A stretch of DNA of 64,000 nucleotides, taken from positions 1,984,001-2,048,000 of the forward strand of contig CM074814.1 of the NCBI GenBank assembly GCA_037447605.1, given 5' to 3'. Origin of the DNA: Zygnema circumcarinatum SAG 698-1b (Eukaryota > Plantae > Zygnematophyceae). Both the position numbers and the translations under genes were made by a program. Below the pieces are notes generated by a model. It was not told where the DNA came from. It ran no database searches and saw only the letters and a list, made by a program, of their open reading frames with translations. Shown in pieces: positions 1 through 64,000 of the stretch (positions are counted from its first letter, which is position 1; each line of letters starts with the position of its first letter).

Positions 1-3000
1 TTCAGCCTCATCTGGATGATCTATTTTTGGAATGACCTTATATCCAAAGGGAATGGGCTCCTTGTAATGCCGGATCTTTTGCCGGATGCCTTTGGTATTT
101 AAATATCTGGATATACCTTTGGTTGGCTCTGGATCAGGAACAAGATTTTGAGGCTGCGGAATTCGCCAATCTTTGGGGTAAGGCTCGTTGGGTGTGCTTT
201 CAAACTTCACATGCCAAATGTACACATCCTGGCAGCTATCTGCAAGAGGGTCCAACTCCTCAGGGCCAGAAACAAGCCGATCCAAAAATAAGGTTTCTAT
301 CCATCTGCAGAATAAACAGCCCCATCAGTCAATATTGATTCATCATCAGTCTTTGCTAGAGAAGCTCTTTACTTCCTGCTTCCTTTTTTCCCCTTATACA
401 TCTCGATTCAGCTGTCATTCTAGGTCCTAACAAGCACTAGACACTGGCACCCTGTAAGCACAAGGAGAGTACTTGTTTAATTGGGTTATCAGCTTCCAAG
501 CCATGCATGCATCCTTGCTAACTTCTATCACTCACGCTGGTCTTGATCTGAATCGAACTGGATGCTGTGGTTTCCCTGTCACATTGTCCGTTGGAGTCCA
601 CAACAGTTCGGATCTGCAACATAAAACCACCGCAAGCACCACCGAATGCTAGCTCATCCACGTTATACTACTGTCTAGTTGTAAAGCCTGATCAACAGCT
701 TAAAGAGGGGCATTGGCCTCTCTCAGAAACATGAGTGCACTGCAAACATTCACCAAGCAAGCAAATCTCTTCAAGTCCCAACATCATAGTTCCAAATGTT
801 CAACATCCAACTGAAGCACTAAACTCCATGTGCACTCCAAGTGGTAAAATCCCCACGCACACGTAGTACAGATTGTAACTCTAGGCAAAATCCATAAGAA
901 TTACTCATCCCCTTTGTATGCATGGACGGACATTGGTTGATTATGCTTATTGTGACGAAGCACTTGAAGATGTCTATTTCTCGTGCTATCATGGCTCTAA
1001 TAGCTTAACTGCTCATGCCTGGGTAAGCTCTCCAATTGTTCCATGAACCTCCAGGAACTTAGCTTAAATCTACTTTAAAATTTCTCCCTTCTTTGTTCCA
1101 ACATACATTCCACCTCAGAAGGAGAGAGGATTAATCTGACCTTCAAACCCCCACCAAAGAGCTGAATGATGCTTACTTGAAGGCGAATCCGGCCATATCA
1201 AGATGATACTTGCGCCCCTTGCCTGGCTCTGCTTTCAGGGACCATTCAAATGTCTCCCACCCAGTCACCTTAGGGGTTCCTGTCTCATCCGGCTCCACCA
1301 ATGCTCTCTCAACTGCAGGACTGGCCTGCCTCCATGGAACTGTTGCAGTGTATTCTTTTGACCATAGTAGCCCAACAGGCACAACCCCCACTTTCCTTTT
1401 CATTTTACGGAACTCCTCAAAGAGCTGCATCAAGCCAAGCAAAGCAATACCGAGAGTACGTGCCAAGCGGCACATAAGCTGTAGAAAGAACTCCGGAAAA
1501 ATCGTCACTCTGGCGAATAAATGAAATGCGAATGTGAATGGAGGCTGCCCATATGAATGTCCTGAAAGCCACGCTAAGAAAAGCTTTGGAAAATGTTGAA
1601 TAAGTAGACTGAGGAAAGGGAGAGTCTTGTATGGGGAGAGCTAAGTACCATTGGCGTATATACATTATCGTCGTCCATAAAGTACATAATCCCACTAATG
1701 CGTTTCTTCTCAACGTATTCAAGAGCAGCATTGCGCTGACCCACGCCTCGGGTATATCGGGGGTTATCTGGCTGAGCATATCCCCCACATGCACAAGTTT
1801 CTCAGGTCAACCAGCTCGTACCTGACCTGATTAACCTGAAGAGCACAATCAGAGAAAACTGACACACTCGTCCGACGACTAGGTGCTCAGAATCTGGGAA
1901 AAGGAGACTTTGCGAAGAAACCGAATGTGAACGCATGTCTGTCTTCCCAGTGGTTTCGAGAGAAGGGATTTACCGCTTTGCCGGAGCTAATGTGAATATA
2001 ATTTACAGATGCGCATCTCTTTGCAATGCCAGTCACAATGCAGCGTCCAGCAGTCTTTTCCAATAACAGGGCGGTTTCTTCAGTCTGCAACATACACAGC
2101 AACCATTTGCAGAGACAAACGAAAGAAAAATAGATGAGAAGACAAGACTAAGGCATTATCTCTTATTCATTAAGAAACCAAATAGGAAAGAACGATAAGG
2201 CAAGGAGCTGGGAAGGACATTGTTCAGCTGAGATTAATGGTAATAGTTCAAAAGGCTGAAGGATGAAAACAACTCAAGAAAACGAGACATAAAAGTACGA
2301 GGAATAACACACTTAAGGACCGACGGAGGCTCTAGAAGGCTGTATTAACTTGATAAAGCATTGAACTGCTCAAGCTATTTAAATTCTTCCTTCAGAGAGA
2401 AGCGCAAAAAGAAAGTAGTCTCTCCAAACTGAAGAAAAGGATAAGACTCTATCGACTCTCATTAAATCGTGTACGCTCCAGTTGCAGAGGGAACATAGAA
2501 CTGCAGGAGTACTCGCAAATTCACACTAAACAATCGTCACTTGTGAAGCATAACTCTCACCGTCTGATATGAAAATGAGGAGACTGATAGAGAGGAATGC
2601 CAGAAGACCACATAAGGGTTAGGCGTGACGAAGTTACCCCTATAATCACTCATTTTGAGCTTCTTAAACATACAGATCTGTTACAATGCTCTTAAAGTGA
2701 AGATACTGGAATTGCTTGTATAACACTTTCTGCAAGGTGTTACGTGCTGCCAGCCGGTTTTCTCTCGCTCTGTCACTCTCAATGAATCCAGACTGTCTAC
2801 TCAAGAACTTGACTTGAAAGAGTCAAGAGTCGCAGAGCCTGCGAGATCGCAGGAACGGGAAAAGCAGGCTCGGTGTCCCAACGCACCTTATCGAGAGATT
2901 CAACCACAATCCAAAGTATTGGAGGCGGCACGAGGCGCAGCACGTTCACCACCTTGCTAATGTGAAGATACTGCGCAGCGCGATTGTGCGTGGGAGTCAC

Positions 3001-3321
3001 TGCGATAATGAGAGGGAGAGAATCCTCCTCCGTAGAAGCAGACAGAGAATCAGAAACAAGGGCCTCTGAACCTGAGATATTCTGCACTATCAAGGACTCT
3101 GAAGCGCCTAGAAGCCGAAATCTGTCTGGCGCACGGCCTCCTTCAGGTTCCATGTGCGCAATGACAGGGCAGGGGCAGTAGGCCGGGTGCATGAAGAACA
3201 CGAGGGCGATCGCAACTCCTGCGAGGCCGAGGAATAGCATCAAGACCTGGCTCGCAGCCGCCACAGCCACCTTGCGCCCACGCAGGACGGACAGCTGCCG
3301 CCGCTCATCTGTCGCAGCCAT
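1..3321 (-). CDS. GT43 family glycosyltransferase (GlcAT-I/IRX9-like), copy a; 3' end runs off the window start
   Basis: Exons 3321-2887, 2084-1974, 1771-1649, 1424-1177, 613-536, 304-<1, all GT-AG and in phase. N-terminal TM anchor (VLMLFLGLAGVAIALVFF), then LIIAVTPT, LWIVVE, QRNAALEYV, YFMDDDNVY, DMAGFAF, WIETLFL, IWHVKFE, which are GT43 motifs. Confidence 0.9.
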
Positions 3322-3530
3322 AGCGGACGCCCTCCCACCTCTCCCGCTCTCCCTTCCTCCTCCCTTTCTCCCTCCCTCCCTCCCCCAGCAGAGCGGCACG
3401 TAGGGCAAGGCTCCCAAGTTCCAAACCCTCAAGATTCCGGCTGCCCTGGAGGCCGGGCAGCTCCTGGAAAGGATTTTCTGACCTGCCCCCCGGCAGCCGA
3501 GCAGCCTCCAGGGACGCTTTCGGCGCTCGC

Positions 3531-3589
3531 CGTACGGTCTCTGTACGGCTAATGTACGGCTCGCAGTCGGTCAACCCCTGACTGTACGG
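3531..3589. promoter_or_regulatory. Cluster of 4 CGTAC/GTACG motifs upstream of GT43-a; a perfect G-box GCCACGTGGC follows at ~3643
   Basis: cgtacgg 3531, gtacgg 3543, 3554, 3584; 210-270 bp upstream of the ATG. Function is inferred. Confidence 0.4.
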
Positions 3590-4149
3590 CGCCGGCGTCG
3601 GCGCGAACGCCGGACAGGCAAGCCGTTCGGACGGCCGGCGTGGCCACGTGGCGTGTGCTGATAGGCAGACCGTCCAGGCTGTGCCGAAGTCAACGGCGGA
3701 CTGGTCTCGTGCGGCGGTGCGTGAAAGTGACGGGGCGGCGCACTGCCACGTAGACAGCGAGGTTGGGGAAAGCCACTAACAGAGCGCCACGTAATTCGAC
3801 CTCCCTGACGGTACGTACGAAATTCGCCAAAATGCTGTTCTGTTCTGTTCTGGTTTGTACCGTTCGCTGGATTCGGCGACCGATTTCAAGGCAGGCAGCG
3901 GCCGGATGCTGCTGCATGCTCCAGCATGGATGGATGGATGGATGGCCATGGATGGCCATGGGGAGATAATTGAGGCGCAGGTCGTCTGAATGGTGTCGGG
4001 TTCGAAGACAGTATGCACATGTCAGTTATAAAATAGCTTTAGCCGTATGCAATCTCCCCCCTCCCCCCGGGAATACTAGTTTCAAGTTCGCTTTCAGAAT
4101 AGGTTTCCAGGGAAATTTGTTTCAAGATTGCACAGATCGGACCATTAGA

Positions 4150-4706
4150 CAAACCAGTCGACTGGTTGGCAACCAGTGGTTGCGGACCGAAACAACCATT
4201 CGACTGGTTTGGAACCAGTGGATGCCACTGGTTGGCAACCATTCGACGGGTTTGGAACCAGTGGATGCCACTGGTTGGCAACCATTCGACTGGTTGCCAA
4301 CCAGTGCCGCCGGATCGAAACAACCATTCGACTGGTTGCCAACCAGTGGCATCCACTGGTTCCAAACCATTCGACTGGTTGCCAACCAGTGGTTGCGGAC
4401 CGAAACAACCATTCGACTGGTTGCCAACCAGTGGTTGCGGACCGAAACAACCATTCGACTGGTTGCCAACCAGTGGCATCCACTGGTTCCAAACCAGTCG
4501 ACTGGTTGCCAACCAGTGGCATCCACTGGTTCTAAACCAGTCGACTGGTTGCCAACCAGTGGCATCCACTGGTTCCAAACCAGTCGACTGGTTGCCAGTT
4601 GGAAACCAGTCGACTGGTTGCGAACCAGTGGCGGAGGACTGAAACAACCATTCGACTGGTTCGGAACCAGTGATCCAATGGTTGGCAACCATTGGATCAC
4701 TGGTTC
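4150..4706. repeat. Tandem array of 42/43-bp units made of nested palindromes (ACCAGTCGACTGGT, TGGTTGCCAACCA, CCAGTGGCATCCACTGG)
   Basis: Read directly; unit starts at 4408/4450 (42 bp) and 4493/4536 (43 bp); ends in a perfect 21-bp stem 4664-4706. A shorter copy lies at ~5075-5235. Confidence 0.95.
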
Positions 4707-4766
4707 GACGACGCGACCTATAGCCACTCGCCACGTGGCGAATGGCTAGTTCTGCGTGTTCCCACT

Positions 4767-4925
4767 AGGGGGTGTCAGACTTAACAAAATCTTACGAAAA
4801 GCGTTACGAAAAAAAAGGTTACGAAAGTACTCCGCCGCAGGAGGATCGCGATTATACTGGAGTACTCGTTCTGATGTCAAACTTACGAACACGCGTACTG
4901 AAATTTTTTAAGTCTGACACCCCCT
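4767..4925. mobile_element. MITE (159 bp) nested in the 4131-5247 element
   Basis: Perfect 18-bp TIR AGGGGGTGTCAGACTTAA; ACT duplicated at 4764-4766 and 4926-4928. Confidence 0.9.
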
Positions 4926-5531
4926 ACTAGACTAAGACTGTCGGTCGGTCCACATCCGGACCGAATCTCCTAAGGACCTTTGACAACGGCTAAGGACCGT
5001 ACGGTGTACAGTTCAAGGCTATACTGTACCCCTATTGTACACATCATTTTGGTGGGTTGCCAACCGTTGACAACTAGTGATTTAATGGTTGCCAACCATT
5101 TGATTTAATGGATATAAGCATTCGACTGGTTGCCAACCAGTGCCGCCGGATCGAAACAACCATTCGACTGGTTGCCAACCAGTAGACGTCCAACCATTGC
5201 CATCCAATGGTTGTCCAATGGTTGCCGATCCAATGGTCCGACCTGTGCAAGATTGCCAAGCCCTACCACTACTGCGGTTCGAACTGCATCATAGAACGGC
5301 GCCGCCCACCAATCGGCCGCACGTCCATTTGTGCACGACCAAGGCCATCCGAACATCCCATGTACGGTCCATCCAAGATCCGTACAGTACGCACTTACAG
5401 TCAGCAGTCCTCATATTTTCCACCTTGTAAAGTGCGTCCCCAAGAAATTCGCCCCGATTTTGCCGAAACCACCCTTTTGTACGTTAACTCTGTGTTAGCC
5501 GTACTACCCGTACTACCCTTACCCCTAAAAC

Positions 5532-7282
5532 CAGGCCTCTTCAAGGGTAGTGATATTTCCACCCCTTTTTTGGATCCAAACACCCCTTCCCGGCCGGGCA
5601 GATTTCAAAAGGGATTAAAAAAGGAAAATGCTTTTTTCACACCTTTTTGGAATCGATACCCACCTTCTTCCGTCGGCTGATTTTATTTTTGCTAACCAAG
5701 GAAAATGATACCCCGTCACCGCATTTTGAATACTGTATCCCGCCTCCCTGAATTTTTTTTTTGAGGGAAAGAAATATCTGCCTGCCCGAATCCGCTCGGA
5801 GCGGAAGATCCGTCCGCCACGAGATCGTTCGCGGGTGTCCGTCCTGCACACGTGTGTGTCAATCGCAGCTGTCGATTCCCTCGCAGATCACACCACTGCA
5901 GATCACCGTTCGATCTGCAGCCGGGCTCGATCTTAGCGAATGGAAAGCGCCCACGAGTCCCGTCAAAGCCAAATCGCACGTGCGAGTGCGCGCGTCCTTC
6001 GGCCCGAGATCTCGTCATTGTAACCTCCCAGCCAATAAACATCTGCCACGTGTTACATTTTTGACGTGGAAAATTTTGATTGGTCTAAGATCTCAATGTA
6101 CGAAATTTTGGGTTCCTCAAGTTGCGACCGTACGACATTTGTACGGACAAACTTTTTAGAGGACTTTGGCGGGATACGTGGGCACATGCCATGCGCTGTG
6201 ACCGAGCCCGGCTGCAGAGCAAATAGTGATCTGCCGTGTTGCGATCTGCGAGGGAATCGACGGCTGCGATTGACCGCACGCGTGAAAAAAAAATTAGGTA
6301 GGCGGGATATTCAAATGGGGTGACGGGTTATCATTTTCCTTGTTGCGCAGAAATAAAATCTGCCGATGGAGGGTGGTATCGATTCCAAAAAGGTGTGAAA
6401 AAAGCATTTTCCGTTTTTAATCCTTTTTGAAATCTGCCCGGCCGGGAAGGGGTGTTTGGATCCAAAAAAGGGGTGGAAATATCACTTCCCTTTTTTCCCA
6501 GTTCAAAAAGAAAAGTGGGCCATCCGACGTGGCCCGGTTTTCGATTCCGATTGGCGAGGCCCCCGCCGGGAAAACGACCAAAGCTCTCAACATCTGACGG
6601 CTCACTTGAGGCGATTTTACGTGCGAAGCCATCGACCGTCCGATTAAAAGTAGCTTTAAAAACTTTTTTTACAAAAGTTAACTCTTTGAGTAGTTTATAT
6701 CACTTCTATAGCTGTCTTGTTCAGCCTAAAACTCCTAAGGGAGTGAGACCATTTTTCATTTCATTTCTAATTTTAGTTCCTATTTCAGTTTTTCTTTGTG
6801 ACTACACCTAGAATTTCAGAGGTTATGATTTGGAATAGAGTTTTTGTGAGGAAATTTCAAGACTATGATAGATTCTAAAGTGATACTTGGAGTAATTAAT
6901 GATGGATGGAAAAGGAAATAGAGAGCTTAGGATTGGATCTACAAAGTTTCAGTGCAATTGGGTTTTTGAATAAGCAACTATATGTTGTGATTGCCAAATG
7001 CACAGTTGTTCTAATTGATTGGTAAAATTTACCAATCTATAAGAGTCGAAGAGGTTGCACCAGTTTCTAAAGCCGTGTTGTTATACCAACAAGTAAAGTT
7101 CATATACATCATTGCTATCGTGGTTGCAAATGCAATTCATTTCCTTTTTGTTTTTAACCAAAAAAATGCTTTTTTGGGGCTTGTGTGGTATTTAAGTTGA
7201 AATCACGTAAACTAATCTCAAAATCTTACATAAATAAGCTATTTACGATATTTAGGGGATCTCCCCTATTTGAAGAGGCCTG
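5532..7282. mobile_element. Non-autonomous hAT-like element (1751 bp)
   Basis: 13-bp TIR CAGGCCTCTTCAA/TTGAAGAGGCCTG; perfect 8-bp TSD CCTAAAAC at 5524-5531 and 7283-7290. CAG termini with an 8-bp TSD are typical of hAT. No transposase ORF recognised. Confidence 0.85.
5545..6490. repeat. Long inverted repeat (fold-back) inside the hAT-like element
   Basis: Arms ~5545-5930 and ~6203-6490; the outer ~200 bp are near-identical (e.g. AGTGATATTTCCACCCCTTTTTTGGATCCAAACACCCCTTCCCGGCCGGGCAGATTTCAAAA); spacer ~270 bp. Confidence 0.9.
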
Positions 7283-7447
7283 CCTAAAACCCTACAACCC
7301 TAGAAACCCTAAAAACCGTACTAGCGGTACTAGCCGTACTTGCTGTACTAGCCGTTACGGCCTTCAGCAAAACTCACCGAATCTTCCCGCACGGGCCGAC
7401 GTAAGAGGCGCTCGCTCGTCTTTCCTCTTCCTTGGCTCCGAGACGAC

Positions 7448-7515
7448 ACGATACGATACGATACTGAACGAAACGGTACGATACGGTACGATATGGTACG
7501 GTATGATACGTACGG
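7448..7515. repeat. Degenerate pentamer microsatellite (TACGA/TACGG)n
   Basis: acgatacgatacgatactgaacgaaacggtacgatacggtacgatatggtacggtatgatacgtacg. Confidence 0.8.
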
Positions 7516-7712
7516 GCCAACATGAACTCTAACATGAACTCTAACAATACCGCCCGTCTATTGGTAACACGAACCTTCTATTTGCAAAAATCAATATTTT
7601 CGCCTCATATTTGCCAAAACCATGGCGAAAATATGAGGACTGTTGACTGTACAGTACCTGCCTAATCCTCGACCCGTACAACCGAACAGGTTGAGAAATT
7701 TGGAAACGAGAG

Positions 7713-7800
7713 GTCCTTTACGGCCAGTTCTTCGTGGTTCCCCATGCTGATTGTGTCCATGTACATTTGATGGCCTCGCCATCGTGAGATCCATGCCACT
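7713..7800. repeat. Dispersed repeat fragment homologous to ~46408-46495
   Basis: Shared core GTACATTTGATGGCCTCGCCATCGTGAGATC(C/A)ATGCCA with similar flanks. Confidence 0.85.
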
Positions 7801-8366
7801 TCCCCCCACATTCCTTACGAGGAGAGCAGAGCATGGCGTTGACCTCCTCCAACGTCGTCCAACCTTTGCTCATGTGCACATGCGGCCATGAACCATGCAC
7901 AACATTCGACATTGATGAACCTCACTCTATCCAAATTGAGGTCTCGCCTTCGTGCCCGAACAAGGAAAAGGGGGTACCCGGTTTTACGAGATCTGAAGGC
8001 CCAAACAGCCCCCGCCACGTGCCCCCCGCGGTCCTCACCCCACCGTCCCCTCCCCGCTGTCGGACACTCGTTTCGTCGGCGAGGCGCCACGTGCGCGCCA
8101 CGTGACGCCCTCTCGTTTGGGGTGCTATCAGCGCCCCAAATATTCCCTCCCTTCCCACGCGCGATCCAGCCAACCAGCCGGCCGCTTCGCACGTGCAGCC
8201 GGTCGAGGGACCTGCCCTGTAACTCGGAAGCTAGCTTTCGGTTCGGAGTCTGGAAAACTAACTAAATAAATAACTAACTTACTAGCCAACTAACCGGCTG
8301 GCAGTTTCCGACTCGCTTGGAGTCAGAGCGTTTGGATTGTGGCTGGAGGAACCTCCCGCCGCCTGC

Positions 8367-8431
8367 CGTACAAATAGCCGTACATTTCGTACAGACTAAC
8401 TGTACGGCCCCGTCACGCGTTGTACGGTACG
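8367..8431. promoter_or_regulatory. Cluster of 6 CGTAC/GTACG motifs ahead of the S6K leader
   Basis: Motifs at 8367, 8379, 8388, 8402, 8422, 8427. Function is inferred. Confidence 0.4.
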
Positions 8432-9613
8432 GCGGCGGAAGGGGAGACTGGAATAGGCGGCGGGAGGAAGGCAGGGCAAAGGGAATATGCGGCGCCCGCC
8501 AAGGCCCTTCTCTTTCCCTCCCGCCCTCCCTCCTTCCTACACTGTACTGCAGCCCAAGCCGGCGCGGCTTTGCCTGCCTGCAGGTACGCCTCAAGGGGCA
8601 GGGGCTTGTTAGGGTTTGTGGGGGGAAGGGGCTCTGCAATGCACTTGCGCTGTCATTGCAGTGGCGACAGAGACCGGGGCAGTTGCATACCTGTCTGTGG
8701 TATCGCGTCATTGAGGATTAAGTCGCTTTATCTGGTAGTGCAGCGACCGTTCATCACTCTGATTGAATGCAGCTTGTATCCGGATAACGTGAAGCAGTGT
8801 CTTGTCCAAGGACGTGTGACACATCCTCTTCACGCTCCTCTCCCTCTTCTCCCTCCCCCCTCCCCCCTCCCTCCTCCCCCTTCCTCCTTCCCCCCTTCCC
8901 CCTCCCCACGCGCCCCTCCCCCTCCCCCGTCCCTCCTCCCCTTTCCCCTCTCCCTCTCACCTCTCTCCTCTCCCTCCTCTCTCCTCTCCCTATTCTCCCT
9001 CCCCCCTCCCCCCTCCCTTCCCGCCTCTCCTTCCTCCCTCCTCGTCCTCCTCTCCCTTCTCTCCCTCCTGAAGGTCAATATTTGTGATTCCTCGTCTTGG
9101 TTTGGTGCACGGCTCATTTTGACTCTTTCGACGAATATGTTGCCTGATGATGGAATGACTGCAGAGGACGCTGAAGACTGTCCCCGTAGATGCCTCAGCC
9201 AGTTAGTTTTATCTCATGGGTCTTTCGTTTCAGCAATATGCCCAAATGAGCGCACTAGAGAATGCAGTCCCTTGTTAAACTAAGCCTGATTAGCCCTTGC
9301 ACTGAGCCGTGGATTCGCGTCTTTTTGTTGTGTGTTTCAGAGGCCCGCAAGCAGTATCCGTATGTGTCAGCCGGTCCGTAACTTCCCATTGCGGTGTTGC
9401 AAGTCCTCCGGTTTGAGGGTCTCCAACACGGCCCGTCGGTGGTTCGTCCACCGCGGGCTCTGAGCGGCCCTGCAGGTGCCACCTGGCAGCTTGTAGGCGT
9501 TCGCGCTGCTCCAGCCCTCTCCTTTGCTTTCTCTCCAGTCTGCAGCAACTCCCACTTTGTCGACTTAGGGCAGAATTCCATCCGAAGGTGAACTGTGTAG
9601 GTTTAAAAGTCAG

Positions 9614-12469
<2,856 letters not shown>

Positions 12470-13714
12470 TTCAGTGTTACAGGCCTAGACAATTTTGAAT
12501 ACGATTCTTTTTGTTCGCAGATTTTTTTGTTTTTTTTTTTTGGGAAGCAGGGGCACGATCTGGGTTGGAGTCGAGGGGTTTGTTTTGGTGGCAGATTGGG
12601 AAGAGGTTTGACTTGTTTGGGTGCGCACACGTTGAGGGGAGGAGGGGAGAGAGGGGGTGAGGGAGAAGGATTTTTTTTGTCAGATTAGAGAGCTATTTTG
12701 TATTGTTATTCGATGGATAGACGTAGGGAACAGCCGGGGGGGGGGGGGCTGAGTCGAGGCAGCATGTAGAGGCAAGTGTTTATGGGTCAGACCTAAGGAG
12801 GAGGGGAGAGGGGTGCCTCCAAGAGGAATTGTATGGGAGCTGAGAGAGCGGTCGCTGGCTGCTCTGTGGAGAGTTCAGCGACAATATTAGAAACTACTCA
12901 TAGGGTTAGGCACTTGAAGGCCATTTTAGGGCATGACACGGTGGGCAAGTGTGGAGTATTCCAGGACGCCGTGAAGTAATAATGAATTCTTCCTAGTAGG
13001 GGGCTTGAGGGAGAGAGGACATCACTGTCAGTGGATATGAAAGATGGCATTTTTTCTTAGAAGGAAAAAAAAAAACAAAAATCTTAGTATTGATTATGAA
13101 CTTGTGAAATGTATCATGAGTCTATGTCTATCTCCCAGCATTGAAAATTATCTCTGTACTGGTGGGACTTCTACTCTTAGGTTCAGTTTTCTTGGTAGAT
13201 TTATCGCTATTGCTCGCGCTGGCTGGGGTTGCTGCAGAAGTGTCCAGCGTCAATCCGTGGAGAACACTGAAGCATTCTTGGTGTGTGAGGGAGGCTGTCT
13301 GTAACTGCGATCGTATGAGCATGGGTATGGGCCCTCATGTCATGGACATGGAACACTGCATACTTTCAGACAGAGGAAGAGCACATACCCTGCCATCATT
13401 CATCCATTCACATATGCATGCATGCATGTATGCATGGTGCCATGTCATGCCATCCCATGTGACAGCCCTTCACCCCCATCTCCTGGCCGCCCTTCGTAGC
13501 CAGGGGGGGCATCCTCAGGCGGGGGAAGGCCCTTCCAGAAGGGAGACCAAGCATCTGCCAATGAAAGCTCGCCACGTGTTCGAGTCTGTCTACGTGGCGA
13601 GTTCCCATCGCAAACGGAGAGGCCGGTCTTACCGCAATCCGCATCACCTCGGCTTCTCTGTTCTCCCTCTGCCCCGTCCACCCTCTGTGGCGCTTCTCTC
13701 TGACTGAGGCATCC

Positions 13715-16617
13715 ATGGAGACGGCGATGCTTGCCCACCCGGCGCTCCGCACTGTGCGCTGCGGAGCTGTCCCCGTGGAGTCTTCTCCTGCCCTTCATGG
13801 CCGCGGCGATGGAAAGGTCTCAGTTGGTGGTTTTGGTAAGGCGGTTGCAGGACAGGGCTTGAAGATTAGGGCAGGTGCTGCTTTGCGCCGCTCCTTGGAG
13901 AAGGCTGGGAAGCGGGGGCGGAGAGGAGGGGTGCGGTGTGACATGTCTCCGGAGAGCGCTGTTGAGGCTCCTCCAGAGGTGGAGAAGGCAGGAAGGGCAA
14001 CAGGAAAGAGTTCAAGTGATGACACCATTCAGCAGTTCTTGAAGCGGGACTACAAGTGGGGTTTCACAACAGATATTAAGTCTCTTTCTATTCCTAGAGG
14101 TTTGTCTGAGGAGACAGTAAGAATTATTTCTGCAAAGAAAGACGAGCCCGAATGGATGCTGGAGTTTCGGCTTAACGCATACAAGCAGTGGTTGAAGATG
14201 ACGGAGCCGAAGTGGTCGGACAATCACTATCCCGCTATTGACTATCAGGTACGTTCGCAGCCTCCGTCCATGTTCCACCCTTAAGCTAATTTCTCCTTTC
14301 TTTTCACCCGGACTCGTTTGCGTCCTTAATTTTCCTCCAATAAACAGTCGGCTGGTCCTTATTCGCTCAAATTTGTGTATAGGGTTCCGTTGCAGCGATT
14401 TAGGTTATTGACTGTGGAGGAGTCTTGCCGTTTGGCTCTGCTGCTGGTTTACACTTTCTCAATGTCACGAGATATGACTGTTTGGAATATTGGATTTTAC
14501 CTTGTCTTTGGAACTGGAAATCGACGCAATTTTGTACATGAAGTAGCTAAGACCAACTTTGTTTTGTGTAAGTAGATTATTTGAGGATTGGACACGACTT
14601 TTTTGTATTGGAATTTTGCTTAAGTTCGGTCATGTGGATACTGAACATATTGTCGAAGGACAGCCACTTTCGAGAGATTACATTGAGTGTACCTTTCTTG
14701 AAGTGGCTCTCTTCTATCGCTGGTTGATAGTGAGAAATCAAACGATCATGAACTTGGAATAGTTGACACTTCAGTCGAGCTCCTGATCACTTGTCTTTCT
14801 TTTCAATTCTTTGACGCTTAGGCTGTGTTTGTCTTTGCAGGATGTTATTTACTACTCTGAGCCAGTGATGAAGGAAAAGAAAGGAAGCCTCGATGAAGTA
14901 GACCCGGACCTCTTGGCTACATTTGAAAAACTTGGAATCTCTCTTCTGGAGCAGAAGCGTCTTTCAAATGTTGCGGTAGATGCTGTATTTGACTCCGTGT
15001 CAATTGCAACCACATTTCGCAAGGACTTGGCTAAAGCAGGTGTCATTTTTTGCTCTATTTCGGAGGCAGTAAAGGAATATCCCGACCTTGTACGGAAGCA
15101 TTTGGGAAAGGTGGTGCCTGTGGGAGATAACTATTTTGCAGCTTTGAACTCGGCTGTTTTTAGCGATGGCTCTTTCTGCTATATTCCGAAGGACACCATT
15201 TCACCGATGGAGCTTTCGACTTATTTCCGAATCAATGCCATGGAGACAGGGCAGTTTGAGCGAACTCTCATTATTGCAGATGATCGCAGTTATGTGAGCT
15301 ATTTGGAGGTGAGCAGAATCTGTATTCTTCGTCTTAGAGCATGTTGCAATGCAACTTTCCTGCATTATGGAGTGCATGGAGGCCTACTGTGATGTGACTG
15401 TGACATTGAATGATTCTTCAGCGTCTCTAATGGCTGTTTTATTTGGTATGCAGGGCTGCACTGCACCAGCGTATGACAAAAATCAGCTCCATGCGGCAGT
15501 CGTGGAGCTTTACTGTGGAGAGGGGGCAGAGATCAAATACTCCACTGTGCAGAATTGGTATGCAGGGGATGAGGAGGGTCGTGGAGGTATCTACAACTTT
15601 GTCACCAAAAGGGGGCTCTGCGATGGGAAGAACTCGAAGATATCATGGACGCAGGTGGAGACTGGGTCTGCCATCACTTGGAAATACCCCTCTGTTGTGC
15701 TCAAGGGCGATAACTCCAAGGGTGAATTCTACTCAGTTGCGCTGACCAACCATCGCCAGCAGGCGGATACAGGCACTAAGGTAGGCTCTCCCTCTTTTTC
15801 TGTAGGAGACTCTGATATCACATTCACGAATCATGTTAGCTCTGTTAAAGTTGTGATGTCAATCTGGTCGCATCCTCATCACAAATATGTACGAGCATCG
15901 CACCATTGCAGGGGTGTTGAAGGTCTCCCTTCTGAGCGTGTAATGAGGTGCTACATGAGGAGATATGGTGATGTCAATGCTTGCTTGTTTGCATGACATT
16001 GCTTTCTCTGTTTTATAGATAATACAGATTCAGAACTTTCGCATTTCGTTTCAAGCTGACCGAACTAATTACCGTACGAGAGTATATTGTTGAGTCACAC
16101 TACCAACAGTGTGAATTGAGTGTGGAAGAATGTTCAAAACATACTGTCTTCCTACTAGTTGTACTAATGACATATTCTGCATGTTCGTCACGGTACTGTG
16201 GTTTTGCAGATGATCCATGTGGGCAAGAACACGAGGAGCAGGATAGTGTCCAAGGGAATATCGGCAGGCAAGTCGGTGAACTGCTACCGCGGCCTTGTGC
16301 AGGTGCAGCCCTCTGCTCACGGGGCCCGAAATTACTCACAGTGCGACTCCATGCTCATAGGAGACCAGGCAGGTGCCAACACCTACCCATACATTCAGGT
16401 GAAGGATCCGACGGCACGGGTTGAACATGAAGCAAGTACTTCCAAGATTGGTGAAGATCAGCTCTTCTACTTTCAGCAGAGAGGGATTGATGCGGAGAAG
16501 GCAGTGGGGATGATCATCAGCGGATTCTGTCGAGAGGTTTTCAACGAGCTGCCGCTGGAATTTGCCTCGGAAGTGAATCAGCTGATGAGCTTGAAGCTGG
16601 AGGGAAGTGTTGGTTGA
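13715..16617 (+). CDS. SUFB: Plastid Fe-S cluster assembly scaffold SufB with transit peptide
   Basis: Exons 13715-14248, 14841-15308, 15454-15780, 16210-16617. [68 protein letters not shown]; ends LEGSVG. Confidence 0.97.
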
Positions 16618-16964
16618 GAGGGAGGGCTTTCCTAGGAGCCTATAGGGCCTGTACTTGAAAATTGTCAATAAACGGGTGGCTGCAGAAGCTGTGTGAGAGG
16701 GCTTCTGGCGTGACTGTGTAGTGACAATTAGGGATGCTCTACTGCAAACTGTTAGAAGTTTAACCTTTTAGCACGGCTTTAGCGTATTTGATTTTGTCAC
16801 TTACTCGGTTTGAGTGAGTGATGTAGCCTCTGCAAGAGAAAATAATCTAATCTGCTTGTAAATTACCAACGTTTTTTTAAAGCTTTCTTGTTAATGGAGA
16901 TTTGTTTTTTGATTCTTTTCCCACCCCCCTTCGTTGTCTCGTCATTCCCCCTTCTCTTCCTCTT

Positions 16965-17024
16965 CTCTCTCCCAATCTCCTCTCTCCCAATCTCCTCTCT
17001 CCCAATCTCCTCTCTCCCAATCTC
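16965..17024. repeat. 15-bp tandem repeat (CTCTCTCCCAATCTC) x4
   Basis: Read directly. Confidence 0.9.
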
Positions 17025-17220
17025 CTCTCTCTCTCCCCCCTCAGCTACCAAAACAGCAACACAGCGTAACATCTGGCTCATATCCTATCTTATCTACGCT
17101 CATGCCGTTATCTCAGTAGAATTTACTGGCTTATTTCACCACGCCCCAGTACCACCAGCCATGGGTGCATCCATGCATGCACGTTCCCCCCCCCCCATTA
17201 GAAGGGGTCACTAATCACTA

Positions 17221-17466
17221 TGCCCCCATGCCCTCAACCCTGATCACCATGCCCCCAACTCTAATCACCGTGCCCCCAACTCTAATCACCATGCCCCCAA
17301 CTCTAATCACCATGCCCCCAACTCTAATCACCATGCCCCCAACTCTAATCACCATGCCCCCAACCCTAATCACCATGTCCCCGTGCCCCCATGTCCCCAT
17401 GCCCCCAACCCTAATCACCATGTCCCCGTGCCCCCATGTCCCCATGCCCCCATGCCCCCATGCCCG
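17221..17466. repeat. 21-bp minisatellite (CCCCCAACTCTAATCACCATG, ~8 copies) grading into 8-bp CCCCCATG repeats
   Basis: Read directly. Confidence 0.92.
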
Positions 17467-17859
17467 ATGTCACTTTTAGCATCAGCCCCCTATTTTCGCA
17501 CGTGTGAACGCCTCTCTGCCGCCGTCCATAAACGACGCCCTCCCTCCACTCGCCGACGGCTTCGTCCGTATGTTCGTACGTCCGTACGTCACTTTCGCAA
17601 TTCGCATCTGTAAATATTTCAGCGCGCGCGGGCCGACTGCGACCGTGAAAGCGAAAAAATTAAATTTTGGGGCGGCCGCTCACTTATGGGCGCTCCACCG
17701 CAGTCTCCCATTCGCCGCTCCGCTCCCTCCCTCGACCCCTCCCTCTCCCTCTCTCTCTCTCTCTCGCACTCTCTCTCTCGCCACTCGTCTCTCGCCTCCC
17801 TCTCTCCGCCTGCCTCCCTCCCTCCCTCCCAGCAGTGGTCTGCCTCTCCCTCGCGCCAC

Positions 17860-20800
17860 ATGGCGGCGGCAGCTCTCTCTCCCGCGGCGGCTCTGCAGGT
17901 TGAGTGTCGTCTGGCCAGTGAGCAGACGCCACGTGTCTCCAGGAGCCCCTCTGCCTCCCTGCGCCCTTCCCTCCCCGCACGCCTTCACCGCGCAGCCGCC
18001 GTTAGCGGCACAGTGGAAGTCCGGAAAGCGACAAACAGGAGACAGCTCGCAGCACCAGTAGCCATGGCGGCCTCTGTTCTGGAGAAGGCGTCTGCAGAAG
18101 CCATGGAGATTGTGGAGGTTGACCTTGGTGACCGCAGTTACCCTATTTACATTGGCGCTGGCCTTCTCGACCAAGGGGAACTTTTGCGCCGGTCTGTACC
18201 TTAATCCTCCCTCGTTTACTCTTTCAATAGGATGGCGACTAGCGTGGTACAGTAATCAGACGTCCGTCAGTATGTGGTCTGTTCAGCAGCGCTAATTCGG
18301 GGTGCTCGCTATCAGCGGGGCTATCATGCCATATCTTTTTAGTAAGGTGATGAATGTCTCTTAAATTCATGGAGAAATATGCCTTCAGCTTACAGTATAC
18401 ATTAGACGCTAGAATGCCAGAACATATAGATGAGTTAGTCTACGGCCAGGTAGATTTTCTCATTTAAACGAGATACTAATTGGAAAAAAAAAACATTCAG
18501 CCATGGATCATGTCCTTTACTTGTAGAGCACATTATCTGCGCATAGCGACTGCATTCCCCAATTATAGGAGGGACAGTATAGTATTCACTATCCGTGATT
18601 CCACGATCCAAGGTCACACATACAGGGGGAGAGAGAGAGGGAGAGGGAGAACGATAGGGAGAAGAGGAAAAAGAGAGCGAGAGAGAGAGGGAGAGGGGGA
18701 GAGTGGGTGAGGGAGAGGGAGAGACGCCGGAGTGAACATAGAACCTTAATGGCGGGCTGGGGAGCATAGAGAAATTGCTGGTCTCTTGACATCGAAAAGA
18801 AAGTCCGCACATGGCAATGCTCGGCAAAATTGTGGGGGGGCGAGGAGACCTTCCATTAAAAACAAAGGGAAGAAAGAGCAATAATGAAAGGGCGGCAAGG
18901 TTAAGATACCTTAGAAATTAGCATATGAATAGAGTATGGCTAGTAAGCTATTTCATGATATTGCCAATTCATTTACTTTGTTTGGATTTTTTTCTGTTAA
19001 TTATATGACTGGGTAAGTCATGCGTGACTTATGAGTAGTGGTTTGGTTAACTATGGTGTACGGTTGGAACAGTTACGAGAGAAAATGACTTTATGAAAAA
19101 GTCAGTTATTAGCCATTTGCCGATCCCTCCAATACCTTTCAGAACTTCGCTCGAGACGTTTCTAAAAAAAAAGTCACCCACCCACTCTTTTCAGCTTGCA
19201 AGGAGTCAGACGAGATCTCTCTTTGGTACTGAAACCATAGAAAAGAATAGTGTTGTTGAAGAAGTTCCTCACAGGATGAAGTGTGGCACATGTGGCAGGC
19301 ATGTGAAGGGCAAAAAGGTTCTCATTGTGACCAATGAAACCATCGCTCCGTTGTACTTGGAACGCACCATTGCTGCACTTACAGGAGGAGAGAAGGTTTT
19401 CGATATCGAGAGCGTCATTCTTCCTGATGGCGAGCAGTACAAAAACATGGTATGTCTTCCACGACCGGGGATCTTCCATTCTAAATCATTAGCTTGTAGG
19501 ACAAATATGGAAGCAAAAGTTACGCGGTCTTTGCTATAGAGAGGGACCTTCTTCCACACGGCCATTCCATGTTCACTGATAGACTTAGCATTTACCAAAT
19601 GTTCTTTCGACAAGGTGAATCGGAGGGTGTTGTTGACGTGTGTACAAGTGGAAGGGGAGGACAGGAGACCCTTATGATGGTGTTTGACAAAGCTATGGAG
19701 ACACGACAGGACCGCAAGTCCACCTTCATAGCTCTCGGTGGCGGAGTCATTGGAGATATGTGTGGCTTTGCTGCTGCCACCTTTGTGCGTGGCGTTAACT
19801 TCATCCAGATTCCCACCACCGTGATGTCACAGGTATGCTCATATCTCCGCCCCTTGTGATTTTCCATATATTTGGTTGAAATACTTCAATTTGTGCCTCG
19901 TTGTCAAGGCGGAACTGTTACATAAGTGAAGAATCACCGCAAGTGTGAAGGATTGACACAGCAAAGTGTTGTTTGTGAGCCCGTTTAGAGTACCTTCATG
20001 TTAAGAGAAGTATATGGGTCCTGGGCAGGTGGATTCATCAGTGGGAGGCAAGACAGGCGTAAATCATCCGCTGGGAAAGAATATGTTGGGAGCGTTTTAC
20101 CAGCCACAATGTGTGCTGATTGATACAGAGACTCTTAACACACTCCCAGACAGAGAGCTCGCTTCTGGTCTTGCTGAAGTCATTAAATATGGCCTGATTC
20201 GCGATGCCGAATTCTTCGAGTGGCAGGAAGAGAACATGGACAAGTTGCTGGCCAGGTAAGACTGCATTCATAAGTGAAGGAGCGAATTTCTACTGAATGT
20301 GGTTTGTTCAGGTGGCCGTGAAACCATTGAAGTTGTGCTATTGTGATGGCACGTTTCGTCTTTCTTTCATATTTGAAATGAGGTGCTGTCTTCTCGCTAT
20401 CTGTCAAGTTGTATCATAACAATATAGTTGTACTATGGTTGAATAGAAAGGAAATAGGCAAGAGTAGGGAAAGAAAGGAAATCAACAGGCAATGAATTAC
20501 ATTCTTGGTGACTTTTTAAGCACGTAGAATTTGTTGTCTAGAAACTAACAATGACTTCGACAACTGTATAGCCTCTAACAACAGCACTGAGGAAAGCAGA
20601 AATATGATTGCTGCATGTTGGAATCATGGCAAAGGCGGAATGTCTCTCTCATAGATCGACATAAATCCTAAGTTCGTGAAAAAAGGAGGGTCTAGTTTGA
20701 GTGAATATGGCTACTTCCCAAAGGGCCTCCAGTAGCTGCTGTAAACTATGATAGACGCATTGAGAACATATGAGGAAGCCTCCTATTTCCATGCAGTGGC

Positions 20801-22157
20801 CCTCTGCCTGCTGAAGATCAACTTTCAGACCGCAAGACTTAATGTCAGAGGAGTTGCAAATTTGGTACAAGCTAGTTAACATAACTGTTGCTTTATCGAA
20901 GGGACTGGCAGTCCTTATGCATCTCAAGCAGCAAGTGATGGGTGATAACATGTGAGCAGGGATCCGGTATGCACTGCGTATGCCATCAAGCGATCATGTG
21001 AGAACAAAGCGGCGGTGGTTGCTGCGGATGAAAAGGAGGGGGGGCTCCGCGCCACTCTGAATCTTGGCCACACATTTGGTCATGTAAGATTTCTCAACAT
21101 GGTACTGCTTGAACAGGGAATTGCATGAAAGGGATTCAAGAGACTACGACTATGCAAGCAAATTGTAGCTTTGGAGTTTCAGGGTTAAAAGTCTTATTGA
21201 GCAGGTCTTCAAGGAGGGATGACGGGAGATTCCAGAATTTGAGTGCGGTTGTCGTCCGTGTCAGGCTGACACAAAGGGCAGGAAATGGAACTAAAGCCTT
21301 CGTTACAGAGTAAAGGAGAATGCATATGCTGTTGTAGCGAACATTTTGGTCTTTTAAGTTGGTCAGTTCATTCACTTCCTTACACGTACTGATTGTTTTT
21401 GGCAACTGAGTTGGCAGGCTGTTGAGAATGGTATCGGCTACGGTCAATGGTTGCACGGAGAGGCTGTTGCTGCAGGCACTGTAAGCCCTCCCTCTCTCCC
21501 TGAAGAACAAAACAACGTAACAGGGCTCCCCCTTGTCGCCCACTCTTTTTTCTGGTAGAGAGAGCAATTAACTGAACACACCTGCCTGCTGTTTCTGCTC
21601 AGTTTCAATTTCCCCAATGACTCGTCCATCCATTGTATGCATGTTGGTGCAGGTGATGGCTGCAGATATGTCCTTCCGTCTCGGGTGGATTGATGCCGCT
21701 TTGAAGGAGAGAGCCCAGCGCCTCATAGAGAGGGCGCGCTTGCCGGTAGAACCTCCTCCGGGGATGACCATTGAGAAGTTCAGATCCCTCATGGCTGTAA
21801 GTATCGCCATGCTCTCTCCTCCTTTGGTCTATCGAAATCCTTCACATGCAGAACAAGCTTTATATTGCAAGGAGAGCTGTTCTTGACGGCTCTCCCCCTT
21901 CCTCTCCCCTCTCTCCCCTCCCTCTCCCTCTCCCCCTCCCTTCCCCCTCGTCCCCGTCCCCCCGTCCCCCCTCCCCCCTCCCCTTCTGTCCCTCGCTTAT
22001 CCTGTGTTACTGCCGTCAACAGGTGGACAAGAAAGTTGCGGATGGGCAGCTCCGATTGATCCTTTTGAAGGGCCCTTTGGGCAACTGCACCTTCACAGGC
22101 GAATTCGATAGCGCGGCTTTGGATGCCACTCTGGAGGCCTTCTGCAAGACAAAGTGA
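17860..22157 (+). CDS. DHQS: 3-dehydroquinate synthase (shikimate pathway), plastid-targeted
   Basis: Exons 17860-18191, 19299-19449, 19665-19832, 20029-20255, 20960-21083, 21418-21480, 21653-21796, 22023-22157. [71 protein letters not shown]. Confidence 0.97.
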
Positions 22158-23098
22158 GGGGTCAATTTCAATGCTTCCCAAACAAATTTCTTTGGATATC
22201 ATTACATTTTCGGGGTTGTGTTCTTCCGCGGCAGACAGCAAAAGCTTACTTTAGTGTCATCCGGAGCCGAGGCATCCGGAGCGACTATGATCGATTTCTA
22301 GTACCTGTAGTATAGTTGTTTTTTTCTCTATTGTTATCTTAGTGTATTGAATGACTATGAATTGTATATAATTTCAAATGGGCTCAATTTCCATGTGTTC
22401 GCCGAAGTAAAAAGAAATGGTGAGTTGAAATGTCGGCCGATGTAGTCAAACGTCATTGACTAAAACGTGAGACAGATAACATCAACAAATATTTGAAATT
22501 TGGCCCAACAATAACAAGATCTTAACGACTCGTTTCTGCAGTTACATTGCAGCTTATAACCAAAGTTAAAACATGTAATTTGTACGGCAGTGATCTGCCG
22601 CTATAATACATCAGAAAAGATGACCTCACCTTTCCTTTTCTCTCCCCATTTGCAACCACCTCTTTCAATCCCTTGCCGTCTTATTCTCCTCTCCTAAAAC
22701 ACATTGCTTTGAATAGTAGAGGCCACCTCTGTGTTCTCCGCCTAAGGCACAACAATGCTACAAGGATCCGCCGTTCCGTGGACAGCAACCAAACTGGCTC
22801 CAAATGTCCACCCCTCCTTGCCTTCGTGGTTTCTCTGTGAAGCCTATTCTCTTTAGGCGAGCACAGTGAATATCTGGAAGGAATGGAGTGGTTCCAAGCC
22901 CCTGCCTGCTTCAAGACAGCTGTTATTGCCAGAGCTGGTAGCAGCCTCCTCCGCTTAGCCACTCTCTAAACAAAAAGAATCAGGATAGTGCAAATATACA
23001 TGCACTCCTCAAAATCACAACTGGGTCCCTTTTCACTCCAAGATATTTAAATCCATCAGCTGTAACCCAGAGCTCTATTGGAAGGGCTATAAGTAGCC

Positions 23099-26000
23099 CT
23101 AGCTCCTTGTGGCATTCATGGATGTGGTGGTGGTTGTATTGGGGTTTGGAATCAAGCGCAAGGGCACGGAAACATCTCTATAACCAAAGGGTATATTACT
23201 CGAATAGTTCGCCAGCTTGTAGGCTCGCCTTCGTATCACATATCTTGGTCTGGCTGACAAGTTCGTATCAGCTACAAAGCCTGATGGTTGAGGCAGATGC
23301 CAGTTCAAAGGATAAGGATCAATTTTTCGCGCCTCCATTTTCGTATGCCACACAAGCACATCCCGACAGGAATCTGCCAATGGCTCCAACTCTGCCAAAG
23401 AGACAACAAGTCTGTCCAGAAAATCTGTCTCAATCCACCTGCATGCACCCATATACGCTTCTTAGGTCAGTGTGCGATGCCGTCAAAGCAATCAAACATT
23501 TAGCAGCACCTTCAATAAAGAGGGACCTAAAGTAGGGAAGATTCTTCCACCCTTATGCAGACAAGCAAAGAGAGCCATTAGGAATTCCTGGAATCCCTTG
23601 CTCTGGCAAAGCTTTCACAAGACAGGAGCCGTGCATGGAAGCACAGCGCACATACTACAAGGACGGCCCTTCAAACTTGCAATTGGACACAAAATAATCC
23701 CAATTAAACTATAGGTCACACTAAATACATTCTTTCAAAGCTAGAATTTTCACGAAATCTGCTCGAATCACAACCACCCATGACGAACAACGCTATCAAT
23801 GCGACACTCGCCTCTAGTTTTTACCAAATAAGGACAATCTAAGCCTCTCATCACCAATGACGTTTGTAATAAGGAAGGAGTAGAAGAGGAAAATAAAGTG
23901 CTAGAAGGGCCATTGGAAGCAAAAAGTAAATTCCCTTCATTTTCAGAGCTAGTGACTTACGCAGATCGAGAGTGAAACCGCACGGGATGGTTTGGGCGCC
24001 CGGAAAACTTATTCTTGGGGGTCCATAAAAGTTCAGAGCTACATTCCCAAACCCATCAAGCCAATCAGGTTAATGTTATACCCAGACCCATATTAAATTA
24101 AGTCGGTGAGCACAATAAGAAGCACACATGAGCCAAAAGTATCCCATATGCAATGAATTACATTTCAGAAAACGGACTGTAACTCTGATCCTCCTCCCAC
24201 GCAAGATCACACTTTTTCTGCCTTTGAAGGGCTTGTAGCAGTACATACTTGAATGCAAATCCTGCCATGTCGGTGTGATACTTCCGTCCTTGCCCTGGAG
24301 GTGTTCTTGCTGCCCACTCAAATGTTTCCCAGCCAATCACGTGCTCCCATGACAAGTCTTTGCGAACCAAAGGCCGCTCTACAAAGGGTCTGAACTGACG
24401 GTTTGGATTGTTCTGCTGTTCGATCCACGACCAGAGAAACCCCACCGGCCATACACCAACCTTCCGGATTTTGCGCATTTCTTGAAACAGCTGATTTGTA
24501 GCAGCAAACCCACCTCCCCACCCTCACTTTCTGGTCTCAGGCAGCTGCTCATTCAGTCCACGAAGATGGGACAGCATGCATGTGGAAACGGCGGGCAGCA
24601 TTTCATCATGATTCCTGATTGCTGATAGAGGAGGAATGCAAGATTGGACATACAGTAACACAAGTTTCACATCTGGGACTAATTTTCTCAACTTGCTCCT
24701 GCGTGTGAAGCAGAAGGGTCGAACACACCTCAGATTGCTATGAATTTCCGCATGCTGAATGCAGGCCAATGATCTTGGGAAAAAGCCCTTAAAATGAAAA
24801 GGATTGCGCAGTGGCAAGGGCACCTGTGGACTATAGACGTTGTCATCATCCATGAAATAAACGACACCAGAAATCTGGTTTGTCTCAATGTATTCAATTG
24901 CCGCATTTCGTTGGATCACTCCTCGGCTTTGAGCATGATTCTCATGCTGCAAGGGAAAGCAGGCACAGTTTTTAGGATACAGACTTAGCTGGAAGCAAGG
25001 GAGTTGCGTAAAAATATCAAATCATTGCCTTTCAAGAAATCAGAAGTGGCTAGCTAACAAGCCATTTGCTGCAACCAACCTCCAGACGAAAATAAGCAGA
25101 GATATCCAGAAGTGACCCGTAACCCGAAAATAGGAACTGAATTCGACGAAAAAAAAACAAATGCTCCCTATTGATGTCAGGTAAGTAAGAATGGTCAGAC
25201 AGTCCCCCGCTCACATTACACACAGCAGACCAAACTCAGCTGAGGATAGAGCTATATTGTGAAATACTCAGACTAGCTCTGTGAAATTATAGATCCCATG
25301 CTAATGAAACAATCATTTGCACATGCTGTCCTTGAAAGCGACGGCACATCTCGTGCAGGGAGACTCCTATAATGCCAGGTTTTTTGTTTGCGGAGCCCCT
25401 GATGCATCTGCCTAGCTATGAAGAGATAAAAGATGGAAAGAACAACTATGATGAGAGAAAAGTACTCCACGCTCAATCAACTCTACATCAATGAGTTCGC
25501 GGCATCTAATAGGCTCAATCTCTATACGAAAATCCTGACTATTGTTAAGTGGGTAGCCAAGCTCCTATACTTCAAACGGATGTATGAGAGAGGAAATTTG
25601 GATCTCCGAATAAAGTAGCCTCGCACACCGACCCCACATTTGGTTGACCATCACATGGTGGGAAATAGCTTCAATTCCACCGATTGTTTAAAAAAAAAAA
25701 GGTCAACTTTATCTATACGAATCAATTATTTCCAATTCATCAAGAAACGGACCTAGGGAAGATTTGCTTTAAAATAAATCTCAAATAGTGTTTCAATCTC
25801 AGAACAAGTCCGGGTAATCACTTGGATCTGCTAAAAATTACATATGGGATCGTTACGTTCAGATCCTCATTTATCTTACCAAAAACCTCCAGTTTGAATG
25901 CGGATTTAAATGATTTTTTTCAAAGCGCTTACCCGCAATTTGGAGGCAATGTGGGTGTAATTCACGGTTGTGCACATAGGAAAAGAACCGACGTGAATGC

Positions 26001-26737
26001 AGTTGCCGGCTGTCCTCTCAAGAAGCAACGCCGTCTCCTCTGTCTGTAAGGATTACAATTGGACAAGAAGATGTCAATTCAATTCCTTCAAACTCTCGTT
26101 CGAGTACCCTTCCGTTGTCATAGAATTCGTCCAAAACCTCGTTAAAGTCACAATACAAACAGGGGCTCTGAATCATTCTGTCTCGAGAGAAGGCAAGCAA
26201 CCGGATGCTGAGAAGTGCAGTGCCAATTCATATGGTGCGAAAGGCAGCTCCTTTCACCTTGGCCTCCGCCTCCACCACGATCCAAAGCAGGGGAGGCGGC
26301 ACCACGCGCAGCACATTGACCATCTGCACAAAGTGAGGTGCCTGCGCTGCGCGCACATACGTCGGAGTTACTGCAATTATCAGCCTCCTCTCTTCAACCG
26401 CAACAGCCGGATTAGATATCGCCGGCCGCATCACATCAGCAGCTTGCTTGTAAGATTCAGCATCGGCTGCAGCAGGAGGAGCACTGGCGTCAAATAGGGA
26501 AGCGAGCGGGAAAGCCAGCAAGCGCAGCCTGCTCGACGAGCCGCAGTCCTCGGCAGTATGGGGCGGGAGCTTGTCGCCAGAGCAGGGCACAAAGGCGGAG
26601 CGTTCTAAGTGAATGAAGGAGAAGGCGAAAGCTCCCGCAGCTAGCAAGAGCAGGAGGTAGAGCAGGCGGCAGTAAGCCCCCCCCGGGCGGCTGCGCCGAG
26701 AGGGGCCTCCCCGTGGCTTCTCCTCGGGCCCATTCAT
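23099..26737 (-). CDS. GT43 family glycosyltransferase, copy b (paralogue of 1-3321)
   Basis: Exons 26737-26258, 26043-25933, 24946-24824, 24490-24249, 24038-23961, 23438-23099. Exons 2, 3 and 5 have the same lengths (111, 123, 78 nt) as in copy a. LIIAVTPT, YFMDDDNVY, DMAGFAF, WIETDFL, VWHTKME. Confidence 0.92.
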
Positions 26738-27149
26738 CTCATGTCCGACGGCTCCTCTTCCCCCGCCTCTGTGCCTCTGCGCCTCTGCGCCTTTGAGCCC
26801 TCACTCCCTCCCTCCCCCTCCCTCCCTCCCCCTGCTAGCGCCCTGTAACAGCAGCAGCAGAAGGTCCCGTCGCAGGCGCGTCTCCCCTCGGCCCCCCCGC
26901 CATGGCCCGCCCGTCGCCCCTCACCCTCTGTCCCCCTCTCCTCTCCCTATCTCCTCACCCTCGCCTCCCCTCTCCTCTCACTCTCCCTCCCTCCCGCGAC
27001 AAAACGGGCGGAGTGCGATTGGTCGTCCGTTCGAACTTCTAATGACTTCCCGAGGCGCACGGCGCCGTTCGTACAGTAAGGCACCATACGGGGGTACGGA
27101 CGGCATGGCTGGCTCCGGCGTGCTGCGAGGTCTAAATCTGGTTAATCAT

Positions 27150-27370
27150 CTGACTAATTGACTGACTGACTAGCTGACTGGATGGATTCTTGCTGACTGG
27201 TTAACTAACTGACTGACTGACGTAAAGACTCAGTGATTGACTGACTGGCTGGTTTATTAACTGACGTAAAGACAGACTGACTGACTAAAAAACTGACTAA
27301 CTAACTGACTGACTGATAGACTGACTAGCTGGTATAACTAGCTAAATAACTGACTGATTGGCTGACTGGC
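27150..27370. repeat. Degenerate (GACT/AACT)n tract in the GT43-b / Toc75-A head-to-head interval
   Basis: Read directly; includes TGACGTAAAG twice (27218, 27262). Confidence 0.85.
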
Positions 27371-27552
27371 TTGAGCCTTTAGGTGACTAGCTTTCTGGTT
27401 CAGTCAGGCGTGCTCGCCCCCACGCTTGTATTCCGTACATGTTTCGTACGGTAAGCCATTTTCGTACGGTGGTGCGCTGTAGGGTGAGTGTACGGACAGT
27501 GGTCTGTGTGCCTTGAGCTTGGCGAGGCGCGAGGGAGGGAGGGAGGGAGGCC

Positions 27553-30500
27553 ATGGCGGGCCCGCCCGCGCTGGGCCTTCTGCCGGGGCGGGCCGCCGCC
27601 GGGCGGTGCGCGTGGGCCGTGGGTCCGCTGGGGGGCAGAGGCCCGCGCTGGTGCGTGGGAGGGTTGTTCTGTTAGGGTTTGCGAGGAGCATGGAGGGATG
27701 ACTTTTTTGTATTGGATATGCAAGTTTTAATGAGCGCCTTTTTCGCAGCTGTTTTTTCTTCTGGCTTGTTGTTGCGCATTTGTGATTGCAGTCCTCAAGC
27801 CATTGAGTTTTTGGCAAGCATGTTTGACAATTGTAGGAGCCTTCAAGCATGTGTTACCGTGACTGATGTGGACTGGGCGAGATATGTTTGAAAGAAGGTT
27901 GCGGTCATGTCCTTCTTTCTGTATAGGACGAAATTGACTAGTGTGTCCATCATATGGAAATTCAAAGCTTGCTAAGTCTCTGTCTAACTTCCCCCCCTTC
28001 ATTTTCTTACGCAGGTCTGTTATGCCGGGCTTCTTGCAAGTATCCACTACATTACCAAGGCTTTCCACTTCTCTCCTTAAGGACGCATCATTACTTGACA
28101 TCACGCGAGCAAGCAGCATGCTGCCTCCAGTTAGCTGCAAGAAGCACTATTCCAGGCCGGCCCTTGCAAGAGGTCCCGCTTGCAAAAAACGCTCTTTTCT
28201 TAGACGATTCTTCCTTCAGTATCTAGGAATAGCAACTGCCGCTCTCTTGAATACAGCCTTAGGATGGTTTCCCAGAGGACTGGGACGCAGTGTCGGGCCA
28301 TATAGGAAAGGCTGCCGAGGATTCGGGAGAGGCGGAGGTGGAAGTGGAGGTGGTGGTGGAGGTGGGGGTAGAGGTAGAGGAGCGAGTAGTGGAGGTAGTG
28401 GTGGTAGTGGAGACGAGCCAGGGTGGTATGAAATGGGGACGAGACAGTTTGGGTTTGAAGTGAAAGGGCAGTCTGAATGGGAGAGGTCTAAAGACCACTT
28501 GTCATTGCTGACTGAAACCCTCGTGTTGGGGCCCCAGATAGCTCAAGCTGCCCCTTCCATCATGCTTGCTCATCAGTTGGATCCAGCCGAGTATTACAAG
28601 TGCATAGAGGTTGAGGTGAGGGTAACAGAAGACAGTAGCCCAGACTTGAAATCGAGAGTGAAGCAGATGCTATCTGTTGAAGCAGGCAAGGAGTTTGATC
28701 AAGGGGATCTACTCTATGACGAGGCTTCATTACGGAGGTCTGGATGGTTTAAAAAAGTGCAGATTTCTTGTGAAGCTGGAGATGAGGTTAATGTGAAGGT
28801 GATAGTTGATTTGGAAGAGGCTGTTTATGCTGGAGCCTCCACATGTAGATTTGTTAATGTAGGACTTGAGCAACAGGAAATTAAGCATTGCATGTTGCCG
28901 GATTCAGTGCAAATGGAGTTATCGCAAACATTGGCTTCTGCAGAAAAAGTGGACTTCTGTACAATGAAGGGCATCCAAGAGCAGGTTGAAACCTGGTATC
29001 ATGGGCGTGGATTTGACCTTGCAAAGGTGCAAAGTTTCGACGGATTAGGGAGTGAAGAAGTCATTATCAACCTGGTGGAGGGCGCGATCTCAAAGTAATC
29101 ATTCCTGCTTGCCACCTGCCTGCTTCGCACTTTACGATTTAAAACAATGCAACGCTGGTCTCTTGGCTTCTCGGGAACTGTGTCCGTCCTCCTTTCAATC
29201 AGAGTAAGGCATTTAGTACTCATGGATATGGGAGATTCTATCTCCCCTGTGCAACAAGCTTCACATTTAAACACGGCTATTAGTTGAAATCTCTAGGTCT
29301 GCATTCTTGACGTTCCCGTATGCGACTTGCTAGGATGCCCATTCGACCCTCCTTTTCTTGGCCCAATCCTTCATGTTCCTTCTGTCTATCCAGCATTTTC
29401 TTGCCCGCAGCTGTCCTTTCTCTTTGGTTTCTTCTCCTAGAGCCTCGCTTCTTGTCGTCCCCAAGCCCTAACTCTTTCGCCCTTCCTACTTTCTCCATTC
29501 CTCCTATCAGCATAATCAAAATCCTTTGAAGCCTTACACTGAAGTATGCATGCGCTTTGTTTTGTTGCGAGTTAAAGCTGCAATCCTGGGTGATTTAGCA
29601 GTTTATTGAGGTGATTTCCAGCTCAATGTGAAAGAGATATTGCGGACTCATTATCTAAATATGAGGTTATCTATGAGTTGAGTTTAACGAGCTGGCCATA
29701 TTGCGACTCATGCAAGTTGAAGCTTCGATTTGGTGTGCATAGTCGTTTGTTTCCGAGTGAAATATGAAACTTGTTTTCTTTTGTCCAGTAGGTAGAAGAC
29801 AGGCAAGCAACAGTAATGGAGTGTTCTGTTAGCAACAATGTTGAGGATAAAGAGGTGCCCATGAAGTCAATACGGGGATAATGAGTGATATGTCACAGTA
29901 TACTGGCCCAACGGCTGATTTGAGTTCGATTTAGGCTCGTTTCTGTTACCCTGCGTAAAATATCCTCATGTCTTCTAGGACTTGCTTACCGTCTTGGGTG
30001 GCTTTTGCTTTCCATGTGTGTTTGCACTTAAGCCTGCTAATTTATAGACTTGGTGGTTTCCACCTTGAAATCTCTGGGGCCGTATGGTTTTGTGCTGTGC
30101 CCATTTGCAACTTTTAATTTTATCGTGTAGAGTTACATGCACACATCAAGTGTTTCTGCAGATCCAAAGGCTCAGAAGCATGTGGCAGAGTCTGGGTTAT
30201 TCTGTTGTCCAGGCGGTATACGTCCAGTGTGTGTTTTCCGCACTTAACTTTCACGAAAGAATGGACTGGCTCTGTTTGCACATTTTCCATTTCACCTTTC
30301 GAAAACCTCTAGCATTGGAACCTTAGTGATTTGAAATGTACTGGTCTCAGAGTGAATGTGACGTTTGAGGACAAGTTTGGGACGAAGCTCTCCAAAGGCA
30401 CCCTCAAGCCGGAAGTCATCCTTCAAGAGCTTCCACCCATGGTAGGCCTCCCTCTGCTAATGTTCAGGATTCAGGTTTCCAGCGGACCGTCAGATGAAGG

Positions 30501-33500
30501 CAATCAGCCTTTGTCAGAAACAGTCTAGAAGCACCACAAGGAAACAAAACATGCATCTAGGGTCGACCTGGTGTGTCTGGACAGCTTAAACAATGGTGAT
30601 CAAATGGGCTCATGCTCATACTTTTCTTCCCTGAAATGATCAACAAACCCTATGCACTAAGTAGTTCTGCAGCGCTTGCACTCTTAGCTAGATGGAGCTT
30701 TGAAGCCTCCAGGCTCTAAGAAGTTTATAGTAGTAGACAAGGCCATTGAGCACTTTGGATCATTGAAATTGTAGTGTATATGCATGGTGGAATGCCAATT
30801 GCTTGTCAAGAAGGATTGTGCTGCTTCGGCCTGAATTTCGTTTTTGGTTCCCAAATGGGGTGAATGTCCTCGTCTTCATTAGTTTGTTGGAGTTATGTGC
30901 ATTGAAAAGTGGCAAGAATGAGGCTTTCATCCCGTCATCCTCTCTGTGAAATGTTGTATTTGCTTCATACGCGCGATACAGTTTAAGAGGCAAATACTGT
31001 GAGGATCTGTTTCCTGCATGCTATGAAATGTGGAAGACGGCAGGGATTGCCCGAATTGAACTTGCACATGTTAGTGCTTGGAAAGTTGAAGTTTCCTTCG
31101 GTACATGTACAAACACACAATGTCATTACTGATCAGCCTTCAATGGAGTCCCTGTGCTGAGTTTCGTCTTCTCCTTGTTGCTTTCTGAGTTTCTTCGTTT
31201 CTTCATTACACTTGTATCGTTGTGACAGCTTGCAGAGGGTATTCCATACAACCGATATGCGGCTGCTGAAGCTCTCAGTAGACTGTATGGGTTGGAGCAG
31301 TTCTCATCTGTTAAAGTTGAGCCTCGTGCGGGGCAAACAGAAGCTGGAGAAGAAGGCTCTGTCATTGATATTGTGGTCTGCGAGCGAGCCCTGAAGACTA
31401 TGGAGGCAAACTTTGAATGGGCTCTGAGCCCAGGAGACTCGGACCGCTTAATGCTGGTAAGAACCCAGGAAGCTAACTCGCCTGTGTATCTTCACAAGGA
31501 GGGGAAATTCTACTTGAGCATGGAAGTTCGTTTTCGTAGGTAGTTCAATGTTTGTTTGAAATGAGATTATAGAGTGGGCTATCCAGGGCATCCTCAGGTG
31601 AATGTGGTGCCAGGTGGCAGCGTGTCTGTGGAGCATCGTAACTTGAATGGTTGGGGGCACAGCGTTGTGGCCTCTGTGAGCAGCTCAAGTTTCTTGTACC
31701 CCGAGGTGAGCTGCTCTGCCATGCAATGACTGCTGAGCTTATGAAGGGCCCACAAAAGGGGCTGCGAACTATCCGTGGGAGGATCGTTTCTATGGCTGAG
31801 TCCGGAACACTAAAGAAAGCTTCTAACACCATTTTGTTCCCAACTGTGGATGCTTACTTCCCTTATACATGTCTGCTGCTAGCAGAGGTGAAACGGACCG
31901 CTAAAGGCTGCATGGAGTAACAGCTACCTTAATTATTCCTGTTTGTTTGCAGGATGATCTTGGGTTCAGGCTTGAAAGCCAATTTCCTTTTCAGTCTCCA
32001 AGTGGCAGCACTTCAAAAAGGTCCACAAAACTGCAGTTCATGAACACCCGAGGTTTGTGCGCTATGCTGAGTCCACTCCCAGATGGGGCGGAACGGAGCT
32101 CAATATGGGTGGATAGGGTGGGAATCCGAGCCATGATGAATGAGGTAACCCCATATCTCCCACCCACATGCAGTTTTCAAACCCATTCGTTAACTTACCT
32201 TCCATTCAGTGAGAGCTGGCCCTTCTTTAACCAAAGGTTATGTTTTCTGTGCCTGCAGAAACCGAGTCCTCAAAGCTCCCTTTGTTGGGGTGCGGTTGTG
32301 GAGGAGATTACATCGCGGGATGAAACAGGCTCTGTTGTGACGAAGGCCAGTAAGGTGCTGCCAAGTGGCGCGGAGATGGTTGGACCTCCCACCAGCCTTG
32401 GAGGGAGAGGGAGAGACCTTGTCGCTTTTTTGCAAGCGAATGTCACTCGGGATACAACACGCTTTGTCAATGGAACACTTGTTGGCGCACGAAACATTTT
32501 TCAGGTAGATTAATCTGCATACAAGAATGGGCTACCCACATATGGAAGTATCGCACATATGCGGATCATGTGGAGAAGATTTTTTGGCCATTAAGTGATA
32601 AGTCATTGCGCTGCAACATTTGCGATATCTTGTTGTCAAGGAATTCATTCATTTCTCGGCTCAGCTTCATTGACAGTCCGTAGTCTTTTGATCTGTATGC
32701 ATGTGGGTCCACTGTATTACGAAAAGGCTCCTAAGTGCATCATTTATGTTTGTCTCTGCCCTTCTTATGTGAACTGTACCTGGGGGCATACTCCTGAAGT
32801 AACAGCTTTTTTGCATTCTCTGAGCACTTCATTGCCAAATTATCTGCCAAAGTATCACTTCCAGTTTTATCTCCACTTTATCCTTCGTGACCTCAACTAT
32901 CCTACTTACTTTTAGCTGGCTACTTATACAACCCCCCCACCCTTGTTCCTTCTAAACGTAATTGTATCTTGTTCTGGGCTGGCTACTACCACAGGTAGAG
33001 CAGGGCCTCGCTTTGGGAACTCACCGCCCATTTTTTAACCGTTTCAAGCTCACAATGACGCATTTTTTACAACTAGCAGAGCCCAGTGAGATGAGCAATA
33101 AGAGGCCGCCACCTGTCCTTGTGCTTCATGGTCGGTGTGGAGGATGCTTTGGAGACCTTCCCACCTATGAAGCGCACAATCTGGGAGGCCCATATAGCGT
33201 GAGGGGCTACGCAGTTGGGGACATAGGAGCAGCACGCCACTTCCTTGAGGTGTGTGGGAGTGTTGCATCCCTTTAACCAAGAACTATCTCAACTAACTAA
33301 CTACAGTGTTTCTTAGTCCTTCGCGTAAGGGTTTCCTGGCTGCTACTTGGGCTTGTTTGGCATGTTTCTATCTCTGCAAAGAGGTGGAGAACTCACCTCA
33401 GATTTCATTCGATAGCACTTTCTCATGCCCATTTGTCCTATACGAGATCACTCTTTCACGGCCACTCTGCTCTTTGCTCTTTGCTCTTTGCTCTTTGCTC

Positions 33501-33809
33501 GTTGACGCCAAATTCCCAAAGGAAAACTGGTATATTCTGACAAACAACAAACTAAATATTTTGCAGGTTGCTTCAGAAATAAGGTTACCGGTGGCTTCAA
33601 CCCTCGTATACGGCTTCATTGAATACGGAACTGACTTAGGGAGCTCGGAGTTGGTAGCTGGAAACCCCACACACTTTTTCCAGAAGCCTGGCAGAGGCAC
33701 GTCTATTGGAGTCGGCATGAAGATAACGCCGGAGCTCCGTGCAGAGTTCACGCGGGACTGCAACTCTAATGAAGGCTCAATCTCCATTCGATATGGGGAA
33801 CGTTTTTGA
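27553..33809 (+). CDS. TOC75: Toc75-like Omp85 outer-envelope protein, divergent paralogue A
   Basis: Exons 27553-27605 (inferred from similarity to exon 1 of copy B; alternative start 28022), 28015-29094, 30351-30441, 31229-31456, 31598-31705, 31953-32144, 32259-32504, 32995-33249, 33567-33809. Poly-Gly stretch, POTRA domains, PGGSV..EHRNL, FLQANVTRDTT.FVNG, LGGPYSVRGY, C-terminal YGERF. Confidence 0.88.
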
Positions 33810-34448
33810 ACGATGGTTTTTGGAGGGGTTAAGGAAGCACACGTTCTACCGCTGGCTCTCCTTTCTTTAGGCCGAAGGTTTGCTGCAAAGGCAGGCGGAG
33901 GTAAGTGATATGGTTAGGGCAGGGCAAGTTCATGCAAAAATGAACAATAGATTAGGCGTGATTGGGTCTGCTCATGTGTTAAGTACGTTGTAGTTGATAA
34001 CGTCATTTCTAAGCAAGATAGAATGGAGCATTATGTGCCTTGTTTAGGTGTCTTGTGCGTTATGTTATCACGGTTATCAAGAAAGGGAAGATCAGTTTCT
34101 TGTAAATCCACGTCTATACATGTGCTCGTGTAGATGCGTTCCAAGTTTTAGAATCAATAATAGTTCAAAGTTTCATTGGGCAAAAAACATCTCTATGGCT
34201 CATGTGTTGTCTTTGTTTGAACAAATAGGCATGAGATCACCAGAGAAAGTGTCATTTTGCCTTTTTCACCCTCCCTTTTTTTTTTCAACTCGCCATATGT
34301 TCTCCTTCTTGTTTTTGGAAGTTAACAACTAGCATTTCAGCCTTTCCCTCTGTATCTCGCTATCAATCCCACCATTAACTATTGTCTCTTTAGGGACTCC
34401 ATTTGATCACCACCTCCGGTCAAGCAGTAACAGGTACCTATAAACATT

Positions 34449-34594
34449 AGGGGGGTTCAGACTAAGCAAAGTTTCATACATGTGAAATTCGAATTCACTA
34501 ACTATTTCGCACAGAATTAGTAGTAAAAGCAGAGTCAAAAGTGCTGCTTTCGAAACGAATTTCGTATGGCAACATGCCAAGCCTGAACCCTCCC
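34449..34594. mobile_element. Diverged MITE related to the AGGGGG(T/G)(T/G)TCAGACT TIR family
   Basis: AGGGGGGTTCAGACT...GCCTGAACCCTCCC, preceded by ATT; the right end is degenerate and abuts a second element. Confidence 0.55.
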
Positions 34595-34719
34595 AGGGGG
34601 GTTCAATTTTAGACTTTCTTCAAGCATTTTGAAATCGGAACCCGTACTGATTATGCATCTAAAACAGTACGGATTTCGATTTCCCTTTCTACGATTTCTT
34701 TCTAAAATTGAAATCCCCT
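34595..34719. mobile_element. Second small TIR element directly adjacent to the first
   Basis: AGGGGGGTTCAATTTTAGA...TCTAAAATTGAAATCCCCT inverted termini; no clean TSD of its own. Confidence 0.55.
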
Positions 34720-34937
34720 ATGTTTCTGTTTTCCTTTCCAAATAACAGGAAGGAAAACTATATATGTGCTATGATGAGCTTTGGCCTTGGCCCGCAATGT
34801 ACGGCACAGCTTTTAGCGGTGCTCTCCGTTTAGTCTGAACTCTGCAGACCTCCCCTCTCCCTCTCCCTCTCCCCTCACTGCGCTCACTACCATCTGAAAA
34901 CCAGCTCTAAGCAAATATCGGAACAAAGAGGGCATCC

Positions 34938-37900
34938 CTACGCCTGTACCTCAGTGCCCAGTCTCACGGCAGGCTTCCACATGGGCTCCCTTCCAGTAGC
35001 CACCTTCTGCCGCTTTTCGTGCTCCTCCTGCAGCTCCTTCGCCAGGGCCAACATGAGAACCGCTTCACTCATAAGCGGTCTGCAGCTGTAGTCAGGCGCC
35101 AAGCACCACTTGGCGAGCTCTACCATTTTCTGCATCGCGTTTGGGGCCAGGGTGCCCTTCAGGCGAGAATCGACTATCTTGGGGAAGCGCGCTGTGTTGA
35201 GAAGATACGGCCGACAGAGTTGGACGAGGCTGTGCTCTCTCGCAGGCCTGGAGGAAGGAAAGGAAGGAAGAAGGGTAAGGGAAGAAGGAAGGAAGGGGGA
35301 AGGGGAAGGGGGGGGGGGGGTGGGGGAAGGGGGCGGGGCACAAGATAGGGGGTCTCAGGCTTCAAGCATCATACTCAGACTTGGGGAGTGGTTCTCTGTG
35401 GTAGACATGTGAAAAAGATATACCATGTTCTTAACCTTGCTTACAACAGGAAACACCAAATAGCGTAACAAGGGATCGCTCTGCAAAGCAGCATCTCTCT
35501 TCTACCTGTCAGGATCGAGGCAGGGCCGGCCTGTGAGAAGCTCGAGCAGCACCACTCCAAAGCTCCAAACGTCATTCTTGGGAGTCAGTCTGCCCGTCAA
35601 TATGTATTCTGGTGCAGCATATCCTGCCGTGCCCCTTACCTGCCCACATGCCAAGCTCAATATTAGATGATGGCTTACAGTCGCAGCTGTTCTTGTATAG
35701 ACCAACAAAGCAGCCCATATGAATAAAGATGGTAAGAGCAGAGGAAGGGTGGTGCAAGCAAGGAGGGTAAGTTCAGCAATGAGCCAACCTGTGTTGAGAC
35801 GTGAGTATCATCCCCTTTCGGACCTTCTCGCGCCAAGCCGAAATCAGAGAGCTTCGCATGAAAGTCGGCATCCAAAAGAATATTGGTGGTTTTGAAGTCA
35901 CGGTAGATGACCTGCATTGTAACGAGTTGTTCATGGGAACGGTTAAAGAACATAGCCAGTTCCCTAGAAAAAGCGGAGAGTTCAAACTTCACATATCATG
36001 CCAATATCATCAAGGAATGTCATTTCACAAGCATAGAAACGCACAACGTTGCTGGATGTATAGTCCAGCTCAGGAGGCATGAGCATGCTCTAACAGGCTC
36101 GTGTAAGCCACTGTGGATGTCGTAAGTCCTATGCCAAATCTCCCAATCGACCTCCCTCATCCCCGTTTCGATTCACATGTGCAAATCAAGCATTTCTAAT
36201 CTACCTTCCGTATTAGCAGAACGTGCTAACCTCTGCGAAGCATGCACCAAGCTACCCGAACTAGGTAGCTATTCTTCTGTTGCTTTGATAAAGGATAAAG
36301 GATTGGTTTAACTCACCTGCGGGTCGACCTCTTCGTGAAGGTATGCGAGCCCCTTGGCCGCTTCCAGTGCCACGCGGAGGCGCAGACTCCATCCAAGGGG
36401 GCTCGTGGTGCCGAAAATAAAGCGGTCCAAACTGGCGTTGGGAAGGTACTCATATACAAGAAGCCGCTTTTCGTACTCTGAGCAGAAACCAATCAGCTTC
36501 ACAAGGTAGGGGTGCTCCAGCAATCCCAACATGCTCACTTCCATCATCCACTCTTTGTGCCCCTGCAGCATGCACAGCACAGCAGCGGTAGGTTTCAGTG
36601 GAACATGCTGAGCGGGATTGTGGGAAGAAAGCAGCACATGGCTTCAAAAGACATCATCTTGGCCCAAAACGAATGAAGTAATCATGTACGATTGCAAAGC
36701 AGGCCCTCCAGTCTGAGATTTTTTCGATGCAAGATGAAAGCGCGCATTCGTCACTTGTCGGATAAACGAAATTTTGAACTCATTTGAACTCTTTTGAACT
36801 CCCTTCTCGTCAAAAGGTCATCTCAATGCGGGTTTGGAGGCAGACTTTTACTTCACCTATGCACAACAATTCCCCCTACAGGAAAAGACTCTTCTCGTCA
36901 TGCATCCCATACTTTCCCAACACATGTTCGCGCCCCCATGCAGCTCCTTGCAAGGAGTCGTTGCTATCCCAAATCGTGAACATGTCCTAATGCACAGGCA
37001 TTGCCTGTCACTATGCACGCATACTCTATGGTTTGTTATGAAGTGCTTAAACAACGACATACGTATCACTCGACTCCCATATCTTAGCCACGCAAACAGA
37101 CATTGGCTGATTGTTAGCCAGGCCAACGCACCTGCAGGCTTTTGGAGTCCAACTTTTTGATAGCAACATCAATTAGCGGCTGTTGAGGAAAATGTGCAGA
37201 ACCTCTCCCATCTGTCCTACTATGTGGCGAAAGCAGCCTGATAAAGCCTTTGTACACGGGTCCAAATCCTCCTACTCCAAGGACCAACTCCTGCGAAAAA
37301 TTCTTCGTAGCAGTCCTCAGTTCATGGTATGTAAAGGTTCGAAGTCTCATAATCCTGCCTGTATTTTGTCTATAAATTTCAGAAGCAACGCAGCTTTCTG
37401 GTAACTTTTCAGCCTCCGCTTGCACGATGGACGGCCCGTGGAGCGCTTCTGACTGCGGTGGAGAAAAGCGGCTCTGTTGATTACTTGCAGCGCTTCCTTG
37501 TCTTTCAAGCTGAGGAGGAGGCCGTGACAAGCTCTGCGTAAGCTTAAGAGTCCTTGCAACAGGAGATTCCCCTCCTCTACTTATTTCTCTTAGCTGGCCT
37601 GTAGTTCCGCCCTGCACTGTGTGAAGAGCTGGGCGAGCAGATCCCTGACCTTGACATTTGTCACATTCTGGTGCGGGCTTAGGGAGAGGGTGTGCTGGAG
37701 GATCTCCTGCAGGCATCAAGCTATCGGATTTTCGAACGAAGGAGAGGGATTTTGTAGGACTAGCATGTCCCGAATTTGGTTTGCTGTTTCCTCTTTTTGA
37801 AGGAATTCTCTGCAGCGTCGCTTCACGCCGCATAGGCGGGTTGCTGCCTCTTCCGGGCGAGGTAGGCACAGGAGATCCCTTCCCGCCTCCTTTCCTAACT

Positions 37901-38016
37901 TCCTCTCCGCCATGGACGGCTTCTCGGGATCCAGATGCGCTCCTATTGCTAAATGACCCTGACCCTGTGTGCTTCACACGCCTCCGTGACGCACACCTGA
38001 AACCGAACAAGCACAT
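34938..38016 (-). CDS. Receptor-like cytoplasmic kinase, RLCK-VII/PBL-like
   Basis: Exons 38016-37132, 36562-36317, 35911-35789, 35639-35506, 35247-34938. [79 protein letters not shown]. Start codon less certain. Confidence 0.92.
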
Positions 38017-38460
38017 CTAGTGGCGCTACAGCGGGCCTGCGCTTGTCAGCTACCCTCACCCCTACAAGATAGATAGAGCTATATATATTAGAGATACCCT
38101 CCCTCTTGCAAGAGAGCGAGACAAAGAGAAGCAAGCCTCTACCCTTGAAAAAAAGTGAGCGGAACGAGCCCCTTCTTTCTTCAAGTGCGAGAGCGAGAGA
38201 GAAGAGAGACCCTGCCCCCTGAGAAATTGAGAAAGAGAGAGATGAGAGAGACGGATGGATAGCAGCAGCAGGAGCCCCTGCGTGCTCGGGTGGGCGGGCG
38301 GGCCCAGCGCCGTATAGCCCGGGCGGCGCCATGGCAGCCTGCCTGCCTGCCTGCGGGCGTTAAACAACGGCCGCGGCGGTCCGCTCCGCCTTTGGCCGCG
38401 CGCCGGTCCCATGCCCCCCCATGCATGGCATGGCAAGAATGTCACGCATGCATGACACAC

Positions 38461-38594
38461 CGTACAATAACCGTACGGTATAGTACAGTTATGTACGGTG
38501 AGGCAAGCGATCCAGGCGTGACATGTACGAATTCATACGAACGTTGAGTAGGGTCTCAGCCGTACCGTACGGTAATTGTCCTTGGACCCGTACG
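38461..38594. promoter_or_regulatory. Cluster of 7 CGTAC/GTACG motifs upstream of the RLCK
   Basis: Motifs at 38461, 38472, 38493, 38525, 38561, 38566, 38589. Function is inferred. Confidence 0.4.
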
Positions 38595-38806
38595 GTGTCA
38601 TGATTATGGCCCGGCTTTGACTTTTGAGAGGACGAGACTAGTACTGTTAGGGCGCAAGTTTTTTAACCGACTAATTTTGACTTAGTAAAGAGATGCCTCC
38701 GCAGGTGGAAGAAAGTCAGCAATTGGAGAACGCTTTAATTTTGATTTTGATTTTGTAAAGCTGATTGTGTTGCAGATAAGAAGGGGGGTGTATAGAAGGT
38801 GAACCC

Positions 38807-38876
38807 AGGCACAGGCATAGGCACAGGCACAGGTTAAGATGATATGATGTTATGATGATGATAATAATGTTGATGT

Positions 38877-38910
<34 letters not shown>
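38807..38910. repeat. (AGGCAC)n followed by a (GAT)n microsatellite
   Basis: Read directly; perfect GAT run ~38878-38910. Confidence 0.9.
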
Positions 38911-38911
<1 letters not shown>

Positions 38912-40251
38912 CGCTTCAACTTGATTGCTTCATGAAGTTCAATTCAATTTGGATTTATAAAAGCTTTGGTTTGTACTCGGCGGAGGATGAAGGCATCTGA
39001 TCACGCGATGGACTTACAGCATGATCAAAACTGGTGTTCAAATGTGAATAGTTCTTTTTTCAACTCGAGTTACTTGCTTTATATCGCTAGGATGTTGCAT
39101 GGCGTTGTACTGTGGCAGTCATGACTGAAACTCGCAGTTTGAAAGAATGGCTCTATTTCCAAATGCACAATGGATCTGCACGGGAACTTGTGACGAAAGA
39201 GCATCTGAATTCAACTGCACTGAATCGTACCTTCTGGAAAGGGTAGCACTAGATACATGCAACGAGTTTGGGCGGCATTACTGTTACTAGCGATAAGCTT
39301 CGTCTTTGGCTTTGACTTTGGGCCTGGCTTTGACTTTTTCAAGTAATGGCGAACTTTAAGTGTGTAGCCGGCAGTTCGTTAATTTGGGCAGGGTTGGCAT
39401 TTTCTGGCACCGAATAGTGAAGACTTGTTTCCGGTGTTTGATTCCAGTAGCCGCCACAAGTGCAAAGCCTTCCTTCAGTTGAATATGTGTATTTGGTGCT
39501 GCCTGTGCGTTGGAGTATCTTCCTGGCCCCTTTGGCGGTGTCCTGAGGACAGTAATGTGCGAGTGCATGATAGATTCTTCAAGTAGCTTTTGTAAATTGG
39601 CTCCTTGAGGGCACGGGGGTTGCAAACCGGTCCAATGTAGACTTAAGCTCTGAACTGGATTTGGGCTTTATGGAGCTAAAGATTCGGTATCACTGTCTTA
39701 AACCTTTCTCTATGGCTTCTCCTTGATGCGGCGGTTCCTTGGTTGGACGAGAAAGCAGCTATGTTGAAGCTAAGACGAGAGCTGGGCATGACATAGTTCC
39801 GCAATACGGACTCCAAGTTTGCGCTGATGCGGGCCACATATGGAGCGGGCAATTGACATGTTCTAGCCATCAATTCTCTGCAAACACCGGACCTTCACCG
39901 CGAGGATATTTGGAATTGGTTGAGAGAGCCCGTTGTTGGCCCACCAAGGCCGAATAGGTCTCCAAGAGAGGTTCGTTTTTGTAGCTTTTTTCTGTCCAAT
40001 GTCTACAGTTTTGCCTTGCTACAGTTTGATAATCAATAGTCCCGCTAGTAGACTAAGTTGACAATGGCTGAAGCCGACGGCAAGTCAGCTTGCGAGCGAG
40101 ACCACTGACCGCCTCTCTCTAGAACATAGCAGGCTTCTAGAGAAAGAAAATTCGAAAGTAAGTGTATTGACACAAGGACTTGCAGCGGAGCGATCCCCGT
40201 CGACAGGGGACTCTTAAAACCCGGTTTACAACCAGCAAAAACCCGTCTTTG

Positions 40252-43200
40252 TCACAGGGAAAGTAGGGCATAGTAGACGAGTGGAACAAAGGCGTTATCC
40301 AGCTGTGTAGTGAAGGCCTCCAGAAGACCTGCTGCCACCGTGGCAGCCGCCACTGATGCCCACTGTTTTCATCACAGGCAGATCACCCTCACATACCCTT
40401 TCAGCATCACTACACCTCCACTACGTCCCCCCCTCCAAGAAGAAGCATGGTTGAAAATCATTGTTTTCCCAATCGTAGGATGTCAACCGTGGACACTATA
40501 TCCCTCGCTTCTCCTCCTCAACAGCTTAAGTATAGAGTACAACGAAGGCAGGGCTGACCTGTGAGGCAGACGATGGAGCCCCCGCAAGGAAGGGCGCAAG
40601 CAGAGTGCAGGCAGCGAGCATGGAAACAATCCCCGCAGCAGTGCCCTCCACTGTTTTACGGCTGTCTGCCGTAATGCGAATTTTTCCATACTGGTAGCCC
40701 ACCACGGAAGCCTGTAGGCAGAGCAGGAGGAGGCCTTCAATTGAGGGGCTGGTCGACACAACGAGGGTTTTAGGGGCCTCCCAGTTTGAAACAACAAGGA
40801 CAGAAAGAAGCGTTTCTTTCGGTTGTGTGAGCACAAAGATGTAGTGACTACATAGACTCCTCATGCAAGCACATGGCGAGATAGAAAGGGAGAAAACGAT
40901 AACAAACGGATCGGATAACATCGGAGTCGATGGGGGAGGGAGGGCGAGGAGAGGAGTGGAGAGAGGGCGAGAGGGAGGCAAAGAGAGCGCGAGAGAGAGC
41001 GAGAGGAGGAGGGAGGAGGGAGGAGGGAGCTCACCATTGTGTCACCGATGCCCAGACTAAGGATGCCGGCAAAGGGCGCTAAGGGCCTGTCCCCATGGCT
41101 GCCACTCAGCCACAATGGGAGAGCACATCCTAAAAGGAGAGAGAAGTGGCTGAATGCAAAACCCCAGCGACTCAAGAAGAAGGGTGAGAACTATAGGAGG
41201 AATCTGGCTATAGATATGGAAAAATCACTAAGAATTGCCCGTTTAAACATGTGATAGACCAAAACACATGAATGAGATTTGAAGCATGGCAATGGCTCTC
41301 CCCCCTTCGCATGGAAGCATGTTATGCATAATTCTCACCTTACAATAAGAACACCCCCATCCCTCGAATCGATGAATGCTCGCATGAAAGCATTCACACT
41401 TGCACCGAAGGGCGAAATCTGTGCCACCTGCCAAATCGAACTTTCCGCATCACGGGCTGACTTCCTGAGGAGTGCTTCCTATGCTCATCAACTCATCAAC
41501 GGTTCATCTCCCATCGCCTAGATATAATGAAGTATTCAGAAAAGTAGGCTGCACTCTCATTGTAAATGAGGGCTCTCGGATAAGCGATAAAATGCAGCTA
41601 CGAACACTTTAAAAGGTTTGTCGGGTTTTCTTATATACTCACTCGCACAATCTCAAGCAGGAGGAATGCTGCGAGTGCCACACCAAATGCCAACCGCAAG
41701 AAACCCGCCTGCTCACACAAACCATAAACGAAGGGGCATTAGAAACTTGTCAAGAAATGGCGACAAAGAAGCACAATCGACGTACCACAACAATACTTCC
41801 TTTCGAATAAAATCCGTTAAAAAAACGTTTGAAATACAGACTTGATTTCTAGCCTCTCACTTGACAATAGAAAGTGAGCTTCAGAAGCTTGTCAACATAG
41901 TACTGTCAGGATATCAAACACAATTGACTGGACTTTTCGTTTTGAAGAGTAGGCACCTGAACGAGAAGGGCGGGTACGAACATAGCCACAGCCATGAGGT
42001 GGTAGTACTTGCGGACCAGAATATGTGCCACCTGCCTCTCCATTGCCATTCTTCGAAGACGTTTCAAAGGCAGAAGCATCACCAGAAGCCAATAACAGCA
42101 CAGAGCAATGCGAGCCCGAGCATTCTCCAGAATGTGTTCGATCGCCCTGCAAGAATCGTTGAGCAGCAATTGGTGAGAACATTCAAGCTTGCCAGTATGT
42201 CAGACATGATGTGAAACAGAATGGAGGGGCAAAACATGAGAGCTGAACCATTCAATCCATCTTCATCTATCTTTGACCATCCCCTCCTTGTTTGCATGCA
42301 GACATCTTATGGCAGACGGTGGAATCGGTCCCGTCAATTAGAAGTTAGGGGCGAAACTTGACCCATGCCTGCGAGATGGTTTTTTTCAAGCTATCAAAGG
42401 CGCAGTCTCGCAACAACAACCAATCGATCAGCTTGAATTTTCCACAGGAAGTATGGTTTTGGTAACTGGTTTGTGCGAGGCAGGCATGGAAAGGCATACC
42501 AGATGAGAGGATGAGTTTCCAAACCGATGATGCGCTGCAGCCATGCAGGAACCAACCCCACCACTGTGGCAAAGAGAGCAGCGTAGAATGTGAAATTTTG
42601 CAGGGCGATTTCTGAAGATGATTTCCGCTTTGGTACAAGGGCAGCCGCACCACGCCGGAGAAGTGACCAGAAAGGAGGGAGAAGCAGGATACCCACAACC
42701 ATGCCCTGCAAAAGTCAAAACCATCACAGCATTTTGTGGGACTGGGTTGAAGGCTTTATATTCCGAAAATCTGCACTGCTTCTGCGACAGGGAGGGGAAC
42801 TAGAGGCAGTTAAAGATTGACGTCGCTGAAGCAAATAGCCCACATCTTATCATATTTCAAGCTTCTGCGGTAACAAAAGCCAGTAACTGAATTGCTAATC
42901 CTGGTTGCTAAAGAAACTGGATACATGTAACAGACATGGAGATTATACCTGCACCATGGCATCGATCTCATCACCGGTTCCATCCAGGCCACGATAGCTA
43001 TGAGGGGGGAGGGGTAGGCTGGGAACAACCTGCGAGAGAGTACACCTGCTAAGGTAGTAAGCTACGACATGACAAGAGTTCATAGCATGAATGAAGACCA
43101 ACAATCATCAGAAAATGAAGGAGCGAGGGACTGAAATGAGGGCTCAACTCTTACCTTTGCAAGAGTCCGAGCCAATGCGTCAAGACTATAAAGCGTTAGA

Positions 43201-45469
43201 CCTTGGGCCGCCAACAACGCCTCTCCTGGATGCAGCAGCCCCCCAGCAGGCCCTCAGACCCCCTGCCTTGCCTGGGAATATGGACCACAAAATACGAAAG
43301 CCTGTCAGAAGCTCATCAGGCTAAGGCATACTTACAGCAAAGGCAGCATTTCCTTAAAGAAAAGGGGGCATTCTCTTGGGAAAACGAGAAGGTCAAGAGA
43401 GCTGCTCTTCGACCAAGGTGGACACGAATGTATTGAGGAGTAGACTAGGCTCCTGGCGCGTAGAAGATTAGGAATGGGAGACATGCCATGAATCTTGTGT
43501 ATGTCTCGTGGGGTGGAGACAATGTGATGGCATAAGGTTGGTTAAAAGCGATGGATGAATAGCAGAGCCACCTGGCTACCTGCTTTTCCTTATAGCTATC
43601 AAGCGGTGTTATTGCCTGCTTTCATACTTGAAATCTGCATAGGCACTCTTCAGTAGCCTGAACTTTCCCATGAAAGGGCCTGCTCACAAGGCCCACTTAT
43701 ACTAATGAGGGTTTAGAGCCAGTTCTACTAAAACGCACTAGGGTACACAAGTTGGCCGCTTACAGAAGTTAAGAAGCTCACCAGGAGTCGCGCTGCCAGG
43801 GAAGGCTCCCTGTAGGAAGAAAACGAGGCCACCACATGTCACGCTGTGAAATGTCGTCCACAGACCTACAACTGCTTTTCCACCAATATCTGCATGCCAC
43901 AAAAAAAACCAGGGCCTTCCCAAGTAAAGTAAAGATTCACATCGATTTTAATGCCAAACACATTAATGATTAATTAGAAGTTTAACCTCATAGAAAATAG
44001 GAGCCTATGAGCTTCTCTCTCCTGACTGCATTACATTGGAATTAAGCCTTTCTTATGTAATTCCAAAGATTTCGAAGATGTGGTCTTATGCTCACATGAG
44101 GCTGACCGTAATAAAGCAGTTAGCCTATATAAGCCCGGAAAAATGAATCTCTGAAAACCCAGGATAGGTTGAAAAACGAAAAAAAAAAAAAAAAAAAAAA
44201 AAAANNNNNNNNNNAAAAAAAAAAAAAAAAAAAAAAACAAGAAAAACGACACACCTTCCCAAGCACCGCATAACATGGAAGTGGCAACCACAACTAACGA
44301 CAGCGGAAGCCACCCAAGCGCCATTGCTCCTGATGTTCCCATATCAACTGGTCTATCCTTCCAAAGGTATTCACTCTCCCTTTGTGTGGGAACTTCCTCG
44401 CCGTTCTGCACGAGTTGTCTTTTATGAACTCCATTTCGCAATCCCTTTGCAGGGGCATAGTCGTTGCTAGAAAGAGTAATTTTCTCTTCCTGCTGCGAAG
44501 TTGTATGGGTTTGCTTTCTGTGCTGTAAGCGGTACGAGGTGGCAATTGTAGAGCTCACCATACCAGCTCCGCAAGCAAGCACGACCCATAGATTGAGCCT
44601 CGTCAAGGTTCCTGTCACTGGCACGCCAAGATAAAACACATGAGAACATGCAAGTAGAGGTGTAACTCACGATGCTTGGACGTCTAACCTAAACAAGGCA
44701 AGTGGTTGTCGTCAACGATAGATAGTGAAGGCAGTCCCCATAAGTCTCCTAGATGGCTGTCTCATAAGAAGTGACATGCAAATGGACAACCCTAAGGTCA
44801 TCAATATAAACAGCTTGTCTGAAAGATCCTCTAGATATGCCGAACAATATTATCCAGGATAAGCTGAAAAGTTTTGTCGAAGTCTTCCACCACGCTCAGA
44901 TAAAAAAAAATTGGATCAAACGACAGTTGGCCAACTTTTTACCCGAGTGATAATGGCCCACTCGATGCTCTTGCAGCAGTCGAGCCGCAAAGAGCAGCGA
45001 CAGGGTTAGTACTCCCAAAGGCAGTCCTGGAGAAGCCCCCGATCTGTAGAACAACGCAAGATTTCCCATAGTCCCCGAGGAGGCACGCAATGAGAGACGA
45101 GGAACTTGAGCTTACAGGCTCGCCGAACTCCTTACTTTTAAATTCATCAAGATCATTTTCAACGATCCCCAAGTCTCCTGGTGCAATGTAGGTGCCAAAA
45201 TCTGGCTATAATCCAATTACAACTTGCTTGATGCGAAGAGCTGTGTGGGAGACTGAGTTGAATTCAATTATTTCCGGTTCTCACCTAGCATGCGTCGCAA
45301 GCAGGGTCAAGGAAAGTCCGAGACCCTCCACAGCAAGAGCTGCGCCAGAAACAACCATGAGGGCTGATGCTTCCGCCCACAAGGTGCCGCCAGACGCACT
45401 GAGTAAAGCAAAGCTGAGCCATACTGTAACGCTTCCCAAAAGTATTGTTTCAAGATTCTGACTGCGCAT
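40252..45469 (-). CDS. DOK1: Dolichol kinase (CTP-dependent, multi-pass membrane protein)
   Basis: Exons 45469-45285, 45043-44943, 44617-44255, 43889-43782, 43225-43155, 43029-42949, 42705-42500, 42146-41957, 41708-41643, 41427-41339, 41149-41035, 40711-40559, 40362-40252. RKYYHLMAV, DSRD..LIVSHFSLLLGCALP, GILSLGIGDTMAS.VG, KTVEGT, LEAFTTQLDNAFVPL. An in-frame ATG also exists at 45859. Confidence 0.9.
44179..44237. other. Poly(A) run containing a 10-N assembly gap (44205-44214) in a DOK1 intron
   Basis: Read directly. Confidence 0.95.
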
Positions 45470-45984
45470 GCTTGTTTGGAGGCGCGCCTGGGTATCCAGA
45501 GGCGCTTCAGAACTGTTAGGAACTCGGCTCACAGGAGCAGACCTAGCAGAACGAACGATCCCATACGCTGGGAGACGTTCACGATGGATGCCTGAACGAG
45601 GTTTGCGAACAAAAAGTGATCGATGAAGCACTTGCTTTAGACCATTCCCTGATAAGTAAAAATGAATAGTGCAGGATGCCGGGTCATTTAAAAAACATTG
45701 ATAGCTTGAATCCTGAATAGACATTCCGCGCGCTGCAGAACGACCCGGGCAGCGCCATACTGCGTTGCATGAACACAGAGGCTTGTCGAATGCTCTTTCC
45801 GAACACGAAAAGCCTGAGAAAAGCCGGAAAACTTTTGCTGTAGCCGGCACGCTCTGCATGCGGTAACCATGTGCAGAGGCGACACGGCCTCTCCCGCCTC
45901 TCCTGTCCTGCCCTGTCCTGTCCTCCGGCTCCGCCAAGAGCGGCACCCCGCCTCCAAAGCGGCGGTTGCACCAGGAAAGGAGGG

Positions 45985-46016
<32 letters not shown>

Positions 46017-46456
46017 CAGGAGGGAGCGCGGAGGAGACAGAGCAGGGTGGAAGGGCGAGGACGCGAAAGGGAGGGAAGCAGGGAGGGAGAGCCCCTCGGG
46101 AACCACGAGTGGAGCATCGACCAGTGCGTGGCGAGCCGCCATTGGACGGTGTCGCCTCAGTTGCGGGGACGCCGTTCCATGGTCACCGTTACACGACGCT
46201 CAAACTGGAAGGTGTCTCAGTTTCTGCCGTACGGTTTCGCGCCATGTTGTACGAAACCGTACGGCACCTAATGGCGTCGAGCACATGCATGCAGAGTGCA
46301 TCGGATGGGTGGGGTACATGCATGCATGAACGCATACATACATACTATACATCCATGCATCCATGACATGCATGGGTGACATGTATGCATACATCCGCAT
46401 ATACAAAGTCCTTCGCGATCTATTTCTCGTGGTTTCCCATGCTGCTTTTGTCCGTG

Positions 46457-46567
46457 TACATTTGATGGCCTCGCCATCGTGAGATCAATGCCATTTTACT
46501 TCACCAAAGTGGATGTAAAGGAGAAGGAAGTGGCATTGATCGCACGATGGCGAGGCCATCAAATGTA
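46457..46567. repeat. Hairpin: 37-bp stem (1 mismatch) with a 37-nt loop
   Basis: TACATTTGATGGCCTCGCCATCGTGAGATCAATGCCA (46457-46493) pairs with 46531-46567. Confidence 0.92.
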
Positions 46568-47055
46568 AGTAAATGCACATGGTGGTCATATGAGTCACGA
46601 CAATGAGCATTGAGGAAGGTGATTGATTGGTCGGCGTTACTTGGGTATAACGTATTCACATATTGCAAACAACCTTGACCACGAACCATCGTCAAGAGTC
46701 CCACTAATCAATCAGTATCAACCCATGACATTGGCACTCCACAGCCAACACCCCAAGCAAAGGTTGTGTTTCATCCAGTCAATGTAGGCTTCTCTTTCCA
46801 ATTAAATCGTAACAATCCCAGACCACCCAGTCACCACAAATTCAGCTGAATAGTCAAAAGCAGACCGGAGGGTCTAAGCACCTTTCGGTATACATCAATG
46901 TCAGCCCTAAACCTGTCAACCATCAAAACTAGACTTTTGCCGCCTATCATCTACGCCCGTGACTTACCATCCGCCCCCACTATGTCATCCATCCAAAACT
47001 AATGGCATCATATAGAGCCACCAAACAAAAACTAGTGGTTTCTGCAACTAGTGAT

Positions 47056-50000
47056 TTAAAACCGGTCTCCCACTCGCAAGAAGTAGTACCATGCGCCCAC
47101 ATTGCAATCCCTCACACACTCTGCACGCACCTGACTGAGCTTCACTCCCGCCCCAATGGACCCCCCGTGGCCCTCCCTCCCAAAAAAGTGTGTAGGGTTG
47201 CCCCTAACTTCCGTAGAACCTCCCAGATCCGTGCCATACTCTCCAAAAACATAAGCGTATGTGCTGCGAACTGGAATTCTCAGCTCAGAAGTTAGCTGCA
47301 ATCAACACCCCCCCCCCATGAGTCGGCAACAGCAAAACGGTTATAGGGCACCAATCCTATTTCTTCCCTTCTAACGATCTATAAAGCCAAGGGACACGTC
47401 CAACATGCACCCAAGACTCTACCGCCTGCTGTCCCCTTTCTCGGGTACATCTACAAGTGCACTAAATGCCTCGAACAGTGCATCACAAACGACAACTTTT
47501 AGGAAGATATTTGCTTTTGTGAATTTTTAGAGCACAGGGCATAAAACATAGCGCATAGGAGAATCACCACAGTGCCGAACCCTCCTGCAAAATTGCAGAC
47601 TCACCTCAAGAATGCGACGAGAGGCTCCAAGCTCTCCCATGTTGTATCCACGAACTGAGTACGGCCCGCCGAGAGTGAAGGCCTCATATGTGGGGAGATC
47701 ACCCACGCAGCCTCCGTAGCGGCCATGGAGCACCGCTATCCATGGAGGCTCATCCTGCTTGTCCAGCTTCTCCTCTGTCAACTGAATGAACCTCGTCATG
47801 CTCAGTTGATGACGATTGAAGAGCAGAAACTTTGTGCCAACCCCAATGCCTTGGTCGACCTGAGAGCCCCATCCCCCAGGAAAGCAAAGTAATTTAGAAG
47901 GAAGGATATTCGGACAAGGAAGTTATGCTTCTCAGCAATCGCAATCAGCACTTCACAGATGATTATAAACGAGTGACCAAACGGACTTCATGCCTTACAT
48001 CACCAAGGACTTCATTAGATGATAAGCAACCACGCGACCCACAACCATACACTTAAACGCACAAAAACTAGCCAGATCATTTTCTCAAATCAATAACCGT
48101 GACGGACTCTCCAGCACAAGTCAGCTGCGATATGCCACTTCAATGTCAAATGCCAAAGCTTTTTTGCCGTCCCATTCCTCACCTGAAATATGTCGCGGGA
48201 GCCCACCAACGCACCATTAACAAAGCTTGTGTTATCCCGCGTCAAATTGGCCTGCAGAAACGCAACTCTGTCGATGCCTGTGTCGCCATGGGTGGTGGGT
48301 GTGCCTCCAGCTGAGACAGTGCCATTTGGCAGCATCTTGACCGCTTGTGTGCACAGGGCTGTGTTCTCATCGCGGGTTGCAACCTCCTCTACAACGAGCC
48401 CATATGTGAGCTTGCTCTGGGGAGTATAGTTCTGCAGGGCCAATTAAGAGTCACAAAGTCAGTAGGGCTCCTTTTGCAGGGCCTTCAGAACACATCCACA
48501 AGCTATAGAAATGATGACCTGGGATTGCCCGAGTTCAATGCAACCTTTTGCTTCAGTTAACGCCATACGTTTTAAGGCAGATACGAACGTCAATGGCGCA
48601 GTTGTTGACCGGACACGTCATATGACCTTCATAATTTCATAGGGCATTTGCTCTATTTGGAGTTCGCCTCAAAACTTGAAACCATTCTGTAACTGCGCAA
48701 TCCTAAGAACCCAAATATGAAAAACCAAATATTCAATCGAACTCCCACCTCGCTAACAGTTGCCTTTAAGCCGGCCCTGTCCACCCATACAAGAGGTACA
48801 TCCTCTGAATGGGGTCCTCCCACAAACACGGCTGCCTGCTTGCGGTTATTGAAAATGGATATGTTGCCAACACGACTGCGAGGATCCTCGATTCCATCCA
48901 AATAGGGATGGCGGTACTCCAGCCTGAAGTCCAAATCCTCCTGCAGGAAAAGCAGATTGTCAAAGTGTTGCTTGTCTTCAAGAAAATCACATGTCTAAAT
49001 ACATGCAACTATCAAGCGACTTTTCCTCTCCCTCCCTTTTGGAGCTGAACCAATCTATCATCACAGGGACAGCTTTCATAGACATTGGCAGCAGGACGAA
49101 GAGTTCAGCCATGCTCAAGGGCGCAATTCCAAAATGAAAAGCATTCCAACAAATGCTATTTGGTCATCACGGGATCGGTACTGCACATTTCTTGACTGAC
49201 AGAAAAACTCATCTACTGTAGAGACCACATAACGTATCTATTAAAATTTGCATCATAAGATAAGGGGCGCCCCAATACCTGCGGGTTGAGCAAATTGCTG
49301 CTGGCAACACTGCCAATTATGGATCGGTTGAGGCCTCCCAAGTTTCGATGTTCAAACGCTACTGTGCCTCCCGGCATGACACTCACCTGCATGGCCAATG
49401 TAATGGATAAGATAAACGAGACATACGGACAAGAAAAAAGGAAGAAGAAGGAGGGGGCAAACGTTTTCTACACTTAGAGATTAAAACCCTAATCCATACG
49501 CTGGAGGATCTGCACGTCCACAAGCATTCAAGATATCGTGAACGACTTGAAACAAAAAATGCAGAACATTACCACTGTGGGCTTTCCAGTGTCTCCAGGT
49601 GCGATACTCCATTCGGTTGTCAATTCTGCTGTCTTAGGTTCAAGCTCTTTCAGCTTCACCTCGACAATAATACCACCTTCTAGATCTTCATCCGGCCGGG
49701 GTATCACTTCTATGTTGGCGAAAAGGTTCAAGGAGTGAATCCTTTGCAACGCCTTTCTGCCTGCATGGATGTTGAAGATCATTCCTGACTTTAGCTGCAG
49801 CCCAATCCCAGCCCATGGAAACAACTAGGTTAATATTGTTCCACGTAAAAGGGTTCTGATCTGATTGATCTGGATGACGAATTAACAAAAAAAACGCAAC
49901 AAATGGTGCTTCATCCAAATCCGAACTCTCTGGGCGCCCTCAAACAAAAAGATGAAACTGGGCATCAAGAATCATTGAGAAGCACAAACAAACGTCCCTG

Positions 50001-53000
50001 TGGACCTTCACCAAGAAAACAAAGCCCGACTGGACTGCTTACCTCCCATGGTAGCTCTCTTTGCACCACAGCCATGTTGGTGTGACCTTCCCCTCTCTCA
50101 TTCATCCTATCCTGGAATATAATGTCTACTCCAGTTATGTCCCCCTCCACCACTTCACAAACCACCTCGTCTGTGTTCAAATTGCCAAAGTTCACAACCT
50201 GCACGTAACCAGGTCTCAGTGAGTTCAGCAGAAGCCACCATTAAGAATCAAAGGTCCACAGGGTCATTGTTGACAAGCAATTGATTTTAGGAGCCCAACT
50301 ACTGCTGTTGCCTATGGCTGCCGAAACAAGAATACTCTGACTTAACATCAGTTTTCACTAAGCCACAGTCACTTTGAATCTCGGTGCAACGACGTGGGTG
50401 CATGGTTAAATGAAAACCTTCACAATACTTTCTTCATAACAGGGGGCAAAGATTATTATGCCTGCTTGACTGCAGTCACTAACGCAAAGTCAGCTACCTC
50501 TTTGCAATGCACTTAAAAGCAACACAACATAACCTAACAGTTATAGAATCAGCGACGCTTTCCTCCACATTCCTCAATGCGTGCATGGAAACAAACAATA
50601 GTTGCCGTCTCTGCAGTCTGAGAAGATAGAGGGCACCGCTGAGGAGTTTAAAGCATTGTAACATCATCCTGCTTGCTAATGGACAAGGCCGTTAGCTCAC
50701 CTGTGCACACACGTATCCCTTGTCTGAATACCATTTCTGAATCTTGTCACGGATTTTTTGGAGCATTCGAGCCGTTAGCATGGGCTCCATGGAGACATAC
50801 TGGCTCAGCTCCCTCTCAATCCTGTCAGGAAGAAGCGTTGGCCTTGCAGCACTCAACTTCTTTGAATAAAGTTGTTCCAACTTCTGAGGATCCATTGTAG
50901 GTTGCTCTGCCTCTGCGGGTATAAGTCCAACATTGACAACCTTCACCCTCACTGCAGGGTTCCATTGGCTCTCTTGAAATTTCACTTCCACCTGCAGTGA
51001 CATTGCAACGTGCATTGCCTTTATTGAGTGAGTTACAGCTTAAGTTACACAGCTTACCAGCAGTCTTTTGTATCTATACTCCGGCTAGGACTCAAATTTT
51101 TATGTTGAAATTATCCAGGCTATCCTTCTAATGATACAAAACAGTACATGAATTTTCCAAAAGCCTCATAGAAAAATAAACTCACCCTGAGGGAACCATT
51201 TGGCAGGGCAATGCCATCCATTGTGACCTCCTGAAACATGCCAGAGTTAGAAAGAGCCGATAGCTCTCCTTCCAGTTGACTCCGGGTAAACACCCCTCCT
51301 TTGCGCACAGCTGCTATAAGGTCCCAGAAAGCATCATTCTTGGGTACAGGGCGACCATTTCGAGAATCGACCATTTCCAACTCGTCAATTTTATAACGTT
51401 TTGTTGGACTTAGCTTGCTTACAGGCACCCGTGTCCCAACCTGCAACACGAGGAGGGACAACCTCAGGAACAATACAGTAGCACACATGGAACTCTGAAA
51501 ATTGCTGTATCCTCAGAACTCAGCTCAGGTCCACTAAAAAGTGAACAACGACTTAGCATGTTTCTGACGCAGTGTCAGAATCAAACAATGTATACGCATA
51601 AAGTACACAAGGTACGCGCATTTACCAAATAAATGCGTATACAAGTCAGTAAGATGTTTCAGAATCGGCTCAGAAGTCGGACTAAAGTAAAGTACCTTCA
51701 AAATCCCCATTGCCATCGTTAGGCGCCCTTACTAACTACCAGCAAATAAGCAGACGTCTTCATAAAGCGTTTCGCACCTCTGGCTGGGATGGAGCGACCC
51801 AACCAAATCTTATGCATTAAATCTGTAGCATGCACAATTCTATAGAACATCTTTGTCCATTCCTCCTAAGATACCTCCCAGTATATTTGAACTATCAAAA
51901 AGTAAACAAAAATAAATCCGTTTGTGCCGAAAACTTCGTACACTATGTATGATGCGGATATCACTATTTTATGGCTTGAACCAGTTTGGGTTCAAGAATT
52001 ATACAAATTTCAGTGTGCGGATAACTCAAGCTGCAGGCTCCTGAACACGCTGGACGCTTTCTTGGCAGGCCGTGGATGTATGACGTCAAGAAGATTCAAC
52101 ACTTCAGACTTGCTATCTCCGCTCCCTTCGTATGGACTTCAGCAATTTGGCTGTCCATGACCCTGTACCTTGTGTACCGTGAACAGAGGTGAGCTAGCAA
52201 TGCAGAAACCTGTCGCTCACTACGGGCATCACTGTCCAACTTGCTCTGTGCTCCTACGAAAGTCGTCGACAGGTTGATTGAAGAACATGCACATTCACGT
52301 AAAAGGTCTGCCCCGCTAAGGAATTATTAGCTTAGCGCCACCTATTATTGAAATATGCCAGCAAAGTCAACCCTATTTTCAGAATAATAAGGCTGAGAAC
52401 ATATAAGGTTCAACCGGTCTAAGCTTACCCGCATCCCATGAGCATCAAAGGCCTCTGGAGGTGGCTCCTCTGCCTTCACCACGGGTTTCTTCTCAGCCTC
52501 CTCCTCGTCATCGTCGTCATCATCGTCATCGTCGTCATCATCACTCTCAGCAGCAACAGCAACACCTCCTCTAAGCTTCCCGGAGCCATGATTCCTTCCA
52601 AAACCACCACCATCTCCACCACCATCTCCGCCGCCATTTCCAGAGCTTCCCCCAGAGCCGCCGCCAACCATCGACCAATTGTGATAAAGCCACTCGCTGC
52701 CAACGGCTGATGCTAAACCAGCGCCAACGAGTGCTGCCTTTCTCGCTATTTCACGAGGTCCGCTCCTAGAACCTCTTCTCCTACCCTTGCCATTCATGGT
52801 TGTGTTTGCCATGTTTTTCTCTGAACTTTCTGTCGGTCTGCTCGCCCGCACAGATCTTACGTTGTGATGAGGCTGAGAATATGATTGTCGACGGCCGCTT
52901 CTTTTATCTGTTGAAATCTCTGGGGCAACACGTACATGTCGAGATGGCTGATGTCTGCAGAGGAAAACAAGCACAAGCGTATTATGCTGCGTGCTCGGCT

Positions 53001-54322
53001 CCAGTATGCACACCGCGCTATCACAGCAGAAGCTACAAAAGGCTGCACAAAATGCGTGTCCAAAATGGGTGTCCCAACACCAGAATATGCATGTATACGA
53101 ATTCAGAAAAACAGTAGACAAAATTAATTGACAAAAGATAACAGCCTGAGCATCCGAGCAACATACTTCGTGCCTGCAAAATGACATCTACGTTCCTCCT
53201 AATGCCTCGAACTTATATGCGAACGAAGGTCAAAATTACACGAAAACAACGGATGCCTTTTTCAAGATGTCTTGGCCTACAAAAGATGAAATGGTCCAAA
53301 AGGAAATAAAACGCCTTCCATATAAACCTGCCTGAGAAGTCTTATGCGGTCCAATAGTTGATGAAAAGGACGGAAGAGGCCAAAACTACCGAAAGAGAAC
53401 ATAAAAACGTTTGCTTTAAAGTGCCCATTGGCTTCAATTGTGAATTTAACTGTGTATATACATTCAGCATTATTTGACTCAAAGCCGATGAACCATGAAC
53501 CATTCAAATAACTAGCAAATTGCAGCAGGCTGCGTTGGTACCAAGCTGCGATAAGAAGCATAACTGACTAGTTTATCCAAATCCGCAACAACAGCTTTTC
53601 TGAGGTTGGGACTCTTACAATGCTTACATTTTCGACTCGAAATCTCAATGAAGCCTGCGGAATATCACCTCTAAGACTCAGAGAACGTGCTAATCCTGTT
53701 CGGGGAACGTCATTGTTGACACCAATACAGGCTCTATGTGAACAAAATCAGTGAAGCTGAATAATCGCCGGTGATGTTATAAACGTGCGACAGCTGGCAG
53801 GAACGAACTAGCTAACGTATTTGTAGGAGATGCTACGATGACAAAGATACGCTATCGTGTGCTATGTAAACGATGAGCTTCATGCTGAACGGCAAAACCG
53901 AAACAACGAAGTAAATCTGACTGACCTAAACTTGATACTATAATCCAAAAAATGAGAAGCTCCAAAAAAAGGCGTCAAGACATTCAGCTGAGAACGACTC
54001 AGCTACATATATTCAATTCGCTAAGTGATCCAGCTTTCCCTTCCTTACTGTTCCATGCAATGAGCTGCAAGTAAGTCCGCGTAGCTGACATTCGACCCCC
54101 TTCCGCCGCCAAAAGGCGTCCCATACCCCTTCCCACATGCTCACGTCTACGCATACATAACAGCTTTCCCCCCTCCTTCCCTCGCTGCACACTAAAAGAT
54201 GAGCGACAGGGAAACCGGGAGAGGAGAACGGCAGCTCACCGTTCTGCGCGCTGCCTCCCTGAAAGCGTAGCCGCTACGCCAACTTCAGGAAGCAGCGCAA
54301 CCGCTCCTGCTTCGACCGCCAT
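47056..54322 (-). CDS. TOC75: Toc75 chloroplast outer-envelope import channel, paralogue B (closer to canonical)
   Basis: Exons 54322-54240, 52954-52429, 51440-51186, 50991-50701, 50198-50043, 49794-49573, 49386-49279, 48940-48749, 48431-48183, 47859-47605, 47295-47056. Poly-Gly, GGVFTRSQL, QKWYSDKGYVCAQVVNFGNLNT, NIEVIPRPDE, WVDRAGLKA, LGGPYSVRGYNMGELG; ends VGDRF. Confidence 0.93.
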
Positions 54323-54870
54323 GGCGGGCGCAGAGTAGACTGCCCCGCGCGAGCAAGCGAGAGAGGAAGGGATGGGAGGGAGGGGGGCGGACGCAAAGCC
54401 CTGAAGGGGGTTCAAGCGCCGGCCGGCGCCTAGGGCCCAGTTAGCCGGCCGCCACTCGCCGGCCGGCGCCGGCTGGCAGAAAAAGTTGTCGGCTCGTTAG
54501 CTAAGGCAGCGATCGGCGAATCCTGGCCGTCGGAAGCTGATAAGCTTTCTCATCGCATGGAATTTGTGAAATTTCGGTTTGGAAAATTTTACGTTTTCGG
54601 GCCCCGGGCCGCTTTTTGAGCCTTGCGTTGGGGCCTCCTTGAAGACTTTACGTCTATGCTTACTTTTGAGTGGGAAGAAAGGCATCGCTGAGACAAATTT
54701 CCTAGCGCGTTTTTTAGGGTTTTTTTTTTTAAACACGGTAAGGGATGTTTCCTTGTATGTGTAGCATCATACAACACTGAATGACACACTGTTCACATGT
54801 GGCATGGGTGACAGATACAGCTGATGTTGGGCTGATTTATTTACATGCTTCACTGTCTTAACAAGAGCTG

Positions 54871-57752
54871 CTAATTCCTCCGCCGAATCCTCAAGAGCAG
54901 CCCAAAGTGGTCACTGGGAAGCACACGAAGTGTGACCGTTCGAGCCGGCAGCTTCGCTTTCAGCACCTTCTCATAGGTCAGGCCAGGAATGGCCTCTGTC
55001 CCGACCATATCTATGGCCTCAAGCTCAAAGTCATCCAAATGACAGAGCATCCGATCCACCCGCTGTTGCAGCCACCCCGTCAACATGTCGTTCGCCTTGG
55101 CGTCATAAGTGAAGCCAACCTGCACATTGCGAGCCGTCCCGTCCAGTCACGTTCATTGAAAATCTGCTGCATGTGACTGCTTCGCAATGCTTTACGTCCT
55201 ATATAACAATCAGTTGAACACGGAAAATTTTCCAGGGAAGCACTCTCTCCCAGCTGAACATCGATAATACTTTCACAGTCTCCACTCAATTTTTTCACCT
55301 CTTCCGGCTGCAGCTGTTCCCATGCGTCACACCACCCATAAGGGAGGGGCATGGGTCCATCTAATTTGTCATTCCAGTTCAAATCACCACAGAAGACGAC
55401 ATTCCTCATACAGCGGAGGGTATTCATGACTGTCTTGGCCTGCGCGACGCGCTCCTCACTGTACATCTGGCTCCATGTAGGAGGCTGAGGGCATGGGCTC
55501 TCGAGGTGAGCGTGGGCTACAACTAGGGGGCAATGCCCACTTAGCTCCAACCCCACCATGGCAAGTTCTCTTCCCATTATGGAGTTTTCAAAGGGTTCTC
55601 GATGCCATGTCTTCACAGGGAGCCTGCTAAGCTGCAAGGCCGGCCAATCAGGGACAAACGATGAAACGACTAATCAGCTTCTGCATATGCTTTCTTTGAG
55701 ACGGTTGCCTGCTATTTGAGTCCTGTGTCTGATTCGAACTAGGCACAGAACAATGCTGATAAGGCACAATGGACTTGATGCTGCAACACTCACCTGCATG
55801 ATAAAATACTGCCTTTTTGGAGCTTCTTCAGGAGAAACTGAGGACTGGTAGTGACGCCACCATTCGAATTTACAGAGGAGGTTATAAATTTTCGACGTTA
55901 CTTCCTGCACCATCATTCAACTCCATCTAGGATTTAGAAAAATGATGAAGAAATTCACTAGATCTATCAATTCAGGATCAAGTATCAACGAGGTATTCCT
56001 CGATTTCGCATATCATCGATCTTGGCAAGTCCATGGTCAATGTATAGGAAGAAGGACGGGGACATATGTTGTGATAGAGTTGTAACAGAAAGAATTATCG
56101 TACTAGAAAGTAGTAAGAAGGTGGAAAAAGGAGCTATTTGCAAAAACATCATCGTCATCGGCATTAACCCCAGCTACGAACTGCCAGTGGAGATAGGTAG
56201 ATAGAACGGATATGTGAACTGCAAATCGGTGAGCAAATTCGAATACAAAGGTGGTGGGTTTAGACACGATTTCCTACTAGGCGTACTTCCGGACTTGGTG
56301 AGCTATAGAGGCTCACCTGCAAACAAATGACATCGGGCATGTGCCGTTCAATGATTGCTCCTATCGCAGCCATGCGTTGTTCCAGCTCCACACTCTCGTT
56401 GAACCACACATTGTATGTCAAAATGCTGAGCGTATTGGTGTTACTGCTGCTGGCAACAGCATCACCCCGAGCCTTCGTTAAAGAAGGATGCCCAGCCTCC
56501 CCTTTTGTTGGTTTAGCTTCTTTCAAGGCTTCGGAAGGGCCGCCTGTGATCAAGGAACATAAAGCTGTGAGAAAGTGATGAAGTAAGTTCTATGAGCAGT
56601 CAGAACGGCTCTTCAATCCAAGTTGCGCCATTGAGACTACGAATGTGCAGAGACACCTCATTCTCCTAAATCTCTGGGCCTGAGGTCGTTTAAACAATAT
56701 GTGGTTCAGATCAAAGGAGCAACTATGCCAAGATACCCAAACATGGCCGGTATAATATTGGAACTATTCGAGGAGGAAAAGGTCGTCAATTGCAAAGGAC
56801 TAGACAAATAAAGCTCGTCCCATACTGCAAAATTTGGACGACGCCGTATTAAGGCCACTGGAAAATACTGTGCCATGACAATGATCTGTGCAACTTGTGA
56901 AAGCATTTCCAGCCCTCGATGTCCGCTAGAAAAAACTTGCATTGTCCGGATGGCAAGGAAAAAATCAAAAAGCATCGCACCTGATCGACCCGCCTTCTCT
57001 TGACGCGCCTTTCGCTCCGCATGCAGACTAGCCAGCAGCGTGTTCCCTGACTCTTCACTGCCGCAATTTCCTGCTCCCCCCAACGACAGAGAGCCTTCGT
57101 CTCGAGCTCCTGCTTCAGTAGGACTCGCAAGATTCCCTTGCGATGAGGCCATGATGAATGCACGTTTCTTGTCTCCCAACGTTACATCACTATCAACAGC
57201 TGTGCTAAAATTCCTTTTCAATCCTCCTGCGCTTTCACCGGAGACGAGCCAGTTATTGAATGAAGCTGAACCTGAATTGCGTGATAGGAGAACGTTTGAA
57301 GTAACCCGTTCAGGCGAAGCACGAACTTCAGGCCTGGAGGCTCCTTCATGTTGCAATACCTTCGAGCTAGTTGCTCCAAGGCCGCCAGCACTGCCTTTCC
57401 CGCCCCTGCAGCCGGTGTCCAGACCTGAAGCTTCACTTACCGAATCCTTTCCACCTTTCCTGTTTATTTCTACACCCTCTACTGACTCAGGATCTCCTAC
57501 GTCCTTCAAGTCATCTCCTGGAACGCCTGCAGCATACTCTCCGACCAAATCATGACTGTCATCCAGCCGTTCTTTCAAGCAGACTTCACATACCGTTCCG
57601 TCCCCAGATCTATTCAAGTATGTGCAAGACCTGCAGGCCCATTCCCTCTCAGAACTTCCCCTTCCGGCAGTGCCGCAGACCTCGCACACAACTCCCCCAT
57701 GGTTGATGAACGTACAAGCTGGACAGGCCCAGTCTTCTCCCTCCTGCGCCAT
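54871..57752 (-). CDS. TDP2: Tyrosyl-DNA phosphodiesterase 2 (EEP family) with two N-terminal RanBP2-type zinc fingers
   Basis: Exons 57752-56981, 56543-56317, 55904-55794, 55631-55299, 55119-54871. WACPACTFIN..CEVC and WACRSCTYLN..CEVC; ILTYNVWF, CLQEV, AHLES, CGDLNW, VDR, PSDHFG. Confidence 0.9.
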
Positions 57753-57943
57753 GGCTCCACAGCAGGGCCGTCCTCCAAGATGACGTTGCTGTGGGAGCAA
57801 GTAGCTGGCTGCAAGGTGCCACGTGTCGCCACAAGCGCAGAGGCGAGGCTGCCATGGCGTCCTGAAACAGCGCCGTTCTTTGCAGGGTAGTTGAGAAGAT
57901 TCAAGAAATTTCCATGTTGACGGAGTGTAGTTTTACGGCGGGT

Positions 57944-58064
57944 TTAACGGCTGCATCACAAACATCGTGCTCTGGGACAGAAGCTGACGCGATCCAACGG
58001 CTGAGAGTGCTGTGTCTTTGTTGTCATCCTACGGCGAGAATGGATGCTATCCAACGGCTGAGAG
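57944..58064. promoter_or_regulatory. MSA-like (AACGG) elements upstream of TDP2
   Basis: ATCCAACGGCTGAGAG repeated at 57992 and 58049; TAACGGCTG at 57945. Confidence 0.45.
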
Positions 58065-58685
58065 CTACTTGATCGGACGACCTTAAAAGTACGTCAACTG
58101 CGGAGACAACTCAGGGTTCAGGTCAGGCACTTTTTTTCTTGCTTGGGCAGTTTCGCGGTGATCTCAAGACGTGCATGCAGTGGTTTTAGACTTGCTAAGA
58201 AGAACAATTTGGCATTGAATTCACGATGATGATGCCACCATCAAATGGTGCATGGACATCAACAACATGGAGAATCACGAGAAATCGCTAACAAAGGACC
58301 AAAGTTCGCAAGAAAAAAGCTATGAGCTGAACTTTGTTTGTAGGCCCAACAACACGGTTCTAGAGGAGGTTTGAATACACGAGTTGGACTTTCAGTTGGC
58401 AAGCTTTGGAATTGCACTTATTTGTCTTTGTCTGTATTCAGAGGGCATGGCATGGAAGTAGAGCTTGTAACTGTGGAATGTAATCGCACCACTGCACGCA
58501 AAGGGTCAGTGAAGTGAGTGAGTGAGTGTCAGATGACGGACCAAACGGTTGCCAGAAGCCGAGTCTTCATAAGTCAGAATATCGAACACTGCTTCACATT
58601 TTCTAAACATAAAAACAAAAAAGCACTCTATTACTCATGGGCTGAACATGAAATGTGCGACGATGTGACTTCATCCATCTCCTTT

Positions 58686-59090
58686 CACCTCACCCCAATT
58701 GACCTCACCCTAATTCACCTCATCCCAATTCACCTCATCCCAATTCACCTCATCCCAATTCACCTCACCCCAATTCACCTCACTCCAATTCACCTCATCC
58801 CAATTCACCTCACCCCAATTCACCTCACCCCAATTGACCTCACCCTAATTCACCTCACCCCAATTGACCTCACCCTAATTCACCTCATCCCAATTCACCT
58901 CATCCCAATTCACCTCACCCCAATTCACCTCATCCCAATTCACCTCACCCCAATTCACCTCACCCCAATTCACCTCACCCCAATTCACCTCACCCCAATT
59001 CACCTCACCCCAATTCACCTCACTCCAATTCACCTCATCCCAATTCACCTCATCCCAATTCACCTCACCCCAATTCACGTCACTCCAATT
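58686..59090. repeat. 15-bp minisatellite (CACCTCACCCCAATT) x27
   Basis: 405 bp read directly; variants CATCCC, CACTCC, GACCTC and CCCTAATT. Confidence 0.97.
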
Positions 59091-59240
59091 AGCAGTTGAA
59101 CGGCGAATGGGGGCTGAAACGGAGGCGCACATAGAACCGCCTGAACTTCCACTCGCAGGAATCCAAACTCTTTCCAAAACTTGAGCGCCGTCGCTTGCAG
59201 GCTCCAGCACCTTCGACCAGAGGGATGCCCTCCAATGACG

Positions 59241-59510
59241 ACGTGCCACGTGTACAAAACGGATTACGTGGCGAGTTGCAATCGGATGATGCTTTGACAA
59301 CACGGCATTCGGAGGGAAAGGGCTAAGCGGGGCGCCATGGCGGACGGCGAGCATGCAGTCCTCGCGGGGGGGGGGGGGTGTCTCTGTGTTGGAGCCATGG
59401 CGGGGGGCTCTGTTCTCGCCATGCCTTTTACGTGGCTTACGAGGCAGGCACATGCAGCGCCGTCCTTGCCTCGACTGCAGGGTTTTGCATAGCGCTCTGT
59501 TGCACGTGTC
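59241..59510. promoter_or_regulatory. ABRE/G-box cluster upstream of the desiccation-related gene
   Basis: ACGTGC 59241, CACGTG 59247, TACGTGGC 59265, ACGTGGC 59430, CACGTGTC 59503. Confidence 0.55.
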
Positions 59511-59684
59511 ACACTGCCAGTTGGTTGTCGGGAAAATGGAAAGGATGAGTCAAACTACTGCTGCAGCCTGCTGCTTCCGGGTGATTTCGGAGGCAGAGGG
59601 GAGAATTTTGATAGTATTTATTCGACTGGAAGCATCCCGGTGGTGCTTGAGCGGGTTGCGAGAAAGAGGACGATCTCAGCATCC

Positions 59685-61795
59685 ATGGTTGTCATGGCGA
59701 GGTTGAGCCCTAAGTTTGTTGGCCTGCTGGTCTCTGTTCTTGCATTGTCTTTCTCCCCTTCACTTGCTCAGCTTCCGACTGCACCGCCCCTTCCGGTTCA
59801 GTTCTCTGAGAAGGAGTTGCTTCAGGTAAATGGTCTCACGGGCTGATTTCTTCCACTCTTGCACGTCTTATGTACTGTATGCACGCACTCTATGACGTCA
59901 AATGAATATCTGGTTGGTTATGTTCAAGTGTTTGAGCTCGTTTGGTTGAAATTACTGCATGGTTGCAGTTTTTGACAAATGACTTTCTGTGGGTTGCAAT
60001 GATTATACAACTTTCAATATGATAGATGCTTTAGTGCATGTAGTCTCGGATCATGCTCTGCGCATGCCATAGCTAATTACTGCGCTTTCCAATTGATTGT
60101 ATGAAACTGTAATTAACTGTGAGACTTTGAAAAGTTTGATGTGTGTACCAAATTTAACAAGGAGGAAATGGAGCGTCACATTCTGACAATGAATAGGCTC
60201 CACACTCTTGTCCACTTTATGCTTCTTTTTTATATGCTCTATTGACGCTGGTTTCGTTACGACTGATGAAGAAATCGCAATGTCGTGTGCAGTTTGTGCT
60301 GAATCTGGAGTACCTGGAGACAGAATTTTTCTTGGTTTCGGCATATGGCTACGGCCTTGATGGCATCAACTCCACTCTCGCTGGTGGCGGTCCTGCTCCC
60401 GTTGGCGGGCGACAGGCTTCCTTGTCACCTCAAGTTCGAGCAATGGCGGAAGTTATGGGTTTGCAGGAGGTGGATCATGTTACGTGAGTACTAAAGCGTC
60501 TAAAGTCGTACCAATCCCTTGTCCAGTTACTTCTATCAGTGTATGGGAGGAGCTGTCTCTACACAGTTGAAAGGAGTAAACAGCAGCTGAGAACAAGTTT
60601 GCGACAGCTGGAGTTGGCGATGCTGTGATTGACCATTTGTTCCAGTCGCTCAACAGTATCCACGAGTGTTTATTTTGCGTACGCCTGTGCAGAGCAATTC
60701 GTGAATTTTTGGGGCCAGATGCAAATCCTCGACCGCTGATCGATCTTGGAAATTCGTGGAGCCAGTTTTTCAAGTTTGCAACTGGAAACTCGTCTGTGAA
60801 CTTTTCGCCATACACGGATGACCTAAGTTGGCTAATTGCTGCCTACGCCCTGCCATATGTAGGCTTGACGGGTTATGTGGGCACAAACCCCCTTTTGCAG
60901 TCGGTCGATGCTAAGAAGGTACAGTTTGTTTCCTCGAAATTTGCAGCACCCCCTGCTCTTGTTTGCTGTAGTTTTAAGGCTTTTTTCTCTGCGGAAATCT
61001 ATGAGATGTGACATTTGTTCTGTCAAAAGATGAGGATGCCCATTTGTTAGCACAGCTCATTTCATAATATATCTTTTTTTTTTTTTTTTTTGAGACTGCA
61101 GCTTGTTGCAGGTCTGCTTGCAGTTGAGTCAGGCCAAGATGCGATGATACGGCTCAAGCTCTGGCTGAACAGTGACTACCTTGTGCCGCCTTATGGACAG
61201 CCCGTCTATGCTCTCACAGAGAACGTCTCCAGAGTAAGCAGCCTATTTCAGTCCTTGAAGGTTTAGCTGGCCTTCCTTTCTACAGGCTGCAACCTTAGAA
61301 TAATCGACCAATGAAAGCTGTAATTTGGAAGGCGTGAATGGTTTCAAGTACTACCCTCACGGTTTTCATGTTAAATCCATGCAGGCCCGCAATTGCTTGG
61401 ATGGTTCCCTTACCATCGATGATGAGGGCATCTTGGTTCCTCCGCAGCTGGGAGCTCATGCCAACACAACTAACAACATCCTTTCTGCCAACGCTTGGTC
61501 CTTGGCCTACGCCCGGAATCCGGAGCAAATTCTTCGTGTAGTGTATGGCAGTGGCGCTTCAAACATCACAGGAGGTTTTTTCCCAAACGGAGCCACAGGC
61601 AACATTGCCAAGTACTTCCTCACGAACAACACTGCTCCGCCTCCAACTCCCCCTGGAGAATCTCCACCAAGGGAGCTCTATTGTCCTCCTCTTCCACAGC
61701 AGCCGCCGCCAACTCCTTGTACCAATCCCCCACCTTCTCCCCCCACTTTACCTTGTACCAGTCCTCCGCCTTCTCCATCTGGAGGCCCACCCTGA
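59685..61795 (+). CDS. Desiccation-related protein PCC13-62-like (secreted ferritin-like fold) with a C-terminal Pro-rich tail
   Basis: Exons 59685-59825, 60293-60483, 60693-60918, 61102-61233, 61385-61795. Signal peptide; LNLEYLETEFF, QEVDH, PYVGLTGYVGTNP, LLAVESGQDAMIR, DEGILVP..LGA, NILSAN..SLAYAR, GGFFPNGA.G.IA. Confidence 0.9.
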
Positions 61796-62227
61796 CGCTC
61801 CAACATCTTTTTCCCTGCAGTTTCAGTGACAAACAAACCGGCGGACTTTTCTATCCTCTCCGACTAGACCTTGACTTTCCTCTGTTGGCTTCATCACCTT
61901 GGCAACCCTGATGCCGGCGGTGTTTGACGCTGTCAAACAGCGTCAAGGCTCGACAGCCAGTGCTTAGATTACTGCATGTTGTGAGAATGGTGAGTTTTTG
62001 TAAAGCACACGAAACAACAAGATCACGATGAATGATTCGCAGTAGGTCACAGAGTTGGTTACAACTGTTGTACTGTATGTTAGTTGAAAACTGGCTAGCC
62101 ACTGCCTCTACTATGAAGCTTGCAGATGGCCGCTTCTTCTTGTATATACATCTTCATGATGAACTATGACAAATGGATGGAACCTGCATCTGGAATGCTG
62201 CCTACATCTGGGTTTGGCATGATGCAA

Positions 62228-63789
62228 CTAAAAGGAGAGCAAATCTGGTAACGGCTGAGGTGTGACAGTTGTCACGTTTCGCGTAGTGGCTGCAGTCATT
62301 GGGACAGTGTCTCGTTTGTCGCGCTGTGTATCCATCTGTCTCATGGCCTGCTCGAGGAAGGCCTTCGCCTGCACAAAAAAAACAGGAATCCACCGCTGCT
62401 TTGATTCATGATTCCTTTCTAAATTACATTCGCACGACACCAACGTGTACCGTTGGTTTCCTCACCACATTCGCTGTTAACCACGGTTTCTGGAGAGCTT
62501 TGGAAGTATTTTCGTTGAAGCAAGCTGAAAAAATTACCATGTCCCGCATGAATCTTCCCTTTACTACATCTGCAAATAGTAGAACTTTCATCCTCATTTT
62601 GCTGCTACTGTTGGCAAACTGGAGACTGGCTACAATGGGTCGACGGCAGAGCCAACCTTCCAGCAATTCTGTAAGGATCACATTCGTATTTCTTTTAAGC
62701 GGATGAATATCTCACCCTCAGAACTTCTTTGTACACCTGGTCCTTTGAATGAATTAGGCTCCTCTTCGTCTCGCCTTGCTCCAAAAGTTTTTCAAAAACG
62801 CTCATGCTGGAACATTTTCGAAGGATGCTTGCTGCTTCCTCCATATTGTATAGAAGGGGCATCATTATAGTCCTACAAGTGATGTATCCATACTAACATG
62901 AGCGCTTGAATAAATAAACAAAGGCGGTGAATGTTAAGAAATTTGAAAAGCACATGGCCAGTTTTTTGAGAAGGCAAAAATCTCCGCGAATTGAACAAGG
63001 CCTCCCTTGACTCGAATGTGTTCATTGTGATGGCAGCCTTTGCGCCACTTGTTGTTGCGAGCATATTGATAGTATTTGGTAAATATAAATCAGAAAATTT
63101 AGCATATATTAGGGGGGGTCAGACTTATCCCGGAGCGTACTACGCTCCGAATTTCCCGAATTCAAAGTTTCGTCTACGAATTACGGGTCGGGATCCGCGG
63201 CTCTGTCGAACACAGCCGTACCGAAATGCGTACCTAGCCAATGCTTAATTCACCCGACAGGCTTACTAAATTGATTTGGCCATGTGTTAAGTTAAGTCTG
63301 ACCCGCCCTATTATTGGCTTCGGCAAAGCAGGCTTAAATTTCTGATTACGTACCTAGTTTCCTCAGCCTTGCCAAAGCCAATGGGAAGCTTTTTTTGTGC
63401 AAGCTCCAAAACTGGACGCAACTGCTGGGCCTCGTGTGTCACTTCATTGCAGTGGCCTCGGAAGACTTTCACATCGACTACCGCATCTTGAAGCGCTTCA
63501 ATGAGATTCAGGGCCATTTGAAGGCTGTCTTGGTTTGCCATCGAAAAGAAAAGTAGAAAAAACAATCAATCCAGGAAGATACCAATTCGAACGATTGCTT
63601 AAAGCGTAAGCAGAAGCAAGCTCCAAACGCCTCGCTCCCTGTACAGCCTACCACACTCAAACATACATAAAAAAACTGGATTTAAAGGCCACCAAGGCAT
63701 CCAACAAAGAATCCTGATTACAAACGCCACTTTCTTCCTGACTGCAGCAGCCCCTCTGCTGATACAGCCAATAGCTGCGACGCCGCCAT
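62228..63789 (-). CDS. Small stand-alone helical-bundle protein resembling MLKL N-terminal / RPW8 / U-box UND domains
   Basis: Core exons 63541-63354, 62872-62737, 62368-62228 splice in frame to 154 aa (MANQDSLQMALNLIEALQDAVVDVKVFRGHCNEVTHEAQQLRPVLE...LYNMEEAASILRKCSSMSVFEKLL...). A possible upstream exon starts at gccATGGCG 63789. The domain call is pattern recognition only. Confidence 0.6.
63111..63309. mobile_element. MITE (199 bp) in an intron of the helical-bundle gene
   Basis: TIR AGGGGGGGTCAGACTTA / TAAGTCTGACCCGCCCT; ATT duplicated at 63108-63110 and 63310-63312. Confidence 0.85.
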
Positions 63790-64000
63790 GGCGCCCCATT
63801 GGCGCCGCCATGGCGCCCCCTTGGCTGATGGCGGCCCTCCAGACCGACCTCCTCGCGCCGTCACCATACCGCCACCAATCCGATACATTCGATATATTGT
63901 AATTCGTATCGGGCTCCTGCGAACAGAGCCCCAAATTGTAGGGACTTTCTGGGAACACACCACAAGTATCTGCATACACACCTCAAATCTAGATGTAGCC

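Follow-up and report, generated by a model that had tools for sequence, protein, structure and literature searches.

A transcribed stand-alone gene from Zygnema circumcarinatum for a predicted four-helix bundle protein related to liverwort DUF7792 proteins

A four-helix bundle, common to MLKL, RPW8/CC-R domains, CC-NLRs, MCA channels and PUB ligases, has a central part in the cell-death and Ca2+ signalling of plants and animals. The MLKL bundle, the CC-R domains of NRG1 and ADR1 and the CC resistosomes oligomerise on membranes, which they permeabilise or through which they conduct cations. Stand-alone RPW8/HR proteins occur in Arabidopsis, and RPW8.2 has a hydrophobic anchor at its N-terminus. 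The streptophyte bundle superfamily also heads the plant MLKL-type kinases (MCAfunc/MLKL_N), RPW8/CC-R proteins, PUB ligases (UND) and ARM proteins (DUF7792). The stand-alone RPW8/HR proteins have been described as homologues of MLKL (PMC6684095), and according to a 2026 preprint the bundles of plant MLKL proteins carry the annotation MCAfunc or Cbl-N. In Chara, Marchantia, Physcomitrella and seed plants, Nishii et al. (2021) counted type II proteins, which are "MCAfunc only" (PMC8049495). That study and the naming in UniRef already list free-standing MCAfunc/DUF7792 proteins, with a range from Chara to angiosperms.

In the present work a gene was analysed on the minus strand of a 64,000-nucleotide stretch of Zygnema circumcarinatum SAG 698-1b DNA, the whole of which is termed the window. 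It is very probably an expressed three-exon gene for a 161-aa cytosolic four-helix bundle with a tail, orthologous to the stand-alone DUF7792 proteins of liverworts and belonging to the streptophyte bundle superfamily; this family membership rests on exon-wise matches and on orthologues 46-59% identical. The gene adds a new, verified member to a kind of protein that is known but unstudied: an expressed, stand-alone copy whose exon structure is conserved and whose liverwort orthologues are clear. Having 161 aa and no partner domain, the product offers a small, clonable test case; the general picture is unchanged by the locus alone.

Gene model, transcripts and convergent neighbour

The gene model is summarized in Table 1. 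All four splice sites are canonical. The intron 1 donor reads AG/GTACGT at 63354/63353 and its acceptor TTGTAG/G at 62873/62872, while the intron 2 donor reads AGG/GTGAGA at 62716/62715 and its acceptor, in an intron with a strong polypyrimidine tract, TTTTTTGTGCAG/G at 62369/62368. The reading frame is open across the three exons to the TAG at 62230-62228, giving a product of 62 + 1 (the junction Arg) + 52 + 46 = 161 aa; the sequence-only reading had put its length at about 154 aa. Intron 1 harbours a MITE-like insert, whose terminal inverted repeats lie at 63101-63127 and 63293-63319. Foreign transcript contigs were found heaped at 63209-63293, within the same intron. No paralogue of any exon and no second copy of either intron of the bundle gene was found within the window.

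Table 1. Features of the bundle gene and of the stretch between it and its neighbour (window positions)
Feature	Position	Strand	Details
Unspliced 5' leader	63542..63830	-	at least 289 nt; contigs colinear with the genome
Coding exon 1	63354..63541	-	ATG 63541; 62 codons + 2 bases; ends in phase 2
Intron 1	62873..63353	-	481 nt, GT-AG; joint 62871/63353 in X1 and X3
Coding exon 2	62716..62872	-	1 base + 52 codons; ends in phase 0
Intron 2	62369..62715	-	347 nt, GT-AG; joint 62367/62715 in X1
Coding exon 3	62228..62368	-	46 codons + TAG
Intergenic stretch	61796..62227	.	gapless transcript contigs join both convergent genes

About 70% of the sampled words of the gene were found in five runs from two studies, and three runs of one study contained zero words of it. 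Transcript contigs were taken from runs X1, X2 and X3; they give neither strand, ends nor expression level. Both joints are present on the X1 contig (1976 nt); they read CT..AC on the plus strand, that is GT..AG on the minus strand. The X3 contig has the first joint and retains intron 2 (contig 13, continuous from 61385 to 62871), and X2 has low-depth coverage over part of intron 1. Reading through intron 2 (ORF 62695-62865) leads to a stop after six added residues. Since spliced joints arise solely from RNA, they show that the gene is transcribed, with splicing just as predicted. The three in-phase GT-AG exons proposed from the letters match these joints base for base, and the RNA check suggested for the exon chain came out in their favour, both introns being removed at the exact bases in two studies. 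Splicing on to a larger protein was also looked for in the contigs and was not seen, as they revealed no further splicing or coding exons 3' of the stop at 62228. The transcripts end after exon 3 and the orthologues are likewise small and stand-alone, in agreement with the earlier claim that no kinase, NB-ARC or U-box partner is present.

From 63353 upstream, the contigs follow the genome colinearly as far as 63789 (X3) and 63830 (X1). The leader contains six upstream ATGs. An upstream ORF of 70 codons (63811-63599) starts with the ATG at 63811; it is in the frame of the main ORF but stops 58 nt 5' of the main ATG, and the 70-aa peptide has no Pfam match. The ATG at 63789, which had been suggested as the start of an optional first exon, begins an upstream ORF of 23 codons with its end at 63718; since no splice interrupts the contigs up to 63789 and 63830, the proposed segment is not an exon in these transcripts. 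Both of these upstream ATGs have G at -3 and +4, and the main ATG has T at -3. With six upstream ATGs, two of them in strong context, the amount of protein made is therefore uncertain.

The convergent plus-strand neighbour, with exons at about 59640-61795, encodes a Ferritin_2 domain. Proteins of the PCC13-62 type fall into the Pfam family Ferritin_2, so that such a domain would be expected of a PCC13-62-type gene. Its stop at 61795 and the stop of the bundle gene at 62228 are 432 bp apart, close to the distance of about 430 bp given in the sequence-only reading for a PCC13-62 gene. From 61385, contigs of X1, X2 and X3 extend unbroken at least as far as 62367. They lose the plus-strand intron 61234-61384 (GT..AG) of the neighbour as well as minus-strand introns of the bundle gene, and because they join the two genes gaplessly, the 3' UTRs must overlap or abut. 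On another contig (L003) a homologue of the bundle gene also adjoins a PCC13-62-like gene, but the pair is divergent there. Within 8 kb on either side of the Riccia gene, neither synteny nor a PCC13-62-like neighbour was seen.

Relatives of the protein in sequence and fold

Exon 1 encodes helices 1 and 2 together with the conserved motif D-[AV]-[KR]-x-[FY]-R-x-H-C. Exon 2 encodes helix 3 with an L-R-K-C motif, a short helix, a Q-G-E-T-K-R motif and the start of helix 4, which spans the exon 2/3 junction; exon 3 encodes the end of helix 4 and a non-conserved Thr/Pro-rich tail of about 30 residues, probably disordered. Mapped from the orthologue by pairwise alignment, the helices of the 161-aa protein comprise approximately residues 6-20, 25-51, 62-85 and 95-131. 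The net charge of the protein is 0, and no basic lipid-binding patch is visible in its composition. The highest hydrophobic moment is that of helix 1, an acidic and strongly amphipathic segment. No transmembrane-grade segment was found, the highest 19-residue Kyte-Doolittle mean being 1.13, in the same helix. The amphipathic helical character read from the letters is in accordance with these values.

The sequence searches of the window gene were carried out exon by exon. A phmmer search with exon 1 against 1.84 billion representatives gave four matches with E values of 1e-4 to 4e-4. One of these, P0002, is the protein R1sor_025294 of the liverwort Riccia sorocarpa (134 aa), which UniRef names "DUF7792 domain-containing protein". 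Exon 1 aligns with its residues 3-50 at 46% identity over 48 aa (E 4e-14), and exon 2 independently, and in the same order, with residues 66-99 at 59% identity over 34 aa (E 5e-13); exon 3 has no significant similarity to its C-terminus. A profile search added P0005, an unnamed product of Calypogeia fissa (188 aa), and several exon-1 fragments. P0001 (192 aa, E 1e-4), with no colinear alignment and no DUF7792 match, was rejected as a chance match inflated by its four YRKNHCTEIT-like repeats. P0003, P0004, P0006 and P0007 were rejected as small proteins, being exon 1 read through its donor (..R-Y-V/K..) on short contigs; the 84-aa ORF of the window itself likewise continues from exon 1 past the donor into intron sequence.

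In Pfam, P0002 (34.3 bits) and P0005 (29.6 bits) score above the whole-protein gathering cut-off of 27 bits for DUF7792 (PF25055), and DUF7032 is the second match of P0005. Residues 4-92 of P0002 correspond to DUF7792 profile positions 3-92 of 120. Exon 1 alone reached 16.4 bits (E 0.01), its residues 5-47 corresponding to positions 2-44 of 120, and DUF7792 was not reported for exon 2 alone. The match starts at the N-terminus and is colinear with the profile, directly for exon 1 and P0002 and by way of P0002 for exons 1 and 2. The profile check proposed earlier was thereby answered in part: DUF7792 was passed by P0002 and P0005, while no match to MLKL_N (PF22215), RPW8 (PF05659) or MCAfunc (PF19584) was returned for the three exons, P0002 or P0005 in searches at E up to 10, where the HMMER filters discard very weak matches. 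Weak matches to NYD-SP28, DUF7550 and IKBKB_SDD were dismissed as chance. When the PDB was searched by sequence, exon 1 and the family profile drew chance matches alone (TSG101, ATRIP, keratin; E 0.2-2). A word-index protein search with exon 1 gave no match within its length window of 34-108 aa, by which full-length relatives are shut out. The protein of the window itself is absent from both large protein collections searched.

The three-exon layout and both intron positions are common to the Riccia locus (L001) and the window gene. A homologue on a public contig (L002) also has both intron positions, an exon 2 of exactly 52 codons and the same phases; its exon 3 starts A-E-A-F-L(K), against A-K-A-F-L in the window gene, and its product is stand-alone with about 158 aa. 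Intron positions and phases are thus common to homologues of 43-59% identity, and amino-acid conservation is confined to the exons. Conservation of this kind, together with an intact frame and common introns, is expected solely if the protein is under selection. By these alignments the window gene is an orthologue of the small stand-alone liverwort DUF7792 proteins, and with them it forms a conserved family, as judged from sequence, of small partner-less proteins. Its nearest relation at the sequence level appears to be DUF7792; the protein is not MLKL, having neither brace nor kinase and no MLKL_N match, not RPW8 by Pfam or anchor, and not MCA.

All fold evidence comes from the Riccia orthologue P0002 and not from the window protein. 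AlphaFold2 was run on P0002 with a family alignment that included the window exons as separate rows, and the model (pLDDT 79.5, pTM 0.68) has four long helices, its helical segments being residues 4-18, 23-49, 59-82, 85-90 and 92-128. The AlphaFold and Foldseek check named in the sequence-only reading, run in this way on the orthologue, yielded a four-helix bundle. Foldseek against the PDB placed the CC-R domain of NRG1.1 first (E 0.044, TM 0.56/0.63, 17-20% identity) and the MLKL executioner domain among the matches (TMq 0.64-0.70, the highest for 2msv); no match of the model reached E 0.001. Superposition of the P0002 model by VIA-align, where helical bundles often give Z values under about 13 and Z 9-12 lies inside the background, gave Z 10.6-11.5 for human MLKL (2.4-2.6 A over 116-119 residues; best for 6zz1 with Z 11.5 and 2.4 A over 116 residues), 11.3 for mouse MLKL (4btf, 2.0 A over 100 residues), 10.1 for AtMLKL3, 10.4 for Rx CC, 10.5-10.7 for the Cbl N-terminal bundle, 10.9 for NRC2, 9.0-9.7 for NRG1 CC-R and 11.8 for the unrelated IncA. 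The human, mouse and AtMLKL3 superpositions start at the first residue, and the Cbl match fits the annotation of plant MLKL bundles as MCAfunc or Cbl-N. Helical-bundle fold similarity of this kind says nothing on function.

The ESM Atlas holds its own model of P0002. This model matched nine plant MCAfunc, DUF7792 or DUF7032 clusters at TM 0.75-0.82, with TM 0.82 to the N-terminal domains of MCAfunc kinases and 0.75-0.80 to those of DUF7792-ARM proteins. By Atlas features the nearest cluster to P0002 was a stand-alone 154-aa "MCAfunc domain-containing protein" (0.94, 198 of 256 features) with 189 members, 57% of which have MCAfunc; an RPW8 cluster followed at 0.92 and an MLKL_N/DUF7792/RPW8 cluster at 0.91, and eight of the ten best feature matches belonged to one family or clan. 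Exon 1 alone drew MLKL_N, DUF7792 and MCAfunc clusters in the feature search, at the level of a lead. The Atlas shape search with the AlphaFold2 model gave generic bacterial helices alone. The description "stand-alone MLKL/RPW8-like bundle" is therefore supported at the superfamily level, by the fold and features of the orthologue, and not at the level of the Pfam families MLKL_N, RPW8 or MCAfunc.

Proposed role and alternative explanations

The window protein is tentatively regarded, at somewhat under even odds for this activity, as a free-standing docking or regulatory bundle. Its amphipathic helices would bind a partner protein or a membrane surface, the protein would not form an autonomous pore, and the leader laden with upstream ATGs would keep its dose low. 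This role is favoured because the family DUF7792 sits on ARM and U-box scaffolds, because the protein has neither a basic patch nor a membrane anchor, and because contigs occur in five runs from two studies for a protein that carries no inhibitory domain. The Atlas likewise places DUF7792, the sequence family of the orthologues, on ARM-repeat proteins such as ARIA. The identity of the gene and the docking or regulatory mechanism, taken together, form the best explanation, with a probability of roughly 0.5.

A rather unlikely alternative is that of a minimal executor, in which the free bundle would oligomerise on the membrane and permeabilise it or conduct cations, with transcription and the leader exerting control in place of a fused sensor domain. 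The best PDB neighbours of the orthologue model, the MLKL executioner domain and the NRG1 CC-R with alignment over the full domain, point in this direction, as do the RPW8 cluster at 0.92 by features and the precedent of the stand-alone RPW8/HR proteins for an active small bundle; a leader with six upstream ATGs and a 70-codon upstream ORF would suit such control, but the number of upstream ATGs is about the random expectation for the leader length. The likeness of fold is uninformative on function, Pfam gives no match to MLKL_N or RPW8, the net charge is 0 with no basic lipid-binding patch and no RPW8.2-like N-terminal anchor, and DUF7792 is known from ARM-repeat proteins and not from killers. 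It is quite improbable that the gene is a surviving free-standing MLKL/RPW8/MCAfunc bundle, kept from an alga-grade streptophyte to liverworts, that acts alone on membranes to cause death or Ca2+ entry. In that case the dose would be gated by the upstream-ORF leader and by antisense overlap with the linked Ferritin_2/PCC13-62-like gene, and the protein would represent a minimal executor older than the fusions with kinases, NB-ARC or U-box domains.

It is highly improbable that the protein is helical but unrelated, a generic coiled coil or a bundle alike in shape by convergence, and that the DUF7792 matches of the orthologues are marginal false positives due to helical composition. The orthologues score just 2.6-7 bits over the Pfam cut-off, unrelated bundles (IncA, talin, FAT, designed proteins) reach Z 8-12, the Atlas shape search was generic and bacterial and the PDB profile search was blank. 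Against this, the Pfam match spans profile positions 3-92 of 120 from the N-terminus and recurs in two orthologues and exon 1, eight of the ten best Atlas feature matches fall into one family or clan, the independent ESM model matches the nine plant MCAfunc/DUF7792/DUF7032 clusters at TM 0.75-0.82, and exon 1 alone draws MLKL_N, DUF7792 and MCAfunc clusters. There is also a very slight chance that the gene is transcribed but barely translated, or decaying, so that the RNA matters or nothing does. The six upstream ATGs would fit this, with G at -3/+4 at 63811 and 63789 and T at -3 of the main ATG, as would the retention of intron 2 in X3, the low-depth intron 1 sequence in X2, the antisense overlap with the neighbour, the absence of the protein from both protein collections and the three runs of one study without its words; but the frame is intact over three exons, conservation is confined to exons, and intron positions and phases are common to homologues 43-59% identical.

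Comparison with described bundle proteins

MLKL of human and mouse and MLKL3 of Arabidopsis carry a bundle of about 120 residues with four helices at the very N-terminus, as does the family studied here, and superpose on the orthologue model at 2.0-2.9 A over 100-125 residues with Z 10-11.5, a range inside the helical-bundle background. The window protein differs in having neither brace nor pseudokinase, about 30 tail residues following helix 4, and in its sequence, with 10-13% identity to MLKL and no MLKL_N match in Pfam. The RPW8.1/8.2 and HR proteins are bundle proteins that likewise stand alone and are close to the window protein in size. Unlike these, the window protein has no RPW8 match in Pfam, no N-terminal membrane anchor and no C-terminal RPW8/HR repeats.

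The "MCAfunc only" proteins resemble the window protein as free-standing bundles without U-box, ARM, PLAC8 or kinase (PMC8049495), whereas the window exons and the orthologues have no Pfam MCAfunc match. The same difference separates the gene from MCA proper, and the locus has no room for PLAC8. As the nearest Atlas cluster has MCAfunc in 57% of its members, a distant MCAfunc relation remains likely. The DUF7792-ARM proteins, for example ARM REPEAT PROTEIN INTERACTING WITH ABF2, belong to the Pfam family of the orthologues and are similar in fold (TM 0.75-0.80), and among the domains at the N-terminus of PUB U-box ligases (UND, PUB10_N, DUF7032), DUF7032 is the second Pfam match of P0005. In both groups ARM repeats and/or a U-box follow the bundle, where the window protein carries nothing.

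The liverwort DUF7792 proteins of Riccia and Calypogeia differ from the window protein in having 46-59% identity in the conserved blocks and unrelated C-terminal tails. Like it, they are small and consist of the bundle alone, with the motifs D-A/V-K-x-F-R-x-H-C, L-R-K-C and Q-G-E-T-K, and the Riccia gene R1sor_025294 has the three-exon layout with the same intron positions.

Transcription across the convergent 3' ends

Across 61796-62227, single transcript contigs run from the bundle gene into its convergent neighbour, the PCC13-62-like Ferritin_2 gene, and the introns of both genes were spliced out, each on its own strand. Because transcript contigs join the two genes, their 3' UTRs must overlap or abut, and the genes possibly constitute a natural antisense pair. 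The features considered here are summarized in the table.

Features of the bundle-gene locus and of contig L003
Feature	Coordinates	Strand	Remark
Zinc-finger-like ORFs	56260-57800	minus	
Tandem repeat	58518-59099	both	open reading frames
Last exon, Ferritin_2/PCC13-62-like gene	61620-61795	plus	Pro-rich tail at end
Intron 2, bundle gene	62369-62715	minus	
MITE-like insert	63088-63347		within intron 1 of bundle gene; terminal inverted repeats
L003 features	6-406; 1469-1747	minus; plus	compared with window 59640-59846

Introns of the bundle gene

Intron 2 was kept in the transcript contig of the public RNA run X3. As read from the sequence, translation through the retained intron would end the bundle protein six residues past exon 2. 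The poly-T tract at 62374 carried one additional A/T in X3 compared with the window, which is probably a strain difference. The insert in intron 1 carried 27-nt terminal inverted repeats (63101-63127 / 63293-63319, 85%) along with an outer 16-nt inverted pair. Transcript contigs from other loci stack over 63209-63293 and have loose ends to either side, which makes the insert a member of a dispersed repeat family that is transcribed; the 64-kb window contained no further copy.

The PCC13-62-like neighbour and its linkage

The tandem repeat separates the Ferritin_2 gene from its nearest upstream neighbour, and its units read LTPIHL/IPIHL-type on the plus strand and GEVNW/DEVNW on the minus strand. 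The zinc-finger-like ORFs at 56260-57800 on the minus strand contain two W-x-C-x2-C...C-x-V-C zinc-finger-like motifs followed by a piece starting LSILTYNVWFNE, and presumably represent a putative RanBP2-type zinc finger plus endonuclease/exonuclease/phosphatase gene of TDP2 type.

The linkage of the PCC13-62-like gene with the bundle gene is recurrent but not constant in orientation. On L003, a public-run contig from another organism, a PCC13-62-like gene lies about 1 kb from the bundle-gene homologue, with a signal-peptide exon and following exon similar to those of the window's neighbour; the pair is arranged head to head there, whereas it is tail to tail in the window. The last exon of the window's Ferritin_2/PCC13-62-like gene encodes a PPPTPP...PPPSPP tail, which had no match in Pfam and recalls hydroxyproline-rich wall proteins.
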